From a virus, in the IMG/VR virus record IMGVR_UViG_3300010413_000018, positions 64,001-128,000 of that record: a stretch of 64,000 nt of DNA, one strand, 5' to 3'. This document shows positions 1-64,000 of the stretch, one piece after another. The notes under the pieces were generated by a model. It was not told where the DNA came from and made no database searches. It saw only the letters and a list, made by a program, of their open reading frames with translations. The position numbers and the translations under genes were made by a program. Position 1 is the stretch's first letter; each line of letters opens with the position of its first letter.

Positions 1-229
1 CCGGAATACCGGGGATGTAGCCGATGAACCATGCAATAGCTGGCTGGACAGGCATCGTTTTACGAAGCCACCATAGCATTTCGCCAAGCCACGGTTTCGA
101 CTTTTTGTATTTCAGAATGTTGGCTTTGGTGTAAACCGACGCTTTAAGCGCTTGCATCAACACGGCAAAAAGTAGCATTACAGCTACGAACGGCCAGTGC
201 GGCATTACTTGGGCTAATAGATCTTCCAT
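1..229 (-). CDS. Holin-like membrane protein, runs off the left edge (partial)
   Basis: Not in the ORF track. My translation from ATG at 229 (preceded by AGGAG) is MEDLLAQVMPHWPFVAVMLLFAVLMQALKASVYTKANILKYKKSKPWLGEMLWWLRKTMPVQPAIAWFIGYIPGIP..., with hydrophobic helices. It lies downstream of the tail genes. Confidence 0.5.
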   Translation of the reverse strand, partial: MEDLLAQVMPHWPFVAVMLLFAVLMQALKASVYTKANILKYKKSKPWLGEMLWWLRKTMPVQPAIAWFIGYIPGIP

Positions 230-243
230 TACATTCTCCTGGT

Positions 244-846
244 TTATGGTGTTATTGCTATTCCTAATTTTTTCTCAACTTGCTGGACTAGTCTAGTGAA
301 TAATCCGTTTTCTCCCCAATATTCTGCTTTTTGATGATTATGGTCTGTGTCGCCGTTGCGTTCTTGGCCTGCGATGTAATGCACTAATTCGTGAATATAG
401 TAATGGAGGAATTCCGGTGCTCCTGATTCATTCCATACTTTGTAATTTACTGCAATTATAAATGAATCTAGTGCAGACTCATCATAAGTCAACATAGCAG
501 TATCCGCGTATGAAAGTGACCCATCCGGACTTATGTTATTAAAAGCATCCCAACTGCTAGCTGACGCCGAAACCCACATTGTTATCGATTTCAATGCGGT
601 ATGTTGCTCTTTTGTATAGTAATAAACTACAGAGTTCACTTTGAGAAGTGTTTGAGGCGCTACTGCTACACGGCTTACGTTGGCAGATTTTTCCATTAGA
701 AAGTCAATAACGAAGCCTTCAGTATTATCCGTGTACCAATCGTATTCCGTGTGATCTTGAATATATTCGTCGGCTGGACTGTAATAGCATGCGCTAAACA
801 ATATACTGATTATCCAAATTACTATTAGTAAGTTTAAGTTTTTCAT
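244..846 (-). CDS. Lipoprotein with HExxH zinc-metallopeptidase motif
   Basis: Start refined to MKNLNLL (846). Signal peptide with lipobox LFSAC; HELVH followed by DHNH...YW. Confidence 0.6.
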   Translation of the reverse strand: MKNLNLLIVIWIISILFSACYYSPADEYIQDHTEYDWYTDNTEGFVIDFLMEKSANVSRVAVAPQTLLKVNSVVYYYTKEQHTALKSITMWVSASASSWDAFNNISPDGSLSYADTAMLTYDESALDSFIIAVNYKVWNESGAPEFLHYYIHELVHYIAGQERNGDTDHNHQKAEYWGENGLFTRLVQQVEKKLGIAITP

Positions 847-868
847 ACTGGTTTCTTCCGTGCATTTA

Positions 869-2209
869 TTAAAAACCACACATTACAGGTGCAATTTTTG
901 TGTGAGAAATACGTATTCTTACATGCGCAATTTGATCAAAGTTTGTGCCGCCATCGTTTCCGGCAGTAATTAGTAGTCCATAAAATTTGGCGCTTGTTGG
1001 TGTTACGGATCCTGAAACTGTAATTAATTGTTTATTTGTCGTCCCGTCATCGTACGCGTCATTTATTACTGAACTATTAGTGACATACGGTGAACTAAAA
1101 TTTGGAGTTGTTTCAACAAGTTGGACGTGTACTCGATCCGTTCCGGTTCTAGTTGCACCTGGCTCTATAATCACATCAACATAAAGTGTAACTGCGCTAT
1201 CTAGCACTGGCGTTTGAAATTGAACGTACAGCTCACCACTGTTTACGCGTGAATACCAAGATCCATAATTCGATGGGTTTCGCCAAGCCGGCACACCAGA
1301 AGCATCCATGTACGGTAAAAAGTTTCCTGCAAGTACATGATCATAATTATGCGACGCATCGTATTCAAGTTCGACAGTAGTGGTTAGTCCATCGTCAAAT
1401 TGAGCGCTAGCATCAAATTGCGCGCCATTTTCAAATGTCGGGACGCTTGTAAAAACTGGAATGCTCCCACTTTCAAATGCCACGTCATCATTGAATGCGA
1501 CGTTGTTGTTGAAAGTATCTGTTCCAGTAAAAACGTTATTACCGGCTAATGTGGCGTTGCCGGTTGCATAAGTGTTTAACTGATCTAGCATTGCTTGCAG
1601 TGCATCTTGCATGCTTTTTTCTTTAATTGACAGTGGCGATCCGGTTAGGTCAAACGGCACTTGAGATCGAGAGTCATCAATGTCACTGTTTTGCACTTGT
1701 GTCATGCTGTACGTAATTAACACGTCAGCGAGTAAAATCTGATCTCCGCGTAGAGCTGGTTTGGTTGCGGTGCCGGTTGGTGCTTCCGTACCTTGTACTA
1801 CATTTATTTTGTAGGATTCAGCGTTATCGAAGAATACGGTCGCCCCAAAGCCGTCCGTTCTTGGGTCAGAAAGATTACGGTCGAACTCGGCAAATATGGA
1901 AAGGTACTTTTCATTGCCAGAAGTTCCAACGGCGGTAGCGGACCCGTTTTCGTCTATTGTGATATCAATGACTTGGGTTGTATTCCATGCTATTCGTTGA
2001 GCTGATTGATCATAAACTAAAGCCGGACCTTCGACGTCTACCGTTAAATTTGGAGTAGGGCTGTGTTCAGTTACTGCGGCGCCGTACACAATGCCAATGT
2101 ACTGGAAGCCTTCTAAAAATGCCGCGATCGCATTTTCTACTGCGTCAAACGCTGCGTCAAGTTCAGATTCTTTAACTTTTTGTAGATAGTAAAAATTGTA
2201 ACGATCCAT
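869..2209 (-). CDS. Tail fibre / baseplate-attached fibre protein
   Basis: Follows the baseplate genes. Central short beta-repeats (NNVFTGTDTFNNNVAFNDDVAF) are typical of fibre shafts, followed by a beta-rich C-terminal domain. Confidence 0.6.
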   Translation of the reverse strand: MDRYNFYYLQKVKESELDAAFDAVENAIAAFLEGFQYIGIVYGAAVTEHSPTPNLTVDVEGPALVYDQSAQRIAWNTTQVIDITIDENGSATAVGTSGNEKYLSIFAEFDRNLSDPRTDGFGATVFFDNAESYKINVVQGTEAPTGTATKPALRGDQILLADVLITYSMTQVQNSDIDDSRSQVPFDLTGSPLSIKEKSMQDALQAMLDQLNTYATGNATLAGNNVFTGTDTFNNNVAFNDDVAFESGSIPVFTSVPTFENGAQFDASAQFDDGLTTTVELEYDASHNYDHVLAGNFLPYMDASGVPAWRNPSNYGSWYSRVNSGELYVQFQTPVLDSAVTLYVDVIIEPGATRTGTDRVHVQLVETTPNFSSPYVTNSSVINDAYDDGTTNKQLITVSGSVTPTSAKFYGLLITAGNDGGTNFDQIAHVRIRISHTKIAPVMCGF

Positions 2210-2230
2210 TGTTCCTTCTTTCGCCCTAAA

Positions 2231-3991
2231 TTATGGCTCATGTAGGATAAAAGTTCCAGCACTTCCTCCGGCCGTTGTTGTGCCTAGTACAGAAATACCC
2301 AGTTCGACATGGTCAGTGGGAGTTTCTGGTGTTGGGTCTGTAATCATCACTAAATGTGTGTGAGCTGGTTTCATCAGCTCCACTATAGCGGTTATTCTTT
2401 CACGCTCTTCAGTGGTTAAAATTGTAGTTGGGCTATGAATGCTGAAAGAGTAAATTCCAGCTTGGCTTGGTCCGAGAATAGACGGCGTAGCTGCATCTAC
2501 TAGCGGCGCTCCTAATTCAGTGCCAGCTCCTGTAGTGTCGTCTGTAGAAGTCAGTACCCATCCGGTGTAATCATTGAATACATTAATTTCAACATCTATT
2601 CCTAGAAAGAAACGAATTACATCAATGATTCCGGCTGCGGTTCCTTTCAGCTTATAAATTCCAACTAACACACGGAGTAATCGCCGTTTATCAATTTCAG
2701 ACAGATCAAAGTCATCAAATGGATTTCCTAAGTCCGCCAGCATTGCGTCTAAAAAGTCTTCAGGCGCCGTATCAAGGTCGAGGATTTCAGTCCATTGGTC
2801 GACTGAAACTAGCAGTAAGTTTACAATTTCTTGAAAAATACTGATGAATAGTTCCAGCTCTTTATTTGCGTCTTCACTTTTATTAATACCAGGAATAAAA
2901 TCCCAAAGACGAAATCGGCGTCCGTTTGGAAACGGCGGAGAATACGCGTAAAAGTTAGATATGTTGTTGGGAGCAACAAACGCGTTGCCTTCTAGGTCTT
3001 CTACATTAGCAACTATCAGCATGTAAAGCGCGCCAAACGTTAACTCAATATCCGTGGTGAGATCTACTATACGATCGGAGTATTGGCTGACCGCTGTGAC
3101 TTCTACGCTGACTGCCGGTTTTGATAAGCGCTCAATTGTGTAGTTGCTAATGTTAAGCGCGTCAGCTGCACCCGAAGCACTTTCCATTGTTACAGGTTCA
3201 TTGAACGTAACGCGTAGAGTGTTTCCGTCCCGCCCTTGAACACTCGCTATTTGTGGAGCTTCGGTGTCTTCTGCGGTGAATGAATAAGTTTCGCTAAACG
3301 TCGGCGATGATAGCGCAACTTGTACTGAAACAATTTCAGTAGTGGTGAATTCATTAGGTGGTTCAAATTCAAACGCAAGTACGTCTGCAGCTGGGTTTGA
3401 ATGCGTGCCTAAGAAGCCATTCACGAAGTCAGCGCCATCCCACGCTATTACGCCACCGATAGTTACAACTAAGTCAGCATAATCGGGTGCGGTTCCATCG
3501 GTGGAAGCAATCTCAAAATAAATCAGTGAATCGCTAGGTATCCCAATTTGATTTGGTTCTGGATTCCGGTTGATTAAAACAACTGTGTCGTCAGCGTCGG
3601 TGCCGTTTACCGTTACGGAAGATCCGGCTCCAAAACCAAACATCACAACTATAGCCAACGTTCCGTTGGAAATAATTAATTCTGACGTAGTGCCATACAG
3701 ATCGCTGGTTATGCTTATTCCAGTGCTTTCTGCTACGGCCACTGCTCCGGTTAGTTGAGTGTTGATCGACGCAACTACTTCTGCAATTGTGGCCGCGCTT
3801 AAATCAGCAAACTGTGCTTCAGCGAAGGCTATGGTTTGCGCTGACCCTCCATCCACCGCAATAGTAAAGTTGCCACCGGATCCAAGATCAAACGGTCCTA
3901 ATTCATCTCCAGTACAAACCGCTTGCGTTGCGTTGAGTACATCTTCAACGACGTTGTCAACTTGGACGCTAGGTAGATTAATTAACGGCAT
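2231..3991 (-). CDS. Baseplate wedge protein (P2 gpI / tail_P2_I-like C-terminus) with N-terminal Ig-like domains
   Basis: C-terminal LDLDTAPEDFLDAMLADLG...YKLKGTAAGI...MKPAHT pattern; N-terminal beta-sandwich segments. Confidence 0.75.
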   Translation of the reverse strand: MPLINLPSVQVDNVVEDVLNATQAVCTGDELGPFDLGSGGNFTIAVDGGSAQTIAFAEAQFADLSAATIAEVVASINTQLTGAVAVAESTGISITSDLYGTTSELIISNGTLAIVVMFGFGAGSSVTVNGTDADDTVVLINRNPEPNQIGIPSDSLIYFEIASTDGTAPDYADLVVTIGGVIAWDGADFVNGFLGTHSNPAADVLAFEFEPPNEFTTTEIVSVQVALSSPTFSETYSFTAEDTEAPQIASVQGRDGNTLRVTFNEPVTMESASGAADALNISNYTIERLSKPAVSVEVTAVSQYSDRIVDLTTDIELTFGALYMLIVANVEDLEGNAFVAPNNISNFYAYSPPFPNGRRFRLWDFIPGINKSEDANKELELFISIFQEIVNLLLVSVDQWTEILDLDTAPEDFLDAMLADLGNPFDDFDLSEIDKRRLLRVLVGIYKLKGTAAGIIDVIRFFLGIDVEINVFNDYTGWVLTSTDDTTGAGTELGAPLVDAATPSILGPSQAGIYSFSIHSPTTILTTEERERITAIVELMKPAHTHLVMITDPTPETPTDHVELGISVLGTTTAGGSAGTFILHEP

Positions 3992-4389
3992 TATGCGGTC
4001 ACCAGTTCAAGTTTAATTTTTATCTCATTAGTGGATGGCGGTGTGTTGGCTAAAGCTAATGGTATGGCCATGTCGGTAAGCGTTCGCGTTATGTTGCTGA
4101 CTTCTATGGTTCTAATGGCGCGAGCAGTGCCATTTAGGCTTAAAGTTAGTTTCCAAGCATAGCCAGAAAGTAATGACGACGGCGGAACAATGCGTACGTT
4201 TACTCTAATGAATTTTGCTTCTGGGTCTAAAACTATATCTTGTTTAATTTGATGATAATCACCTAAACCCATACGCATTTCTTGGTTCAATGCGTGCCCA
4301 AGCTCATACGTGTACGATCCATCTGCAGCATAATCAGATGCTATGCGCCCTTGCGCCGTACCAATATCTAATGAAAATGGGCTACCCAC
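3991..4389 (-). CDS. Hypothetical virion/baseplate protein
   Basis: Coupled ORF in the baseplate operon; beta-rich. Confidence 0.5.
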   Translation of the reverse strand: MGSPFSLDIGTAQGRIASDYAADGSYTYELGHALNQEMRMGLGDYHQIKQDIVLDPEAKFIRVNVRIVPPSSLLSGYAWKLTLSLNGTARAIRTIEVSNITRTLTDMAIPLALANTPPSTNEIKIKLELVTA

Positions 4390-4401
4390 GATAATTTCCT
4401 A

Positions 4402-5133
4402 TTAAAGTTGCCTGGCTACCTCGATGTGGTCCACGTACGCTCGTCGGTTTGCGCCGTTACTATAAAATCCAAATCCGGCATATCCCGATGTGTACGGAGA
4501 CAATCCAGTGTTAACGCCTAGCGCGTCATCAATAAAACCTGCAATCGTTGGGTATTGGGCTCCTTCCATTCCTGAAATTAATGACCATGATGGCGCAGTT
4601 ACTGCGTTTACGGTTAAGTCATTAATGTATGCTTGAAGAATGACGTCTCCAGTGCCTTCCACGATCATATCGAGGCGAAGGTGCAGCCAAGTGTCTTCTT
4701 CGTACGCACTGGACGAACGCAATAAAATGCGCGGACTTAGATCTGGGTCTGGAGCAGCATCAGCTAAGCCTTCGCTGAGCGGTCCTTTACGTAGAATAAT
4801 GTGATGCGGGTCATTATCACCTAATCCCAGCATATACGCTGCATCAGAAACAGTAGCGCCTTGTAATCCAAGAAAAATGAATGGTGCGAACTCAGTAGCT
4901 CCGCCACCAGGCGCTCGTTTTATAGCCGCGCGAATACTTCCGCCTTTTGCCATTGGAGCGAAGTTAGCTTGATTGTTATTTAGGGCCACTACGCCTTCGT
5001 CGGTTTCAATACTGTTAAAACCGTACACAAAGCTACTTCCACCGTTAGGTTTAACCACGCCAGCAGTCACACCGCGCTTGATGTAAGATTGTGATAGTGA
5101 GTTAGTGATTACTGTCCAATCTGAGCTTGCCAT
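4402..5133 (-). CDS. Hypothetical beta-sandwich virion protein
   Basis: 243 aa, beta-rich, within the baseplate operon. Confidence 0.5.
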   Translation of the reverse strand: MASSDWTVITNSLSQSYIKRGVTAGVVKPNGGSSFVYGFNSIETDEGVVALNNNQANFAPMAKGGSIRAAIKRAPGGGATEFAPFIFLGLQGATVSDAAYMLGLGDNDPHHIILRKGPLSEGLADAAPDPDLSPRILLRSSSAYEEDTWLHLRLDMIVEGTGDVILQAYINDLTVNAVTAPSWSLISGMEGAQYPTIAGFIDDALGVNTGLSPYTSGYAGFGFYSNGANRRAYVDHIEVARQL

Positions 5134-5135
5134 TG

Positions 5136-5996
5136 CTACACTCCTGTTAATTCTTCAGTCCAGTATATTGCTGGATTGGCTTTTACCATTTTTGTTCCAG
5201 TGCCAACTGTAGTGAGGTCGACTGAACCGCTACCTTCTTCTGCTTCTACCTCAAACGTGTCGGTTGTTGCTGAAGCAATCCAATACGGTGTGTCTTCGTC
5301 TAGTCCTTCAGGCACTGAGCTTTCATCATCGTAAGCATAGAAGTAAACAATATCACCGTCTGAGAATCCATGCGCAGTAATCGTAATGGCATTACCGCTT
5401 GTGTCGACTGATTCTATTGTTTGGTCAAAAACTACTGATTCAAAGTTTTCATAGTTGTAAGTTGTAGCGGGATAATTAAAGGCAGCCATGGTGGGTGAAA
5501 AACTAGCGCCTTTAATGTATGAGTTTTCGTTATCTTTCCATCCTGCTTCAAATGCGTCGTATGTCGATGATCCGAACAATGCGCTAGACAAGTCTGCTGC
5601 TTCAAAAGCAAATATAATGGTGCCCCAATCTGATTCAAAGTCTTCGAAGTCTTCGGAATTAAATTCAGCATACTCTATTGAATCCAGGTCAAACGATCCT
5701 TGCGGTAGCGCCCAGTTGTTTTCGTAATCTTCAAAAATTTGTTGGCTTGGCCCGATGTCAAAAATTGCAAATTCATCTACTGTTGGGTCTAACGTAAAAA
5801 TCATTTCTTGGGTGAGATCGGGCCAACCCGTTTCAAATGTTTCACGCGGGTAGCCTTCATCTCCTGGATCTCCTGAATCTGAAAAAGCAGCGTATTCTTC
5901 TTCAGTTCCGTATTCAGTGACAGTCCAGTCCGCAGGTCGGCCGGTCGGTGCCGGTGACGTGGCTGCTGTTTCAAAACTGTTGTTATCTACACTCAT
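5136..5996 (-). CDS. Acidic virion protein with repeated F/Y-E-x-x-W motifs
   Basis: Repeats ETFETGW, EDYENNW, EDFESDW, DAFEAGW; C-terminal AHGFSDGDIV...TPYWI beta domain. Confidence 0.5.
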   Translation of the reverse strand: MSVDNNSFETAATSPAPTGRPADWTVTEYGTEEEYAAFSDSGDPGDEGYPRETFETGWPDLTQEMIFTLDPTVDEFAIFDIGPSQQIFEDYENNWALPQGSFDLDSIEYAEFNSEDFEDFESDWGTIIFAFEAADLSSALFGSSTYDAFEAGWKDNENSYIKGASFSPTMAAFNYPATTYNYENFESVVFDQTIESVDTSGNAITITAHGFSDGDIVYFYAYDDESSVPEGLDEDTPYWIASATTDTFEVEAEEGSGSVDLTTVGTGTKMVKANPAIYWTEELTGV

Positions 5997-7486
5997 ACTA
6001 GGTCAAGGCCAGTTTCTGCGTTTAAAATAGTTACGGTTCCCAAAATGGGAAACTCGTACGGTTCTACACTTAAATCGCTGGATTCGTCGTTGATCGTCAA
6101 AGATCCAGGACTGTCATTTATTTTTCGCACACCTGTCGTATCTCGTATTACATTGTAAATGTTACTATAGGCTAGTTCGTTGTCAATTTTATACCCAAAG
6201 TCGATGTTTTCATTGGTGCTACCGTCGCTGTTTTCTAAGTCAAAAAACGCTGCTAAGTTGGCGCGGATGGCCGCGTCTACTGTGGCTGCTGACGCTCCAG
6301 ATGATAGGTATACTGATACTTGAATATTAACAGTAAGATATGTCGGATCTTCCATGTTCACAATAAATGTAAGCGTGCATGGATACGTTTCGGTTACTTG
6401 CGTTTCAACCGCATCTTTTAGTGTTTGCGTAGGAGTTCCACTACCAGTAGGTACTACGTATAGTTCACCTTGGTTTTCCGGTATGGTTTCTCTTTCATTA
6501 CTGGTTAACATTAGCGCGCGTGCAACTCCGGATACTTTCAGTGCGTTAATTTCGAAGTCTTCACGTGCTACAGTTCGGTTTAACGTACGAAGAGACAATG
6601 GGGCAAGTTCGCGAATGCTCTCTACTGTTTGGCGATTAGCACCTCCAGACGCCGCTGAAAGGTTTGTAACGGATACTTGGACAGTTGTGCCGAACGAGTC
6701 CGTATACGCGCTGTCAGCACGCACTATAGTGCCAGGATTTACGTTCCCGTCAGTGCCACCACCAGTTTTGTAAGTAAAATTAATAGTTCCTTGTGGTATT
6801 GCTCCATTGACGTCATTTCCAAAGCGAACCGTAGCACGATCATTTTCATCAACCACAACCGTAAAGTGGCGATCTGTAGATTCCGAATCCAAGAAATCAT
6901 CTACTTGAGTGTACGCACCATTATCTGCTGAGATTGTCATTGAATCATCAAGATATGGAGAATCATCTAGTTGATATTCTTGGTTGGCTAAACTGTTGGA
7001 CGCTACTGATTGTGACGACGGGGAGCTGTTTTCTACTTCAAAAATAATTGATGGTGGATTAGTGCCAGCTGGAATTGTTACTGTTGATAGTGCTTGAAAT
7101 ACCACTGGGTTGGAAATCTCTTGAGTGCGAAATGTATCGCCAGCGTTGATCGTTACGCTTCCTGTGGGAACTGCCCCAAGGGTTAGGGTTAGTTCGGCGG
7201 TAGCCGCTGATGCACCTTGCGGAGTGTAGTTTACAAGCTTGGCTAGACCAAGCATTGTCTTTCTAAGCTGAGCCGTTGAAATTCGCGATTCGCGAGATTG
7301 ATTATCTTGATAATAAAGCAGTACATCACTGGTAAAGGCAAACAGCTCTAGCAAAATGTTTCCAAAATTAGCTATGTTAAAATCGGTCCAATCTGGAAAC
7401 GCAGAGCGCACCAGATTAATTAATCTGGAACGTATACTATCGAAGTCTTTATCAGTGTAGTCGAGGTTTGTCGGTAGAATAGTCAT
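5993..7486 (-). CDS. Baseplate J / gp47-like wedge protein
   Basis: N-terminal LDYTDKDFDSIRSRL...PDWTDFN...G; central VRFGNDVNGAIP; GGANRQTVESIR...RTVAREDFE. Confidence 0.9.
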   Translation of the reverse strand: MTILPTNLDYTDKDFDSIRSRLINLVRSAFPDWTDFNIANFGNILLELFAFTSDVLLYYQDNQSRESRISTAQLRKTMLGLAKLVNYTPQGASAATAELTLTLGAVPTGSVTINAGDTFRTQEISNPVVFQALSTVTIPAGTNPPSIIFEVENSSPSSQSVASNSLANQEYQLDDSPYLDDSMTISADNGAYTQVDDFLDSESTDRHFTVVVDENDRATVRFGNDVNGAIPQGTINFTYKTGGGTDGNVNPGTIVRADSAYTDSFGTTVQVSVTNLSAASGGANRQTVESIRELAPLSLRTLNRTVAREDFEINALKVSGVARALMLTSNERETIPENQGELYVVPTGSGTPTQTLKDAVETQVTETYPCTLTFIVNMEDPTYLTVNIQVSVYLSSGASAATVDAAIRANLAAFFDLENSDGSTNENIDFGYKIDNELAYSNIYNVIRDTTGVRKINDSPGSLTINDESSDLSVEPYEFPILGTVTILNAETGLDLV

Positions 7487-7488
7487 AG

Positions 7489-8004
7489 TTACTCCAGTTC
7501 GACTACAGTGTCGAGATCAGAAACCAGCACTTGGTTACTGCTTGAATTTTCGTCAACTAGATCATAATAAATGCGCGCTGCAAGTATATTTTCTCCCCCT
7601 CCAGTGCTGGATTGACGAGCTAATCTAATTTTGGTTATTCGCACCCATGGCGCCCAGTTAGTTATTGCATCAATAATGTAGCGACGTGCAATTTCTAGCA
7701 TTGCTGGTGAGTTTAATTTATTGCGTAAACGGTAAACTTTTGAACCAAATTCAGTTCTCCATGGTAGCTCGCCACCAGCAAATTCACTGTCACAGCGAGT
7801 TCCTAGTATTTGGCCAATCGCGCTAGCTACCAGGCGTGCACCAGTTGCGCTTACCCAATCAATTTTTTGTTCGCGGCTTAAAGGTCGAATGATTGTTTTA
7901 CCAATAAACGTCCCAATATTAAATTGGGCAGATCCCGGATCATCCGGGTCGGTTACCGGTAATTGGGCAGTCATTGGGTCTTCTAACAAATCCCATTCAC
8001 TCAT
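7489..8004 (-). CDS. GPW/gp25 family baseplate protein
   Basis: IGQILGTR...GELPWRTEFGSKV...AITNWAPWVRI pattern, immediately upstream of baseplate J. Confidence 0.85.
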   Translation of the reverse strand: MSEWDLLEDPMTAQLPVTDPDDPGSAQFNIGTFIGKTIIRPLSREQKIDWVSATGARLVASAIGQILGTRCDSEFAGGELPWRTEFGSKVYRLRNKLNSPAMLEIARRYIIDAITNWAPWVRITKIRLARQSSTGGGENILAARIYYDLVDENSSSNQVLVSDLDTVVELE

Positions 8005-8471
8005 GAAAAAGCTCCAGTAGTAACGTTTCCTGAAGTATCAACTACAGAAATATCAATTATTATTGGTGTGTTTAACCATCCTCCTGTACGTCGAATTACA
8101 AATCTATAACCGTCTGTGATTTCAACTCTAGATGAGCCGGCTAAAAATCTGGCTTGAAAATTATTGTCGCTCCACACGCATTCAGATGTACCGTCGTTGT
8201 ATCTAGCAATAATAAATACTGCGGCAATGCCTGTTTCATCAGTGACATCAAATTGCACTGGGTCAGTACGAGCTATATCAGTTCCTACAGCTGGGACGAA
8301 ATTATTAATAACTGGATCGGTTGAGTCTACGGGTGGAATATCAGGCGGTTCATAGACACCGAATGCGGCGTTTTCCGGTGCTTCGCGTGGTGGGTATACA
8401 GCGCGACTACCAGTGTATAATAAATCTGTCACTGGGTAGAGCACTGACGCTGAGCATTCGTAAGTAGCCAT
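8001..8471 (-). CDS. Ig-like virion protein
   Basis: DPVINNFVPAVGT...VQFDVTD...VVDTSGN Ig-like pattern. Confidence 0.5.
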   Translation of the reverse strand: MATYECSASVLYPVTDLLYTGSRAVYPPREAPENAAFGVYEPPDIPPVDSTDPVINNFVPAVGTDIARTDPVQFDVTDETGIAAVFIIARYNDGTSECVWSDNNFQARFLAGSSRVEITDGYRFVIRRTGGWLNTPIIIDISVVDTSGNVTTGAFS

Positions 8472-8474
8472 GGT

Positions 8475-9932
8475 TTATAATACTCGCCAAGTTCTAGTTG
8501 TTACGTTCACTCCCGGTGCGTCGCCTCCATCCCACGGAATAGCGAATTGCTGTCCGTCTATATCGGTAGTGCCAAAAAACGCAATGGTTTTTGCTGCGTT
8601 GGTGGTTTCCATCGGTAGGCCATAAACTAGGCTAAGTCTATCCGTTGGAACTTGCCCAATTAAACCAGTGTCGGATCCTTCACTTGCGATAATCACAATA
8701 GGTAGGCGGTCAAACTCTCCCCCCGATACCTGCATGTTTGGTTGCCAAGTTAAATTATGTAGTTCACCAAACCCTAGCATCGTAAATGTTTGCACTTTAT
8801 TTGCGGGAATGTTGCTTAAAAGACCACCTTCGTAGTATGAACTGGAATTGTAAGTACCTACAGCAGACCCTGCTGTTGTAAGCCCAACAACCGCGCTTGT
8901 TTTTTGCGCACATAGTAGATATGGATTTGTGATTGTCATCTCATTACGTGGTGTGTACACACCACCGAAGGTCATAAAATAATTTGACGGAGACCCTAAC
9001 GAACTGGTTTCAGAAGAAAAAATAACAAAAAAGTCTGCGTCACCAATGCACGTTACGCGATTATGGTCGTAATTCAGTGTATTAACCATAAGCATATTTT
9101 CTTTATTAGTAACACACGCTCCCGCTGAACCCATTGCTGTGTCCGAGCAACATCGATCAAGTACATGCAACGTTGACCCGCCGGCTGTCCACACAGTCGC
9201 CGCTTTTGTGTCGCTACCGTCATTGTTGGTTGTGCCAGCCCATGGGCTACCGCCGTCTTCGCGGAACGCCATTTGAATAGCAACGCCGTCGCCGCTTGTG
9301 GAATTATTGAACTTGGCGGGATTTCCCGGTGATGCGCCCCACGAGTCAGTGTAAGCCCATTGAAACATAACGTAAAGATCACTTGCTGACGCCAGCAACT
9401 TGTAAACGACAAATGCGTTTTCTCCGAATGGATTCGCGCCATCCATCCAATCGGTGCCAGTACCACTAGCACCATACTGCAGTGCAACACGCGCCGCGTT
9501 GCCAACCGTCACCATCCGCTCAAAAAACGTAAACATCACCTTAAATAGCGAAAACGCGCGTTGCTGATTGACGGTTTCGTAAACGTAGGCGTCGAGTATT
9601 CCGCAAAGTGTTCCTGACATAGCGTTTAGTAAAGCAACTGCAGATTGTTCACTTTGCTGATTAACGGCTTTATACCCTAGCTGGGCTACTTTCAGTTCTT
9701 GTGTAGATCGTTCTTCAGCGTTGGCAATTTGATTGGCTAGCGCGGTTAGCATTTCTTCAAGTTCGTGTATTTCAACTTTTTCTTGGGTTTCTTGCTTTGT
9801 GCGCAAGCGTGTTGCGATTTGATCTACAGTGTCAGCGCATCCTTTGTAGTAGGTCAGCTCACGTTGTTTTGCATTAATAATCAGCTCGAATGTAAGAGTT
9901 CCAGACGATAGTTTTGTTGGTTGATTTTTCAT
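8475..9932 (-). CDS. Hypothetical virion protein (N-terminal coiled coil plus beta-rich body)
   Basis: 485-aa ORF in the tail operon with SD-like AAGGG upstream. Confidence 0.5.
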   Translation of the reverse strand: MKNQPTKLSSGTLTFELIINAKQRELTYYKGCADTVDQIATRLRTKQETQEKVEIHELEEMLTALANQIANAEERSTQELKVAQLGYKAVNQQSEQSAVALLNAMSGTLCGILDAYVYETVNQQRAFSLFKVMFTFFERMVTVGNAARVALQYGASGTGTDWMDGANPFGENAFVVYKLLASASDLYVMFQWAYTDSWGASPGNPAKFNNSTSGDGVAIQMAFREDGGSPWAGTTNNDGSDTKAATVWTAGGSTLHVLDRCCSDTAMGSAGACVTNKENMLMVNTLNYDHNRVTCIGDADFFVIFSSETSSLGSPSNYFMTFGGVYTPRNEMTITNPYLLCAQKTSAVVGLTTAGSAVGTYNSSSYYEGGLLSNIPANKVQTFTMLGFGELHNLTWQPNMQVSGGEFDRLPIVIIASEGSDTGLIGQVPTDRLSLVYGLPMETTNAAKTIAFFGTTDIDGQQFAIPWDGGDAPGVNVTTRTWRVL

Positions 9933-9948
9933 GTTTCCCTTTAGTTTA

Positions 9949-10659
9949 TCACACCGGTAAAGCGTTGCGAACTCCCTGCAAAAAATCCCTCACATCTTCA
10001 ATGGGTTCAATAGCCGCTGCCGGATCATCCCCTAAGCCACCTTCAAATGAAGGAATAGCTTCCATTCCTGCTAAGCTTCCCAATGAATTCACAACGGTTA
10101 TCAGCGGGTTTATAGAAGCAAAAAGCGCTTCTATGTTGCTTAATTGTGCAGTTACAGTACGCTCACCGCAATCAATAATAGTAGCCAATCCTGGTGCATT
10201 AATTGCTTGGGCGCGGGAAATTCTCGCCAACAAGTTAATTACTGCATTTAGTTCATTAATAATGGCGGTTAGTAAAAGAATGAGAGCATCCAAAAATCCA
10301 GCGATCATTAATGGAACCGACACTTGGGGTAAAAGCAGTAAAAGTTTTTCTACCTTTTCCACCAAATTAGGTATACATTCTGCTAGCTTAGTCGGGTCTG
10401 GTGGTGGCCCTAATGAATCCGGAATTGCTTGGACGCATTCGAGAACGGCGGCGATTGCTCCTATAATGTCAAAGATCGGTGAAAGTGGAGCCATTGCTGA
10501 GTTGGCCTGCCCGAGCAATGATCTAACCAGTTCCAGCACGCTAGGCGGAAACCCTTCAGTGTGTGAACAAACGGTTGCTCCGCCAGGAAATGTAATGCAG
10601 AGATCAAATTGTCCTTCCGGTATGGCGGAACAAAGTTCTTCGATGAGTGGCAGTCCCAT
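9949..10659 (-). CDS. Hypothetical helical protein downstream of the spike gene
   Basis: TAATG coupling to gpV; long amphipathic/hydrophobic helices. Confidence 0.55.
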   Translation of the reverse strand: MGLPLIEELCSAIPEGQFDLCITFPGGATVCSHTEGFPPSVLELVRSLLGQANSAMAPLSPIFDIIGAIAAVLECVQAIPDSLGPPPDPTKLAECIPNLVEKVEKLLLLLPQVSVPLMIAGFLDALILLLTAIINELNAVINLLARISRAQAINAPGLATIIDCGERTVTAQLSNIEALFASINPLITVVNSLGSLAGMEAIPSFEGGLGDDPAAAIEPIEDVRDFLQGVRNALPV

Positions 10660-11264
10660 TAAATTGGATCCGTGGTTTCGCGGACTACGCGTCCGTTAAT
10701 GTTTACCTGAAGCGCGTCGATGCTGACTGCTCCAGTGCTCTCAATTCGTACCGCTACGGTTCCTTTAATTCTAACGCCGTGATTTACTCCGTCGATCTCA
10801 ATGATGTCTTCATCAGGCGAGTTTTTGTCTCTAATCGTGAGGCGTTCGTGGCCTTCGTTGTCGTCTATAACTATTTCGTATCCACGTGTTTCAATTGCAG
10901 TTACATTAGGGATTTCATTGGTATCGTATGTGGTGCCGTCTTCTGCCGTTAGCACTGATGATGGAAGTTCAGACTGTCCGCTAGGGCGCCCCCATGCTCC
11001 CGCTAAATATCGCGGATGGTCGACATCCCCCATTTTGAAAAATACAGCAACTTCGGCGCCTACTTCTGGAACAAAAAATAAACCTTTGGCAGCGCTGCCT
11101 GCTCCCGGCATTCCTATGGGAAGTGCCCATACTCCTGGATCGGCGATTAGTCCTGGCACGCGTATGCGCACACGACCAATTTTTTTAGGATCATTACGGT
11201 CAGTAACCACTCCGTCGTACACCGCGTAGTGTTGCGGGTCTGGAGAATTATCGAGCATAGTCAT
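10659..11264 (-). CDS. Baseplate spike (gpV / gp5 OB-fold)
   Basis: GVVTDRNDPKKIGRVRIRVP...WA...GLFFVPEVGAEVAVFFKMGDVDHPRYLAG. Confidence 0.9.
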   Translation of the reverse strand: MTMLDNSPDPQHYAVYDGVVTDRNDPKKIGRVRIRVPGLIADPGVWALPIGMPGAGSAAKGLFFVPEVGAEVAVFFKMGDVDHPRYLAGAWGRPSGQSELPSSVLTAEDGTTYDTNEIPNVTAIETRGYEIVIDDNEGHERLTIRDKNSPDEDIIEIDGVNHGVRIKGTVAVRIESTGAVSIDALQVNINGRVVRETTDPI

Positions 11265-12549
11265 CGCTCCGTGGTTTACGGCGTTTTTTATTATCTTGAA
11301 ATGACTTTACCGTCTTTCCAGTTTCAGGGTCGATCTTTTCAACTGTAGCTAAATCAGCAGGACCGTCAACTTTTTGCTTGTCGTCTTCTTCTTTTTTGGC
11401 GCGCTTACCGTTAGCCGATGGACCTACTTGAATTCCGGATAAGCCGCTTGCTCGCTTACTTTTAGTGGAGTGCCCTCCCGAGCCGTCTGATATGCCTTCA
11501 ATCAACATTGTGTAGCCAGTTGTGATGGTGTGCACTACTTTGCGAATATAATATTTTTGGCTTAAACGCTTGCCAACGTTTTCAAGTTTAAACACGCTTT
11601 TTGCAACTATTGACGGATCGCCTTCAACGGTTAGTTTAATTTTTACTGCAACTTGCTGCACTTTTCTAAAGCGACCGGCTGCTTGCCGTTTTGCCGCTGC
11701 GTCTGATTCTTCGGAACTAGCTTGAGTGGTTTCTTGGCCTACTTTCGATAAACCTAGACTTTTTCCCGTTTCCGGATCAATAAGTTCAACCAGCTCTGCT
11801 AGCACTCCGCGTTTGTTATCAGAATTGTTATCTGCTTCTTCATCAACGTCTTTTCTGTTTTCTGGGTCGCGCCCTTTTACTTTTACTTTTCCAGGTTTAG
11901 CAGTAACGTCGTTTTCTATTTCTATGTCAATGATTTCCCCTTGGCGTTCATTAATATTGTAGTAAACGTAAGTCTTAATCGCATCTTGAGCGACGTCGCG
12001 TTCGTGGAAGTGAAAACCATCCCAGTCAACGTACCATTCAAACGATTCTTTGTGAGCCAAGCGCCGTAAAAATTGTGCGTCGGTTAAGCCGGCTTGTGCG
12101 ATTGTTTCATACACTACTTCAGTGTCTTGAATATGCACCACATCTTCGCCGGAGTATCCGAGTTCTGCGGCTATTTCTTCAGCGACAGCGGATCTAGTTT
12201 TATTTTCAAAAATTCTGTTCTTCACAACTTTGTTGGCGAGTACTTCTTTTCCGTGTGCTTCGACCGACAACGTAAGAAATCCAGTTACTTTTACAATTTG
12301 AAGCGATCGTATCGGAGCCATTGCGTCGGGGTAACCCCACGAAACTTCGATCATGTTGCCTTTTTTCCAAACTGGGTCTTCGAAATTTGCTAAATCGCTG
12401 TTATCAATAGTAAGGCTTAACTTATCAGCTGCTCGTTCATTGTCTTCATAACTAAACGTCAACACTTGCCCGGTTAGATCGACGCGCTCATCGCCGCCTT
12501 CTTCTGGCTTAACACGAACAAAAAATACTGGCTCATAGCGTTCGGTCAT
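11248..12549 (-). CDS. Baseplate hub (late control D / gpD-like)
   Basis: FSYEDNERAADKLSLTIDN...GNMIEVSWGY; QAGLTDAQFLRRLA; GDPSIVAK...YYIRKVVHTI. Confidence 0.85.
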   Translation of the reverse strand: MTERYEPVFFVRVKPEEGGDERVDLTGQVLTFSYEDNERAADKLSLTIDNSDLANFEDPVWKKGNMIEVSWGYPDAMAPIRSLQIVKVTGFLTLSVEAHGKEVLANKVVKNRIFENKTRSAVAEEIAAELGYSGEDVVHIQDTEVVYETIAQAGLTDAQFLRRLAHKESFEWYVDWDGFHFHERDVAQDAIKTYVYYNINERQGEIIDIEIENDVTAKPGKVKVKGRDPENRKDVDEEADNNSDNKRGVLAELVELIDPETGKSLGLSKVGQETTQASSEESDAAAKRQAAGRFRKVQQVAVKIKLTVEGDPSIVAKSVFKLENVGKRLSQKYYIRKVVHTITTGYTMLIEGISDGSGGHSTKSKRASGLSGIQVGPSANGKRAKKEEDDKQKVDGPADLATVEKIDPETGKTVKSFQDNKKRRKPRSDDYAR

Positions 12550-12890
12550 ACCTCTGTTTCTCTGCGCCTTTCTTCGTTGAATATGCGTTCAATTACGGTT
12601 CTTACCGATGGAATTACAATAGTTGTTCCTGCAGCTAATTGAATGGTTGGATCATGAATAGGAGTGGGTTGAAAGTCTGCTATCACCCACCATAAACCGG
12701 CCGGCCGATCAAGAGGCTGAAAATACTTTCCAGCTAAAGTGTATAATGTGTCTCCTTGTTGCACGACTACTTTACGATTATCGTTGAATGCTTTATAGCG
12801 GAACGGAATACGGTCTGTTAGATAACTGAGATCGTCGTCGTCAGTAGTACTCGTGGTAAACGTGTGCCGTGAAAATTGTTTTGGAGGCAT
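12546..12890 (-). CDS. LysM / tail X (gp53-like) baseplate protein
   Basis: VVQQGDTLYTLAGKYF...LWWVIADFQ...IVIPS. Confidence 0.8.
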   Translation of the reverse strand: MPPKQFSRHTFTTSTTDDDDLSYLTDRIPFRYKAFNDNRKVVVQQGDTLYTLAGKYFQPLDRPAGLWWVIADFQPTPIHDPTIQLAAGTTIVIPSVRTVIERIFNEERRRETEV

Positions 12891-13429
12891 TAGGTACCCT
12901 CATCTTCAAGGCTCAATCCAGAGCCTAGTCGCAAAACGTTGTCTTCAGCAACTTCGTCAAAGTGTAAGCGCACGTCGCGGATTTCTTCAAGATTTATACT
13001 GCAATTAAACTGTGTGGATCGACCTTCGTGGTTGAACAGTTCATGGGTAATACTGGCGCTTCCCATTACGCACTTTAGCGAAAGCATTTTTGGCCAGTAC
13101 AGTAAAAGAGTAGGCGCTCCGCCTCCGACAATATCGTTACTGATACTACGCGGATAAGCCCACGATAGTATCTGACGCCGCGCATAATGAATCTTTTCAA
13201 GTTCATCGCGTGTCATTGCGCGAAAAAACAACTCTAAGCTTATTTTAAAATTGGAAGTGTGAATGAAGTGAAGCTTTTCATGCGATTGGCCAGGCATGGC
13301 TAAGCGTGCCCAGTTTACTTCTATCTGCTCTTGCAGCTTAGTCGGATTAAATTGCACTTCCAGTTCATCTCCGCTAATCAGGTTAGCCAAGATTAGCTTA
13401 GGAGGATTCTTTGTTACAGCATCCATCAT
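12890..13429 (-). CDS. Tail tube initiator (CIS tube-like / gpU-like)
   Basis: LEVQFNPTKL...GGAPTLLLYW...CSINLEE; located right after the tape measure gene. Confidence 0.75.
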   Translation of the reverse strand: MMDAVTKNPPKLILANLISGDELEVQFNPTKLQEQIEVNWARLAMPGQSHEKLHFIHTSNFKISLELFFRAMTRDELEKIHYARRQILSWAYPRSISNDIVGGGAPTLLLYWPKMLSLKCVMGSASITHELFNHEGRSTQFNCSINLEEIRDVRLHFDEVAEDNVLRLGSGLSLEDEGT

Positions 13430-15819
13430 TCCTCCGCTACTGGTTGACCAGCGCGCGCTCGTTGACTGCGTTCAGCGCGAGCCACTGCTTCTCCAACGCG
13501 CGATCCATCAATATTCAACGTTACAATGGTGGGTTTCTTTTCTATTGCCTTTTTAAGTTCAGCCAAAGCTTTGTCGCTAGTGTTTGCATTTTTCATTAAA
13601 TTAGCGAGCATTGCTGTTGATTCAGTGACTGCTACACTTGGTGTTGGTGCAGTAGTGGATATGGGTGGAGCAATAATATTGCTGGCCGCTTTTCCTGGTG
13701 CTGGTGGTGCGTTTCCAATTTCATTTGGATTAATTAGCGCGGCGCCTACACCACGTTGGGCAGTACGTGGAACTTCTGGTAGAAACGCATTAAACAATTT
13801 ACCGAACGTGCTCTCACTAATTTTTTCACCTATTTTGACTAGCCAATCCCACACTTCTTTTAGCACGTCGACAAATTTTGCGGTGCTTTCTTTAGCAATG
13901 ATCATGTACTGCGCAAAGGTGTCTCCGATGAATGATCCTATTTTTACTAACCACCCAAAAAACTCAATAAGTCCAGTAATTAACATTGCAATTCCGCTAA
14001 AAAAACTAGCGATAACGTATCCTATACCGGCACCTGCTTCGTTGAACCGGTCTGATGGAACTCCAGATATTCCGCCGATGCTAAACCCGAGTTCACTAAA
14101 TGCTTCCATCAATCGACGAATAGCTTCGCCTAGCCCACCGAACACTGGCGAAAACGCTTCCATTGTTTGAGTGAAGCCTTGCTTAATGCCTTCAAAAAAT
14201 CTTTTTATGCGATAAAAGATCATATAGATGGTGATAACAAATTTACGGATACCTTTGTTTTCCGCTTTACTCATTTCTTTACTTATGGCTTCAGAAAACC
14301 CACCTTTACTAAATAAATCTGTTAGGCCATTCCATAATAGCTTTATGCCATCAACAAAACGTTTCCACATATCGCCTAAACCGCCAATATTGTTGCGAAT
14401 CATGTATGCGGCTAGGGCAACTGCTGCGGCAAAGCCGGCCAGGACTAAAGCCACTATTCCGGCTGCATACGCCATGGCTCCTAATACCATTACAAAGGTT
14501 GACATAAACGGTAGCAGAAGGGTTATTCCACCAGCGATAACGAGTGCGGTTCCCAGTACAACTGCTAGCGCTCCGACTGCGAGCACTAATCCTGCAATAA
14601 GCTTTTTAGTACCTTCTGGCAGAGCTTTAAAAAATCTAATTATTTTGTTTAAACCATCGAGCAGTACTGTGACTAATGGCTTTAGAACTTTAGCAAATGA
14701 CTTTCCGAGTAGTACGCGAAAAGTTTTTACACTGCCTGCTAGTAGTACTTTCTGGCCTTCCCACGTTTCCAGAAGTTTGGCCCGAAATTCAGCAGCGGCA
14801 CCAGCTGCTTCTTTCATTTGTTTGCGTAAGTACGCGACGGCGTCTGCTCCTTTATATATTTTACCGGTGGCGTCTCTTATTCCAGTTTCCAGCTGTTTAC
14901 TAATTCCGGCATATGCTGCTATACCAAATCGTCCAAACAACTTTTGTGCTTTTTCTGCTTTTGCTGCAGCGTTTGGTATGCGCTTTTCTAGCTGCTCACT
15001 GGTATCCATCACGATGTCCATGAACGGTCTAAATTCTCCTTTGGCGTCGGTTACTGCTACGCCTATTTCTTTGAATTTTTTGGCATTCTTGGCCATGAAT
15101 ATTAATGCTGATGAAGTTGCGCTCGCGGCTACTGATGCGTCTACACCAGTGTTTTTAATAAGTCCTATGGAAGGCAGCATTTCGTCAATGGACTGCTTTG
15201 CTAAAACAGCACCGCGCGCTACCGTACCAAGAGCTAATTGTAAGTCGCCGGCTTGAAGCGCAGTTGCGTTTGAAATACGCAGTAATTTGTCCGTTGTGAT
15301 GGTCGCTTGATCTGCTTCTAGCCCAAAGATGCGTAGCGCTGAGGCGGTAGTTTGCGCTGCTTGCGCAACAGAAATTTGTCCGCCAGCCGCTAAGTCTAAC
15401 GCAGGAACAAGGGTTTTAATTTGCTGTGCAGTATTAAAACCCATTGTACCGAGTACGGTTAAACCTTCAGCAGCTTGAGTAGGATCAAACTGTGTGGCAA
15501 TACCTGCATCAATTGCAGCATTTTCCAGTAACTTCATTTCTGCAGCGGTCGCGCGCGATATAGCTCCAGCCTTCGCTAATTGCTGCTCAAAAGCTCCTGC
15601 TTCGTTGGCTAGGTTTAGCGCGCCACTTAACGTTGCCATGCCTGCACCGGCCGTAATTGCGCCAGTAGCGAGCATTACGAACCCACTTCCTACAGTCTTG
15701 GCTAGCTTTTTCGAATCGCCTTCAACTAAGCCAAATTGGCGGCGAATATTTTTCATGACGGGCGTAACTTGATCGCGCCCTTGGAAAACCATACCTAGTC
15801 CGAAGTTGTTTAAAGGCAT
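13426..15819 (-). CDS. Tail tape measure protein (TP901-like core)
   Basis: FEQQLAKAGAIS...TQFDPTQAAEGLTVLGTMG...LDLAAGG core, hydrophobic mid-region, Ala/Gly-rich helices; 797 aa. Confidence 0.92.
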   Translation of the reverse strand: MPLNNFGLGMVFQGRDQVTPVMKNIRRQFGLVEGDSKKLAKTVGSGFVMLATGAITAGAGMATLSGALNLANEAGAFEQQLAKAGAISRATAAEMKLLENAAIDAGIATQFDPTQAAEGLTVLGTMGFNTAQQIKTLVPALDLAAGGQISVAQAAQTTASALRIFGLEADQATITTDKLLRISNATALQAGDLQLALGTVARGAVLAKQSIDEMLPSIGLIKNTGVDASVAASATSSALIFMAKNAKKFKEIGVAVTDAKGEFRPFMDIVMDTSEQLEKRIPNAAAKAEKAQKLFGRFGIAAYAGISKQLETGIRDATGKIYKGADAVAYLRKQMKEAAGAAAEFRAKLLETWEGQKVLLAGSVKTFRVLLGKSFAKVLKPLVTVLLDGLNKIIRFFKALPEGTKKLIAGLVLAVGALAVVLGTALVIAGGITLLLPFMSTFVMVLGAMAYAAGIVALVLAGFAAAVALAAYMIRNNIGGLGDMWKRFVDGIKLLWNGLTDLFSKGGFSEAISKEMSKAENKGIRKFVITIYMIFYRIKRFFEGIKQGFTQTMEAFSPVFGGLGEAIRRLMEAFSELGFSIGGISGVPSDRFNEAGAGIGYVIASFFSGIAMLITGLIEFFGWLVKIGSFIGDTFAQYMIIAKESTAKFVDVLKEVWDWLVKIGEKISESTFGKLFNAFLPEVPRTAQRGVGAALINPNEIGNAPPAPGKAASNIIAPPISTTAPTPSVAVTESTAMLANLMKNANTSDKALAELKKAIEKKPTIVTLNIDGSRVGEAVARAERSQRARAGQPVAEE

Positions 15820-15829
15820 ACTCTTTATT

Positions 15830-16126
15830 CTACTTCTTTTTTGTTGCTCGTGCGATCTCTGCTGCTTCGCGTCGGCGAGTATCGCCTAAACGTTCCGCCA
15901 AGCCGTCGATGTCGTTTAGATCTAAATTTAGCACTTCGGAGTAGGTTATGTTAAGGCCAGAACCTCCGTGTTGATGATAAATCAAATTAAAAATTATGTC
16001 GAGTTCTACGTCTTTATCGATAAATGGCACAAGGCCAAAAATAAAGTCGTACGGATTACTGCCAGCGTCGCTGTTTAAGAGTTCTTCGAGTGACGCCGAG
16101 GTAGAAAGAACTCCGCTCCGAAAGGG
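15830..16126 (-). CDS. Tail assembly chaperone frameshift extension (lambda gpT-like), -1 frame of the upstream gene
   Basis: The frame is open from the slippery site at 16126 to TAG at 15830: PFRSGVLSTSASLEELLNSDAGSNPYDFIFGLVPFIDKDVELDIIFNLIYHQHGGSG... Confidence 0.7.
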   Translation of the reverse strand, partial: PFRSGVLSTSASLEELLNSDAGSNPYDFIFGLVPFIDKDVELDIIFNLIYHQHGGSGLNITYSEVLNLDLNDIDGLAERLGDTRRREAAEIARATKKK

Positions 16127-16818
16127 AGGTCTACCTCAAACGTATTCCCACAATGTGTGCACTCAATCTCAATAGTGGTTTCTAGACCACCATCTTGTTC
16201 GTCAAACGCATCGAGCATGTCGCGGTACTTACTGAGTTCCAGTTCTTCGAGCCAAGCGCGTTTACGATTGGTGTCGATTCCTTCTATTTCAACAATGCGT
16301 AAGCTCAGCAGATCAAGCAAACGCTGTTCCTGTCCGCGTAAAAACTTTGCGGCTTTCCGTTCGTCTTTTCCAGTGGTCAGGCGGTAGCTTATTGTTTTAC
16401 CGTCGATTTCAGCGGTTACGGGAGCGCCTGCTTTAAACTTGACTAAACTGTCTTCTGGTACTGGTTTAACGGGTAGGTCGTCAAAATCAATTTCCCAGCT
16501 AAAAGTTTCTTCACACGCTCGATTCGGGCAGGTTACTTTGAAACTGTATGGGTCGTTTGGATAAGTGGCTTGGCGTATTTGAATTAAAATATACAGGCGA
16601 TCGGCCACCAGTACGTCGAGCCAGTTTGGGTTGCCTCTATCGTTCAGTTCATACGGTCCAGCATCGTCTGTTTGCAGCCAACACGCGTTCAAAAGGTTGT
16701 CGAACAGTTCGCCTGTTTTGGCTGCTTTTCTGTTGCCCAACAGATTCATTTCACGACCTTTTAAACCTCTAACGCGTCCAGATAAACCTGACGGACAAGT
16801 TATTGATTTTTCTGGCAT
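16075..16818 (-). CDS. Tail assembly chaperone (T4 gp26-like, two CxxC-type motifs)
   Basis: Between tube and tape measure; DRLYILIQIRQATY, CPNRAC, CTHCG, DLPFGAEFF. Confidence 0.75.
   Translation of the reverse strand: MPEKSITCPSGLSGRVRGLKGREMNLLGNRKAAKTGELFDNLLNACWLQTDDAGPYELNDRGNPNWLDVLVADRLYILIQIRQATYPNDPYSFKVTCPNRACEETFSWEIDFDDLPVKPVPEDSLVKFKAGAPVTAEIDGKTISYRLTTGKDERKAAKFLRGQEQRLLDLLSLRIVEIEGIDTNRKRAWLEELELSKYRDMLDAFDEQDGGLETTIEIECTHCGNTFEVDLPFGAEFFLPRRHSKNS
16120..16126 (-). other. -1 programmed ribosomal frameshift heptamer C CCT TTC
   Basis: X XXY YYZ pattern in the correct phase. The -1 frame is closed by TGA 9 nt upstream and open downstream. Confidence 0.7.
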
Positions 16819-16839
16819 AATGTCCTTCCTAACGCTAAT

Positions 16840-16861
16840 GCGGCACCACTAAGGGTGCCGC
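16840..16861 (-). terminator. GC-rich stem-loop after the tail tube gene (terminator or mRNA-stabilising hairpin)
   Basis: GCGGCACC-cttagt-GGTGCCGC, perfect 8-bp stem; weak U-tract. Confidence 0.5.
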
Positions 16862-16887
16862 TTGTGGTTTCTTGAAGCGTATCGCGA

Positions 16888-17349
16888 TTACTGAACTAGG
16901 TCAAAGTAATCGTAAGTGAGAGTCACTGACTCGATATTGTTTTCGTCAGCTTCGTTGTCCCAATCGCCGCCAGTAAACTTTACCGGCCAAGCGTTGGTAA
17001 TTCGCCAACGGCGCAGTTCCGATCCGTCACGATCTTGCTGCACAATATCGAGAGTGCGCTTGTAGTCGTCGTCGATCAAGCCAGCGTTAGCTGCCGCATC
17101 AGCGACTTGCTTTACCCAATCCCAAAAGTCGCGGTCATTTGTAGCACCGCGTTCGAGCGTGACGTCGGTAAACGACACCAAGCCAGGGCTTTTGTTGGGA
17201 ATAAGCACTCCGCCTTCGCGGTGTTCAACTTTGGCTATTTCCACCGACAACTCCGAACACGTCTTGAAAGCCGCGCTGGCTATGCTGTCGATTTCAACAA
17301 CAAACTTAAACCGCTTATGGAATGATCTGGGATTTCCGATTACAGCCAT
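16888..17349 (-). CDS. Tail tube protein (T4 gp19-like)
   Basis: FKFVVEID...REGG...KSPG...DVTLERG...[18 protein letters not shown]...IESVTLTYD. Confidence 0.92.
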
Positions 17350-17363
17350 TGTTTAGCCTCCGT

Positions 17364-19628
17364 CTAACTGGTACCCGCTGCCAGCTCCTCGTCTAGGGCT
17401 CTGGTATCTTGCGAGAAGGTGAGTACGATAAACTCGGCCGGCTTTTGAGTGGCCAGACCGATTCGAGCGTTTAGTTTGCCAGCAAATACTTCACTGGCAG
17501 GATTGAGCGCTTCGGACACGTCAACATAAAACGCCGTTGCCGGATCCGTAGAACGGAAAGCACCGACTTTCATTTGAGTGACCAAAAACGCGGTTATGGT
17601 TCTTGCTACGGTTGCGCGTAGTACGGCGTCGTTGTTCTTGTTGCGCGCGAACTCAAGGCCGGCTTTTACCGACTGCTCAATAAAAATAACTCCACGTCGT
17701 TCACTAACGCTCGGGAAGTTTCCGCCACCTTTGAGTGTGCGCGCGCCGTCGATCGCTATGGGTTGACCGGAAAGCTTGGTAATCGGGTTGATGCGCTTCG
17801 GAAAAACTAGGTCTCTTCGCGCTTCTTCGATTACTTCGTCCGTTTCCAAGCCAATAACGCCCATCAGGCGTCCTTTTTCATTACTGGGAGGATCGTAAAC
17901 GCCACCCACTCGGTCGCCGTCTGTGCGGGCATAACAGCCTGCAATGTGCCCACTGGGCGGGACGGTGATACTCGCAACGTTTCCGAATACGGTAGTGGAA
18001 GGATTGAGAACTTTCACTTGCGGCCAGTAAATAGCTGCAAACTCGGAAAGGTTCATCAGCGCTGCCGTAGTGTCGACGTACGTTATGATTCCGGAAGCGT
18101 CGAGACCGGCCGGAGGATCAAGCACTGCAAACATCGACATGTCGCGCGTTACCTCGCAGTAGGTAATCATAGCGTTATGCACCGCTGCCGTCGGCCGATC
18201 CGGAATGAACAGCACGCGAAGATCCAACGTGGTGTCAAAGGAACGTATACCGGTTTTACCCGTTTCGTCACCAATGAAATCGTTGTCATCGATGCTGGTC
18301 AGCCCGTCGTCACCGCCAGTCAACGGACCGTATGCCACCGGAGTAGCGCCAGGGCTATTTGCCGGTCGCGCCGCAGAGGCGTCAGTAGGATCAACGTCAA
18401 GGTCAACGACGGCTATATACTTGCTGCCGTTGTCTTCATCGTTGATTATAGTTTCGGCGTAGTCGTCATCGTTCGGATCCATGGTCAGATTGGGATAGCG
18501 CTCAACAATAACGCCACCGAACAACACGACCAGATTGAAGCGTGCTGCTTCGCCGGAAGTGGCCGCGCTTATTAGAATAGTGATGCTGTTTCCGTACGTA
18601 CCGTCGTACTTACCATTTACGGTCAGTGTGTCGACGGCTGCTCCGGAAGATCCGGTATGCACCGCGTTATCCAACCCAAGCTCATCATCGAGGGTTGAAG
18701 TGGCTTCGACTTGGATCGTACTGGTGGGTCCAGGTACGTTTCCGTCCGCAGCAACTTGAACTGCTCCGCCTACGTTAGTGACGACTACGTCAGTTACGTC
18801 AGCTTCTATAACAGTTTTTAGTTCCGCTACAGTTACGGCGTCGATGTCACCTACATCACCGGTTCCTTGCACCTCAGTGGTGGAAAAACCGAGCGCGGTA
18901 TTGGCTGTTCCGCCAGTAACCTGCACGTACGAATCAGTGCCTTGAACATCGCTGTTAATGCGCGGGTCACCAGCATTTAGATCGGCGTAACCACCGCTCA
19001 TCTTTGCATTAATCACTGCGATTACTTCCGCACCAGTCGCTGCCGCTATGTTAGCGAATTCAGACGTCAAGAACGTAATGGTTTGTTCTGATCCTTGGTC
19101 GATTTTAATCAACAAGGTTTGCCCATCGGACAACGCATAAGTCGGAGAGTTACTGGCCGTTAGTGTCGCGCGCGCGGCGTCTACCGTGGCCGTGTCCGTC
19201 GCTCCGCCGTCTACGCTAAAGTCTAGCGTTCCGCCTGGATTAAGCGCAAAAGGCTCGGTCGCAGTGCCAAGCACAATCCCAGCAGAAGCGGAAGCTACCG
19301 CTGTTTCCAGATTAAGCGTTGCCGCTACACTGGTCTTGGTGGCCGGAGTTGATACATCAGTGTAGTGAACGGTACGCGTAAAATACAGCACTTGCCCACC
19401 GTTTTCGAAAAAACCACGTACTGCTTGTGCCGCGTATCCATCCGCTATGTCACCGCCGAATACGTTCCTCCACTGAGCGAACGAAGTGCAAAGTGTCGCG
19501 GTTCCGATCGGTCCTTTTTCGGTAATACCAACGCACGCTGCCGTAGCGGTTTGAACGCCAGTTATTGTACGAATCTGAGGTTCTTCCTCTTGTACAACGA
19601 TTTTACTTGCTAAAAGTTCTGCACTCAT
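17364..19628 (-). CDS. Tail sheath protein with inserted surface domains
   Basis: VGITEKGPIG...AVRGFFENGG; FAAIYWPQVKV...VPPSGHIAGCYARTD; INPI...GARTL; PAEFIV. Confidence 0.95.
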   Translation of the reverse strand: MSAELLASKIVVQEEEPQIRTITGVQTATAACVGITEKGPIGTATLCTSFAQWRNVFGGDIADGYAAQAVRGFFENGGQVLYFTRTVHYTDVSTPATKTSVAATLNLETAVASASAGIVLGTATEPFALNPGGTLDFSVDGGATDTATVDAARATLTASNSPTYALSDGQTLLIKIDQGSEQTITFLTSEFANIAAATGAEVIAVINAKMSGGYADLNAGDPRINSDVQGTDSYVQVTGGTANTALGFSTTEVQGTGDVGDIDAVTVAELKTVIEADVTDVVVTNVGGAVQVAADGNVPGPTSTIQVEATSTLDDELGLDNAVHTGSSGAAVDTLTVNGKYDGTYGNSITILISAATSGEAARFNLVVLFGGVIVERYPNLTMDPNDDDYAETIINDEDNGSKYIAVVDLDVDPTDASAARPANSPGATPVAYGPLTGGDDGLTSIDDNDFIGDETGKTGIRSFDTTLDLRVLFIPDRPTAAVHNAMITYCEVTRDMSMFAVLDPPAGLDASGIITYVDTTAALMNLSEFAAIYWPQVKVLNPSTTVFGNVASITVPPSGHIAGCYARTDGDRVGGVYDPPSNEKGRLMGVIGLETDEVIEEARRDLVFPKRINPITKLSGQPIAIDGARTLKGGGNFPSVSERRGVIFIEQSVKAGLEFARNKNNDAVLRATVARTITAFLVTQMKVGAFRSTDPATAFYVDVSEALNPASEVFAGKLNARIGLATQKPAEFIVLTFSQDTRALDEELAAGTS

Positions 19629-20023
19629 TCTTCTTTACCTCCGTCGTCGTCGGGAGTCGGGTTAGACGCTTCAGCTTGTAGTGCTTGCGCACGTTGCATT
19701 TTGCGAGTTCGCGGTGACCGCATTGTTGGGATTGCAATTTTTTCTTCTTGGCGAGTGACTGTAATCCTACCAGATTTCACCAAGTTTTTAATCTGGAGGC
19801 ATCCTTCTATTTCAAGAGGAAGATCGCGCAGTATTCCACGTGCCGGTATTGTTAGCGATCCAGGAATCTTTCTTTGCACGAAACTTTGCTGTTTATTTCC
19901 ATCGCGCTGGTCGGTGGTTTTTACCATTCTCTTTACCTGATAACCCCAGCGTTTCTTCCAGAACGCTGGATGATTCAGAATAAGAACGATTGCCCGTGCG
20001 GTCTTATTACAAATTGTTATCAT
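19625..20023 (-). CDS. Hypothetical basic protein
   Basis: Coupled ORF (ATGA and TAATG overlaps) between the terminator and sheath genes. Confidence 0.55.
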   Translation of the reverse strand: MITICNKTARAIVLILNHPAFWKKRWGYQVKRMVKTTDQRDGNKQQSFVQRKIPGSLTIPARGILRDLPLEIEGCLQIKNLVKSGRITVTRQEEKIAIPTMRSPRTRKMQRAQALQAEASNPTPDDDGGKEE

Positions 20024-21054
20024 TAAATTCCTCCACTACCTTTTGGACTTGGTCCTGTCTTGTATGATGCGCCGAGTTGGTAGGAAGTCAAACGTACTCC
20101 TTCGTCGTTAGTGGACGCGGTTTTCCCAATTACTTGATCATCAGGGAAACCGGTTAGATCTTGCATGTCGAATCCTCGTATTACAAATCTACCACTAAAA
20201 GCCCTAATGTTCGAATCGTTTGGTGTTTCAATGGCTTTTAAATCACCGTCCGGCATCAGGTCTATCTCATACTGTACCGTACCTTTTGACGAATCAGAAG
20301 GATCTCTTGCGAATTCAATGTATTTGTTGCGTTCAAAATAGCTGTATACTGCTGCCATTAAATTCAACAATTCCATCTTCAAGTCGGATACGCCAACAAT
20401 TCCAAATTCCATGTCTACAGTGTAACCTACTCTGCGCTTCAAGTATTCTCCTGCAGCCAGGCCTGCTTCGATTGGCGGTTGATTCTGTGAATAAAATCTA
20501 TTCTCAACCAAATCTGGACCGATTAGTGCTATTCCTGGAAGTTCGGCCAATTCTGTAATGTTTAACAGATCTCCGGTGTCGCCGTCAAATTCTGTGTGAG
20601 TGGATACTGAAACATTTGGAATTGTTTGTAGTTTGAATTCGTGAATTATGGCGCGAATTATTCTTGCGAAATCGCTTTGAGTAGCTAGCTGAGCACGGGA
20701 ATAAGTTAGTCCGTCTGATAGAATTACTTCTTCCCCAACAATTGGATCGCCATTATCGTCGAGGTTTCGTAAGGTTACATCTACTGTGCCTTCACCATAG
20801 TTGTTGGCTTTATCCACGGTTATTGGTGACTTTGGCACAAGCACAAATAATCTGGTTGCGCTGACTACCGCGACTTCTGTTCCGTATGAAGTGCCAAATA
20901 AAATTTCAACAGTAGGGATAGGATCGGCAGCGGGTTCTGAAGTGGCAGGTGGAAGTGTTGGAACTTTAAAATTAGTTCCAGTAATTTCAATTAAAGTTTT
21001 ACCTCCAGTAGGCACGCTGGGAGGAGAAACGTCAGTGATAGTAGGTACTGCCAT
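20023..21054 (-). CDS. Tail terminator/completion protein with N-terminal IPT/TIG domain
   Basis: PTITDVSPPSVPTGGKTLIEITGTNF (IPT/TIG); C-terminal terminator-like region; located upstream of the sheath. Confidence 0.65.
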   Translation of the reverse strand: MAVPTITDVSPPSVPTGGKTLIEITGTNFKVPTLPPATSEPAADPIPTVEILFGTSYGTEVAVVSATRLFVLVPKSPITVDKANNYGEGTVDVTLRNLDDNGDPIVGEEVILSDGLTYSRAQLATQSDFARIIRAIIHEFKLQTIPNVSVSTHTEFDGDTGDLLNITELAELPGIALIGPDLVENRFYSQNQPPIEAGLAAGEYLKRRVGYTVDMEFGIVGVSDLKMELLNLMAAVYSYFERNKYIEFARDPSDSSKGTVQYEIDLMPDGDLKAIETPNDSNIRAFSGRFVIRGFDMQDLTGFPDDQVIGKTASTNDEGVRLTSYQLGASYKTGPSPKGSGGI

Positions 21055-21060
21055 AGCTTG

Positions 21061-21069
21061 ATTATACCA
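21061..21069 (-). promoter_or_regulatory. Extended -10 promoter TGgTATAAT, 6 nt before the ATG at 21054 (possibly leaderless mRNA)
   Basis: Minus strand reads atggTATAATcaagctATG with no SD. Confidence 0.5.
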
Positions 21070-21074
21070 TACGA

Positions 21075-21719
21075 TTAAAATAACCCGACAGTTCCTTTTG
21101 AAATTTTGGCAATCCGTATTTTCATGTTTGCCAGTACGCGTTTACGGGTCATCTTGGCGTACACTGGTGCAATAAATGGACGTGCTGGAATTTGAATAAC
21201 CATAACACCGCGCGCTAAGCCTCCCCCAGTTTTACGGCGCTTTCCCCCTTTTACCGTTGCGTTAAGTCCACCGCGCCGCATCATGGCGTAAAAATACTTT
21301 CGCATTTTTTCTGTGACTTTAATGACCACAACGCGCCCTTCTTCGTGCACGCGCGCGATGTTGACTAAATCTTTTCCGTCGCTAGTCCGCGTTCCTCGCA
21401 GCACGCCAATAAAAATCTGATGCGAGCGTTCAACCAAGGCAATGTTTCGCCGTAAAGTAGCGGTACGAATTAACGCTTTACGGCCGGCGAAGCCTTCCGC
21501 GCGGCGTTTAGCGCGCGTCAATGGCGACAGTTTTTTAAAACGCTTGCCTCCTGGTGCTTGTTTCGTAATTCCCTGCACTACTTGCTTGTGCCAAAAGCGC
21601 GCTTCTTGAAGTAAAGCGCGGCGCCAAACCATATCAATTTTCTTTTGTCCGGCTGGTCCTAATGCATGACGAGCGCGCGCCCAGTCGCCAAATGGCTTAA
21701 TGATTATTCCACTGCTCAT
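21075..21719 (-). CDS. Virion morphogenesis / neck protein (Mu gpG-like)
   Basis: FKKLSPLT...KALIRTATLR...NIARVHEEG...IPARPFI. Confidence 0.8.
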   Translation of the reverse strand: MSSGIIIKPFGDWARARHALGPAGQKKIDMVWRRALLQEARFWHKQVVQGITKQAPGGKRFKKLSPLTRAKRRAEGFAGRKALIRTATLRRNIALVERSHQIFIGVLRGTRTSDGKDLVNIARVHEEGRVVVIKVTEKMRKYFYAMMRRGGLNATVKGGKRRKTGGGLARGVMVIQIPARPFIAPVYAKMTRKRVLANMKIRIAKISKGTVGLF

Positions 21720-22231
21720 CCAGCACCGCGTACGCCAAGATCACGCGTTTCAAACGTAACCAGTAAAAGATTTCTTTGGAGGCTTGAAAGCCCAAAGCCG
21801 CGCGACTGTACTTGCGTCACGAACAACCCTGGAGGGTTGGGAATCTGCTCGATAAGTTCTTCGGTGAGATCGTGTTTAATGGCGTCTAGCCGATCGTTTA
21901 CCCGTATCAGCGGTCTACCAGTAGCTGCTTCTACTAAGCCGGCATCTTCAAGATCGCGGTAGTGCATAATAACAGTAATTTGTGACGAAGGAGATCGTCC
22001 GTTCACCATCATTTCCAATTCTTCAAAAGTGCCTGGTTCTATTTGTGCTCTGCAGGTCACGATACTTTCTGATCGACTAATCGTACCGCGCCCCGAACCA
22101 CTAGCTGGAGGCACCATTATCGGCTCACGAAAATCTTCGTCGTAACCGCCGTCTGTAATAACCGCAGTCGCGTCAGTATCGAGCTGGGCTATATCCAACT
22201 TGAAAGGAAATATTAAACGCCCACGAGCCAT
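21716..22231 (-). CDS. Head closure protein (putative)
   Basis: Located after the adaptor; GYDEDFREP motif; beta-rich. Confidence 0.6.
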   Translation of the reverse strand: MARGRLIFPFKLDIAQLDTDATAVITDGGYDEDFREPIMVPPASGSGRGTISRSESIVTCRAQIEPGTFEELEMMVNGRSPSSQITVIMHYRDLEDAGLVEAATGRPLIRVNDRLDAIKHDLTEELIEQIPNPPGLFVTQVQSRGFGLSSLQRNLLLVTFETRDLGVRGAG

Positions 22232-23304
22232 TACACTGACCTCAATCTAACGGGTGCGGAATACATTAGAAGAATGTTATCGATACGCGGATCGCCGGTA
22301 AACGGGCCAACGCCTTGGCGTCCTAACGACACCGGATTCACAAAAGAAATGGATTGGTCACGGGTCTTTTGCGATGTTATTCTCCACCATGCTCCGGTGC
22401 GCTCATCAGTTGGGTCAGCAGTGTAAAGTGAGGGTAGTTCTCGCATTGCCATCATTTTAGCCGCATGCTGAATGGCAAGTGGCGTCATACCGGTGGCAGA
22501 ACCGTCGTAGTCAGTGTATCCAAATACACCTTCAACCGTGACGTTTAATTGTCCGCGCGGAAACCAAGTCAGCCCAAACTTAAACAGCAGGTCGTCATCA
22601 AACGGCTGACTTATTTCAAGGCGTGGGTTTTCGCGATCGTCCGGATTTGTTAGGCCTTGTGTAATGTGCCGATTATAAACGATTATTTCACTGGTTGAAT
22701 ACGATACACCATCAAGTTGCACATCAGTTATTGATATAATAGGTTGTTCCAGAAGGATAGCTGGAGTGCCGGATCCGTCTAAGTTGAAGGTTAAGGTTCG
22801 TGGTTCGAACCATCTTCCGGTGTACCGCTCGATATCTTTTGAGACGCGTTGAATAATCGTTTCGAGGTATGAGTCTGAGTATGAAGTTGGCACACCCTCG
22901 TCACGGAGATCTTGTACCGTACAGTACATGGTTTCTGTGCCTGGTGACCCGGTCGATTCGACAAGAACTTCAAAATCTTCCTCGCCAGTTTGATACGACG
23001 ACGTCGATTGATACTTCCATCTCCAATAGATGCGGTAAGTTCCGAGGTCAGCTGAAACGTCTGGCGTCCATCCTTGTCCTTCAGTGTTGTCGTAGGCATA
23101 GTAGGAACCCTCCGCGAAGCGTCCAGGAGCGCTTGTGACGTCTTCCCATCCAGTTACCGGAAATACCTGAGTGCCTGGTAAGCCTCCCTCGATATTGAAG
23201 ATTTGGAACTCCACCAGATACATGTCGGTTTTAACATTGTTGATGCTGATGAACCAATTTATGTTATCGGTAGTGTTTTCTTGTCCGCGCGGTATGGATG
23301 GCAT
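22231..23304 (-). CDS. Head-tail adaptor with N-terminal Ig-like domain
   Basis: MYCTVQDLRDEG...IERYTGRWF...GVFGY...TPLAIQHAA adaptor pattern. Confidence 0.75.
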   Translation of the reverse strand: MPSIPRGQENTTDNINWFISINNVKTDMYLVEFQIFNIEGGLPGTQVFPVTGWEDVTSAPGRFAEGSYYAYDNTEGQGWTPDVSADLGTYRIYWRWKYQSTSSYQTGEEDFEVLVESTGSPGTETMYCTVQDLRDEGVPTSYSDSYLETIIQRVSKDIERYTGRWFEPRTLTFNLDGSGTPAILLEQPIISITDVQLDGVSYSTSEIIVYNRHITQGLTNPDDRENPRLEISQPFDDDLLFKFGLTWFPRGQLNVTVEGVFGYTDYDGSATGMTPLAIQHAAKMMAMRELPSLYTADPTDERTGAWWRITSQKTRDQSISFVNPVSLGRQGVGPFTGDPRIDNILLMYSAPVRLRSV

Positions 23305-23319
23305 AGTGAACCCTTTCTG

Positions 23320-23598
23320 TTATGGTAGCACACCGTCCGGATCGTATGGACTGCCAACTACTGGAATGTCACCGTAGAATGCTTGAATTCTAAAACCCGT
23401 TTTGGGAGCAACATTGAACTGGAACTCGGTGTCTGATATTTCAGTGATACCAAAATTATCGTCGTCTACCGGATAAATCAACCCATTGACCACACCGCGT
23501 AAAGTTCCTGCTAGATACGGAGTGGGTGTAGTAAAGTTACGGTTAACGCCATCGACGTCACCAGTAACATCAAAAATACCTGAACTTGCATCGCTCAC
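23320..23598 (-). CDS. Small beta-rich virion protein
   Basis: GDVDGVNRNFT...VNGL...FNVAPKTG pattern seen in phage structural domains. Confidence 0.55.
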   Translation of the reverse strand: MSDASSGIFDVTGDVDGVNRNFTTPTPYLAGTLRGVVNGLIYPVDDDNFGITEISDTEFQFNVAPKTGFRIQAFYGDIPVVGSPYDPDGVLP

Positions 23599-24482
23599 AC
23601 TTTCATTCTACCACTTTGTTTAGCTTCAAACACTTTCTTGGCGTCTGCATAACCTAGTGTCATCAATTTGCGATTTTTACTGGGAGAAAAGTCTAGACTA
23701 TCGCCAAGAGATTTTTCCGGTTGAACTACCGTAATATCGACCCACCGCTTATCATAAGCGTTACCTAGGTTCGCCGCCAGTTCATTGTGCAATTCTGCTT
23801 TTCGCAGGTCATCGCGACTAATTTCGCTGCACATAATATCCAGTACTCTTGAAACTTGTTCTAAGATGCTGGGATTGTTTTCTTTTTGAAAGTCAACTTT
23901 TTGAGGCCCACATGTAACTACAATTATTTTAGTAGCACCTAAGTCGAAGGCGGATCGTAACGGTGTGATATTTCTCAAGCCACCGTCGCTGTAAATTATT
24001 TCTTTTATTTTAACCGGTGAAAAGAAAATAGGGAAACTGCTCGATGCTTGAACACCTTGTACGATGTCCGGGCTTTTTTCATTCCACGTAGCGCATTCAC
24101 CGTCATTTAACGAAACACCGGTAATACGCAGTAGCTTTCCGGAACTGCGCAGCCGATCTACGTTCAAGTGCTTGTGTAGTAAGTTCCGCACTGGTTCAGT
24201 GTTGTAAACGCTGCCTTTCCAAAAAGCGGGTAAATACCACAACAATCCCCAGCACCATTTTTTATAAATCCAACTAGTATCAAGCTTAAGCCAAAGCTTT
24301 TCTAACTCAACCAACCCTGCGTATTCTTTACCGTGGCTGAACTGAGCTAGAAAAGCTGAATTAATTGCTCCTACAGAAACGCCGCAGTAAGCATCAGGAC
24401 GATAGCATTGGAGAATGTAGTCTAAAGCGCCTACTTCGTAGGCACCATTCGCTCCGCCACCTGATAGTACTACTGCTAGCAT
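23595..24482 (-). CDS. Patatin-like phospholipase
   Basis: LSGGGANGAY oxyanion loop, GVSVG nucleophile elbow, ASSSFP and catalytic DGG. Confidence 0.92.
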   Translation of the reverse strand: MLAVVLSGGGANGAYEVGALDYILQCYRPDAYCGVSVGAINSAFLAQFSHGKEYAGLVELEKLWLKLDTSWIYKKWCWGLLWYLPAFWKGSVYNTEPVRNLLHKHLNVDRLRSSGKLLRITGVSLNDGECATWNEKSPDIVQGVQASSSFPIFFSPVKIKEIIYSDGGLRNITPLRSAFDLGATKIIVVTCGPQKVDFQKENNPSILEQVSRVLDIMCSEISRDDLRKAELHNELAANLGNAYDKRWVDITVVQPEKSLGDSLDFSPSKNRKLMTLGYADAKKVFEAKQSGRMKV

Positions 24483-24520
24483 TTCCGCCTCCGTGTTAAA
24501 TTGTGAGTTTACTTACAGTA

Positions 24521-26020
24521 CTAATTGTATCCGCAAACTTCTTCGACGCCAGTGTATTGCGTGCAGGTTCCGCTTGTTGAAGTATCAAGCGAGCATGCCC
24601 ACATATATTCAGGACTGGCTTGATCCGGCCACTGATTCAAGTTCATCGTTACTCCGTCGCCGGTTCCGTACACGTCGGTGGAGGCGTCGTGTAAGCTTAC
24701 CCAAATACAAGTAGTTGTACTCCAATCTCCCCACAGTCCATTAGTAGCGTAGAACGAATTATTGCTGGAATCTACTGTAAGGTCTTTACCTTCGCGGTAC
24801 ATCTTATTGGTTTGTACCCATGATCGCGCGTGCCAACTTCCGGATGGTATATCAGTAATAGTTCCAGAAACGTAGCCACTCCATCCAATAAATGAAAACG
24901 CAATCGCTGACAAACTTGGGTCTCCACCTCCACCGTCTACTCCTGCATCTGGATCGGCGTCAGTAGTATCTTGTGCTTCACTGGAATACGTGCTTATTTC
25001 ATCCCCATCATTAACGGCAGCTATTCGATAAATGTACGTAGTACTCGCGCTCAGACTGACATCAGTATAATCAGTGGCTTCTGCGTCAGTAGTAGTGACA
25101 ACAGAATACGAACCTCCTGATTCTTTTCGCTCTATTTGGTAACCATACTCGCCGCTTGACGTGTCGTTCCATTCTAAGTCAATGCTGGAACTAGACGTTG
25201 CGGTAGCTGATAATCCGGTTGGTTGGTTGAGTAATACCAATGGAATAAATTCAAAGTCGTCTATAACTACTTCTTGCCAAGACGCAGGATCGTTGCCGTC
25301 CACTAACCAAAAATTTAATCGTGCATAAATTGGTTCAGTAGGGCATGGGTATACGCCATCACCGGTGCGTACTCCATCCGCAATGTAAACGCCATCTTTT
25401 ATTGAACTAAAAGTAATCGATGAAGGCATCCAACTAAACGAATGCTCGATGGCTCCAGTTCCAAACGTTTTTAAACTGTGGTCAGCCGTCGACGAGCTAT
25501 CTAGCCAGGTTACATACCATAAATTGTAATCCGGTGTTGAATCTCCCCAGTCACTTATTTCAATGTCAATCTCGTAATTATCGTACGCTGGCACGTCGTC
25601 ATAAGTAAACATTCCAAACACTACGTTCGGATCAAATGAATCTGGAGATCCGTTAGGCCCATTGTTCACGGTATATTTATAAATTCCGCAACCACTCACT
25701 GGCGTTTTAATTGAAACTGCTCCGTAATGGCTTAGGGCGGATTTGTAGTTCATTTTCATATGTAGACTGCCATATGCGTCGACCCATATGTCTTCTTCGT
25801 CGCCGCACCAATAGTTCGGGCCAGGACCGGCTGTGTTGCCTACTGAGCAGTAACCGCTTTTCACGTCCCACGTATAACCCGCAAAGTCAATGGTATCCAG
25901 CACTACTGCTGAAGACGTTTTACTTATTGGATCGTTTTGTGGTAACTGTGCGCAGCTATACACAATAGTTAGTGTCATGCTTATTATTAGCATAAGCAGT
26001 ATTTTAGTTAGGTGTTTCAT
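24521..26020 (-). CDS. Lipoprotein with GH16-like glycoside hydrolase and fibronectin type III domains
   Basis: Signal peptide ending IVYSC; EIDIE catalytic motif; ARLNFW; FN3 PTGLSATATSSSSIDLEW...YIYRIAAVN; DAGVDGGGG linker; Cys-rich C-terminus. Confidence 0.75.
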   Translation of the reverse strand: MKHLTKILLMLIISMTLTIVYSCAQLPQNDPISKTSSAVVLDTIDFAGYTWDVKSGYCSVGNTAGPGPNYWCGDEEDIWVDAYGSLHMKMNYKSALSHYGAVSIKTPVSGCGIYKYTVNNGPNGSPDSFDPNVVFGMFTYDDVPAYDNYEIDIEISDWGDSTPDYNLWYVTWLDSSSTADHSLKTFGTGAIEHSFSWMPSSITFSSIKDGVYIADGVRTGDGVYPCPTEPIYARLNFWLVDGNDPASWQEVVIDDFEFIPLVLLNQPTGLSATATSSSSIDLEWNDTSSGEYGYQIERKESGGSYSVVTTTDAEATDYTDVSLSASTTYIYRIAAVNDGDEISTYSSEAQDTTDADPDAGVDGGGGDPSLSAIAFSFIGWSGYVSGTITDIPSGSWHARSWVQTNKMYREGKDLTVDSSNNSFYATNGLWGDWSTTTCIWVSLHDASTDVYGTGDGVTMNLNQWPDQASPEYMWACSLDTSTSGTCTQYTGVEEVCGYN

Positions 26021-26037
26021 ACTTCTCTCCGGTTGGG

Positions 26038-26595
26038 TTAACGGGTATCAATGATTGCGTTAACCTCGTCAATGGTTGTGGCAGCGTTAATTGCTACCTT
26101 CAAATTTGTGCCGATGTCTATCTTGCCTTTTAAAGTTCCTAAGCCAGTAGCGTAAAAAGCAAGCATTGTCGCGACGTCTTCAACGTCATAGTAGGTAGTG
26201 TCATCTTTTGACATCCAACGAATTGGAAATGGAGCGTTGGCTCCTGCAATTACGCAACCCATAATACGCGCTTGGGATTCAACAGACGCGGAAAATTTAA
26301 TTCCTTCAAATTCAAAACCTTCATCAACTAGTTCGCGCGTGCGCTTATCAATTTCTTCGCGCCGTTGGACCTTTAAGTTTTCCAGTACTTGAGGATCATG
26401 CGCGGCTATTAATGCATCCAGAGTAGCGGTTTGCTCAACAGAAAGTTCGTCAGCAAACGTTAATACCAACGATAACCCATCTTTTGAAAAAGCAATTCCT
26501 GCTGGGTCTGGAATGGTTTCTTCTGCTTCTAGCTGATTCAGCAAAAACGTAAAGTTAATGGAGTCTTTTTCTATGCTATAACTTGTACTATACAT
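26038..26595 (-). CDS. DUF4376-like fibre-associated protein
   Basis: GFEFEG...SQARI...WMSKDDT...LKVAINAATTIDEVNAI pattern. Confidence 0.65.
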   Translation of the reverse strand: MYSTSYSIEKDSINFTFLLNQLEAEETIPDPAGIAFSKDGLSLVLTFADELSVEQTATLDALIAAHDPQVLENLKVQRREEIDKRTRELVDEGFEFEGIKFSASVESQARIMGCVIAGANAPFPIRWMSKDDTTYYDVEDVATMLAFYATGLGTLKGKIDIGTNLKVAINAATTIDEVNAIIDTR

Positions 26596-27337
26596 AACGC
26601 CGTACCTTCATGGAGCGCGCCTCGGCTATTACTTTGCGCCCTCTGTATGCCCACCATCTCATGCTAATGATTTGTCCTACTTGTAAGTTTGGAATACCAG
26701 CATCGGTTTGTACTGCAACGTACGATTCTGCTTCAACAATACGCCGTGTTTCAGGTAACATTTCATCATCCACGTAAATTGCTACAAATACAGTTTCAGA
26801 ACTTTTCAAGCATGCAAACTGTCCGTTGAATTCTACTTCATAATTACCCGCGATTTCAACAAGTTTTTCCATCCCATACATTAAGATCGGTTCTGTTGAT
26901 TTAGTGTAAATCAATCCGGTTTCTACGATGCGTTCTGGAGTAAAAATAATTGTGCCTGCTCCAACGAATATGACGTTAGATGATTTAACTTTCTTTTTTC
27001 GCCACCCGTCTTCACTATCTTCTACTAAAAAAATGTCGTCTTCGTCTACCAGTTCTTTTTCCGGTGCATCGTTGAAACTGTAAATACTAGCAGTGCTAAC
27101 CACTGGCATTGCAACATTTAGCGATTCATCTTGAGAAAGGTCACGCGAACCGTCATTTAAAATGCACTTCCCAGTTGTAATGTAAGCTTGTAATTGTGGA
27201 TCCGCTTGAATCTCATACACTTTGTTGGTAGCAGTTAGGTCAACATCAACACCAGGTAAAAGCGTGCGGTTTTCTACGTTTAAATTGTCAATAGGAAGCG
27301 CAGCTGCCGTGACGTTTCGCACAATAATAGTGGCCAC
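26588..27337 (-). CDS. Hypothetical fibre-module protein
   Basis: DDIFLVEDSEDGWRKKKV fibre linker; C-terminal beta-sandwich. Confidence 0.5.
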   Translation of the reverse strand: MATIIVRNVTAAALPIDNLNVENRTLLPGVDVDLTATNKVYEIQADPQLQAYITTGKCILNDGSRDLSQDESLNVAMPVVSTASIYSFNDAPEKELVDEDDIFLVEDSEDGWRKKKVKSSNVIFVGAGTIIFTPERIVETGLIYTKSTEPILMYGMEKLVEIAGNYEVEFNGQFACLKSSETVFVAIYVDDEMLPETRRIVEAESYVAVQTDAGIPNLQVGQIISMRWWAYRGRKVIAEARSMKVRRYV

Positions 27338-27338
27338 G

Positions 27339-28052
27339 TTACACCCTCCATCTTATTTCTAAATCCACGGATGCGTATTGAGTTGGGTTCCCTCCGGCTT
27401 TATTACGTACCGCGATTATGTCTCCTTGCTCAAAATCGCCATCAAGGTGATTATAGAAACCACTTATTTCGGTGGACGCGAGTTCAGCTATTGGATTGCC
27501 TGATGCTGTTACTTCAAACGTTGCAGCAACAGGTGTGTCCCGCGTGTAATTTATTGAAACTACTGTTCCTTTATACTTGGCTGCGAGACCTCGTGTAGCT
27601 GACATTGCACGCCCATCACTGCCGCGATAGTACGCACCCGCTGCCGTGACACCATTTCGTTCAGCGTGAAGTTGAAATGTAACTGTTGATAGCCACTTTC
27701 CACACACTATATCGTACTGCATTTCCATGCCGATTAACGTGTTAAAGTATCGATCGCCATCTTCACCTTCTTCCGGATCCGCTTCAGAATCTGGGTAACG
27801 GCGAGAAGTGTGTTTGGGCGTTAAACCAGCGACTACTACTGCGGCTTTTTCTGCTTCTGTCATTTCTATAAAATAGGCGCTTGCAATTTTCTGGTAGCAT
27901 AACAGCACGTTTTTTACTGGAGTGGCGCTCCAATCAAGTGGAACGATCGTATTTTCTGCCGGATCATAGTCGTTTAAAAAATCAGAAAAACCATACCGTA
28001 GCACGGCACCGGTTACAGTATGAATTACAGCATTTCGATTATCAGTAGGCAT
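27339..28052 (-). CDS. Hypothetical fibre-module protein
   Basis: DPEEGEDGDRYFNT...QYD...W fibre knuckle motif. Confidence 0.5.
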   Translation of the reverse strand: MPTDNRNAVIHTVTGAVLRYGFSDFLNDYDPAENTIVPLDWSATPVKNVLLCYQKIASAYFIEMTEAEKAAVVVAGLTPKHTSRRYPDSEADPEEGEDGDRYFNTLIGMEMQYDIVCGKWLSTVTFQLHAERNGVTAAGAYYRGSDGRAMSATRGLAAKYKGTVVSINYTRDTPVAATFEVTASGNPIAELASTEISGFYNHLDGDFEQGDIIAVRNKAGGNPTQYASVDLEIRWRV

Positions 28053-29210
28053 TTAGCAAAAATCCCAAAATCCTTTTGCCCAAACTGTAAGAGCACAGCT
28101 TGCGCTGAAGTTAATGTATTGAATGTAGCGGGTGGTGGATGCCCAAATCTTAAATACTGCGGCAGAAGTTGCGCTGTTACCATTGGCTCCAGCATAAATG
28201 ATAAATGGTGGATCGCCTTGCGACGAATCTTTATTTCGCATCGCCGCGCTCTGATCATAATTCGCCGCCGTATAACGACACATTAAATAAACAAACAAGC
28301 CGGTTGGAGGAATACGAGCGCCAAGATAAATATCAGTCCATGAAGTCGCAGCACCGTTTGTTAGCATTTCAATATTGTCTTCATCTTCTTCATCGTACGA
28401 GCAGTAACGTTCTCGTCCTAGGTCGCTCTTGTAATCAAACATAAAAAAGTCGCTGCTACCATTGTTTATTACGCTGCCAATTCTACGGTATTTTGTGTAC
28501 CCACTCGGTAACGTCGGTGATGTTGAGCTTAGGCTAAGCAAACCGGCATAAGTGGTGGTGGTCGGATTGTAAATCACGTAGATATAGTACCAATACCACG
28601 CGCCCTCACTACCCGTGTCGAGTCCATTGGCTCCAGATTGTGAAATGTCTACCGTTAGCGTAGATGTTAAAACCATATTAAACGTGTCGGCTTGATCGCG
28701 ACATACACCTGCCTCAATATCGATTTGGTAAGCAGGATTTGACGCATTATTGTACGTCTTAAAGCCGTACATGTAGCCGGTCGGAAAAACAGTTTCCCCA
28801 CCCCCAGCTCCTGGCGGTTCCGCCCAATTACCATCAGCGCGTAAATAATTTGTAGTGCCTCCTCCTAGCTTCGGCAGTAAACCGTGGGCACTGGTTGAAG
28901 CATTAAGATCTGTATTGTCGTCGGCTGCAGCAAGATCATCAATTTTTATCGCGTCGCCACCGCCACTTTGATGGGTGGATGCATGAGCACTTACGTCTGC
29001 AGTTACATCGTCCCATGCGTCGTTCGCATCATTGCGCCGGTATAATTTGTCTTCGTCAGATCGCCAGAACAATTCTTTAGCGGTAGGAGTGCCTGGAAAA
29101 CTGGTACCGCTAGGAACAATCAGTGTTCCGCCGTTATCTCGATCAAAAATGTACTGGCCGGTTATTGTTCTAGGCGTTGAGCTGTCGATAACTATGTATG
29201 AAACTGGCAT
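28053..29210 (-). CDS. Fibre protein
   Basis: FPGTPTAKELFWRSDEDKLY; HASTHQSGGGD; YLRADGNW; NGLDTGS...WYYIYVI...PTLPSGYTKYRRIGSV. Confidence 0.65.
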   Translation of the reverse strand: MPVSYIVIDSSTPRTITGQYIFDRDNGGTLIVPSGTSFPGTPTAKELFWRSDEDKLYRRNDANDAWDDVTADVSAHASTHQSGGGDAIKIDDLAAADDNTDLNASTSAHGLLPKLGGGTTNYLRADGNWAEPPGAGGGETVFPTGYMYGFKTYNNASNPAYQIDIEAGVCRDQADTFNMVLTSTLTVDISQSGANGLDTGSEGAWYWYYIYVIYNPTTTTYAGLLSLSSTSPTLPSGYTKYRRIGSVINNGSSDFFMFDYKSDLGRERYCSYDEEDEDNIEMLTNGAATSWTDIYLGARIPPTGLFVYLMCRYTAANYDQSAAMRNKDSSQGDPPFIIYAGANGNSATSAAVFKIWASTTRYIQYINFSASCALTVWAKGFWDFC

Positions 29211-29834
29211 CTAACTTCTCACACAGGTGACTGATTGAATTTTTCCGCTACTGTAAGTGTATGTGTACGTAAGTGTTTCTACCAAAGTTCCTGCACCGTT
29301 ATATTGCTTGGTCGTTTCTGTAGCAACACGACCACTTGAATAAGTGTAATCGTACTCACGTATCTTTAAAGTTTTACCAGAATTTGTCCAAACAGTCACA
29401 TTGCTGATTTCGTTGCCGTTGTAAGTGTATTCTTCGTAGTAGTCTTCATCTAACTCATGCGCTAACGTGTCGAGGGTACGATGATTGTCTGCCGACAGTT
29501 TATCGGTTAGGTCGATTTCACTGCCGGCAGAATCCGGAATCCAGAATAACCCATCGTCGCCAGTCTTTTTGTAAAGACGCCCTTCACCGTCTGACGGATT
29601 GCCAGGCGCAGAAGTGTCTTCCAGCTCGATATAACCATCAATACGGCTATCACCGAGCATATGCGCTAATGCGCTGGTTGAACCAATCTGAAGCTCCTCG
29701 CCAGCACCTAACGTTGAACCTATTACTAAGTCACCAGATGCTTGCTTTCTCTCGAACGCGTCTGCCTGCAAGGCCTCATCATTAGCTACTTGCGCCAGGA
29801 AACCGTCAGATCCGAGTATTAGTGCGAGTGCCAT
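29211..29834 (-). CDS. Fibre-module protein; N-terminus paralogous to 30781..32652
   Basis: MALALILGSDGFLAQV...IGSTLGAGEELQIG...MLGDSRIDG; Tyr-rich YTYS C-terminus. Confidence 0.55.
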   Translation of the reverse strand: MALALILGSDGFLAQVANDEALQADAFERKQASGDLVIGSTLGAGEELQIGSTSALAHMLGDSRIDGYIELEDTSAPGNPSDGEGRLYKKTGDDGLFWIPDSAGSEIDLTDKLSADNHRTLDTLAHELDEDYYEEYTYNGNEISNVTVWTNSGKTLKIREYDYTYSSGRVATETTKQYNGAGTLVETLTYTYTYSSGKIQSVTCVRS

Positions 29835-30733
29835 TATTTGCCAATTTTAAACCTCTTCCCAACTTGTTCCGGTGCGTAACGGCAAATAACGACTTTGTCT
29901 TTCGCTAGAATGTTCGTGATCGCATACCCTTCAGGCAGCTGTGATTGCATCAAGTCGAGAACTTCGTTTACTGCTATTTCCATGTCCGCTTGCGCGGCTT
30001 GATAGCGTTCGTTGGCGCGTAGAGCTTGCGCTATTTCCATGTTCAGTCGACGTTGAGCTTCTTCTTTTGCTTTAGTGCGTATCGGATTGGCGATGTTTGC
30101 CATGGCCAATTCAGACGCTTGCACTTTGTACGCTTGCAAATCTGGAAGAGTTAGTTGGATGACTGGATTCTCGCCGTCATTTTGACCTTGTACCGCTTGC
30201 TTTGGGATTAACGGTTGAACGGTAGCTGGTTTATTTACAGCTACTGGTGAGGGTTGAATTGGAGGCGCAGCCGCTATTTTAGGCTGACCAGTCGGTGGTG
30301 ACGGTGGTTTGACTTCAGCTTTGGGCTTTACAGCGCTCGCAATAGGCGTGATGTTGCCTATTTCCGCAGCTCTATTTGCCATTTCACGTCGTCTGGCACG
30401 TTCTTCCATTTCGCGCTTTTTTCTTTCTAGGCGCGCTTGCCGCGCTGCATCTCGATCATCGTCACCGTTTTCAGGTTCCGGAGGTTCACTCATCGGTTGA
30501 ACAACTGGCTGAGCAACTTGCACAGGAGCGGGCTCTAAAGGTGTAAGTTGCTCAGCTATTGGTTGAGTGGGTTCCGGGTCTAACGCCGTTTGTTCGTCAG
30601 CAGCCGTATCCATTTGAAGTTGCGGCTCTTCTACTTTCTTTCTACGTGTGTACTTTCTCTTCGGCGCGGTAGACGTTTTAACACTCTTCTTTTTAGTTGT
30701 TGCTTTTTTAGTTCTGGCTTTCTTTTCTGGCAT
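29834..30733 (-). CDS. Hypothetical protein with Lys-rich and Pro-rich disordered N-terminal half
   Basis: SD-like GAAAGGA upstream; low-complexity N-terminus and helical C-terminus. Confidence 0.55.
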   Translation of the reverse strand: MPEKKARTKKATTKKKSVKTSTAPKRKYTRRKKVEEPQLQMDTAADEQTALDPEPTQPIAEQLTPLEPAPVQVAQPVVQPMSEPPEPENGDDDRDAARQARLERKKREMEERARRREMANRAAEIGNITPIASAVKPKAEVKPPSPPTGQPKIAAAPPIQPSPVAVNKPATVQPLIPKQAVQGQNDGENPVIQLTLPDLQAYKVQASELAMANIANPIRTKAKEEAQRRLNMEIAQALRANERYQAAQADMEIAVNEVLDLMQSQLPEGYAITNILAKDKVVICRYAPEQVGKRFKIGK

Positions 30734-30780
30734 AACGGTCCTTTCCTTCCCTTTTGGAAACGTTATTTATGGGTTACTGA

Positions 30781-32652
30781 TTATCCACGAATGATCGTGG
30801 GTCCGGGATCCAAGAAGAACTGCGTGGACGTAAAGGCCCAACCCAAACGCTTGAACGCATCTCCCGCATCCGACGGCGCCGAACCTAACGCAACCGGTCG
30901 GCCGGTTCCATCGGGTCCAAATAGAGCCGCAGCAGCGGTGAACGAAGCACCCGAGTCGGTAACCAAGCTGCCCGGCATGGCTATTTCCGCTCGAACCGTA
31001 CCACCCGCGTCACCGGTTCCGCCCGTAAGCGCAATACCGATAAACTTCGAGTTGGTGTTCGCGTTGCCGTTCCATTGAGTGATCCGACCAGAAGTCGAAG
31101 ACTGCGCCAAGCAGTCACCGGCCGTAATCGTTACACCGTTTTCAATCGGCAGTTCTTGAGTCGCGCCAGTAGCAACAACCGAAGCCAACGCATTCAAAGC
31201 ACCGATGATGCTCGTAATGCCTTCAAAAACTTCGCCAGTGCCAGTCGCGTCGAGGGTACGATCGCCAGTTTGTGACAGCGTAATACCGCTGTTACCAACG
31301 TCGTCTAGTACTAGTTCGCCAGCTGCTGAATCCAAGCTGAGGTTTCCAGCCGAAGTCGAAATGGCTGAAGCAGCTCCGCCCGAGATGTCAAACCCACCAG
31401 CACCCGCGTTCAGGTCGAGCGCGATCGCGTTGAGTTCAACTTCAGTTGAGGAACCGTTACCAACAACGATGGTTCGCGCTGCAGCGCCAGTACCAATGTT
31501 GATGTTCTGTGCTACTGCGTCAGCGCCGATGCTTATTGCTCCACCGGAACTTTCAATGGCGATAGCGCCAGTTGCGTCTATTTCGATGGTAGAAGCGTCT
31601 ACGTCTAGCAGAGCCGCTGACGAAATTGCCAACGTTCCTAAAGTCGTGGTTGACAAAGTCAATCCAGCACTCGCAACCGTGAAATAGGAAGCTGCCGCAG
31701 CATCCAGCTCGATTCCGCCAGCTGCACTTACGTCTAACTTCCCAGCACCCGCTGCAGTGATCGCAACGTTCTGGCCGCTGGTCGGAGTAAGAGCAACCGC
31801 ACCTGCACCGTCAACTACCATCACGCTGGAACCGCCGTCTTGCACGTCGAGAGCGTTGCCGCTTCCGCCGTTGTCGATTTCCACGCCAGTGCCAGTCGCG
31901 TTGGCACCCATGGTAACCTGCAAACCAATACCACCAGTTGACGAAGTCGGAGTACGACTAACGGTCAACACGGTCGTGGTGTCACTATTGGTGTCGTTAG
32001 CGAAGTCGATGGTGCCTTCCGCCGACGTTACGTCGATGGTGCTACCTGCTTCGTACGCAGTTTGCAAAGTGTCCGCACCCGCTGCCGTAATGGCCGCGTC
32101 CAACTGGTCTAGTGCAGTCATCAGGTCGGTCGCTGTTACATTTGCTAGTAGCGATGGATCAACGCCTATTGAGTAGGCACCACAGTTTGTACCAGAGGCT
32201 GCCAAGTTATACGCTGCATTGTCTGGCCCATTGTCGTTGACGGCAACTAGCCACAACGCCGATAGGTAATCGGTTACCGAGCTACCTATTGAGACAAGAC
32301 CAGCACCAAGAACAAGGTTTTCTTCCAAGTTCACAGTGTCGCCAGAACCCGAACCGAGATTGATCGTGTCGTCGCCGGAACCTAGGTTTACGTTACCATT
32401 CGCAGTAAACGTACCCGTTACGGTTTCGTTGGTTGATACGATTTCGGATCCGTCAACAGTCAGGTCACCCATGACGCGGACAAGTTCGCCGGACTTACCT
32501 AGTTGCAGTTCGTCGCCTGCTCCTAGGTTTGCACCGATCGTCATATCCGCGCCAGCAGTGCGCTGGCTAATTACGTTTACGTCAAGGTCGTCGCTAGTTC
32601 CTAGCTGTGCGACATACCCAGTGGTGGTATCTAATTTTAATGCAATGGCCAT
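30781..32652 (-). CDS. Putative head fibre with C-terminal capsid-cement (DUF2190-like) domain
   Basis: Gly/Ala/Thr-rich beta-repeats; C-terminal ITAGDCL...FIGIAL...LGWA...LDPG; strong SD AAGGAG. Confidence 0.6.
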   Translation of the reverse strand: MAIALKLDTTTGYVAQLGTSDDLDVNVISQRTAGADMTIGANLGAGDELQLGKSGELVRVMGDLTVDGSEIVSTNETVTGTFTANGNVNLGSGDDTINLGSGSGDTVNLEENLVLGAGLVSIGSSVTDYLSALWLVAVNDNGPDNAAYNLAASGTNCGAYSIGVDPSLLANVTATDLMTALDQLDAAITAAGADTLQTAYEAGSTIDVTSAEGTIDFANDTNSDTTTVLTVSRTPTSSTGGIGLQVTMGANATGTGVEIDNGGSGNALDVQDGGSSVMVVDGAGAVALTPTSGQNVAITAAGAGKLDVSAAGGIELDAAAASYFTVASAGLTLSTTTLGTLAISSAALLDVDASTIEIDATGAIAIESSGGAISIGADAVAQNINIGTGAAARTIVVGNGSSTEVELNAIALDLNAGAGGFDISGGAASAISTSAGNLSLDSAAGELVLDDVGNSGITLSQTGDRTLDATGTGEVFEGITSIIGALNALASVVATGATQELPIENGVTITAGDCLAQSSTSGRITQWNGNANTNSKFIGIALTGGTGDAGGTVRAEIAMPGSLVTDSGASFTAAAALFGPDGTGRPVALGSAPSDAGDAFKRLGWAFTSTQFFLDPGPTIIRG

Positions 32653-32688
32653 CTTTTACTTTCTCCTTAGTGTGTGCCTTGGTTAGGA

Positions 32689-33096
32689 TTAAACGCTATC
32701 GAAAATAGCATCCAGATCTACGTCGTACTCAGTTTCGGTAGCGGTTACGTCTACGAATAGATGACCCGCTTCCCTTGTTGCTCCATTCCGTACCGTGTTT
32801 GTTGGTACGATGAAATTTTCAAGCATGCGCTGTGCCGTTTCGTTTTCAGTCTGCAGCACTTCTTCCGGTGATATTTGTATGATCGGGCATTTTGTACGTT
32901 CAAAGAACTTAAGGGTGTCGTCTTGAATTCTATCAAACGCTACCCGAAATTGAAACTTTCCGTCGCGCATGAACGGTGCCGCTAAAGTTTCATTAAGCTG
33001 ATACAGCTTAACGGGTATAGTGTCCGACAATGACTGGTCTTCGACGAACACGCGGCGTTCTTTGTCCGACGCGATTTTTACTGGTAATTTTGCCAT
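32689..33096 (-). CDS. Hypothetical protein
   Basis: SD GAGGT; lies within the head operon. Confidence 0.55.
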   Translation of the reverse strand: MAKLPVKIASDKERRVFVEDQSLSDTIPVKLYQLNETLAAPFMRDGKFQFRVAFDRIQDDTLKFFERTKCPIIQISPEEVLQTENETAQRMLENFIVPTNTVRNGATREAGHLFVDVTATETEYDVDLDAIFDSV

Positions 33097-33103
33097 GAGT
33101 ACC

Positions 33104-33691
33104 TCATAGGATTATTGGGTTGTCCGGATCAAATAGTATAGTCGTAGCACTTAATACTTGACCAATTTTTTGAATTACTGTTCCTGGCGTAGTTGGTAAA
33201 GGTGGTGTTATTAATCCACCTGATACTCCTAAAAATAGATCATCGCCTGGCGTAAGTCCAGTAAACCCAGTAATTACTCCAAAGAACGCAAGCGTGGCAG
33301 TCGCCGTTGACGGCTTTTCAATTATTACGCCTACCACCGGAGCAGTCGCCACGCTTGTGTTATCAGCGATGTTCGCTTCATTACTACCCGTCGCGTAAAC
33401 TAGGTTACGGATTGCTGAAGAAACTGGAACCGAAAACTGGCCTGAACTGGAAACGACTTTAGATGAATCACCTAGTGCGTTTAAAAGAGATTGGAGGGAA
33501 GTGACCGGATCGTCGTACCATTTACCAAATCCGCTCCCGTAAAGAATGCGTTTAATTTGAGAGCGTAGCGCATTAAGATCATCGCGGAGACTTTCTGCAT
33601 CGGTCTGAAGTGTTGAACCGGCCGGTTGATTGTCCGTATAATCATCCGACCGGTTTACTTGTAACTCTTGATCGAGTAGCTGTTTGGCCAA
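33104..33691 (-). CDS. Capsid-cement-like (head fibre base) protein
   Basis: TTG start after AAGGAG; C-terminal VVGVII...GLTPGDDLFLG...QKIGQV...FDP resembles the C-terminus of 30781..32652. Confidence 0.55.
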   Translation of the reverse strand: MAKQLLDQELQVNRSDDYTDNQPAGSTLQTDAESLRDDLNALRSQIKRILYGSGFGKWYDDPVTSLQSLLNALGDSSKVVSSSGQFSVPVSSAIRNLVYATGSNEANIADNTSVATAPVVGVIIEKPSTATATLAFFGVITGFTGLTPGDDLFLGVSGGLITPPLPTTPGTVIQKIGQVLSATTILFDPDNPIIL

Positions 33692-33709
33692 AATACCGCT
33701 CCTTGCTTT

Positions 33710-33738
33710 ATAGTATCACGGATACGGTAGCCAGTCAG
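33710..33738 (-). promoter_or_regulatory. Sigma70-type promoter CTGACT-N17-TACTAT with extended TG
   Basis: Intergenic, upstream of the SD of 33104..33691. Confidence 0.45.
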
Positions 33739-33770
33739 CGCGTTCCGCAAGCGAAATAAGGAGCGTGTGT

Positions 33771-34376
33771 TTAGCCAATACCCTTCGCCCGAAGTAGCTT
33801 TTTAAGAATACGGGGACTGTACTTTTCTGGAATACTTACGCCGCTATCTTCGCACAATTCAAGCAGTGCGGAAGGTGACATAGCATCCAAGTTTATGCTT
33901 TCGCGGTCTTCGTCGTTTTCTAGCTCAGTGTCGTCAACTTCCAACGCTTTATGCACTACGTCTTCCGTCATCACAACGTTGTTGTCTCGCATTACACCTT
34001 CTTTTTTCAAGTCAACGTCGGAAACGTCTTTGCCGAAATCAGCAAAATCACTCTTCTTTTGCTTCTTTGACTTCGGAGGGCGCACGGTCGGTTCCGGTAA
34101 TGCTCCTTGAAATGCTAGTCCTTGAAGACCGGCTGCTCGCATTGCGAGCGCAAGTTCTTCTCGTGCGGTTGCTCTGAACTGCTCTTCAGTCATTACGTCG
34201 AAGTATAGCGCCCCACTGTCCTGCTTTAAGTCAGCAATTTTTGCCGCGTTAGCAGGTTTCATTTGATACCATTCACCGGACACGAAAAGCTTATCGCCAA
34301 CGGTCACACGTCGCGCCAATTGGCCTTGAGCCTTACTGTACGGTTTAATTCGCACATAACGTATTTCGTCTGACAT
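33771..34376 (-). CDS. Hypothetical protein downstream of the capsid genes
   Basis: 201-aa ORF with SD; short helical C-terminal domain. Confidence 0.55.
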   Translation of the reverse strand: MSDEIRYVRIKPYSKAQGQLARRVTVGDKLFVSGEWYQMKPANAAKIADLKQDSGALYFDVMTEEQFRATAREELALAMRAAGLQGLAFQGALPEPTVRPPKSKKQKKSDFADFGKDVSDVDLKKEGVMRDNNVVMTEDVVHKALEVDDTELENDEDRESINLDAMSPSALLELCEDSGVSIPEKYSPRILKKLLRAKGIG

Positions 34377-34404
34377 AATAATACCTATCCTTCCCTAGTA
34401 AGCA

Positions 34405-34428
34405 CCATCCCCGAATTAACGGGGATGG
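34405..34428 (-). terminator. Stem-loop after the capsid and decoration genes
   Basis: CCATCCCCG-ttaatt-CGGGGATGG, perfect 9-bp stem. Confidence 0.55.
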
Positions 34429-34461
34429 CGGTGGTTTTGTTAGTCTACTTCGTTCGGAGGC

Positions 34462-34788
34462 CTATTGACACCATACCGAAATTTCAATACCGGTATGACC
34501 GGATACGTCGGTTCCGTTAGCCACTTGCGCTCCAACGGCGCCGTTGGTCGACGCAGCGTACGCGCGTAGCACGCCGCTGGAGTCAACTTTCACGAAGCGA
34601 AGAACGGTTCCGTTGTCGGATCCAACAGTCTCGGAATACTTAACGGTTCCGCCATCAAGTTGATCCGAAACGTCGTAGCCATCCGGATTCGGGTACGAAC
34701 TGTCCAGGTCGACGTTGAGTTTAACCCAGTAACCCGGAGCTTTGGTCGTCCGATGGGACTTTGCATTGCTATTGATCGTGATTGCCAT
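34462..34788 (-). CDS. Head decoration protein (putative)
   Basis: Directly after the major capsid gene, strong SD AGGAG; DSSYPNPDGY...QVANGTDVS pattern. Confidence 0.6.
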   Translation of the reverse strand: MAITINSNAKSHRTTKAPGYWVKLNVDLDSSYPNPDGYDVSDQLDGGTVKYSETVGSDNGTVLRFVKVDSSGVLRAYAASTNGAVGAQVANGTDVSGHTGIEISVWCQ

Positions 34789-34832
34789 GATGTTCTCCTA
34801 AACCAAAAGGTTAGTGTTATGCTCGGGACTGA

Positions 34833-35771
34833 TTAGACAGCCTGGATGCCCGTGGTTTTGACGACGGCCGGCTCGTGCGCAAATTTGAAATCTACGCGAG
34901 CGGTCACGACCATAATCCATACACCAGCGGAAATATCTTTGTCGGTTTCGACGCGAATATTGCGCCACACGCCAAACAGCATGTTGGCCGGATCCAGCAG
35001 AAGCATTACGGTTTCGTTCGTGCCTGCGCCCAAGTTGATCGGGAAAACTGGAACGCCTTCAACCGGAATGCCTTCGAACCCACGAGTCATCGCGCCGACA
35101 ACATGCTCGTCGCCTAGCGGAGTTGCGCGATCGCCTAGTTCTTCGTGGTAGTCGATGACGGATTCGTCAGCGGTGTAGAAACGCAGTGCGCGCCGATCTT
35201 GTCGGAACTCACTCGGCATGGTCTTTAGCGCGCCCTTACAGATGGGGCGATCCAAAGTGGCGGTTCCGCCCAAAGACACGTTCGTGGACGCTTGCTTGAT
35301 AAACCCATTGAGGGTTACCAACAACGTGTCGGAGCTGGTCGTGTCGCCGTTGAAAGCCAAGTCTTCGAGGTCCAACGAAATCCGTTCCGCCAAGGTTTCT
35401 TGTACGGTCGTCTCGAAGTTACCACGCTCGATGGAATCTTCGAGAGCTTCAAACGAGACGCGAGTTTCCGCCTTTACGAGCTGAGCATCCAGTTCGATCT
35501 TGTCGGTGTCGGGTCGGGCTCGGTTAGCTTCGGATAGCGCCGTATTCTCGTAACCCTTCCGGAGCGCGCGCGATCCATATCGGATCTTCTCGCGGAGTTC
35601 CTTCGGAGCTTTCATCGAGACGTACGTCATCTTCGGCATAACGACTGCCTTGTCGATCGCTAGACGAATGAAACGATCAAGCTGTGCTGAGTTGAGGAGG
35701 CCTCCGGGTGCAAGTTGAGCCAACGCGAAGTCCGCCTTTTCTATGATGGTTCGATTTTCTTCCATGGACAT
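34833..35771 (-). CDS. Major capsid protein (HK97 fold)
   Basis: GGLLNSAQLDRFI; EALEDSIERGNFE...DLEDLAFNGD; GIPVEGVP; RVDFKF; SD AAGGAG. Confidence 0.92.
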   Translation of the reverse strand: MSMEENRTIIEKADFALAQLAPGGLLNSAQLDRFIRLAIDKAVVMPKMTYVSMKAPKELREKIRYGSRALRKGYENTALSEANRARPDTDKIELDAQLVKAETRVSFEALEDSIERGNFETTVQETLAERISLDLEDLAFNGDTTSSDTLLVTLNGFIKQASTNVSLGGTATLDRPICKGALKTMPSEFRQDRRALRFYTADESVIDYHEELGDRATPLGDEHVVGAMTRGFEGIPVEGVPVFPINLGAGTNETVMLLLDPANMLFGVWRNIRVETDKDISAGVWIMVVTARVDFKFAHEPAVVKTTGIQAV

Positions 35772-35809
35772 GAGTTGTTACTCCTTGTGTGTTAAGTCAC
35801 CAGTATCGC

Positions 35810-37150
35810 TTAGTAAATCCACTTATTTGGTCTGTCATTGGAACGCGAGTCCGGTGACACCTTACCCGCTCCCACTTCTTCTTGCCGAGACGCCGGAGCT
35901 TCCGGAGTTTTTAGCAAGCTCGAAATTTGTTTTTCCATGCTCTCCATGCGTTTCATCACAGGAGCAAGAATGTTGGTTGGATCGTCTTTCATAGCGTCCG
36001 CAACTGACTTATCTTCTGGAGACCCGCCAGTGCCAATGCTACCGATCGCGTTAGGCTTCTGTTCGTTGTTGGCTAGAATTTCATCAGCGCTTTTTTGAGC
36101 CACATCGGCCGGACTGATTTCTTCAACCAGTGCGCTGAGAGTTTTGATGGCGCCGCGCAACGTTGCCAAACGCTTAGAACTCATCTTCGCGCCCTTTTTG
36201 GCTACGGCAGTAATAAGCCCAGAAACGTACTCAGCGGATTTGGAGAGTATTTCACTGTCGCTTTCGTCGATGTCCCCTACGACATCTTTATCCGCCGAAG
36301 CTTCATCTTTCTTTTCGGTCGCAGCCGGCTCTTGCGCTGTAGGCTTATCTTCCGGTTTGGCGTCTTCTTTCTTTTCGGTCGCAGCCGGTTCAGCCGGAGT
36401 TTCTTCTTTCTTCTCAGTGGCTGCTGGAGCTGCATCTTCTTTCTTGTCTTCCGGCTTTACGTCTTCTTTCTTCTCGGCCGGAGTAGCTTCTTCCTGCTTG
36501 GGCATAAGCACTTTTACGGCGTCCAATAGCTTTTGAAGCTTCTTGGCGTTTTCTTCTGTCGGTTCCGCGTTCTTATCAACGCCAAACAATCGACCCATGA
36601 TGTCTGCAACCTCGTCCGGTCCGCCTGCTTCAGCGATCTCAGCCATAATAGCTGCCATTGCCTTTAGCTTATCCGAAGCTTCCGTTCCTAGCGCAGAAAT
36701 AGGATCTCCCTTTTCGACTTCGTTCGGAAACTTAACGAGCAGGTCGTTCAGTTGCACGACGATGTCTTTGATCTCAACTGCTGCTTCACCGGGCATGGGC
36801 TTTTCGCTGGCTTCGGTGGTCTCTTCCGCTTTGCTGATTGCTTCATTGAGATTGACGAGTTTTTCCAGAGCTGCGGTAAGCGCGTTATCCATTTCTTGCC
36901 GCGCGGCAGCCGGAATCTTTTTGGTGAACAGTGCGGGCATAGTATGTACTCCCTTTTCTTGTTTTACAGTTATAAACCTTCGCTTATTCGCAGCACGATC
37001 TACAAGAGATACTTCTTCCGGAAGTATATCATGTAGGCGAAACCTTGCATCTGGGTCAACCTTTAAAATAAAATTTATTGCTCTTAGCCAAGCTTCTTTA
37101 TTTTGCGGTTTTGCCATGTTTTGACTCTTATCTCTAAGTAAACCATTCAA
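35810..37150 (-). CDS. Capsid scaffolding protein carrying an N-terminal protease strand (EVSLVDRAAN); likely internal start at 36940
   Basis: Acidic coiled coil with Pro/Ala/Glu/Lys repeats upstream of the capsid gene; AAGGGAG-N8-ATG at MPALF. The upstream start may be the ATG at 37117. Confidence 0.75.
   Translation of the reverse strand: MNGLLRDKSQNMAKPQNKEAWLRAINFILKVDPDARFRLHDILPEEVSLVDRAANKRRFITVKQEKGVHTMPALFTKKIPAAARQEMDNALTAALEKLVNLNEAISKAEETTEASEKPMPGEAAVEIKDIVVQLNDLLVKFPNEVEKGDPISALGTEASDKLKAMAAIMAEIAEAGGPDEVADIMGRLFGVDKNAEPTEENAKKLQKLLDAVKVLMPKQEEATPAEKKEDVKPEDKKEDAAPAATEKKEETPAEPAATEKKEDAKPEDKPTAQEPAATEKKDEASADKDVVGDIDESDSEILSKSAEYVSGLITAVAKKGAKMSSKRLATLRGAIKTLSALVEEISPADVAQKSADEILANNEQKPNAIGSIGTGGSPEDKSVADAMKDDPTNILAPVMKRMESMEKQISSLLKTPEAPASRQEEVGAGKVSPDSRSNDRPNKWIY
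36308..36389. repeat. Direct repeat encoding PAATEKK in the scaffold
   Basis: TTTCTTTTCGGTCGCAGCCGG occurs twice, 60 nt apart; degenerate copies extend to ~36480. Confidence 0.7.
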
Positions 37151-37156
37151 TTAAGT

Positions 37157-38554
37157 TTAGCGCAAGCTTTCTCTGATAGCAGTTCCGCCAATTGAGAATC
37201 CAGTAAAAACGCCTGTTTTGACCGAATCCCATAGTTTATCATCGATAACGCGTACCGCCATTAGCCAAGTTCCTACTGGAAGAGTCTCGCCACCATGCAC
37301 TTCTTCCGTCTTAGTGACGTAAGTTTCCAGTACGCGCACGCCGTCAATAGGCTGGCCAGCGTGCATTAGTTTGAATACGCCGCTTGATTTTTCCATATAA
37401 GCGTGTGCGGCTTTTTTCACTTCGTCTGCGCTGTAAATTTCACCTTGAGAGTCTACCTCATCAGGCACCAATACTACGCCAAAAACAAAACGTTCGTCTT
37501 TAGCTCCACCGGTATCCTCTGAGCTGTCAGCTTTTAGAATGCGCACCGCAGCACCTTCACTTTTATTAACGCTTTTTTCCGCGTTTTCAAGCATACGCCG
37601 CGCTTTATCTTGCAATTTCTTTTGCGCCGCAGCATCAAAACCCGGTATCTTTGCTTGAGGAATACGGGCTATTGCGTTACGAAGGTGAGGAAGATCGACT
37701 TTACCGTTCTGATCTTTTACTGGAAAATGCCGTAGGCTTCTTGGCGTAGTTTTTCCTTCTCCATCTTTTTTACCACCGGACTCAATCAGCAAAAATGAGC
37801 TGTCTGGTAAGTTATTAATAAACGCGGCAGACCATACGGCTTTTTCTGTTGCATCCGCACTTTTAGTTGGCATCAAGCCGCGTTCTTTTAGTTCTTGCAC
37901 GATCAGACCGTGTGCGTGTTGAATCTTGCCTATTTCCGCACTCGGTAGCTCGTCGTCTGAAACCATATCGATAAGGCTACCGCGTAGTAGCAATAACTCT
38001 TCATACGGCGCGTTTTTGATGTCCAGTATTTCTGGATTATTAATAAAAGCTTGTGGGTCTACCATCGGATCGGCAGCGTCTACTGCTAGGTCTACTGAAG
38101 ATCCGTGCTTTTTCAACACAACAGGAATCGGAAAAGCTTGCACCAAGCTGAATGGAATGTAGTAGAATTTTTCTACGTCTTCGAATTCACCACGGTTCTT
38201 ACTGCACACGCTATTGTCTACTTGCTCGACAAACTGCTCAACGTTAGTACTACACACTGGTGCGCCTTGCTGCACAATTCCGTACGCAATAGGAGAACCA
38301 TCTGACGCCATTAAAACTTGCTGTTCACCAATCTTTGAAATTTGTGGACGTTGGGAAAACAAGCCAGCGCTTTTTTCTGCCAATAAGCGCTGTAGAATAA
38401 AAGCTGGCGACTCTACTTTCACAGTGGGCATAATCCCGCTGGGCAATTCTACTTTCCGACTACGGCGTTCTTTTTCTTTTCCGCCTTTACCGCCACAACG
38501 TTTTTCATCGAGAATACGCTTTGCTTCAAGTAGAATTTGTTCTTTTGTCGCCAT
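37157..38554 (-). CDS. Prohead protease (XkdF-like serine protease) with N-terminal extra domains
   Basis: RFVFGVVLVPDEVDSQGE...AAHAYM...LMH...GTWLM...WDSVKTGVFTGFSIGG; upstream INNLPDSSF...RHFP...HLRNAIAR domain; start refined to MATKEQ. Confidence 0.85.
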   Translation of the reverse strand: MATKEQILLEAKRILDEKRCGGKGGKEKERRSRKVELPSGIMPTVKVESPAFILQRLLAEKSAGLFSQRPQISKIGEQQVLMASDGSPIAYGIVQQGAPVCSTNVEQFVEQVDNSVCSKNRGEFEDVEKFYYIPFSLVQAFPIPVVLKKHGSSVDLAVDAADPMVDPQAFINNPEILDIKNAPYEELLLLRGSLIDMVSDDELPSAEIGKIQHAHGLIVQELKERGLMPTKSADATEKAVWSAAFINNLPDSSFLLIESGGKKDGEGKTTPRSLRHFPVKDQNGKVDLPHLRNAIARIPQAKIPGFDAAAQKKLQDKARRMLENAEKSVNKSEGAAVRILKADSSEDTGGAKDERFVFGVVLVPDEVDSQGEIYSADEVKKAAHAYMEKSSGVFKLMHAGQPIDGVRVLETYVTKTEEVHGGETLPVGTWLMAVRVIDDKLWDSVKTGVFTGFSIGGTAIRESLR

Positions 38555-38559
38555 TGTAA

Positions 38560-38904
38560 TTAAACTTTCTGGATTCCCCAGCTGGCACGTTCCGTTGGAG
38601 GCGGTTCCCAATGACCCGTATCTAACTTAGTGCGTAAAGCCACGGGTAGCATGTCGAGCGCTCGGGTAATAGAGTACTTCATGTCACCACGCATGACCAT
38701 GAATAAATCATAGCACATGTTGGTGCGTTGTTTAATTTCTCCCCGAGTTGGATTTGTCGCCAACGAGATGATTTTGCTTTGTAGTCGGCCGGCATCTGTC
38801 GCGAACGACTTCGCTACTGCATCGACGCAAGCTTTGGTGAAGCGCGCTAATTCCTGCTGGTTTAGCATACTTTCGAGTATTTCTTTTTTTGATTTCACGA
38901 TCAT
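38560..38904 (-). CDS. Hypothetical protein
   Basis: 114-aa ORF in the head operon. Confidence 0.55.
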   Translation of the reverse strand: MIVKSKKEILESMLNQQELARFTKACVDAVAKSFATDAGRLQSKIISLATNPTRGEIKQRTNMCYDLFMVMRGDMKYSITRALDMLPVALRTKLDTGHWEPPPTERASWGIQKV

Positions 38905-38943
38905 GCGTCTAATTTACCGTGTTCAAAAAGATACGTCCAATTT

Positions 38944-40221
38944 TTATACGACTGGAACCGTAATGCACCGACATAAACCGTGCGCCGGAGGAGTCTGTGT
39001 CGCATTGGTTGACAAGAAATCTTTGACTGTTTTAAATGATCCGCGTTGATCTTCTTGCCCTACAGCGCTTCGAATTACATCCGCAATTTTAGTACCTAAC
39101 GGGCCACCACGTTCTTTTGGCGCAACGTAAATTGCTCCGCCTTGTTCACGGAACCAAGCCTGTTCTTCCATCAAACCTTTTTCCGGATCTGAAGGTTGTT
39201 CAGCGGCGTCAAATTGCGCGAGCGCGCCATCCACCGGTATTTTTGTTCCGTGTAAAAACCGACAGATATTACATGTCGCACCATCGAGTACTGCTTCCCA
39301 CTCAAGAAATTCAATGCCTGCGTCTCGGTATCCGGTGAGTTGTCCGTAGCTGCTTGCGCGTCCAAGCGTCACGTTAGCCAGCATTCTAAAGTACGCTTCA
39401 GACCGATTTGTTATTCTTTGCGCTAGCGCTCCGTGTAGGTCTTTACCTATTAAGCGATCGTCAAATCCTCTTCGTAATCCTCTGGCAATAATCGCGCGTG
39501 CGTCCCGTTCCGCCCAACTGTTTGCCCGGCGACCGTAGTCTCCTTTGATAAAAAACGGCATGTTGCCAGCGATGCGTTTAATAGCCGCACGATCTGGACG
39601 AGCTAGATCGGTGGCAATGTGCAGCACACTGGCACGTCGTGAGGCTGCACCGGTTTCCAATAAAGTGACTCCCGCTTTTGTCGTCGCTGCCGTCATACCA
39701 GATCCAGCACCGATGCTCGCCGCTGCCGCGCGCGTTTCCGCTACTACCGCGTCAATTTGTGCCTCTGAAAGATTGGACCAATTAATCGCTAATGAATCTA
39801 ACGCTTCGTCAAGGTAGGCTGCTTCTTCACCGCGCGCCGCTTTCAGTAAGTTGCTTTGAAGCTTCGCTGCTATTACTGCGCGATCGGCCGGCTTTAGTGG
39901 GTCGAGCTTCTTGGCTACTTTTACCCGTTTTGTTACGAATGGCCAATACCATAATCCGGAGCGTAATCGCATCGCACCGTGTAGCGTAATCACCGTGCCT
40001 TGGCTTTTATAGGCACCAATTTCCGCGCGCAGTTCTGCTTCTTGTAAGTTTTTACAGCGTATTAATCGACGCTGCTGTGGATAATAAATTGCTACCGCAC
40101 AGCAGTCGTGTAATGTTGGAGGATCAAACGCGAGTGCTTCCACTGGAAGTCGCTTAATAATTTTCCAAGGTGGACCAATAACCCCATCAGGGTAGTCTAC
40201 CGTCGGGATGTGGTTGCACAT
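38944..40221 (-). CDS. Head morphogenesis protein (SPP1 gp7 / Mu gpF-like)
   Basis: WEAVLDGATCNICRFLHG and PPAHGLCRC; start refined to the ATG at 40221, next to the upstream stop. Confidence 0.85.
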   Translation of the reverse strand: MCNHIPTVDYPDGVIGPPWKIIKRLPVEALAFDPPTLHDCCAVAIYYPQQRRLIRCKNLQEAELRAEIGAYKSQGTVITLHGAMRLRSGLWYWPFVTKRVKVAKKLDPLKPADRAVIAAKLQSNLLKAARGEEAAYLDEALDSLAINWSNLSEAQIDAVVAETRAAAASIGAGSGMTAATTKAGVTLLETGAASRRASVLHIATDLARPDRAAIKRIAGNMPFFIKGDYGRRANSWAERDARAIIARGLRRGFDDRLIGKDLHGALAQRITNRSEAYFRMLANVTLGRASSYGQLTGYRDAGIEFLEWEAVLDGATCNICRFLHGTKIPVDGALAQFDAAEQPSDPEKGLMEEQAWFREQGGAIYVAPKERGGPLGTKIADVIRSAVGQEDQRGSFKTVKDFLSTNATQTPPAHGLCRCITVPVV

Positions 40222-40222
40222 G

Positions 40223-40612
40223 CTACCGCTTAATAACTCTTTCTCCGCCAGTGACGCGAACCTTCGCGCTTGTGGTTCCACCCAAAGTTAGTGCGGTTAC
40301 GCGAAACGCAGTCACGTGTCCGTTGATTTCTACCGTCCCTTCGGCGCCTTTCGCTAATACGATCGGAGTAAGCGCAGTCCATTGAACTCCGCTTGCCATT
40401 TGAAGCTGAATCAGCGGTTCAACCGTTAAGGTTGGGCTGGTTGGCGTACCGCCTACAAATTCACAGTACACGCGTACCTTTTTCCAAATACGGCCGTCGA
40501 AAATATCCGCATCACTGGAAGGTTCCCAAGCGGCTGCGTCGGCTGCCGTTAGGGTGTCACGCACTATTGCGGTGCCGCTTTCACCCATCAATTTGCTGTA
40601 AGCGTTATCCAT
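40223..40612 (-). CDS. Hypothetical beta-rich protein
   Basis: Coupled between the portal and morphogenesis genes. Confidence 0.55.
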   Translation of the reverse strand: MDNAYSKLMGESGTAIVRDTLTAADAAAWEPSSDADIFDGRIWKKVRVYCEFVGGTPTSPTLTVEPLIQLQMASGVQWTALTPIVLAKGAEGTVEINGHVTAFRVTALTLGGTTSAKVRVTGGERVIKR

Positions 40613-40613
40613 G

Positions 40614-42350
40614 TTAATCCTCGTTTGATTGTTGGTGTTCTTCTTCCACGGCAGCGCGCATTGTGCGAACTGCTACCTGCCTCAGTGCTTTCACTGCACG
40701 ATCTTGATCTTCCGCAAGAGTGCGCGCTTCGTCTGCCATTATGTCAAGGTCAGAGTTTTCGTCGCGTTCATCAGTTGGATTAGCAAGCTGATGCCCGGCT
40801 AGGGTTAGTTCAAGCGGTTGCTTCGCCCAATCGTACGGAAGCGCTGGGATGGTCATTCCAAGAGCGTCAGCGAGAATGGCGCGCGCTTCGTTGATCGTCA
40901 ACACGTTGACTTTTACCAAACGTTCCATCACTTCAGAAACTATGTCTGGGTCTCGGGTGCGATTACCCGCTGACTTAAACTTCCAAAGCATGATGCCCAG
41001 TTCCGGAAGAATCTTACGATTTATGAATGCGTCAAATTCTTTACGTTCCGGTTCGAACACTTGTTCTTCAGCGAAGCGCAAGCTAGCCATCGCCGTGCTT
41101 TTATTGAAATCTCGTACGTCTCCGCGCATCAAACGTGGTAGCCTAAACGCAGAACCTATCTTATCGATGTTGCGTTCATCGTACGTTTGAAATTGACCGT
41201 CGTTCAGTTGAGTTTCTGTTAATGGTTTAAACTCAATTTTTGGTGCTGCTGCAACGCCTGAAAGTTGCTGTGCATCAGAAACGTTTGCTTCAAGAATTAG
41301 AATTTTGTGAAAGTTGCGTCGACCCTTAATTTGATCGCGAATGTAAGTTTCAATTTTTGAATGGTCATCTTTACCGAGGCGACCACCTTGCACAAGAATA
41401 GCCAACGGCGGAATAGTCTTATTTTCGAAATAGTCGAAGTTGACTTCATCAGCGGCGCGCGATCCTAATGCGGCAAGCAACACGCCTACCCAACGCGGCA
41501 TACCGTAAGCTTCGCCAGGGCGCGGTAGTTTAAAGTGCAGCATTTCAGTAGCCGGCTTATCGTTCTCTGCTTTGTTAGCCTCAAACTCATCCATGTCCTT
41601 GTATACGTTTCCGGTCTTACGCGATACTACCCGAGGGTCGCCAAACTCTTTAAAATAAACCGCCGTTCGGCTAATCACTTGAACGTAGCGCCTAAAAAAG
41701 CGGTATTGTACGATGGTTTCAGTTTGAAGTGGGCCGGACGGAACTTCATCTTCAACAGCGATAGGATCTTTATCTTGCTTGGTTAGGCGAACGTGTGTCG
41801 CCGGCACTAGCAAAGCGCGAGAAACTTTTCCTTCTTTGTTGCGAAGAATCTCCCAATACGCGTTGCCGATTGTCTCAAGATGCTGGCGTGTTTGGCGCCG
41901 TAGCGACGTGAATGACCCTTCCGGATTGATGTACTCTAAAAAGTTGCGTAGCATTAATTCTTCAAACCGCGCGCGCGTCCGTAGGCTTTTCATCTCTTCT
42001 TCAACTTCATCATCAGACGGCATGTTTTCCAGTTCGCCAGTTTTCAGCCACATTGCTTCCCGCACCTTTTCGTGCACTTCGTCGCTTTCAAAGTCAAAGA
42101 CTGGTTCTAAACGGTAGCCTAACCCGTCGATATTGGTCGAGTACGATTCGATATTTTGGTTGAGCGCACTGCTGTTTTCAACAATACGCATCAGCTTTAG
42201 TGGATCGTACGGTGGCATCAGCAAATTGTCGCTTGCTACTAAATCGCGTAGCGTGTTGCTGGTGTCATCCTGTAATGACGCTGGTTGTTCAGTGGCGCCT
42301 GCTTCGGCGACGGTTGCTTTAAAAATTGTAACTTTTTCTCTATTGTCCAT
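40614..42350 (-). CDS. Portal protein (PBSX-like)
   Basis: PPYDP; IGNAYWEILRN; EMLHFK...YGMPRW; YFENKTIP; SAFRLP; VLTINEAR. Confidence 0.92.
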   Translation of the reverse strand: MDNREKVTIFKATVAEAGATEQPASLQDDTSNTLRDLVASDNLLMPPYDPLKLMRIVENSSALNQNIESYSTNIDGLGYRLEPVFDFESDEVHEKVREAMWLKTGELENMPSDDEVEEEMKSLRTRARFEELMLRNFLEYINPEGSFTSLRRQTRQHLETIGNAYWEILRNKEGKVSRALLVPATHVRLTKQDKDPIAVEDEVPSGPLQTETIVQYRFFRRYVQVISRTAVYFKEFGDPRVVSRKTGNVYKDMDEFEANKAENDKPATEMLHFKLPRPGEAYGMPRWVGVLLAALGSRAADEVNFDYFENKTIPPLAILVQGGRLGKDDHSKIETYIRDQIKGRRNFHKILILEANVSDAQQLSGVAAAPKIEFKPLTETQLNDGQFQTYDERNIDKIGSAFRLPRLMRGDVRDFNKSTAMASLRFAEEQVFEPERKEFDAFINRKILPELGIMLWKFKSAGNRTRDPDIVSEVMERLVKVNVLTINEARAILADALGMTIPALPYDWAKQPLELTLAGHQLANPTDERDENSDLDIMADEARTLAEDQDRAVKALRQVAVRTMRAAVEEEHQQSNED

Positions 42351-42351
42351 A

Positions 42352-45105
42352 TTACCCTACCGTTTGGACGCCAATACTATTATGAGCGCCAGCTACTCTA
42401 CGCGCCAGTTCTCGCGCAAACCAGCTCGCCATCAAACGATCGCCTGTGTGTGCTTTTGGATCATAGTACAGCATTTCTTCAATCCATAGCCTAATTTGTG
42501 GGTCGGTTGCTTCTTTACCTTTACTAGGAATAATCCATCGGTGATTAGCAAATTCAGTAGCTAGAGCTTCAATACCGAACGTGGGATTAGCCTTGTTTTT
42601 TCCAGTGGTGAACGGCACTAACGGGATCAATTCTGGCCCTTGCTCTAGCACAAACTGAAGAATAAAGTCTTGGGCATTGTGCACTATAAAATCTTCAACG
42701 GTAAAACTTTCGTCTTCTTCTACAACTAAATTGTATACTGTTTGGTTGCATTGTGTGTAAGGATCTTGTTCGATACTTGGGACTTTAGCCCAAGCATGCC
42801 CATCTTCAAATAGTAGTTGGCCTCTATGGTCTTTGTATCCTTTAATTTTGTCTTGTTCCCACCACGTATGCCAATGTATGCGTTCAACGTCTAAAGTCAT
42901 CTGCTGTTTTAATTTTTTTGTAGCGCTGCGGCTCATTAATAAATTATAAATTTGGTTTCTGTTGATGACTCTACCTTCAATAATTGATGGTTGCGCGCCT
43001 CTTCTACCAATGCGTAAAGATGTTGACAGCTCAGCTTCTGATAAGGTAGTGCGGGCAAACAGCATCCAATTGCGAGAAATGCTAGTTCCGCGCATAACAA
43101 ATGATGGATGATTTGTTGTTTTGTTTATAACACTAATATTACCATCCCCTAATAACCATCCACGTACGATAGCTAGTCTAAGTTCTAACGGCCATCCTAG
43201 CCATTTTATAGGCAAACATTTTTTAGTACCAACCCCACATTTTAACGCATCAGCTAATGCGGCACTGTTGGCAATTACGCGTAGGGTGCTTGGTGTTGAA
43301 CCAACTGTTACGCGTACTTTGCAGCCAATTTTTTCTTGCACAGTTTGTTGTATAAATTGAGCTAGATGTTGTTCTTTACTGGATAAAGTCCATGTTACTT
43401 GGCTTCGTGTCGTATGTCCTTCAGCCATAAATAATCCAAGCACAACCGCAAAGTTTTCATCTATAACAATGCGTTTTGAGCAATCTCTGGTCGTTTTTCT
43501 TAATATAATTTGTGCTTTTTTCTTTGGCCATTTAGGCACCGCAATAGCTGTGTAAGCCGCTTTATCGCGAAATCCATAACTAATCCATTGTGCTTTTCCA
43601 GTTGGGCGATGCTTTCCTACATCTGGGTTTTTATAAGAACCTTTTATCCGTCCAGCTTCACGCATATAAAACCAGTGATTGGGTGTAGTTTCAACTGGTA
43701 GGCAACCTTTTCCTTGAGCAGTTACTTTTGTACGAGATTGGCCTTTTATAAGATCTTTTACTGCTCTCCAGCGATTATTATGGGTCCAAACTAATTCACC
43801 AATTTTAATATTTTCTATAGGCTTATAACCGGTTTTTGTTAGCACTAAGGTACCTTCAGGAAAACAAGAATTGTTCTCGACGCACACTATGCTACCAAAC
43901 CGACGGTGTACGTTTATAATCTTAGCCACTATTTCCGGTCCGGTCCATTTCCCAGCTTGGACTTCTACCACTTGACGAAAGTTGTTCGGATGCAAAAAGA
44001 TAGTGAATATTACCGTTTCATCAGCGCTCGCGTTGCGTTGAACCCCTAAGTCAACACCGGTTAAAAAGCCACCTTCTACACCTTCCGTTAGTTTGGCAAT
44101 TGCTTCGACAATTTCAATACGTTCGTCTACTTCTTCAACTTCGTCCAGCCAACTAGCAGGGGCAAGGTCTGGATGGTAAGCATAAAATTCTGACGCGGTA
44201 GTAGCGGTGCAGCATTTATCCCCAGCCTCTAAACACGCATCCATCCATTCTTGCTTGAATCGCGATTCTGAATCATCCCGCGCTTTACACATCATCTGCC
44301 GCGCAAATTCAGTTGGTCCAAGTTCAACGCGCTTTCTGGTAATACGATCTTGCGGCCAAGCTTCCGGCCATGCAGCGGCACCCTTTGAGTCTATTAACGG
44401 AAATCGCATGGTGTGCCAAACTGCGGTTTGTTTTTCAAATCGGTGCAACATATCGTCCGGATGCCACGCGGTACCAATAATAATCACGCGTGCATGTCGT
44501 GTTAAAGTACCAACTATAGTTGCATGATACCAGTCATACAAATCACGCCGTTGTGACGGATTCATTGTATTTTCAAAGCTTAGAATATCGTCCAAAATGG
44601 CCAAGTCGATACGTGCGCCGAGAACCTGTCCGTGGACACCGATTGCTTGTACTGAAGGATCTCTTTTCGGGCGTTCCGATCGTACGGTAATAGCCGATGA
44701 AGTCCACGGTTCTCCAGGTATCAAACGTGGAAAAATTAACCGTAGCATTTCATTGGTTTCAATATAGTTAGCAATGTTCCGTACGATTTTTTCCGCTTGT
44801 CTGAAAGTGTTCGAGATTATTGCTATTCTTATGTCTGGATTTTTTCCCAGCTCGAATAACGGCCGGCCGACTGCCATTTGGGTCGTTTTACCAGATTCGC
44901 GATGTGCGTAAAGTAGTACTCGGTCGTGAATGTCGCAGGCTTCATGCCATATTTCATGGCATGGTGCTTGAATAACGGTGTTCCCGGAAAACTCATCTTT
45001 CAAAACTAACTCAAGAAAGGTATTAATTTCAGACCGTGCAGTAACTATGCGCGCTTGTCTGGCACGTTCAGCGATTGTGAATTGGTCGGTTTGGTTTTTT
45101 TCCAT
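42352..45105 (-). CDS. terL: Terminase large subunit (intein-containing)
   Basis: Walker A RESGKTT, Walker B LAILDD, IIIGTAWH, nuclease GVDLG and HTGDRLMA; upstream of the portal. The track start is TTG 45111; ATG 45105 is preferred. Confidence 0.93.
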   Translation of the reverse strand: MEKNQTDQFTIAERARQARIVTARSEINTFLELVLKDEFSGNTVIQAPCHEIWHEACDIHDRVLLYAHRESGKTTQMAVGRPLFELGKNPDIRIAIISNTFRQAEKIVRNIANYIETNEMLRLIFPRLIPGEPWTSSAITVRSERPKRDPSVQAIGVHGQVLGARIDLAILDDILSFENTMNPSQRRDLYDWYHATIVGTLTRHARVIIIGTAWHPDDMLHRFEKQTAVWHTMRFPLIDSKGAAAWPEAWPQDRITRKRVELGPTEFARQMMCKARDDSESRFKQEWMDACLEAGDKCCTATTASEFYAYHPDLAPASWLDEVEEVDERIEIVEAIAKLTEGVEGGFLTGVDLGVQRNASADETVIFTIFLHPNNFRQVVEVQAGKWTGPEIVAKIINVHRRFGSIVCVENNSCFPEGTLVLTKTGYKPIENIKIGELVWTHNNRWRAVKDLIKGQSRTKVTAQGKGCLPVETTPNHWFYMREAGRIKGSYKNPDVGKHRPTGKAQWISYGFRDKAAYTAIAVPKWPKKKAQIILRKTTRDCSKRIVIDENFAVVLGLFMAEGHTTRSQVTWTLSSKEQHLAQFIQQTVQEKIGCKVRVTVGSTPSTLRVIANSAALADALKCGVGTKKCLPIKWLGWPLELRLAIVRGWLLGDGNISVINKTTNHPSFVMRGTSISRNWMLFARTTLSEAELSTSLRIGRRGAQPSIIEGRVINRNQIYNLLMSRSATKKLKQQMTLDVERIHWHTWWEQDKIKGYKDHRGQLLFEDGHAWAKVPSIEQDPYTQCNQTVYNLVVEEDESFTVEDFIVHNAQDFILQFVLEQGPELIPLVPFTTGKNKANPTFGIEALATEFANHRWIIPSKGKEATDPQIRLWIEEMLYYDPKAHTGDRLMASWFARELARRVAGAHNSIGVQTVG
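42676..43866 (-). mobile_element. Intein (397 aa) with LAGLIDADG homing endonuclease, in the TerL nuclease domain
   Basis: Block A CFPEGTLV, block B TTPNHWF, LGLFMAEG and RGWLLGDG endonuclease motifs, block F/G VYNLVV...FIVHN. Flanks are VENNS | AQDFIL. Confidence 0.92.
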
Positions 45106-45152
45106 GCTCAATTTTAGCCTGATTTGCCCAGATCTGCTATTTTATCACTATG
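45105..45152. promoter_or_regulatory. Divergent promoter region between terL and the plus-strand cassette
   Basis: Minus strand: TAAAAT-N5-ATG(45105). Plus strand: TGcTATTTT-N6-ATG(45150). No SD on either side. Confidence 0.4.
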
Positions 45153-45518
45153 GCACACAATATCAAAAAAGTTAACCAATGCCTACGTACCCTCAAAACC
45201 TTGATCCAAGCGGCGCCGCGCAATTCACAGCACACTTTGTATTTGCTTTGGGATGTCGCATATTACGCCTACCTTGCAGCAAAACGTGAAAAAAACGTTG
45301 AAGCTGAAATGCTCGCGGTAGCTTCCCATCTTGAAAAATTGGTTGGTGATTTACGGGATTGTGGAGTCGCTATTTCCAACGAACCTTTCATACTGAACGT
45401 TATTAGTGAACTTCATGATCGTTACGATCCACCGCCAGTCGAAATTAAATATGAGCCGGCAGCGCCAACTTTTCGCATGGGTCCAGCTGGCGCACCACGG
45501 ATTAAAAATGGACGCTGA
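45150..45518 (+). CDS. Hypothetical helical protein
   Basis: First gene of the opposite-strand cassette. Confidence 0.6.
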   Translation: MAHNIKKVNQCLRTLKTLIQAAPRNSQHTLYLLWDVAYYAYLAAKREKNVEAEMLAVASHLEKLVGDLRDCGVAISNEPFILNVISELHDRYDPPPVEIKYEPAAPTFRMGPAGAPRIKNGR

Positions 45519-45807
45519 ATTAGCTTTTTCATATGCTGAAAAAATTGATCTCGCGCTCGGAAATCTTCACAATATTGGGGTAAAAGTAAATCTACAGCAA
45601 ACACGTCGCGCATATTTAGACACTAAGCGATCCTTTCAAACAGCGCGGTGTGAACGTCGACGCCGACGAAATTTTACAAAAAATCTAGAAGCTTTTGTAT
45701 TAACCAGTAAGAAGCTATGCGAACTCGCAGAAAAAGCCGGAGAGCACCCAGAGATTCCGTTAAGCGTAAAAGCGTCTATCAATGCTATGGACGCCGCATT
45801 GAAATAG
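45508..45807 (+). CDS. Hypothetical helical protein
   Basis: Start refined to MDAELAF (45508), overlapping the upstream stop. Confidence 0.55.
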   Translation: MDAELAFSYAEKIDLALGNLHNIGVKVNLQQTRRAYLDTKRSFQTARCERRRRRNFTKNLEAFVLTSKKLCELAEKAGEHPEIPLSVKASINAMDAALK

Positions 45808-46145
45808 CCGGCCGAGACATTCGCAGTATTGTGGGTAACGTATTGCAAAAAGCAAACCGTTGCATCCACACCAGTTCACCTCGCACGCACATTGAAAGCA
45901 TCAGCAGTTTGTCTGCATTTATTGTTTCGTTGCTCAAACAAGAAGAGCTTTCTTCTAAAGATTTTGATCGGTTACAGCGCGGTATGAAGCTTATACTAGA
46001 GCACGCCGATGCAATTTTTCACGATGAATGCTGGGGTGCGCCGGTTAATTCTATGATTGAATTTACTGAAGCAATGGTTTTGCTACGAAAAGAAATCGAT
46101 ATAATTGAAACTTCACGAAAACTTTTAGAGGAAGTGGTTTTGTAG
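45717..46145 (+). CDS. Hypothetical helical protein (true start probably further downstream)
   Basis: Fills the cassette; ends EIDIIETSRKLLEEVVL. Confidence 0.5.
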   Translation: MRTRRKSRRAPRDSVKRKSVYQCYGRRIEIAGRDIRSIVGNVLQKANRCIHTSSPRTHIESISSLSAFIVSLLKQEELSSKDFDRLQRGMKLILEHADAIFHDECWGAPVNSMIEFTEAMVLLRKEIDIIETSRKLLEEVVL

Positions 46146-46480
46146 TGCAACTTTTAGAATTTCAAGCTGCAAATGCCGTCAACCCCCATATTGATAATAT
46201 GCTGCGCTTAATGAACAGCATGTGTATTGCAATGCAAAAAGCTCCCAGCGTTAGCTTATTAAAATTAAAGCGCGCGGCTATTCTACGAGTACTTGATACC
46301 GAAACGTGTGTTTGTCCTGGTGTTTTTAAATTTCGAGAATTTGCGCACGTCGCCAGCGGTTTAATTGCTGCAGCCGGGCACAGTGCGGATCCTAGCTGGG
46401 CACCACTAGTGCGCCGATTCAATGCAGAGATTGAATTATACGAAACCGCGTTAGCGTTGGTACGAGAAACGGTTGTATAA
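46145..46480 (+). CDS. Hypothetical helical protein
   Basis: TAGTG coupling with GAGG SD; ends EIELYETALALVRETVV. Confidence 0.6.
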   Translation: MQLLEFQAANAVNPHIDNMLRLMNSMCIAMQKAPSVSLLKLKRAAILRVLDTETCVCPGVFKFREFAHVASGLIAAAGHSADPSWAPLVRRFNAEIELYETALALVRETVV

Positions 46481-47152
46481 ATCACTTAAGCACAGCTGTA
46501 GAGCTTCGAGAATGCTGTCTTGATTTAAGTGAGAGCTGGAGTTGCGGTATTCAATGGGAATTTCGATGTACGACAATTTACTCGCTAGCGCTCGCGCGCG
46601 CACTTCGCTTTGATAGTAATGGCCTTCAGCTTTAAAACTATGCTGATGGGTATGAAGTAAAGCTCCACGCGTATATCCTATGAAACCACTAGTTGCGTCC
46701 TTGAATTTAGATCTGTGGCAAAAATTAAAAAGCCAGGTTCCAAGCTTACTGAGCCAGTAGCGTTTTCTGGATCCTAGATACGATCCGTGATACAAGCGTT
46801 CGCCAAATACAATATCCACGTTGGTGTGTTTTGCCATTCGTATGAAACGCGGTATTTCTGTTGGATCATGACTACCGCCAGCATCCATTTCAATAATAAA
46901 ATCCACATTATCATGCAACGCGGCTAGTAAACCGGTCGAATAAACTGCGGGCAGTCCACGCCGAGTTGGAGGCACATTAATTACTATTGCTCCAGCTTCA
47001 CGCGCTACTTCCGCTGTGTTATCTACGCTTGTATCGTTGCAGACGTAAACACAGTCTGCATGCTTAAGCGCTTCTTTTACTATTGCCCCTATACTTAACT
47101 CTTCGTCCCGACACGGTATTACTACCGCACAATACGCGTTGGATGAAATCAT
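46451..47152 (-). CDS. Glycosyltransferase family 2 (GT-A, DPM1-like)
   Basis: VVIPCRDEE, CNDTSVDNT, EMDAGGSHDP, IVFGER, DATSGF, EIPIEY. Confidence 0.85.
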   Translation of the reverse strand: MISSNAYCAVVIPCRDEELSIGAIVKEALKHADCVYVCNDTSVDNTAEVAREAGAIVINVPPTRRGLPAVYSTGLLAALHDNVDFIIEMDAGGSHDPTEIPRFIRMAKHTNVDIVFGERLYHGSYLGSRKRYWLSKLGTWLFNFCHRSKFKDATSGFIGYTRGALLHTHQHSFKAEGHYYQSEVRARALASKLSYIEIPIEYRNSSSHLNQDSILEALQLCLSDLYNRFSYQR

Positions 47153-48225
47153 TTGAGGTTCCTTATTGCTTCTTTAAGGGTAATACCTTGCTTGAATCTT
47201 GTGATGTTAGTGATCATATTCCAATGCCGTTTAACGGCTGCCATACGCGCGTCTGACGATAGCTTTAATAAGGCATCAAATTGTTCTTTGAATTCAACCG
47301 TTGAAACTACAATCAGATCAGAACAACCTGTAGCTTCTAAAGTGGTCTTTACACTGGGCTGGATAAAGTTGCTGTATAAAACTGGTAGTCCAGCGCGCCC
47401 ATTTTCAAAGAAGCGCTCCGCAACAAAATCGTTTTTGGCGTAAGCCGGATCCGTCATGTACAGTGTGCATAAATACTTGTTCAAGAGTGAAGCTACCGCG
47501 TCTTCCCGCACGCGCCCTTTAAAAGTTATGTTGGGGGCGCGTAACTGCACACGACTTCGCCGACTCCACTGACCGTAAATGTCCACCGGAATACCGGTGC
47601 CTTTAAACCAGCGGGTTAACTCTTTCATTCTACCTGGACGGTCAGACCCAAAGTACGCGACTTTGGGTATTGGATCTAAATGCACTTCTTGGCGACGTCG
47701 TTCTAATTCAACCAGTTCAAAGAAGCACTGACAGTGGGTGTAATTCACTTCACCGTAGCCAGAACTCTTACTCTTGCTGGCGCGCACTAACCGTTCGTCG
47801 ACTTGAGTCATTAAAACCCAGTCCTTATTCAGCATTGGATCGGGCAGTGCCTTTCCTTTGATTGGACTGGGTTGAAACATGAACGGTAAAGCTACGTCCC
47901 ATTGGGCGTAAACTGCCTTTCCAGAGTAGGTCGATAGTAACTGGTACGTTCGCTCGTATCCTGGAAACATTGCGTTCGACGGACCGGTTAGGATGAACGC
48001 TAGGTCAAAGTCTTGGATACTGGGAATCGACGGGATGTACGCAGTAATTCCAGACCCTGGACGCTTCAAGCTACAAGCTGTCGCTTTAGTGGCCTGGTCT
48101 ACGACAAAAACATCGCCCAGTTCGGCCAAATACTTAATCACGAAGCTTGTTATAGTACCACCACCAACCGCGCTTTCGATGTCAGTTTGGAGCGGTAGTC
48201 CGTATCTCCATAAAGCGATCTTCAC
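47149..48225 (-). CDS. GT-B glycosyltransferase resembling T4 DNA beta-glucosyltransferase
   Basis: YFGSDRPGR...VDIYG...FKGRV...TDPAYAKNDFVAERFFE matches by eye the BGT C-terminal nucleotide-sugar-binding pattern as I recall it (YGGSFRSG...FFG...FTGKI...GDKNY.DNFITLRVWE). Confidence 0.65.
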   Translation of the reverse strand: MKIALWRYGLPLQTDIESAVGGGTITSFVIKYLAELGDVFVVDQATKATACSLKRPGSGITAYIPSIPSIQDFDLAFILTGPSNAMFPGYERTYQLLSTYSGKAVYAQWDVALPFMFQPSPIKGKALPDPMLNKDWVLMTQVDERLVRASKSKSSGYGEVNYTHCQCFFELVELERRRQEVHLDPIPKVAYFGSDRPGRMKELTRWFKGTGIPVDIYGQWSRRSRVQLRAPNITFKGRVREDAVASLLNKYLCTLYMTDPAYAKNDFVAERFFENGRAGLPVLYSNFIQPSVKTTLEATGCSDLIVVSTVEFKEQFDALLKLSSDARMAAVKRHWNMITNITRFKQGITLKEAIRNLK

Positions 48226-48228
48226 CGG

Positions 48229-49485
48229 CTACTCCTTAGTTGGATCGTATTCGTAAACAACGTTGCCGTTATCATCCAGTTTAACCGGTTTCATGATACC
48301 GCCAAAAAGAGTGTACGGTGCTTGGCCCATGCGTGGATGATTCCATAGCCAGCGCATGTATTCGAACATCGACATGTCGGCGTATTTTGATCGGTTAGTA
48401 GCGGATCCGGTATTAAACCCTTCGGCTTGGCGGAACAAAAAATCTTTAAGATGCTCCATTTCGCCGGACACTTCGTCCCAACGTACTGACCCGTTTTTCT
48501 TGCACTTCAATAGCGCAACAGTAAATTGACCTTGGCTGTAATTCCAATCAGGCGGAAGTCCGCAACACGATCCGTTATGGCAACGCTCTTTGAAGTGCGC
48601 GTCTGAAACGTAAAAACGAATGCCGGCCAAGTTGGCCGCCTTTTCCATCTGATCAACGAACGGTCGTTTTAGGTTGCGATTCAAGCGTAGATAGCCACTG
48701 CCCAACGAATATTTTTTGTAAAAATCGGTGTAGTCAAAACCGGCTTGTGCCGAAATTATTGGCAAACGTTTTTGCAGTAATACCGCGCGCGTTTCATAAC
48801 AGAAAAACTCAGTACTCATAGCAGTCGCACCTGCTTCACCGGCTAGCCGAATTAATTCTGTATGAGTTGGGTCAGTAATTCCAATCATGAATGGACGCAA
48901 CCTAAGAGTGGCACCACCACAGTCGAGTTTGGCTATCTTTTCAATAGCCTTCAACCGCTCTTTTGGAGTAGGAACGCCGCGCTCAATAACTCTGGCTTTG
49001 CGTTCATCCAGCGTTATAATGCTGACTTTTACGTTCCAGTTCTTTTGGCCGCGAAACAAATCGGTGTAGCGTTCATCGTCAAGCCACCATGTCCCTTTCG
49101 TGGAAAAGCACAGCGGATAGTTCAACTCTTTGAAAAACTGGAGCAGTTCGAGGCCTACTCCGTGCTTCTTTTCAAACCAGCAAAATGGATCGGATAACCC
49201 TCCCCATTGCATTACTTTACGTGCGTCGACGTATTTACGAAATTGTCCGAGTCCGCGATTTACTTTTTCGTTCAAGAAAATCGCTTTTACCTTTTCAATG
49301 TTTACCGGTCTGACTTCACCGGCTCCATACGCTTCTTTACCACCACCGACTGAACGGCGGTAAGAAGCGAAGCAGTACAAGCATCCAAAGCTACAGTTGG
49401 AATACTGGTCAAACGTCATCGGCATTGAACAGTCAGCTACCTCAGCAGACCAGCGTGGAGAAGGATAAAACTTACCGCACGCCAT
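48229..49485 (-). CDS. Radical SAM protein (spore photoproduct lyase-like family)
   Basis: DQYSNCSFGCLYCFA (CxxxCxxC), GGLSDPF, FSTKG, IERGVPTPKERL, LRLRPF and C-terminal SCCG. Confidence 0.88.
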   Translation of the reverse strand: MACGKFYPSPRWSAEVADCSMPMTFDQYSNCSFGCLYCFASYRRSVGGGKEAYGAGEVRPVNIEKVKAIFLNEKVNRGLGQFRKYVDARKVMQWGGLSDPFCWFEKKHGVGLELLQFFKELNYPLCFSTKGTWWLDDERYTDLFRGQKNWNVKVSIITLDERKARVIERGVPTPKERLKAIEKIAKLDCGGATLRLRPFMIGITDPTHTELIRLAGEAGATAMSTEFFCYETRAVLLQKRLPIISAQAGFDYTDFYKKYSLGSGYLRLNRNLKRPFVDQMEKAANLAGIRFYVSDAHFKERCHNGSCCGLPPDWNYSQGQFTVALLKCKKNGSVRWDEVSGEMEHLKDFLFRQAEGFNTGSATNRSKYADMSMFEYMRWLWNHPRMGQAPYTLFGGIMKPVKLDDNGNVVYEYDPTKE

Positions 49486-49487
49486 GA

Positions 49488-50147
49488 TTAATTCTTCCCC
49501 AGTATTTCTGAAGCCATGTACATGGTTTTATGACCGTCGATTCCTAAGTAATCGACGATCTCTTGGCGCTCTTCTTCCGACGTGTACACGATGATAAAAC
49601 TTTGCGTGCGGTTGTCTTCGCCTTCAATAGGTGGAGGCGGTAGCGCGTCCGGAATACCGGGATCTTCGAAGTCGTCCAGCATACCTTCAAGCACGTCTTC
49701 GTGAATACCGGTTAGGCTCAAATCAAACTGAGAATCGTCCAACATGGTGACGATTTCTTTCAACATGTCTTGATCAAGGTGTGCTAATTCTGGGATGGTA
49801 TTGTCGGCTACTAAATCAGCCAACTCTGCTCGTTCATCGGCATAGTCTTGGTAGTCAACAGGTACCGATGACATACCTAACCGTTCAGCTGCCATTAAAC
49901 GACCATGTCCACGAATTATAAAGCCGGAAAGTTTGCTTACAGTGATAGGTGAGCGCCATCCATTGCCTTGAAACACTTTGGCTAGCGCGGTTACCTGATG
50001 GTCTGGGTGTACGTTTGGATTCTTTGGGTGAGGTTTCATTTCACCAATGGGTACCAACTCGTCGTGCCCACAGTAAATTTTAATTCCATCTACTTCAGCT
50101 TGTTTAACAATCGGATCGCTAGTTTCTGTTTTCTTAGATTTGCCCAT
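49488..50147 (-). CDS. ParB/Srx-like N-terminal domain protein
   Basis: PHPKNPNVH...GWRSPITV...IIRGHGRLMAA...VPVD...LVADN. Confidence 0.85.
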   Translation of the reverse strand: MGKSKKTETSDPIVKQAEVDGIKIYCGHDELVPIGEMKPHPKNPNVHPDHQVTALAKVFQGNGWRSPITVSKLSGFIIRGHGRLMAAERLGMSSVPVDYQDYADERAELADLVADNTIPELAHLDQDMLKEIVTMLDDSQFDLSLTGIHEDVLEGMLDDFEDPGIPDALPPPPIEGEDNRTQSFIIVYTSEEERQEIVDYLGIDGHKTMYMASEILGKN

Positions 50148-50358
50148 TTTCCCTCATCCTTGTAAAGACTTCTTCTACCATTTTTCGGGTTACGAAGTCG
50201 TTATCAATTTTTGTATTGCCGTACGCAAAGCTTTTCATCTGTGCGTCGCGTTCTTCTGACGTCATGGTTATCTTTTTACTTTTGTGAAGTAACCAACGAA
50301 AGCGCATGCTGGAGGCATAGCGTGAAACTGGTATTGTTGGAATGGTTGCCTCTTGCAT
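50134..50358 (-). CDS. Small hypothetical protein
   Basis: SD AAGGAAGGA before MQEAT; MTSEERDAQMKSFAYGN. Confidence 0.55.
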   Translation of the reverse strand: MQEATIPTIPVSRYASSMRFRWLLHKSKKITMTSEERDAQMKSFAYGNTKIDNDFVTRKMVEEVFTRMRENGQI

Positions 50359-50478
50359 AATCCTTCCTTTCTTACGCAAGCTTAATGTAAAAATACTAAG
50401 TAGTAAAATTTACGAATACTGGTTATTTAAAAATAAGCTAAGCAGATTGGTGGTTTGATTAGTCTGGTCAGTGAGCTG

Positions 50479-50865
50479 TTACTCCTCTTCTTCGTCCTCC
50501 AAAACGAAGTCTTCTTCGCAATGCGGGCAAACGTACACGACGTTTTCGCCTTCGATCGCTTCGACGCAAACGTCTTCACCGCAATGAGGACACTCATACA
50601 TGTCGCACTCTTCTTCTTCTTCTTCTTCTTCTTCGTCTTCTTCATCTTCTTCCATGACGAACTCTTCGCCACAGTGCGGACACTTGTAGCACTCTTCTTC
50701 TTCTTCTTCGTCCATGTCTTCGTCGTACGCTTCGTACGCTAGTTGAAGGTAAAACGCTGAGTTCAGCGTCCAGCCTTCCAGTTCCATTTCATCGTGGCAC
50801 CAACCGTACTCATCGTCGTAGTACCAACCGCAGCTCTCAAGATATTCCATTCTTTCTTCCGGCAT
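50479..50865 (-). CDS. Hyper-acidic protein with three CPHC zinc-ribbon motifs
   Basis: SD CAGGAG; poly-Glu tracts; CPHC three times. Confidence 0.7.
   Translation of the reverse strand: MPEERMEYLESCGWYYDDEYGWCHDEMELEGWTLNSAFYLQLAYEAYDEDMDEEEEEECYKCPHCGEEFVMEEDEEDEEEEEEEEECDMYECPHCGEDVCVEAIEGENVVYVCPHCEEDFVLEDEEEE
50611..50634. repeat. (TTC)8 trinucleotide tract (poly-Glu on the minus strand)
   Basis: Read directly; shorter tracts lie nearby. Confidence 0.8.
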
Positions 50866-50989
50866 TGTTATCTCCTGTGTGTGTTGTGGGTCAAAGTAAA
50901 GATCGCTGCTACTGCGTTAGATATAAGGAAAACGGGTAAAGTGTTGAAATCATATCGTAATACGGTAGCCGCGAACATCAGTAGAATTT

Positions 50990-51019
50990 AGTATCCCATC
51001 GAGGTGCGACTATCGTCAA
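50990..51019 (-). promoter_or_regulatory. Putative sigma70 promoter TTGACG-N18-GATACT
   Basis: Intergenic, upstream of the acidic protein and the modification cluster. Confidence 0.35.
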
Positions 51020-51102
51020 TACTTTTTACAGCCATCCCGCGTATCCTCAAAGATCCTCAACACATACGGATCAAGATTTAAACTTGATGTCGCAATTTGC
51101 GA

Positions 51103-52431
51103 TTAGCCGTCCAAGTGAATCTTATAAAACCAAGTCATTCCGCGCTTTTCCGTGACGCCGAATGTTACTTGCTTGGGTGATGTACCGAGACCCATACGTT
51201 TCAGTACATACTGGTCGTCTGACTTAAACGTGCCGTTTGTTATGATTTCCAGGTTTCCAACTTCAAAATTCGTTATGTGGTGGAAATGTCCAAGAATAAA
51301 ATAACTGAACGGCGCTGACGTCAGCCGGTTGATAGCATGCTCAGGCGTCATGCCTTCTTCTTTTACCGCGTTGATAATTCCAGAAACCAATTCGCGCTTC
51401 ATTGATTCAACGGCGTGCATTTTTAGGGCGCGGTTAGTGATACCGTAAATTGGTGTAGCCAAATATGACGGTATGTGGTCGCCGTGCTGAAGCAGAAAGT
51501 AATACCCTTTCACGTCAACGATCTGATAGTGACTTTGCGTTTCGATATTAAACTCAAGATTGGGAATGTCCTTCAATAGCGCGGAAACATGCCGCATGCT
51601 GATGACGTCCCAGTTCGTTGAGTACGCGGAGTCCCGACCGGCCGGCGAACCGTGGTTGCCGTAAATCACGTGAACGTATACGTGCTCGTAAAAGTTGCAG
51701 AACGTCAACAGCATTTTACACACTGCTGGTGCGAATATTTCGAAGATCTGCTTATCAACTGAGCATTCAAACTCATCCATGTTGACGTTCTTATTGACCT
51801 TCTCGCCGTTTACAAGATCGCCTAGCATGAAAATGTGTAGCTCGCGAATGGGACGCCGTAAGCTATGGATTTGGCCCAGCTCGATGACCTTTCGCGTGAA
51901 TATGTCGACGCGTTTAGCAAACACGCGACTATTAAACGATTTTGTCAAAACACCTGGATGCGCGTCTGAAAAAAGTGCGACTTGAGATTCATCAGATACC
52001 GGCTTAGTTGTGAAGTCAGGTATGTGTACCAGTTCTTTGATGTTGGGGATTGAGTGTGTAAATTCAACCTGACGCGAAATAGCTGCCGCGTACAATTCGT
52101 CTCGCTTTTGTTTCTTCGGCTTTTCAAAATCACGCACCGACATTTCCACCATGATGGTGTCTTGGCGTTTGTTTTTGACCTTGGAGTATTTCAACCCTTT
52201 ACCGCGCTGAAGGCTTTTTGCAGTGCGTTGACCAGGGCGCCTAAACGGTAAGTAACCTTTTTGACGCCATGCGTTTAACGCCGCTTTATTTATACCAAAC
52301 TTCTCAGCGATCTGGGCTTTTGTCTCGGTGCCCTCCCACATTTCCCGCAATGCTTTCCACTCTACCTCGCTCTTCCCCCAATTCTCTGGAACCTGTCCGT
52401 CTTTATGTTCAAGGTTACTTTCTTCAGGCAT
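51103..52431 (-). CDS. Calcineurin-like metallophosphoesterase with N-terminal HTH
   Basis: SDAH, LGDLVNGE, GNHG, QHGD, GHFH; TKAQIAEKFGINKAALNAW HTH. Confidence 0.85.
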   Translation of the reverse strand: MPEESNLEHKDGQVPENWGKSEVEWKALREMWEGTETKAQIAEKFGINKAALNAWRQKGYLPFRRPGQRTAKSLQRGKGLKYSKVKNKRQDTIMVEMSVRDFEKPKKQKRDELYAAAISRQVEFTHSIPNIKELVHIPDFTTKPVSDESQVALFSDAHPGVLTKSFNSRVFAKRVDIFTRKVIELGQIHSLRRPIRELHIFMLGDLVNGEKVNKNVNMDEFECSVDKQIFEIFAPAVCKMLLTFCNFYEHVYVHVIYGNHGSPAGRDSAYSTNWDVISMRHVSALLKDIPNLEFNIETQSHYQIVDVKGYYFLLQHGDHIPSYLATPIYGITNRALKMHAVESMKRELVSGIINAVKEEGMTPEHAINRLTSAPFSYFILGHFHHITNFEVGNLEIITNGTFKSDDQYVLKRMGLGTSPKQVTFGVTEKRGMTWFYKIHLDG

Positions 52432-52648
52432 TAATCACCTCCGCGCTAAATGGACACACCTATTTACCTAACAGCAGATCTGTCCAACATTCGCGTACAT
52501 TGTTTTTGGAAAGAGCAAGAAGAACGATCGTTGACGAGATCTTCCGGCTCAGTGTATTAGTCATATGAACCTTTTACTAAAAAAGTCGTTCATCTGACAA
52601 ATTATGCGCCAAAAGGTGCAGCCCGACAACTTTTTATCAGCAAATTCC

Positions 52649-53014
52649 CTACAGAAGTAACATTAAAGCTGGAGTAATTTCATGCAAGCGTCGCATTGAA
52701 ATATTGTAGCAATTGACGTAATGCTTCTCTTTGAAAAAAGTGCATAAGCAACTAGCGCTTTCTTCAAGCTCTGAAACCGCTTCAAGCGCTTGATCTATGC
52801 TGCCCGGCATTAAACGCATACGGCGCTTAATTCTACTTTCATGAAATTGAAATACACGCCGATCGTACTCATCGAAATCATGCGCGCAGTACAACCAAAT
52901 AGAATCATAAAGTTGCTTCGCAACAGCACAAGTTGCAAGCTTGTAATACTTTTCCGAACCAACTTCAATTTTAATTGGCATCTTTATAAAACGATAGGCC
53001 AAGCTCGCTACCAC
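52649..53014 (-). CDS. Hypothetical helical protein
   Basis: Fills the gap on the coding strand; start uncertain. Confidence 0.5.
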   Translation of the reverse strand: MVASLAYRFIKMPIKIEVGSEKYYKLATCAVAKQLYDSIWLYCAHDFDEYDRRVFQFHESRIKRRMRLMPGSIDQALEAVSELEESASCLCTFFKEKHYVNCYNISMRRLHEITPALMLLL

Positions 53015-53062
53015 CTGGCCTATCTATCCCCAGAAGCAAACTTTATCTCGTTATCACTACAG

Positions 53063-53617
53063 TCACGGTTTTGCCGTGATAGTTACTGCTTTTCCGCTAG
53101 CTCGATATACGCGATTCTTTTCGTAGTCTACTTTTACCGGATAAGGAAATACTGTGACTCGCGTTTCAACGTAGTGCGGTTCAAGCGCGCCTCCAGGTCC
53201 TGTACAAATAACCCATGTAGCCGATGTATTCTTTGATGAGTATACTCCGTTAGGTTCTGGTTGTTCTATCACTGCTGCTCCAACGTTATGCTCAGCGTAA
53301 CCGACTTTTAAGGGATTAGTTAAACTGGTATCGTATGGAAGACCAAAGCCTAGGCTGGGACAGTCAAACTCAATTGTTCCTAACGCGGAACGCCATACTG
53401 AATGCGTCGCTACCATTTGATTTCGAAGACCATAAAGCTTGATCACAAGTTCGCGTTCCAACGACCAGTCAAACACTGGTATCGGCTGCCGCTTGGAATA
53501 CTGTTGCATCTGCTGTTCAGCTGTCCGGCGATCTTTTACTTCTTGATCTTGCTCATGCGCTGGAAAACATGCGGTCAGCGCAAACGCGGATATTAGTATT
53601 ATGATAAGGTTTTTCAT
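53063..53617 (-). CDS. Lipoprotein of unknown function
   Basis: Start refined to MKNLIIIL; lipobox ALTAC. Confidence 0.7.
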   Translation of the reverse strand: MKNLIIILISAFALTACFPAHEQDQEVKDRRTAEQQMQQYSKRQPIPVFDWSLERELVIKLYGLRNQMVATHSVWRSALGTIEFDCPSLGFGLPYDTSLTNPLKVGYAEHNVGAAVIEQPEPNGVYSSKNTSATWVICTGPGGALEPHYVETRVTVFPYPVKVDYEKNRVYRASGKAVTITAKP

Positions 53618-53618
53618 G

Positions 53619-53936
53619 TTACTTTCTGCTTTCTGCTGCATCGCGCAGCACTTCAATAGAAGCGCGTTGCGCCTCCAAGGTTGATCGTTCATCGTCACTT
53701 ATGTTTGGGTTTGATAGTTTGGTGCGGATTTGTGCTAGTTGTGCGTCGAACGTGGACAGCTCGGATTCGCGTGCTTCCTTGTACTGGAAACTGTTCTTGT
53801 AGATAACGCGCTCAGCCACGGTATGGCCAAACATACCAACGTATTGGCATGTTCCAACGACAGCTCCCGTCGCTACCAATAGTAGTAAAATCCAAAACCA
53901 CCAACCGGCGAATAGCCGTTTTTCAGGGTCAACCAT
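53619..53936 (-). CDS. Membrane-anchored coiled-coil protein
   Basis: N-terminal TM helix followed by a coiled coil. Confidence 0.65.
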
Positions 53937-54555
53937 TTCGTTTGTCCTTCCTTTGTATTTTGTTTATTAGTTGTAATATATCTCGTGCTTTCAAATTATC
54001 TCGAAGCATCGAGCAAAAAAGTTCGCCTTGTTCAATGGCGTCGTCTAGTGCTACGTGCGTGTGCTTGTGGTTTGGATTAAACCATTCCTTCGGCATTTTC
54101 TTTTTTACTGTTTTTCTAAACGTCTTACCCAGCACCGCCATAGCGTACGACTTAACGTCAAGAGCAGAAAAGCCAAACGGCGATCCTCCCGTAAACATCA
54201 CTAGATACCAGTACACGAACATGAAGTCGTACGTTGCTGGATATCCGACAAAAACCGGTTTACCGCCCAGTTCTTCAACCCATTTACGGTATTCCCGCAT
54301 TACAATAAGCGGCGCGCGCGTATTCATACGGCACGCTTCCCAAGCGCTCGGGTTCTTTTCCCAAAATTCACTCATTGTAACTGGGTCTGCTTCAGCATCC
54401 GGTAAAGTGTCAAGGTTGGCGGAATACACTGCTAGCAGCTCGCGTTCAGCCGAGTATGCGGCAGAAGCTAAACTCAGCATAGAATTCACACCAGGCAACG
54501 GTCCGTCTGATTCTATGTCGGTGCTTATGTAAATCTCTTGGTATTTGTCTACCAT
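53929..54555 (-). CDS. DEDD 3'-5' exonuclease (Rv2179c-like)
   Basis: [25 protein letters not shown]. Confidence 0.85.
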
Positions 54556-54800
54556 TCTTGGTTCTCCACCGGATCGCCGATAATGAGCTTCTTTTTCTTA
54601 TTGAACCAAGCAACAAAAAATCGTATCGCTTGGCCTCCCATCTTGTCTACAAACTCATCGGTAAGCTCGACGCGTGCGTACACTTTACGAAAACGATCGT
54701 ACGCAGTGGCCGACGGAACCACCCAGCGGCCACTTTTCTTCATCGGTAAAACTACTTTAACCGTAAAGCACTCTTTTACTGCGTACGGCGTTACACTCAT
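54549..54800 (-). CDS. Hypothetical protein
   Basis: Coupled ORF. Confidence 0.55.
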
Positions 54801-55435
54801 AGCGTAGTAATCCTCTTTTGAATTTCAACCTGAGCTGCATGGGGGCTAGCTTCTTTCCAAATTAATGGATTACCGTGTGACGCGAGTACGTCAAAGTTGC
54901 CTTGATAAGCGTGAAGTAAACCGTGAACGAGCGGTTCACCATGCAGCATTAGGCATTTGCATTGGCTGCTACGAATAGTGATCATCGTCCAGGCCTTACC
55001 GTAAAAGCGAGTGTGGCACTTGCTAATAAACGCGTCTGTCGCATCAACATAGTCCTGGCCGCGAGCGCGTTTTAGCCGGACTTTAAATAAAATATCAAAT
55101 AACCTATCGTTTATTATATTAACAACAATATTGCGCTGTCTCTCCATTAAAGGCCTTAACAGATTTCGCTCATACAGGACGTCGTGAACTACATTGTTGA
55201 TTTTGCAGCAGTGCTGAGCGACCATCGGACCGTTATACGGTAAAAGTCCAACAGTTTCATCAGCCACTACGATCGCTCTCATGTAACGCGCGCCGTTGAT
55301 CTGTATGGTGGCTCCCCACTTACGACCTTCCGGAAGTTCTAGATTACCACCAACGTAGATCCAGAGCTTTTTCGAGACCCACCAAAAAATGCAAGCTAAG
55401 CTTGCGGTAAAAGCTATGGCAGTAAATGTGAGCAT
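54797..55435 (-). CDS. Membrane-anchored zincin-like protein with degenerate motif (HGLLH)
   Basis: N-terminal TM; GEPLVHGLLHAY...SH...W; paralog of the neighbouring gene. Confidence 0.6.
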   Translation of the reverse strand: MLTFTAIAFTASLACIFWWVSKKLWIYVGGNLELPEGRKWGATIQINGARYMRAIVVADETVGLLPYNGPMVAQHCCKINNVVHDVLYERNLLRPLMERQRNIVVNIINDRLFDILFKVRLKRARGQDYVDATDAFISKCHTRFYGKAWTMITIRSSQCKCLMLHGEPLVHGLLHAYQGNFDVLASHGNPLIWKEASPHAAQVEIQKRITTL

Positions 55436-55438
55436 GAT

Positions 55439-56074
55439 CTATAAACCTTCGTTGTACGTTTTAGCAAAGTCAAGGATGGCTAGTTTAGCCCGACCTTGTG
55501 CGGTTGTTTCAAATCCTCCGGCAGCGATCCATACTCGTTTATCTGAATGATCGGTGGAATCTGCAATGTAGTCGTCTAGGTACGCGTGGCAAGCTTCATG
55601 AATCAATGGTTCACCGGATAAAATCATAATGTCGATGCATTGTTCACGAATAACCGCACGCGGAATTGGAGTGCCCCAAAAATACTTTCCACACCGAGTG
55701 ATGTAAGCTGCGGCGTGCTTAGCGTACTCAATATATTTTTTACCCATTGATTGATTGAACTCGTCGTCTGTCAAAAAGTGTACGGCGAATTCCCGGCACT
55801 TATTAAAGACATCGGCGTTGTACAGACCGTCTTCAGTAAATTCAGCGCGTATAGCGACATGTACTTTATGACAAAATCGCGCTAGCTGCCAGCGATCTTT
55901 GGTGTAGCGGACGTTTTTACTAATGATAAGGTGAAGCTTCATTGTCCCTTCGGTGTAAGTGTACCGATCGCCGTCCGGAAACTTAATCTTTCCACCGCGT
56001 ACGATGAGTATGATGGCGAACACAATAAGCGCGACGCCGACTAGTGCTAACGTTATTATTGCTCCTATTGGCAT
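55439..56074 (-). CDS. Membrane-anchored HExxH metallopeptidase-like protein
   Basis: N-terminal TM; GEPLIHEACHAY...DH...VW; SD AGGAGG. Confidence 0.65.
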   Translation of the reverse strand: MPIGAIITLALVGVALIVFAIILIVRGGKIKFPDGDRYTYTEGTMKLHLIISKNVRYTKDRWQLARFCHKVHVAIRAEFTEDGLYNADVFNKCREFAVHFLTDDEFNQSMGKKYIEYAKHAAAYITRCGKYFWGTPIPRAVIREQCIDIMILSGEPLIHEACHAYLDDYIADSTDHSDKRVWIAAGGFETTAQGRAKLAILDFAKTYNEGL

Positions 56075-56144
56075 TGTAACCTCCTAATGGTTTACTTGTT
56101 CACTTGGTTAATATTCAAAAGCAAAAACTTTATACTTTAAAAGT

Positions 56145-56176
56145 GAAACGCCTGACAAAAAATCATCAGGCGTCTC
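56145..56176 (-). terminator. Rho-independent terminator-like hairpin
   Basis: GAGACGCCTGA-N10-TCAGGCGTTTC followed by ACTTTT; the G-U wobble pair forms only on the minus strand. Confidence 0.55.
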
Positions 56177-56274
56177 GTACGTAATGCGGCTTTTTGTTGG
56201 TAGTAATGGCGGGAAGTGATCCCGTTAAGACTATAGTACTCATATGCTCCATTTTTGCAAATTTTTAGCAAACG

Positions 56275-56913
56275 TTATTGTTGGATCGGGTGAACAAATA
56301 ATTCTAAGTCAACATCGCCGAGTGCGTTGGCGTTCCTTACGCGCACAGTGTCAGTGCTACTACCAAACATTAAGCGAATCCCGTACGCCGAGTTAAATGT
56401 CGCTTTTCCTACTTTAGAGTAGTAGATAGTTGAAAATAAGTCGTAAATTAATTTTAAATGTTCCGGATTTAAAATGATTCCGGATTCGTTCAAACTGCAC
56501 GGCAACGGCGCAATTTCTTCAGAGGGTAAACGGGCTGCCCAAAACCGTTGAGATGGTGTGGAATACTCGTACACTTTTCCCATTACAGTAAATTGCACAT
56601 ACCGCTCTGTCACCATCACTTGAGTTGGCAGATCGCACGCTTTACGCAACGCAGGTAAAAGTTTGTGTAAAGACTTTGCTGCAATAGAAAATTCTACTGG
56701 TGGAACGTGTGTAGTGCGCACTGTACAAATTGCCGTCAAGCGTGAACTATAAGCGGTAGCCTTGATGTATTCATCAGTAGCGTAAACGTATACGCTAGGC
56801 GACGACGTAGCTACACTTTTTTTACCGGCGACCCGCTGTACTTGAAACAAGTCAAATAATTGTTCGGATGACAGCTCAAATTTAACTGGGTAAACTGCAG
56901 GCCAATTCATCAC
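56275..56913 (-). CDS. Two-domain beta sliding clamp-like protein
   Basis: KATAYSSRL, FSIAAKSL, ILNPEHL, IRLMFG and LFVHPI echo DnaN domains II-III. Confidence 0.45.
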   Translation of the reverse strand: MMNWPAVYPVKFELSSEQLFDLFQVQRVAGKKSVATSSPSVYVYATDEYIKATAYSSRLTAICTVRTTHVPPVEFSIAAKSLHKLLPALRKACDLPTQVMVTERYVQFTVMGKVYEYSTPSQRFWAARLPSEEIAPLPCSLNESGIILNPEHLKLIYDLFSTIYYSKVGKATFNSAYGIRLMFGSSTDTVRVRNANALGDVDLELFVHPIQQ

Positions 56914-57143
56914 ATGTCCTTCAGGTAAAACTTTTCGTCTAAGACCACCGCTTCACCACGATGGCCTGCCAAAGTAGGCGCGTCAGCCGGAAACTTAAGC
57001 CGTAATATGATTCTACGCGACGTTTGCTTAGAGAACCTCTCGGCTGACAAAATGGACTTCCAGGCGCGCACTGGCGGAAGGATGTAACCAACCGCCAGGA
57101 ACTTCGCCAATTTTTTACGTGTTGTGACGTGGTACACTACCAT
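56910..57143 (-). CDS. Small protein, possible minimal ADP-ribosyltransferase fold
   Basis: N-terminal VYHVT...GYI-P motif. Confidence 0.4.
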   Translation of the reverse strand: MVVYHVTTRKKLAKFLAVGYILPPVRAWKSILSAERFSKQTSRRIILRLKFPADAPTLAGHRGEAVVLDEKFYLKDM

Positions 57144-57830
57144 TTACTGCCACCGCTTCATAACGGACGGCTCGCCGTGCATTGACCAAACTTCGCCTTT
57201 GGGTCCAACGAGATCCATGGCTATTTTGACGCCTAGTTCGCGCGCCACATCAACCGGATATTCCGCCTTACCCATGTACGCAACTCTACGAGTGTTGAAA
57301 GGCTGGTCGCCAGTGTCATACCGGCCGGTATATATGCGAACGCGTGCTACATAACCAGTGGTTTTGTTGATGATTTCGTTGCGTACAATCACAACTTCCG
57401 CCGTTTCAGACGGAGACACTGCTTTTTGGTATGAAACACAGAGATCGCGCGCGGTAGCTAGCGTCGCCCCAGTGCGTTCGCGGTACATTCTGATCGCCTT
57501 GATTACCGCGTTGTTTTTGATAGTTTTCTTTTCTTCTTCGGTCAAACCAAACTTGTCGCGGCAGCGATCACACACGCACTTTGAAATTGACAGGCCATGT
57601 CCAGTGCGCTCGCGGTACGATTTGATCGCGGCTACATGCCGGCCGCCTTCGATAAGTTTGCGCTCTTCTTCAGTGACAGCTGGTGGATTCAAGTAATCCA
57701 TTACGACTGCGAGCGCGGTTTCCCGGCCAACGCCAACGCGATCTTCATATGCTCCGATCGCGGCTTGTGCTTTTTCTTCAGCCAGTAGGTCTTTTTCGTT
57801 TTGGTTTAGTGCTACTCGATACTCTTCCAT
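57144..57830 (-). CDS. Protein with three ribosomal L7/L12 C-terminal-like repeats
   Basis: AIGAYEDRVGVGRETALAVV, AIKSYRERTGHGLSISKCVC, AIRMYRERTGATLATARDLC. Confidence 0.65.
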   Translation of the reverse strand: MEEYRVALNQNEKDLLAEEKAQAAIGAYEDRVGVGRETALAVVMDYLNPPAVTEEERKLIEGGRHVAAIKSYRERTGHGLSISKCVCDRCRDKFGLTEEEKKTIKNNAVIKAIRMYRERTGATLATARDLCVSYQKAVSPSETAEVVIVRNEIINKTTGYVARVRIYTGRYDTGDQPFNTRRVAYMGKAEYPVDVARELGVKIAMDLVGPKGEVWSMHGEPSVMKRWQ

Positions 57831-57892
57831 GTTGTCCCTCCAAACGTAAATAAAGTGTTGTTTCTTTTCCTTAGCGCTTAGTAAACAAAAAT

Positions 57893-58123
57893 TTATTTTC
57901 TTTGCTTAGGCGGTTCCCAGTCTTCACACATCAACCGGGCAACGTACTGCTTGCTGTGCTTGAAGCAGCGTATTACCGAGTTTTTAGGTAATACGTACAT
58001 TAGCCTACAAGAAAAGCATGTTTTATGCTTCGGATTGTGGCTGCAGCCTTCTTCGTGCTCAACCGCGCTACGCGGATCATCAAACTCTTTACCGCAAAAG
58101 CCGCATCGATAAATTGTGATCAC
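57893..58123 (-). CDS. Small zinc-finger protein
   Basis: CGFCGKEF...HEEGC; CFSC...C...C. Confidence 0.6.
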   Translation of the reverse strand: MITIYRCGFCGKEFDDPRSAVEHEEGCSHNPKHKTCFSCRLMYVLPKNSVIRCFKHSKQYVARLMCEDWEPPKQRK

Positions 58124-58401
58124 TTCAGCTCTCCTTTACCGTACTTCTCCCACCAGTCCGGGCTCGTTTCACGTAACGCGAGTAGGTCGCTTTCAGTTAC
58201 GTTGACGCGGATTCGCCAGTACTTATTACCTTCGCCATCAAGGATTTTCCAATCGATAGCCGTGCCCATTAAAGTGGCTTGGCCTTCGCTCAACAGTTCT
58301 TCAATTTGATCTTGGGAAAGCGGTTTTTGTTGATATTTGTCACGCATAAGATTCAGTATAACGGAAACCGGTAAGAATGCAAATAAAAAGTAAACGTGCA
58401 A
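58120..58401 (-). CDS. Hypothetical protein
   Basis: Coupled ORF; start uncertain. Confidence 0.45.
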   Translation of the reverse strand: MHVYFLFAFLPVSVILNLMRDKYQQKPLSQDQIEELLSEGQATLMGTAIDWKILDGEGNKYWRIRVNVTESDLLALRETSPDWWEKYGKGELK

Positions 58402-58406
58402 GTAAA

Positions 58407-58592
58407 CTACTGTAAACTACGCTTCAATTTAAAAATATTCGCATCAGAAACATATCCTTGCTCAGTAGCTAACAACGCATAGGCTACAGCTAATTCTTCA
58501 TCAACTTGACCAGTGTTTCCGCACAACGCACAAGTTCTTCCAAAATCTGCGTGTTTACTTAACCATTCACACTCTGGACACTTTACTTGCAT
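58407..58592 (-). CDS. CxxC-CxxC zinc-ribbon protein (paralog family)
   Basis: CPEC, CALC, ELAVAYALL. Confidence 0.6.
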   Translation of the reverse strand: MQVKCPECEWLSKHADFGRTCALCGNTGQVDEELAVAYALLATEQGYVSDANIFKLKRSLQ

Positions 58593-59423
58593 TTACAGTT
58601 TTCTGTATTCCGGCTCAAACTCAGCAAGACGCGCGCGCATGATCGTCACCGCATCCGGATTGTTATCCACCATCACAAACTGGCGTCCAAGCCGGCCGGC
58701 TGCTTCACCGAATGAACCACTGCCGGCAAAGAAGTCGAGCAGCAGTTCGCCGGGATTGGAGTGCACTTTGACGATTCTGTTCAATATTCCCAACGGTTTC
58801 TGGGTAGCGTAACCGGTTTTCTCTTTGCCGTTAGTAGCTACGATCGTGTGCCACCAACAGTCGGTCAGCGTCTTACCGCGCGCGGCTTTTTCCGGGCCAA
58901 CCATTTCCGGAGCCATGTACGGTATGCGCTCAATCTCGTTATAATGGAACGTGTATGAGCGCGGATTCTTGGCATACCAAAGGATTGTGTCATGCTTCGC
59001 CGACCAACGTGTCTTTGAGCGTGCGCCGTAGTCGTAAGCCCAAACTATTTCGTTGATGAAGGACGGCCGGCCGAAGATTTCGTCCAGCATGATCTTACAG
59101 TAGTGCACTTCGCGATAGTCCATGTGAAGAAATAAGCTTCCAGTCGGTTTCAAAACTCGGAACGCTTCCGCTAAGCGCACCCGAATAAACGCGTGGAAGT
59201 TGAAGAACGTGTCGTTGTAACCTACACTCGGCCGTTTTTTCGTTTTGTAGCGGCGCCCTCCGAAACCTATACGATCGCCTTGAGCGTCTTTTTCCACCGC
59301 GATCCGGTTACGTTGCTGCTTCTTACCGGTGTTGAACGGTGGATCAACGTAAATCAAATCCACCGATCCGTCCGGCAGTGACTTTAAAAAACGTAAGTTA
59401 TCGCCGAGCACAATCGCGTTCAT
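58593..59423 (-). CDS. DNA N6-adenine/N4-cytosine methyltransferase (beta class)
   Basis: DPPF catalytic motif precedes TQKP and LDFFAGSGS. Confidence 0.93.
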   Translation of the reverse strand: MNAIVLGDNLRFLKSLPDGSVDLIYVDPPFNTGKKQQRNRIAVEKDAQGDRIGFGGRRYKTKKRPSVGYNDTFFNFHAFIRVRLAEAFRVLKPTGSLFLHMDYREVHYCKIMLDEIFGRPSFINEIVWAYDYGARSKTRWSAKHDTILWYAKNPRSYTFHYNEIERIPYMAPEMVGPEKAARGKTLTDCWWHTIVATNGKEKTGYATQKPLGILNRIVKVHSNPGELLLDFFAGSGSFGEAAGRLGRQFVMVDNNPDAVTIMRARLAEFEPEYRKL

Positions 59424-59686
59424 TATTCACCTGGACGTCGTGAAGTTGGATCATTGCGTGGGCCACCGCGATCAGAGTTAGCACGTTGTTTTTTATTTTC
59501 AACAATGCACTCAAGTTGCGCTTCGTCAAACCATTGCGCTTCTATTGGTTTTCCTTCATGCAGGCCTTTAGGTTGTACTCCATAACGATTGCAGCCGTAC
59601 AACCAGTGTGTAACAGCTATGACAATCCCTTCAAACCCACTTAAAGTGTCTTTAACATGGCTACCTAATTTAATTTCTGCCGACAC
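59423..59686 (-). CDS. Hypothetical protein (SH3-like)
   Basis: LGSHVKDTLSGFEGIV...WLYGC...WFDE. Confidence 0.65.
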   Translation of the reverse strand: MSAEIKLGSHVKDTLSGFEGIVIAVTHWLYGCNRYGVQPKGLHEGKPIEAQWFDEAQLECIVENKKQRANSDRGGPRNDPTSRRPGE

Positions 59687-59719
59687 AGTTAGTATTTTCC
59701 TTTCTGTTTGATAGGCGGT

Positions 59720-59917
59720 TCAGTGACTGTATTCACACCCGTCGCAGGATGATTTACAGCACGCTTGCTTTTCCATGATCGGCGCTGAGCATAAGCCGAG
59801 CTTCATAGGTTTTTCACAAATAATTTCTTGAATTCGAGGCAATACTGTTGGATCGCCAGGTTCCGCGAAGTACACTAAACGTGAAATGGCTTCGAGTTTT
59901 GCTTTATCTGTTCGCAT
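59720..59917 (-). CDS. Small Cys-rich hypothetical protein
   Basis: TAATG coupling gives a start at 59917. Confidence 0.45.
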   Translation of the reverse strand: MRTDKAKLEAISRLVYFAEPGDPTVLPRIQEIICEKPMKLGLCSAPIMEKQACCKSSCDGCEYSH

Positions 59918-60237
59918 TACAAAGATCCTTCGACCGGACACGTATCTGTGTACCGCTGTTCGAGCATAGCGGTGTACGCTTCAACGCGCGCGGTATGCAA
60001 GCCTAGCTCAATGCAGTAAAGGTCGTACACCGCGCCTTCGTTAGCAGGGTCGCAGTAGTAAGTACGCTGTTGCCGTGCGGCCAGCAACACGTTGTACCAT
60101 TCAACGTACTCATTGTACGCGGCTTGTTTGTCGCCTGGAATGCAGATCGGTTCTTTGTACGGAATTCCGCCGTACGTAATGCTGGATCCGCAACCTATCA
60201 GCAACGCAAATAAAAGTATCCACAACCAATGTTTCAT
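59917..60237 (-). CDS. Small lipoprotein
   Basis: Lipobox LLIGC; SD GGAGG. Confidence 0.65.
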   Translation of the reverse strand: MKHWLWILLFALLIGCGSSITYGGIPYKEPICIPGDKQAAYNEYVEWYNVLLAARQQRTYYCDPANEGAVYDLYCIELGLHTARVEAYTAMLEQRYTDTCPVEGSL

Positions 60238-60264
60238 CGTAACCTCCGTTACTTGGTTAATGCT

Positions 60265-60486
60265 CTATTCGTTTTTATTTGAAGCGCAATCTTCCCAATC
60301 AATAGAGTGAAGTTCGTTTGATTCTGCAGCAGACAGATAACCTTGTGAGTTTTGTAAGAGTTGATAAGCAGCAGCCTTTTCCGGTGTAACGCCTTTACCG
60401 AAACAGGTGCCGCAAATGTTGTGTGGCTTTTTTGCATCCGGATGGAACCCGCAATACGAGCACGGCACGTACTTAGGCTTCTTCAT
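60265..60486 (-). CDS. CxxC-CxxC zinc-ribbon protein (paralog family)
   Basis: CSYC, CGTC, EKAAAYQLL...QGYLS. Confidence 0.6.
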   Translation of the reverse strand: MKKPKYVPCSYCGFHPDAKKPHNICGTCFGKGVTPEKAAAYQLLQNSQGYLSAAESNELHSIDWEDCASNKNE

Positions 60487-60617
60487 ATCAGTGTCATCAG
60501 CTTGAAGACAAAATGTTTAAAAAACATTCCGAATAATGTGATCACAATAATGGCGAACATTAAAGCCGGCCACCTACTGTGCTCGTCTTCGTATCTGTGG
60601 TTTGATTCGTCACTCAC
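60483..60617 (-). CDS. 44-aa single-TM protein (not in the ORF track)
   Basis: GTG after GGAGG; MSDESNHRYEDEHSRWPALMFAIIVITLFGMFFKHFVFKLMTLI; ATGA overlap with the next gene. Confidence 0.55.
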   Translation of the reverse strand: MSDESNHRYEDEHSRWPALMFAIIVITLFGMFFKHFVFKLMTLI

Positions 60618-60828
60618 AGGAACCCTCCAAACGTTTGATGCTGGCTTCAAAGGTGTCTACCTTTTTTCCTAAACGCACGAACTTTCCAGCGGTAGTTCTG
60701 ATAGCCGGATTGCGTGCTATTACAGAAACGTCGCGCGCTCCTGTTAATAGCTTATTAAACAAAATGCGCATAGCTTTCACTTCATCAATGGTGAACGTAG
60801 TGGCTAAACCGGTTAGGCGTTGATTCAT
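60610..60828 (-). CDS. Hypothetical protein
   Basis: SD AGGAG before MNQRL. Confidence 0.55.
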   Translation of the reverse strand: MNQRLTGLATTFTIDEVKAMRILFNKLLTGARDVSVIARNPAIRTTAGKFVRLGKKVDTFEASIKRLEGSCE

Positions 60829-60835
60829 GTTTCTC

Positions 60836-61270
60836 CTAGTACCATAAAAATGGTGATATTTCGACAAGACGGTGAAGGTTACGAATATCCTCTTCCGCCC
60901 ATTCTGTTTCTAAGCGATCGGATTCTGCTCCAGCGACTATGAATGCGTCATGACCGGGATGGCTTTCATCCAATCCAATAAATTCAACTTCATCATCACT
61001 GCCTTCAATAGGTTTAAAAATCATTTCTGGTACGTCTTCTTCTTGAATGTCGTCTAGCGGATCGTGGCGTTTAGGGCGCTCTTCAACCCACCATTTATAC
61101 AGCGCTGTCATTTCCTCCCACACTTTAAGGTGTGGTTCCGTTGCCTTCCAGTCTATTTTTTCAGCGTCGCCTTCCATAAATTCCACCAAGCACTGGAACG
61201 CACCATGTAAAATCAACTCGCGCGGTTCGCAGTAACCGTCTTCAAGATCTTTCAAAACTATAGTCTGCAT
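60836..61270 (-). CDS. Hypothetical acidic phage protein
   Basis: SD GAGGT; ILHGAFQCLVEF...LYKWWVEERP...LHRLVEISPFLW. Confidence 0.65.
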   Translation of the reverse strand: MQTIVLKDLEDGYCEPRELILHGAFQCLVEFMEGDAEKIDWKATEPHLKVWEEMTALYKWWVEERPKRHDPLDDIQEEDVPEMIFKPIEGSDDEVEFIGLDESHPGHDAFIVAGAESDRLETEWAEEDIRNLHRLVEISPFLWY

Positions 61271-61278
61271 AATAACCT

Positions 61279-61716
61279 CTAATCAGGCGCTACAAGGGCA
61301 AACGCCGTTTGAAAAAATTCAATACTGTCCAACAATTCTTGCTGATGTCGTCTAATTAAACTGCCTGGCACCGCGAACTCGCACAACGTGGCTAGTGCTA
61401 ACACTTGATACTGGGACATTTTCATTATCCCAAATTGCGCCGACCAACGCGTTGACTGGTGCGACTGGGTGTACATCGCGTGAGCAATCATAAAAGCGTC
61501 AATACTGCAAGCAGGCTGTTCGCGTAATGTGTGCATTCTTTTTTCTGTAAAGCGCGGCGCCAACTTATTTCGATATTTCCGTGGAAACTTAAACGCGGAA
61601 CCGCGTACTAAAGCCTGTATTTGGCGATCAATAACTATGATGCTTTTCCATCCAGCAGTATGCGGGTACGGGCTAGACATTAGGCGCTCCAGCTGCTTTG
61701 TATACGATTTACCCAT
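61279..61716 (-). CDS. Hypothetical helical protein
   Basis: Ends SIEFFQTAFALVAPD. Confidence 0.55.
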   Translation of the reverse strand: MGKSYTKQLERLMSSPYPHTAGWKSIIVIDRQIQALVRGSAFKFPRKYRNKLAPRFTEKRMHTLREQPACSIDAFMIAHAMYTQSHQSTRWSAQFGIMKMSQYQVLALATLCEFAVPGSLIRRHQQELLDSIEFFQTAFALVAPD

Positions 61717-61812
61717 ATTTGGTTAATACCTCAATCGTCAGATTTTTGTAAACTATCGATAGATTATCGAAAGTTTTTTGTCAAAATACTGCGCGGCGCC
61801 TATTAATAATTC

Positions 61813-62061
61813 ATGGTCAAAAAGTTTGAAGAAGAGCACACCGTATGTCCAATGTGCGGAGCGACTGGTGCGATTATTGCTCCGGTGATGCCTGGCTACG
61901 GCGATGAATGGTTTTCCGGAACGTGTCCGCTGTGCGACGATAACAAATTCATCAGTCACGACTTAGCCACCGCGTATTTACTGCTGGCGGATAACTTAGA
62001 CCAGATACCGGCTGAATGGCGCGTGCGTAAGCTTAAGAAGGAGTTGGACTCGGCTAAGTAA
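61813..62061 (+). CDS. CxxC-CxxC zinc-ribbon protein (paralog family, inverted)
   Basis: CPMC, CPLC, DLATAYLLL; preceded by TTGTCA-N17-TATTAA-N6-ATG. Confidence 0.65.
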   Translation: MVKKFEEEHTVCPMCGATGAIIAPVMPGYGDEWFSGTCPLCDDNKFISHDLATAYLLLADNLDQIPAEWRVRKLKKELDSAK

Positions 62062-62476
62062 CAGTATGCTGGTCCAACCATTCCCACCTTAAGCACATAG
62101 CGGTTGTGATCATATTAACGGTTTCTTGATATTGCGAACCTAACAAGCGTATCGGCGTATCAGGTAGCGCTAGCGCTTCTAATGAGTTTAATAAAATGCT
62201 GAGATTTAAAAAGCCTATGTACAGTTCTGCGATGCTAGACGTTGAATAACGCAACGCATCAATCACTCTACGTAAGCGATCGCACGCTGTCGACCCGTTT
62301 TCGGTAGAATTTGCATATAATCCAGTGGACGGCTTATCTGGGTCAATGTCTAAAAAATGTGATTCACGAATCAACTGTTCGATGCTTTGACAAATCACGT
62401 TACCAATAACATAAATGTGCTGTTGGTTTAATGGAGTTAGCGGGAAACTGACACTAATAATGGGTGGCGTGTCCAT
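62054..62476 (-). CDS. Hypothetical helical protein
   Basis: Ends TVNMITTAMCLRWEW... Confidence 0.5.
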   Translation of the reverse strand: MDTPPIISVSFPLTPLNQQHIYVIGNVICQSIEQLIRESHFLDIDPDKPSTGLYANSTENGSTACDRLRRVIDALRYSTSSIAELYIGFLNLSILLNSLEALALPDTPIRLLGSQYQETVNMITTAMCLRWEWLDQHTVT

Positions 62477-62480
62477 CTAG

Positions 62481-62708
62481 CTACTCTAAAAGATAAATAA
62501 CCCACATCACGTACAAGCAAAAAGCAAATAGTAGCGCGCATTCAACCTTGACGCCGTAATGAAAATACATTGAAACGCGGCGCCACCAGTTGGTCGGAGT
62601 TTTTAACAGATCGGATACCAAGCCAATCAAAGGTAGCACCATGCTAAATAAAATGACGTAAAACCAACGGTCTTGCATCCACATGATAAAAGTAGCTGGA
62701 TCTTCCAT
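62481..62708 (-). CDS. Small two-TM membrane protein
   Basis: Two hydrophobic helices; TAATG coupling. Confidence 0.6.
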   Translation of the reverse strand: MEDPATFIMWMQDRWFYVILFSMVLPLIGLVSDLLKTPTNWWRRVSMYFHYGVKVECALLFAFCLYVMWVIYLLE

Positions 62709-63145
62709 TAACCAATTTCCTTTTCCATTAGTAGCGCAAGCGTTGTTTGTAGTAAAGAAAACTCTTTTTCCATCAACGCGCGCTGCTGTTTAAAATATGA
62801 TGTCTTACATGCAAGCTGACAAATCGTAGTATACGCTTTGTAGTAGCAACTCAACCTATGCTCCAGTCTTTGCATGGTAAGACAAAAGTCAAAGTTACGT
62901 TCTTGTAGCACCCGTATTGACACACTGAAAGCGTCTTGGTCAAAGCGCTCCTTAAAATTTCTCATTACAGTGTAATCCGGCTTTTGAACAACTTTAAAAT
63001 CTTGCAGGTGCTTAGGATACGTGCAGGTTGATAAAGTGCACCAAACCGCATCCACTAGAGTTTCCAATAATGATTGCAATTCCTTCAGACTAGTGTTAGG
63101 CAGTTGCTCAGGTATACGATACGTGAAATCAGTCTTCGTTTTCAT
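62708..63145 (-). CDS. Hypothetical helical protein
   Basis: Start refined to MKTKTDF; ends EFSLLQTTLALLMEKEIG. Confidence 0.55.
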   Translation of the reverse strand: MKTKTDFTYRIPEQLPNTSLKELQSLLETLVDAVWCTLSTCTYPKHLQDFKVVQKPDYTVMRNFKERFDQDAFSVSIRVLQERNFDFCLTMQRLEHRLSCYYKAYTTICQLACKTSYFKQQRALMEKEFSLLQTTLALLMEKEIG

Positions 63146-63581
63146 AGTAAGGTACAATCGGATTAGGTATTTGTCGCTTAAGAGTTAACGAGGCTAGTTT
63201 AACTCCCGCTTCCCAATCTTCCGGTCCGCCATCAGAGCTAACTTCTAGCCAATCACCGAGTAGTTCAGCGGCTACCGCTAAGCACGCTACCACTGCCACG
63301 TCGTAAGGTTTGCAAGCAGTTTTACAAAACATAAATCCTTTGGTATAGGATTTTTGTAACGCCGCGCTACTGAACATAAACGTTTCATGTGCGTCGTCTA
63401 ACAATCCGTTGAATCGCACTAAGGTATCGCTTAATTCTGGCTCTCCGGTTCCATCAAAACCGGCTAGCAAAAGCCCACACGCTTTGACAATTTTTGCCAT
63501 GTCGCGCAACGTTTGCACGTAATTCTTGTGCTTTACCAATACGAACATAGGATTATGCTCCCAATAATGCGTGTATCCCAC
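63129..63581 (-). CDS. Hypothetical protein (GYTHYW...FCKTA.KPYD type)
   Basis: MGYTHYW, AHETF, FCKTACKPYD, VSSDG motifs; SD GGAGGT. Confidence 0.65.
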   Translation of the reverse strand: MGYTHYWEHNPMFVLVKHKNYVQTLRDMAKIVKACGLLLAGFDGTGEPELSDTLVRFNGLLDDAHETFMFSSAALQKSYTKGFMFCKTACKPYDVAVVACLAVAAELLGDWLEVSSDGGPEDWEAGVKLASLTLKRQIPNPIVPYYENED

Positions 63582-63928
63582 TACTCTACCTCCTTCAACA
63601 AGCGCTCGATCTCAACGCGCTCTTCTCGCCAAAGGTTGTAAAATATTCTTACCGGTTGAATAAGCGAAGGTTCGCCATGCTTAAGAAAAGAATCCAAGAA
63701 CAGCTCAAACACGCGAATCCACTTAAACGCTTTTTCACTGTCGTCCGGAGGAATGGAAATTGATACCGCTTCAAGCCAACAGTAGCCGGCCTGGCACCCA
63801 GTGTTAAAATTGTTCCATACCGCTTTAGAAAAAGCCTCCGGATTAACGGCGCGGTACGCCATGTCCGCAAGTTTTTGCACACGATCCCAAATAGGTTCGA
63901 TCTTTTGTTGGTATTCGTTGAGTTCCAT
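63581..63928 (-). CDS. Hypothetical helical protein
   Basis: SD GAGG; TAGTG coupling to the next gene. Confidence 0.55.
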   Translation of the reverse strand: MELNEYQQKIEPIWDRVQKLADMAYRAVNPEAFSKAVWNNFNTGCQAGYCWLEAVSISIPPDDSEKAFKWIRVFELFLDSFLKHGEPSLIQPVRIFYNLWREERVEIERLLKEVE

Positions 63929-64000
63929 ACTTCCTCACTTCACATAGATCGTATTACTCGCTAAGTTGTTATTAACATTTTTATGCACACAATAAATTGG

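What the first reader, a model, noticed from the sequence alone, without database searches (positions are those of the whole stretch)
42664..43881. Terminase intein with Ala at +1; the Ser sits at -1 instead
Seen, checked at DNA level: ...GAG AAC AAT TCT | TGT TTT CCT (ENNS|CFP)...GTG CAC AAT | GCC CAA GAC (VHN|AQD). Known: canonical protein splicing needs Cys, Ser or Thr at +1; splicing without it has been reported mainly for bacterial intein-like (BIL) domains, by proposed aminolysis. This is a full intein with a homing endonuclease inside the nuclease domain of an essential gene. The rejoined extein reads VENNSAQDF, so the insertion lies one codon downstream of where a canonical Ser+1 insertion would be. 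Inference: either it splices by a non-canonical route (Asn cyclisation, then attack of the freed Ala amine on the Cys1 thioester), or TerL works as two cleaved fragments.
Basis: partly seen in the sequence, partly recalled or inferred. Interest (0 to 1): 0.78.

Follow-up and report, generated by a model that had tools for sequence, protein, structure and literature searches.

The report
Terminase intein lacking splice nucleophile
The only DNA-packaging (terminase) gene of this 141-kb uncultured phage carries a real, mobile intein followed by alanine instead of the Cys/Ser/Thr that textbook protein splicing needs; the whole old intein clade shares this, so the enzyme must mature by non-textbook chemistry.

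Summary
The TerL ORF (window 42352-45111, minus strand) reads ENNS|CFPEG...FIVHN|AQDF, with a 397-aa HINT plus LAGLIDADG intein three residues after the catalytic Glu of the nuclease domain.

Sequencing error and recent mutation are excluded. Of 41 homologous inteins at this exact site, +1 is Ala in 33, Gly in 1, Ser in 5 and Cys in 2.

On the intein tree the no-nucleophile forms are one clade (SH-aLRT 100, stem 0.59). All lineages outside it are canonical (Cys or Ser at +1). Cys1, the block B His and the terminal His-Asn are invariant within the clade at 48% mean identity.

Ala is also the residue at this position in 83 of 86 empty TerL alleles. The intein is low-GC and sits in an otherwise intein-free TerL lineage, so it is a recent, mobile import.

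One relative, however, does sit one codon upstream and uses a Ser there.

Whether the exteins are joined (BIL-type aminolysis, my preferred reading) or TerL works as two chains cannot be settled in silico.

The scan found this lineage before on other DNA (e1-5893770, e1-5893765). It also found analogous Gln and Met +1 TerL inteins (e1-5356550, e1-5804011). I found no published description.

The parts
42352..45111 (-). T7-type large terminase (TerL) precursor ORF. It is 919 codons from TTG at 45111; the database protein starts at ATG 45105. The stop codon is at 42352-42354.
   Evidence: NCBIfam termin_lrg_T7 E 1.3e-30 and Pfam Terminase_6N. It is the only TerL in the 140,728-bp record. A portal gene follows directly at 40614-42350.
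43867..45111 (-). N-extein: the ATPase domain and the first part of the RNase H-like nuclease domain. It ends ...VCVENNS, with Ser-1 at 43869-43867.
   Evidence: In alignment A1 the nuclease residues D352 and E410 (P0002 numbering) are invariant.
43876..43878 (-). Codon of the invariant catalytic Glu of the nuclease (E412 of the ORF, in VENN), three residues before the intein.
   Evidence: Invariant column E410 in 92 aligned TerLs. The role as metal ligand is inferred from known TerL nuclease structures.
42676..43866 (-). Intein of 397 aa, Cys1 to Asn397: HINT splicing domain with an inserted LAGLIDADG homing endonuclease.
   Evidence: GC is 0.39 and GC3 0.27, against 0.46 and 0.40 in the exteins.
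43864..43866 (-). Cys1 (TGT), the nucleophile for the N-S acyl shift.
   Evidence: Invariant in 36 of 36 clade members.
43672..43686 (-). Block B, T61-P-N63-H64-W65. H64 is invariant. N63 and W65 are diagnostic of the no-nucleophile clade; the canonical relatives vary at both positions (mostly Glu at 63; Pro in the site-B inteins at 65).
43786..43788 (-). Trp27 (in VWTH). It is Trp in 36 of 36 clade members and Leu or Met in all 10 canonical relatives.
43414..43440 (-). First LAGLIDADG motif, LGLFMAEGH, with the acidic Glu kept.
   Evidence: Glu is present in 31 of 34 clade members that retain the endonuclease.
43138..43167 (-). Second LAGLIDADG motif, VRGWLLGDGN, with the acidic Asp kept.
   Evidence: Asp in 33 of 34.
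42676..42738 (-). Blocks F and G, VYNLVVEEDESFTVEDFIVHN. F:4 is Asn379, and the chain ends with His396-Asn397.
   Evidence: N379, H396 and N397 are invariant in the clade.
42673..42675 (-). Ala+1 (GCC), the first C-extein residue, which has no side-chain nucleophile.
   Evidence: Ala is found at +1 in 33 of 41 inteins at this site and at this position in 83 of 86 empty alleles.
42355..42675 (-). C-extein of 107 aa, AQDFILQF...: the rest of the nuclease domain, including the third invariant acidic residue in GDRLMA.
   Evidence: D889 is invariant in A1. In the model a helix starts at residue 813 (P0002 numbering; Ala+1 is 811), right after the junction.

Best explanation
This is a mobile, class-1-derived intein (HINT domain plus an active-looking LAGLIDADG endonuclease) that this phage's only TerL gene acquired recently. 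It belongs to an old clade that arose once from canonical Cys/Ser+1 inteins at the same TerL site and then lost the +1 nucleophile. The position reverted to Ala, the residue the terminase itself prefers next to its catalytic Glu. Inferred mechanism: Cys1 still makes the N-terminal thioester and Asn397 still cyclises, which cuts the C-terminal junction without a branched intermediate. The freed alpha-amine of Ala+1, held in place by the already folded nuclease domain, then attacks the thioester and forms the VENNS-AQDF peptide bond. This is the route proposed for type A bacterial intein-like domains. Yield may be low, with cleaved by-products, but a phage needs few TerL molecules. Shown here: anatomy, clade-wide conservation, polarity of the change and mobility. 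Inferred: each chemical step and the ligation itself. The 0.45 applies to the ligation chemistry alone; I put about 0.9 on this being a real, functional, mobile lineage lacking the +1 nucleophile.
For: - The junctions and the ORF are intact.
- +1 is Ala in 33, Gly in 1, Ser in 5 and Cys in 2 of 41 inteins at this site. Four further IMG/VR contigs all have Ala.
- On the intein tree, 36 rows (33 Ala, 1 Gly, 2 nested Ser) form one side of a branch with SH-aLRT 100 and length 0.59. All 10 rows on the other side have Cys or Ser at +1.
- Within the clade mean identity is 48% (37-96%), yet C1, H64, N379, H396 and N397 are invariant. The endonuclease acidic residues are kept in at least 31 of 34.
- A 148-aa mini-intein (P0035) that has lost the endonuclease still keeps C1 and HN followed by Ala.
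- On the extein tree the intein is scattered over at least 8 TerL lineages. The window's TerL is nested among 12 intein-free alleles, and its intein is compositionally foreign.
- This is the only TerL in a complete 140.7-kb genome.
- The clade has its own fixed changes in and near the active-site blocks: W27, N63 and W65.
- Ligation without a +1 side chain has precedent in BIL domains (PMC4031507, PMC7664689). The only PDB sequence hit is that BIL, 2LWY.
Against: - No experiment exists for any member.
- Laboratory +1 Ala mutants of canonical inteins give cleavage, not ligation, and BILs give mostly cleaved products (PMC7664689). Efficient ligation is therefore not the default expectation.
- No member is found in a cultured phage or in a GTDB genome, so viability rests on metagenomic abundance and evolutionary persistence.
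- F:4 Asn does not co-vary with +1.
Confidence: 0.45

Rival explanations
1. Cleavage only. The intein cuts both junctions (thioester hydrolysis at Cys1, Asn397 cyclisation) but does not ligate. The nuclease domain, already folded in the precursor, then works as two non-covalently associated chains nicked three residues after the catalytic Glu.
For: This needs the same conserved residues (C1, H64, H396, N397) and is what +1 Ala mutants and BILs mostly do (PMC7664689, PMC4031507). The AF2 precursor folds both extein halves into one nuclease domain with high confidence. It is the easiest evolutionary path, because a single Cys/Ser to Ala change would be tolerated at once if a nick is harmless. 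Other TerL intein lineages without a +1 nucleophile exist, which could mean that TerL tolerates nicks.
Against: The nick would lie beside the metal-binding Glu, in the most conserved motif of the domain. All 86 intein-free relatives inspected read through the site as one continuous chain; I did not search for naturally split genes. The long clade stem with fixed changes in blocks A and B suggests that the chemistry was re-tuned rather than simply decayed.
Confidence: 0.33
2. No processing. The intein stays in TerL as a tolerated inserted domain, and only the homing endonuclease is under selection.
For: Intein termini lie close together, so a loop insertion is geometrically possible. The precursor model is well folded.
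Against: C1, H64 and H396-N397 are invariant over 36 members at 48% identity. They are kept in a mini-intein that has lost the endonuclease, which is not expected if the chemistry were idle. A 45-kDa insert three residues from the catalytic Glu should block the DNA cleft (inference).
Confidence: 0.05
3. Artefact or dead gene. Either a sequencing error at the GCC codon or a recent inactivating mutation, so that this phage copy is defective.
For: It is a single metagenomic assembly and raw reads were not available. The intein is a recent import.
Against: Ala is the clade state in 33 independent assemblies plus 4 IMG/VR contigs, and it is the host consensus. The ORF is intact and the genome is complete.
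Confidence: 0.02
4. Canonical-type splicing through a nucleophile other than the +1 side chain, such as another extein or intein Ser/Thr/Cys or a trans-acting host or phage factor.
For: Class 3 inteins show that alternative internal nucleophiles can evolve (PMC2807308). The clade has unexplained invariant residues.
Against: F:4 is Asn, not Cys, and there is no WCT motif. The +2 to +4 residues (Q-D-F) carry no nucleophile. An ester to a residue other than +1 cannot rearrange into the native peptide bond (established mechanism, PMC4031507).
Confidence: 0.05

Closest known systems
Type A bacterial intein-like (BIL) domains, e.g. Clostridium thermocellum BIL4 (PDB 2LWY; Dassa 2004 and Aranko 2013, as cited in PMC4031507 and PMC7664689)
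   Same: A HINT domain with an N-terminal Cys, a C-terminal His-Asn and no +1 nucleophile. The proposed route is thioester, then Asn cyclisation, then attack by the freed amine. 2LWY is the only PDB chain the intein hits by sequence (E 0.0034 over 75 aa).
   Different: BILs have no homing endonuclease, sit in variable regions of bacterial (often secreted) proteins, are not mobile by homing and give mostly cleaved products. This element carries an endonuclease, homes into the most conserved motif of an essential phage enzyme, and descends from canonical inteins at the same site.
Canonical sister inteins at the same TerL nuclease site (P0031 and P0127 with Cys+1; P0033, P0126 and P0128 with Ser+1; P0024 one codon upstream with Ser+1)
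   Same: They share the host protein, the insertion point and the architecture, are 36-42% identical, and also have Asn at F:4, except P0024, which has Asp.
   Different: They keep a +1 nucleophile. They have Leu or Met instead of W27, varied residues (mostly Glu/Thr, and Ala/Gly/Pro/Lys) where the clade has N63 and W65 in TPNHW, Pro instead of A109, and Ala-[Val/Ala]-His-Asn instead of [Val/Ile]-Val-His-Asn.
Mycobacteriophage TerL inteins (Kelley et al. 2016, PMC5050341; Gosselin et al. 2025, bioRxiv 10.1101/2025.01.02.630785)
   Same: They are mobile inteins with endonucleases in the phage large terminase, sporadically distributed. They have been shown to splice and to cleave empty alleles.
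   Different: All of them lie in the ATPase domain and have canonical +1 residues. Gosselin et al. explicitly treat Ala at +1 as non-permissive for splicing.
VMA-type endonuclease-bearing inteins (PI-SceI, TliVMA; PDB 1VDE, 7QSU)
   Same: They are the best structural matches to the model (Foldseek E about 1e-16): a HINT domain with an inserted LAGLIDADG endonuclease.
   Different: Sequence identity is only about 15%, the +1 residue is a canonical Cys, and the host protein is different.

Membership tests
Intein (class 1) | HINT fold with blocks A, B, F and G, inserted in frame in a conserved site of a host protein | tested here: met
   Pfam Hint_2. AF2 pLDDT 91 with Foldseek matches to TliVMA and PI-SceI. 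Removing the insert restores the ENNAAQDF motif.
Intein (class 1) | N-terminal Cys or Ser, and a C-terminal His-Asn | tested here: met
   C1, H396 and N397 are present in the DNA and invariant in the clade.
Intein (class 1) | Cys, Ser or Thr at the first C-extein position (+1) | tested here: not met
   The codon is GCC (Ala) at 42673-42675. The clade has Ala in 33 and Gly in 1 of 36. Among related inteins elsewhere, 145 of 152 have C, S or T.
Intein (class 1) | Homing endonuclease and a sporadic, horizontally transferred distribution | tested here: met
   LAGLIDADG_3 match with the acidic residues kept. The extein and intein trees conflict. The intein has foreign GC content.
Intein (class 1) | Autocatalytic excision with ligation of the exteins | not testable with these tools
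   This needs expression of the precursor and MS of the products.
Type A bacterial intein-like domain | HINT with N-terminal Cys, C-terminal His-Asn and no +1 nucleophile | tested here: met
Type A bacterial intein-like domain | No endonuclease; located in variable regions of non-essential bacterial proteins; not a homing element | tested here: not met
   It has an endonuclease, lies in the conserved catalytic motif of the only TerL, and is mobile.
Type A bacterial intein-like domain | Sequence or phylogenetic membership | tested here: inconclusive
   The hit to 2LWY is weak (E 0.0034 over 75 aa). On the tree, the nearest rows outside its clade are canonical inteins at the same TerL site.
Class 3 intein | No N-terminal nucleophile, Cys at F:4, WCT motif | tested here: not met
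   Cys1 is present, F:4 is Asn379 and there is no WCT motif.
Class 2 intein | Ala1, with direct attack by Cys+1 | tested here: not met
   Cys1 is present and +1 is Ala.
T7-type large terminase | N-terminal ATPase plus C-terminal RNase H-like nuclease with an acidic triad, next to a portal gene | tested here: met
   NF033889 E 1.3e-30. D352, E410 and D889 are invariant. The portal gene is adjacent. Foldseek matches PhiV-1, T7 and T4 TerL.

The most novel reading that the evidence does not exclude
This clade is a fourth mechanistic class of true, homing inteins. It evolved once from class 1 ancestors, remodelled blocks A and B (W27, N63, W65), and ligates exteins efficiently without any +1 side-chain nucleophile. 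This frees the element to live at, and home into, a site where the host enzyme insists on Ala.
Probability: 0.35. Interest if true: 0.9.

Novelty: new variant of a known kind. Interest (0 to 1): 0.76.

Why it matters
The rule that an intein must be followed by Cys, Ser or Thr is used to define inteins, to filter surveys, and to judge which alleles an intein can invade (for example).

Here an old, diverse and still mobile clade in an essential gene breaks that rule. Canonical sister lineages sit at the same site and provide a natural before-and-after comparison.

If the exteins are ligated, this is a natural scaffold for traceless protein ligation at Ala or Gly junctions, which protein engineers have long wanted. 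If they are not ligated, it shows that a viral packaging nuclease can work as a nicked two-chain enzyme, and that inteins can persist as pure self-cleaving elements.

Either result changes how inteins should be searched for in metagenomes.

Tried and rejected
1. **Block F position 4.** I first thought Asn versus Asp at F:4 co-varies with loss of the +1 nucleophile, because P0024 has Asp. This is rejected: Asn is found in all canonical relatives except P0024.
2. **Alternative splice registers.** Shifting a junction by one residue gives an extein one residue short of the consensus.
3. **A cultured phage or genome carrying the clade,** which would prove viability. tblastn against 50,697 GenBank phages found only unrelated 23%-identical inteins in methyltransferases. 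A peptide-pattern scan of GTDB genomes found nothing. A clade-signature DNA pattern gave 16 hits in GTDB genomes, all of them chance by tblastn.
4. **Literature.** Five full-text searches found no description of natural endonuclease-bearing inteins with a non-nucleophilic +1.
5. **Enrichment of stem-branch changes in the splicing domain.** The count is 5 diagnostic positions in about 155 aa against 3 in about 240 aa of the endonuclease. This is too few to claim anything.
6. **A second TerL copy** that could relieve the constraint. There is none.
Full report
**1. What is in the sequence**

The feature lies on the minus strand, in a single 919-codon ORF at window 42352-45111. The N-terminal 290 residues match T7-type large terminase (NCBIfam NF033889, E 1.3e-30; Pfam Terminase_6N). 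Residues 416-812 match Hint_2 and LAGLIDADG_3 above Pfam's own cut-offs.

- Cys1 is at 43866-43864.
- Asn397 is at 42678-42676.
- Ala+1 is at 42675-42673.

An AlphaFold2 model of the whole precursor, built from a 92-sequence alignment, has mean pLDDT 91. Its best Foldseek matches are endonuclease-bearing VMA inteins (TliVMA, PI-SceI; E about 1e-16) and the PhiV-1, T7 and T4 terminases.

The gene is followed by a portal gene and a Mu-F-like head protein gene. It is the only TerL in a virus record of 140,728 bp rated 100% complete.

**2. Where the intein sits**

Eighty-six intein-free homologues read VENN-x-y-QDFILQF at this point.
- Position x is Ala in 77.
- Position y is Ala in 83 and Ser in 3.

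Removing exactly C1..N397 from the window protein gives VENN-S-A-QDF, which is colinear with that motif. Any other register is one residue short. The intein therefore sits between the two alanines, and its +1 residue is the host's own consensus residue.

The Glu of VENN is one of only ten invariant columns in the TerL alignment. Together with D352 and D889 it forms the nuclease acidic triad. In the model the intein lies between the strand that carries this Glu and the following helix.

**3. Not an error and not a recent mutation**

A word-indexed search and an exhaustive HMMER search of 1.84 billion representatives recovered 41 inteins at this exact site, plus one a codon upstream. The 41 comprise the window's own and 40 others.
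- +1 is Ala in 33, Ser in 5, Cys in 2 and Gly in 1.
- -1 is Ala in 23, Gly in 11, Ser in 5, Gln in 1 and Phe in 1.

Four further IMG/VR contigs found with a clade-signature DNA pattern all read HN|AQD.

As a baseline, the residue after the terminal His-Asn is Cys, Ser or Thr in 145 of 152 other related inteins from the same search.

**4. Polarity of the change**

I built a maximum-likelihood tree of the 46 intein sequences. It was rooted on related inteins from a second TerL site (DRLMA|C...HN|[C/S]WFARE).

All six basal site lineages carry a canonical +1:
- P0127 and P0031 have Cys.
- P0126, P0033 and P0128 have Ser.
- P0024 has Ser and sits one codon upstream.

The other 36 sequences form one clade with SH-aLRT 100 and a stem of 0.59 substitutions per site. 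That clade holds 33 Ala, 1 Gly and 2 nested Ser. Whatever the root, every no-nucleophile intein lies on one side of this branch and only canonical ones lie on the other.

The window's intein is nested inside the clade, in a 6-row set with support 97 (P0003, P0011, P0035, P0005, P0009).

**5. Evidence that the clade is functional and mobile**

- Clade members are on average 48% identical (37-96%). Even so, C1, T28, H29, H64 (block B His), N379, H396 and N397 are invariant.
- The two LAGLIDADG acidic residues are kept in at least 31 of 34 members.
- P0035 is a 148-aa mini-intein that has lost the endonuclease. It still has Cys1 and HN|A. This argues that the splicing-domain chemistry is itself under selection.
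- On a tree of the exteins alone, the no-nucleophile intein needs at least 8 gains or losses. The window's TerL is nested among 12 intein-free alleles, while its intein's closest kin sit in other TerL lineages.
- The intein DNA has GC 0.39 and GC3 0.27, against 0.46 and 0.40 for both exteins. The dip coincides with the intein borders.

This phage therefore acquired the element horizontally and fairly recently. The element evidently spreads among TerL genes that keep Ala at +1.

**6. What changed with the loss**

The following positions are fixed in the clade and different in all or nearly all canonical relatives:
- W27 (36 of 36; Leu or Met elsewhere).
- N63 and W65, which flank the block B His (TPNHW; the relatives vary at both positions, mostly Glu at 63).
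- A109 (Pro elsewhere) and G42.
- [Val/Ile] instead of Ala three residues before the terminal Asn.
- A 2-3 residue insertion before block F.

Block F position 4 is Asn in nearly the whole family, canonical members included, so it does not track the +1 state. Their role is an inference.

**7. Mechanism**

By the established mechanism, without a +1 side chain the block G branched intermediate cannot form (PMC4031507). Three outcomes remain.

(a) *Ligation by aminolysis.* Cys1 forms the thioester, Asn397 cyclises, and the freed Ala+1 amine attacks the thioester. This is the route proposed for type A BIL domains, which do ligate but give mostly cleavage products (PMC4031507, PMC7664689).

(b) *Cleavage only,* with a nicked two-chain nuclease domain.

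(c) *No processing.*

Outcome (c) fits poorly with invariant C1, H64 and HN and with the mini-intein. Outcomes (a) and (b) need the same residues and cannot be separated by sequence.

I favour (a) slightly for three reasons:
- The long stem with fixed active-site-block changes looks like re-tuning.
- All 86 intein-free relatives inspected read through the site as a single chain, though I did not search for split genes.
- A phage needs very few TerL molecules, so a modest yield would suffice.

Outcome (b) is the easier evolutionary path and is what +1 Ala mutants normally do.

A plausible driver, again an inference, is a conflict between the two partners. The enzyme wants Ala beside its catalytic Glu (97% of empty alleles), whereas a canonical intein forces Cys or Ser there.

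**8. Comparison with what is known**

It works like a type A BIL but is not one. It has an endonuclease, homes into a conserved catalytic motif, and descends from canonical inteins. Its only sequence link to BILs is a weak hit to 2LWY (E 0.0034).

It is not class 2 or class 3: Cys1 is present, F:4 is Asn and there is no WCT motif.

Published phage TerL inteins are all in the ATPase domain and have canonical +1 residues (PMC5050341). A 2025 survey explicitly treats Ala at +1 as blocking splicing. Five full-text searches found no description of such inteins. Absence from that library is not proof.

No member occurs in cultured GenBank phages or in GTDB genomes.

**9. Relation to earlier notes of this scan**

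The same lineage was reported before on another genome (e1-5893770 and e1-5893765: ESNG|...HN|AQ, at least 44 relatives). My counts agree with those notes. What I add:
- the polarity of the change, with canonical basal lineages;
- the diagnostic residues;
- the one-codon-shifted relative;
- the mini-intein;
- the evidence of recent import in this phage.

Notes e1-5356550 (Gln+1) and e1-5804011 (Met+1) describe other TerL lineages. I independently saw a lineage reading VKG|C...SHN|[Q/I/L]HP in P0129, P0132, P0137 and P0215. It resembles the Gln case (e1-5356550), though I did not compare the two.

**10. Verdict**

I class it as a new variant of a known kind, with high interest pending a simple expression test.

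Noticed in passing
P0024 (888-aa TerL homologue), junctions VVESN|CLLPGS ... AVHN|SAQHY: A related intein sits exactly one codon upstream of the site used by all the others. It uses a Ser at the first-Ala position as its canonical +1 residue, and it is the only family member with Asp at block F position 4. This looks like an intein that has slid by one codon.
   Followed up: partly
P0129, P0132, P0137, P0215 (multi-intein TerL-like proteins): A second intein lineage without a +1 nucleophile...GVKG|C...[V/I/M]SHN|[Q/I/L]HP[L/V][V/W][I/L]EMDE|C..., followed directly by another intein. It resembles the Gln+1 case reported by the scan on other DNA (e1-5356550), though I did not compare the two.
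   Followed up: partly
P0004, P0036, P0040, P0044: Inteins 26-29% identical to the window's occupy a second nuclease-domain site, GDRLMA|C...AVHN|[C/S]WFARE, just after the third invariant acidic residue. P0004 carries inteins at both sites.
   Followed up: partly
P0051, P0067, P0072, P0081, P0085, P0090, P0098: TerL relatives that have an empty nuclease site carry a different intein in the Walker A loop (ESGK|A.. or ESGK|C.. ... HN|[S/T]). Several begin with Ala, which suggests class 3-like inteins.
   Followed up: no
window 42650-43900: A GC trough (0.37-0.41, against about 0.46 in the flanks) coincides with the intein and marks it as foreign DNA in this genome.
   Followed up: yes
P0122 (963 aa): One clade member has Gly at both -1 and +1 (ENNG|C...VHN|GQDF), so the position tolerates Gly as well as Ala. 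In intein-bearing alleles -1 is Gly in 11 of 41, against 4 of 86 empty alleles. This comparison is not corrected for phylogeny.
   Followed up: partly

Follow-up and report, generated by a model that had tools for sequence, protein, structure and literature searches.

How might a phage that encodes a relative of the T4 beta-glucosyltransferase (BGT), and none of the enzymes that conventionally make the acceptor base for such a transferase, come by a base to glycosylate? The question is raised by the 140,728-bp (141-kb) genome of an uncultured sediment phage (completeness rating 100%), of which a stretch of 64,000 nt, here called the window, was analysed. Positions 46451-50147 hold a hypermodification-type cassette of four tightly packed minus-strand genes: a ParB-like helper (49488..50147, 219 aa), a spore photoproduct lyase (SPL)-like radical SAM (rSAM) enzyme that we propose as the maker of the acceptor base (48229..49485, 418 aa), a T4 BGT-like GT-B, putatively a DNA glycosyltransferase (47149..48225, 358 aa, GTG start), and a soluble GT2 of the DPM1/GtrB-like GT-A type (46451..47152, 233 aa). 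The ParB-like and rSAM genes are separated by 2 nt and the rSAM and GT-B genes by 3 nt, and the GT-B and GT2 genes overlap by 4 nt. With the portal gene (40614-42350) and an intein-containing terL (42352-45111) nearby, the ORF coordinates and profile matches confirm the original prediction of four co-oriented, tightly packed genes near terL.

The conventional sources of an acceptor base are missing from this phage. No match to PF12851, PF00303, PF00145, PF18751, PF18724 or PF20691 was found in its 140,728 bp; TET/JBP, a ThyA-type hydroxymethylase, a C5-methyltransferase, a 5-hmdU kinase and an amino-acid:DNA transferase are all absent from the complete genome, in which a lineage-specific TET HMM found nothing even at E ≤ 10. 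The M6/ViI-type gene set (PF00303, PF18751 and PF18724, all without match) is not present either. The lack of a hydroxymethylase or TET/JBP gene, originally stated for the window, holds there and in the genome as a whole.

In a Foldseek search with the AF2 model of the GT-B (pLDDT 96), T4 BGT occupied ranks 1-6 (E 7e-16, TM 0.66-0.75, with 0.72 for the match at E 7e-16), and the next match stood at E 2e-8 and TM 0.48. By VIA, BGT scored Z 26.3 and T4 AGT 21.2, and non-DNA GT-B enzymes reached at most 18.2. The family profile matched BGT alone in the PDB (E 1.8e-12), aligning profile positions 56-355 with BGT residues 43-346. In this alignment an invariant WD (D110) falls on the TD(100)IRLPF of BGT, that is, on the catalytic D100, where the D100A mutant chain shows Ala, and the Arg/Glu motifs of the UDP-binding region are conserved. 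Judged by profile and predicted structure, the protein is a true distant homologue of T4 BGT, and it groups, as had been claimed, with that enzyme and not with protein or LPS glycosyltransferases. By analogy with six relatives in which its gene directly follows Tet_JBP, it may glycosylate 5-hydroxymethylpyrimidine in double-stranded DNA, flipping the base out. The fourth gene likewise encodes the GT2 that was predicted: the protein, whose sequence includes EMDAGGSHDP, matches PF00535 at 8e-15 (55.6 bits, with the cut-off at 23.3) and resembles the polyprenyl-phosphate glycosyltransferases GtrB, AglJ and PpgS. All of its 233 residues belong to the GT2 domain, leaving no membrane-spanning C-terminal extension. 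In most contexts examined the GT-B gene is followed, immediately or at a short distance, by a GT2 gene, with PF00535 listed in six; the GT2 proteins of two such loci, L045 and L050, are 39% and 36% identical to the present one.

The rSAM enzyme had been described as SPL-like, with a CxxxCxxC motif and a C-terminal CCG, and both motifs are present. The former, C31-x3-C35-x2-C38, has cysteines that are invariant or nearly so in the family and lies in a core of residues 1-295; the latter, C307-C308-G309, is part of a CxNGSCCG in a family-specific C-terminal domain (residues 296-418). Outside the cluster motif, C19, C229, C302, C307 and C308 are conserved. Within the cluster motif Y37 is nearly invariant, and F39, directly after the third cysteine, presumably takes the position of the SPL relay Tyr98, an equivalence that we assume from motif position alone and not from structural mapping. 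In SPL, Tyr98 belongs with Tyr96 to a radical relay, and Cys140 is the hydrogen donor. Radical SAM enzymes bind their [4Fe-4S] cluster through such a CxxxCxxC, set in a partial TIM barrel. The cluster motif, a PF04055 score just above the cut-off (30.3 against 29.5 bits) and top fold matches that are all rSAM enzymes place the protein in the radical SAM superfamily. Its closest structure is the SPL-type fold: with the AF2 model (pLDDT 92), SPL took Foldseek ranks 1-6 (E 6e-8 to 5e-7) and was the best solved match by VIA (Z 19.8; the rSAM enzyme ranked next scored 15.7), superposing with an rmsd of 3.0 over 260 residues at ~16% identity, with residues 1-295 only being aligned. At the sequence level the protein does not fall within SplB. 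Only sub-threshold matches were obtained to SplB-like models of NCBIfam (PA0069 and Rv2578c; accessions NF033668, with 1e-13 and 50.7 bits where 360 are required, and NF038135), and a search of the PDB with the family profile retrieved no chain of SPL at E ≤ 10. Of the more than 2000 homologues of the protein most are viral, and JGI records annotate the family as 'DNA repair photolyase'. A tblastn search of 50,697 phage records returned one unannotated metagenomic fragment only, with no similarity to gp53 of phage M6 at E ≤ 1e-3.

The product of the first gene was expected to be a ParB-domain protein, an assignment that is borne out by strong matches to phrog_620 (4e-35) and to the ParB-like N-terminal part of phrog_498 (9e-37); TIGR00180 matched weakly and Pfam gave nothing at E ≤ 0.01. 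It begins with a nucleotide-binding domain of the ParB type, in which NPN and GHGR motifs occur, and continues through an acidic linker into a small domain at the C-terminus; no HTH DNA-binding domain is evident, judged by length and alignment only. The protein is homologous to ParBs encoded next to rSAM genes (L031, 45% identity, 2e-59) and also to ParBs encoded next to TET genes (L048, 1e-9; L049, 9e-8), with which it shares the same architecture in an alignment.

The strongest indication of what the rSAM enzyme might do comes from related cassettes. A pair of BGT-like GT-B and GT2 was found in nine contexts. The slot upstream of the pair is taken by Tet_JBP, directly upstream, in six of them (preceded by a ParB-like gene in at least five) and by this rSAM in the other three (the window, L045/L046 and L026); none of the nine has both enzymes, and none has neither. 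The exchange is seen most directly between L045 and L050, which are orthologous gene by gene at 40-68% identity (PDDEXK 49%, upstream ParB 40%, SPASM rSAM 68%, a 350-aa protein of unknown function 61%, GT-B 62%, GT2 48%, downstream ParB 64%) and differ only in the slot after the upstream ParB, where L045 has the rSAM and L050 has TET. It has also happened repeatedly: rSAM and TET contexts are interleaved in the GT-B tree, so that at least three changes are needed, and the GT-B P0133, from an rSAM context, is sister to P0132, from a TET context (support 96/99). Since the rSAM takes the slot that TET/JBP holds in related phages, the cassette probably represents an undescribed oxygen-free route to the hydroxymethyl base for a T4-type DNA glucosyltransferase, as far as sequence, models and analogy can tell. 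The original proposal that the rSAM makes the acceptor is supported by this comparison, in which ParB and either TET or rSAM, never both, precede GT-B and GT2.

Beyond the GT-B contexts, the rSAM family was surveyed in 44 viral records or loci. TET was present in three, a ThyA-like gene in one and a C5-MTase in two, but most of these records are fragments, and TET or ThyA can be called absent with confidence only for the seven rated at least 90% complete, of which one has TET and none a ThyA-like gene. Of the 44, 23 have TAGT DNA glycosyltransferases and seven have AADT, and at least two proteins, P0024 and P0076, are TAGT-rSAM fusions. In at least 30 of the loci the rSAM gene has a ParB gene upstream of it, within 50 nt in 12. 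The four genes had been put forward as a set; ParB and rSAM do form a constant core, but the set of four is not fixed, the transferase being variously TAGT, AADT with a kinase, or GT-B. This is illustrated by L031/G029, the phage most closely related to ours (100% complete), with the order ParB - GATase - AADT - GNAT - P-loop kinase3 - rSAM - TerL, in a genome that lacks both TET and ThyA-like genes. A SAM synthetase gene adjoins the module in three records (L001, L002 and L006), the module often lies just upstream of terL, and SPASM and B12-binding rSAM enzymes accompany cassettes as probable tailoring enzymes. One lineage, L010/L012/L013, has TET plus rSAM, each with its own ParB; there the two may be non-redundant, with the rSAM acting downstream of TET, or with a division between oxic and anoxic conditions.

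SPL acts on DNA, and its chemistry proceeds via a thymine methyl radical. The reading that we favour, with a confidence somewhat better than even and from sequence, models and analogy taken together, is that the rSAM, aided by ParB, activates the methyl group of thymine independently of O2 and feeds the GT-B. In this scenario the four genes would constitute a post-replicative DNA hypermodification cassette, and the SPL-like rSAM, depending on help from its ParB-like partner, would act on thymine of the phage DNA. Its 5'-deoxyadenosyl radical would take a hydrogen from the C5-methyl group and generate the same allylic thymine radical as in SPL; oxidation of this radical and capture by water, the putative source of the oxygen atom, would then yield 5-hydroxymethyluracil (5hmU) or an equivalently activated 5-methylene base. 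The BGT-like GT-B would flip this base out and use a nucleotide sugar to glycosylate its hydroxymethyl group, the GT2 might add a further sugar or otherwise elaborate the glycan, and the modified DNA would be expected to resist host nucleases. We know of no precedent for rSAM hydroxylation of a DNA base, a point against this scenario, and our literature search found no paper that describes ParB-assisted, O2-free rSAM activation of the thymine methyl group.

Let us consider instead that the rSAM acts after the transferase, as a gp53-like or sugar-modifying tailoring enzyme, and that the acceptor comes from an unrecognised phage or host enzyme, or an unmodified base is glycosylated directly. The sole characterised SPL-like phage rSAM, gp53 of Pseudomonas phage M6, is indeed a tailoring isomerase of hypermodified thymine in DNA and not an acceptor maker (PMC8989533), which counts against the reading we favour; the coexistence of TET and rSAM in L010/L012/L013 and the SPASM and B12-binding enzymes around the cassettes point the same way. 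However, the rSAM is retained across transferases of differing chemistry (TAGT, BGT-like GT-B, and kinase plus AADT), so that tailoring of one particular adduct is unlikely; in GT-B contexts it excludes TET and sits in the TET slot, the near-complete rSAM genomes hardly ever offer another acceptor maker (TET in one of seven, ThyA-like genes in none), and the search of 50,697 phage records revealed no resemblance to gp53 at E ≤ 1e-3. On balance we consider a tailoring role unlikely, though worth keeping in mind.

We are decidedly doubtful that the rSAM makes an acceptor other than 5hmU from T, for example by oxidation of cytosine or a purine or by addition of a carbon unit, for the glycosyltransferases to decorate. 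Its C-terminal domain and extra cysteines would suit such a role in having no aligned counterpart in SPL, which aligned only to residues 1-295. The centring of SPL chemistry on the thymine methyl group argues against it, as do the lack of a C5-MTase to supply 5mC in the phage's own genome, the co-occurrence of the rSAM with P-loop kinase3 and AADT, two enzymes with characterised relatives that act on 5-hmdU, and its exchange with ParB-associated TET/JBP, of which the published ParB-dependent subclass oxidises thymine (PMC13229309). Very little credence, finally, is given to the idea that ParB and rSAM form an unrelated DNA-repair or processing module and that the glycosyltransferases have virion proteins or glycans of the host envelope as their targets, the genes being neighbours only through the packaging genes. 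The photolyase annotation, the likeness of the GT2 to polyprenyl-phosphate glycosyltransferases and the usual location by terL would fit it. A GT-B that is a specific T4 BGT homologue with the catalytic Asp, far outscoring protein and lipid GT-B enzymes, and whose gene directly follows Tet_JBP in relatives, would not, nor would the TAGT-rSAM fusions or a GT2 devoid of a membrane-spanning extension.

Returning to O2-free activation of thymine by the rSAM, we regard the chances as evenly poised that this virus-dominated family as a whole is an O2-independent DNA 5-methylpyrimidine hydroxylase, a ParB-aided counterpart of TET/JBP with which it has repeatedly been swapped. If so, many phage DNA glycosyltransferase clusters without a neighbouring TET or ThyS might be fed by rSAM; in a 2023 preprint, ~65% of glycosyltransferase-containing contigs had neither neighbour (bioRxiv 10.1101/2023.12.21.572611).

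Several known systems come close. T4 BGT (CAZy GT63; PDB 1qkj, 1j39, 1c3j) shares with the GT-B its fold, the catalytic Asp and the Arg/Glu motifs of the UDP region, but is only ~14-15% identical, and the GT-B comes with a GT2 partner; the likely acceptor here is 5hmU made post-replicatively, whereas that of T4 BGT is 5hmC incorporated via hm-dCTP. Phage GT-B DNA glycosyltransferases of BGT-like architecture have been described in TET clusters (bioRxiv 10.1101/2023.12.21.572611). SplB (PDB 4fhc, 4fhf) has, like the rSAM, a Tyr between the cysteines of its CxxxCxxC cluster, but the rSAM has an extra 120-residue C-terminal domain with the conserved CCG, and its gene context is modification, not repair. 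M6 gp53 is, like the rSAM, a phage SPL-like enzyme in a hypermodification cluster, and as an N-alpha-glycinylthymine isomerase (NAR 2021, PMC8989533) it sets a precedent for the action of an SPL-like rSAM on modified thymine in DNA. It acts late, however, after a ThyA-type hydroxymethylase, a 5-hmdU kinase (characterised members of this P-loop kinase family phosphorylate 5-hmdU in DNA) and a glycine:DNA transferase (PMC8989533); these upstream enzymes are absent from the present genome, and the rSAM family holds its position regardless of which kind of transferase goes with it. The closest parallel is with the ParB-dependent phage thymine dioxygenases (5mYOX, TET/JBP clade C1), whose ParB-dependent subclass oxidises thymine (PMC13229309, PNAS 2026) and around which the gene set of L031 has been reported; radical SAM enzymes do not figure in that paper. 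Their clusters, like the cassette, place a short ParB (a nucleotide-binding and a C-terminal domain, with no obvious DNA-binding domain) beside the base-activating enzyme, the ParB-like gene here ending 2 nt before the rSAM gene, and, like rSAM cassettes, have DNA transferases downstream (glycosyltransferases, or P-loop kinase, AADT and GATase). They differ in the activating enzyme itself: a 5mYOX cluster carries an Fe(II)/2-oxoglutarate, O2-dependent dioxygenase, and our phage, which has no TET/JBP (PF12851) gene, carries an unrelated SPL-like rSAM in that slot.

The four co-oriented genes of the original prediction were borne out as a minus-strand cassette by ORF coordinates, spacings and family matches. 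A ParB-like gene (49488-50147; PHROG match) is followed after a 2-nt gap by the gene for a radical SAM (rSAM) enzyme resembling spore photoproduct lyase (SPL) (48229-49485; PF04055, CxxxCxxC), after a 3-nt gap by a GT-B gene resembling that for T4 DNA beta-glucosyltransferase (BGT) (47149-48225; weak PF13524 match, fold and profile) and, with a 4-nt overlap, by a GT2 gene (46451-47152; PF00535 at 8e-15). About 1.3 kb downstream lies terL (42352-45111, minus strand), then the portal gene; the 919-aa terL product harbours an intein whose domains are Hint and a LAGLIDADG homing endonuclease, and a large ORF with Hint/LAGLIDADG also stands downstream of the cassette in a related viral locus (L048:10922-12392). 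Upstream, 51103-52431 (minus strand) encodes an Mre11/SbcD-like exonuclease (phrog_284), and relatives of the TET type described below carry Metallophos, AAA_23 (Rad50-like) and PDDEXK_15 nuclease genes ahead of the cassette in similar order. Several smaller ORFs are without family match: one of 81 aa (50134-50379, minus strand) sharing 14 nt with the start of the ParB gene, several on the plus strand between GT2 and terL (45150-46480), and a 107-aa minus-strand ORF overlapping these (46162-46485). Between 45000 and 52600, predicted promoters and terminators were no more numerous than in shuffled sequence.

Among 5.8 billion proteins, only 18 belong to this rare GT-B family. The enzyme encoded here is genuinely, if distantly, homologous to BGT and is no glycosyltransferase of the protein or LPS type. 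When its grouping was checked, BGT came out best by Foldseek, by VIA and by profile. An AF2 model built on the family alignment (pLDDT 96) had BGT at Foldseek ranks 1-6 (E 7e-16, TM about 0.72), with the rank after these at E 2e-8 and TM 0.48; VIA independently gave Z 26.3 for BGT, 21.2 for T4 alpha-glucosyltransferase and at most 18 for all other GT-B enzymes; and, of all PDB sequences, the family profile matched BGT alone (E 1.8e-12). In the alignment, the catalytic Asp100 of BGT falls on the family's invariant Asp110, a column holding Ala in the D100A mutant chain, and the Arg and Glu motifs in the C-terminal half are also kept. In most of the contexts studied, the gene for the GT2, a soluble DPM1/GtrB-like GT-A, comes shortly after that for the GT-B.

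What stands upstream of the GT-B is the central observation of this study. Across the contigs of GT-B homologues, a gene for an O2-dependent thymine dioxygenase of the TET/JBP type (Tet_JBP) lies directly upstream in six contexts (those of homologues P0130 and P0126 and of loci L047, L048, L049 and L050), preceded by a ParB-like gene in at least five of the six. In three others, namely the window, L045/L046 and L026, the rSAM family takes the place of Tet_JBP, the L045 enzyme being 38% identical to that of the window over its full length (E 1e-87). No GT-B context has both enzymes, and none has neither. Orthology between L045 and L050 extends from gene to gene through a PDDEXK nuclease (49%), the upstream ParB (40%), a SPASM rSAM (68%), a 350-aa protein (61%), GT-B (62%), GT2 (48%) and a downstream ParB (64%), and the slot behind the upstream ParB holds a 482-aa SPL-like rSAM in L045 and a 290-aa TET in L050. 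In the maximum-likelihood GT-B tree, rSAM-context and TET-context rows are intermingled, requiring at least three changes, and P0133 (rSAM) pairs with P0132 (TET) as its sister at 96/99 support; the tree therefore indicates that the exchange took place more than once. Judged from gene order, these comparisons show the rSAM in the place of the ParB-associated TET/JBP, ahead of enzymes that would need a 5-hydroxymethylpyrimidine. The SPASM rSAM (about 320 aa) and the 350-aa protein, for which neither Pfam nor PHROG gave a match, are conserved as a pair (L045:5932-7970, L050:6486-8506). They accompany the GT-B/GT2 cassette in its TET version as well as in its rSAM version and are probably a tailoring module.

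The parent IMG/VR virus record (140,728 bp, 100% complete by CheckV), of which the window is bases 64001-128000, offers no conventional alternative for making the acceptor. The search of the remaining genome called for by the original prediction yielded no TET/JBP or ThyA-like hydroxymethylase, nor any C5-methyltransferase, kinase, amino-acid:DNA transferase (AADT) or TET-associated glycosyltransferase (TAGT), and an HMM trained on the TETs of relatives gave nothing in this genome even at E<=10. A similar scarcity is seen around the rSAM family in 44 IMG/VR loci, most of them on fragmentary viral records: TET occurs in 3, a ThyA-like gene in 1 and a C5-methyltransferase in 2, and among the seven records at least 90% complete, the window's included, TET occurs in one and a ThyA-like gene in none. 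A same-strand ParB-like gene lies upstream of the rSAM in at least 30 of the 44 loci (within 50 nt in 12), and terL is often downstream of the module. The window's GT-B recurs in one locus (L026) and its GT2 in none; the remaining neighbours are genes familiar from DNA hypermodification. TAGT, reportedly defined in Iyer et al. 2013 (NAR), is present in 23 of the 44 records, usually adjacent, as counted with Pfam PF20691, and P0024 and P0076 unite it with the rSAM in one protein; further "fused" calls from a custom TAGT HMM were false, that HMM being contaminated by an rSAM fragment. AADT (PF18724) is found in 7 records, and some loci also have P-loop kinase3, GATase, GNAT, SPASM and B12-binding rSAM enzymes, a GT2-methyltransferase fusion or SAM synthetase. 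The last adjoins the ParB-rSAM module in three loci (L001:835-1887, L002 and L006), which fits a SAM-consuming reaction with heavy SAM demand. In L034 and L035 (records G032 and G033), TGA occurs in frame 12 times within the TAGT match; the codon probably specifies an amino acid in these phages, explaining why table 11 gives few ORFs there. L018:10682-12118 (minus strand) and L032:4949-6289 are second, divergent rSAM genes within their loci, that of L032 being only 17% identical to the window enzyme.

Both candidate base activators coexist in L010:5764-9949, as also in L012 and L013, in the order ParB, Tet_JBP, ParB, SPL-like rSAM, TAGT, SPASM rSAM, each behind its own ParB paralogue. Here the two might be alternatives for oxic and anoxic conditions, or else the rSAM might act downstream of TET.

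The predicted likeness of the rSAM to SPL holds at the level of fold. SPL occupied Foldseek ranks 1-6 for the AF2 model (pLDDT 92) and was the top VIA match (Z 19.8, rmsd 3.0, 260 residues), the next rSAM enzyme scoring four units lower. SPL aligns with residues 1-295 only, which include C31-x3-C35-x2-C38; the final 120 residues form a family-specific domain with a nearly invariant CCG, within CxNGSCCG. Of 33 sequences, 28-31 keep C19, C229, C307 and C308, and 23 keep C302, in addition to the SAM-cluster cysteines. The PF04055 match is barely above cut-off, the SplB-like NCBIfam models PA0069 and Rv2578c match below threshold, and neither phmmer searches with the rSAM, GT-B and GT2 nor the rSAM family profile matched any PDB sequence; because a profile-level match to SPL is absent, we call the enzyme SPL-like, not an SPL. 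The family comprises 2186 mostly viral proteins at E<=1e-3 (length ~414 aa, best matches roughly 60% identical) and is nearly missing from deposited phage genomes: against 50,697 phage records, blastn of the cassette locus found no match and tblastn of the rSAM one, to an unannotated fragment.

The ParB-like protein has strong ParB-like PHROG matches (phrog_620 at 4e-35) and no Pfam match at E<=0.01. By alignment it is homologous to the TET-adjacent ParBs, sharing a nucleotide-binding domain, a W-D helix region, an acidic linker and a small C-terminal domain. A complex prediction for rSAM and ParB from their family alignments scored 0.00 and is given no weight on either side of the binding question. 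In L005, whose contig is GC-rich, ORF calling yields what looks like a 677-aa ParB-rSAM fusion; this is an artefact, the ParB (1292-1948) being separate and in another frame.

We propose one scenario for the cassette. The phage has no other known acceptor source and no C5-methyltransferase; thymine is therefore the sole 5-methylpyrimidine available. The 5'-deoxyadenosyl radical would take a hydrogen from the thymine methyl group, leaving an allylic radical. An allylic thymine radical is an intermediate of SPL catalysis. One-electron oxidation, perhaps through the cysteines conserved in the C-terminal domain, followed by water capture, would then yield 5hmU, with ParB perhaps aiding the rSAM as it does the thymine dioxygenase 5mYOX176; the BGT-like enzyme would glycosylate the hydroxymethyl group and the GT2 lengthen the glycan. 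The cassette is probably a ParB-assisted post-replicative hypermodification system with a non-homologous, O2-independent base activator. The window is present in full in one marine sediment run and in part in another study's sediment runs, so the DNA probably came from marine sediment, a weak hint at a low-oxygen habitat.

To our knowledge, all hydroxymethyl-pyrimidine DNA arises either at the nucleotide level, through a ThyA-type hydroxymethylase, or on DNA, through an O2-dependent TET/JBP dioxygenase. If the proposal is true, an rSAM enzyme hydroxymethylating DNA would be new enzymology and, as far as we know, only the second kind installing a DNA modification. It would explain how glycosylated and amino-acid-modified thymines arise in phages of anoxic sediments, guts and rumens, and what supplies many of the orphan clusters of phage DNA glycosyltransferases without a TET or ThyS neighbour. 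It could also provide an O2-independent tool to write 5hmU into DNA; the pairing with ParB would carry the newly found ParB-activator principle beyond dioxygenases to a second, unrelated enzyme class. Our literature search, with Iyer et al. 2013 outside its scope, found no paper tying radical SAM to ParB, TAGT or phage 5hmU formation, and the two most relevant papers (PMC13229309; bioRxiv 10.1101/2023.12.21.572611) say nothing of such enzymes.

The closest relative of the window phage (locus L031, record G029, rated 100% complete; rSAM 62% and ParB 45% identical, with similar terminase, portal and head genes) tells the same story through a second cassette type, in the order ParB, GATase, AADT, GNAT, P-loop kinase3 (87 bits), rSAM, TerL, and no TET or ThyA-like gene was found in it. 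Such a set surrounds ParB-dependent thymine dioxygenases (O'Toole et al., PMC13229309), and characterised kinases of the P-loop kinase3 family phosphorylate 5-hmdU in DNA (PMC8989533). Against the proposal, M6 gp53, the sole phage rSAM of SPL-like type to have been characterised, is an isomerase with a tailoring role (PMC8989533). ParB-assisted post-replicative hypermodification is common to the ParB-dependent dioxygenase clusters and, as we propose, the window cassette, and the difference between them would lie in the base-activating enzyme, TET/JBP in the former and a non-homologous rSAM in the latter.
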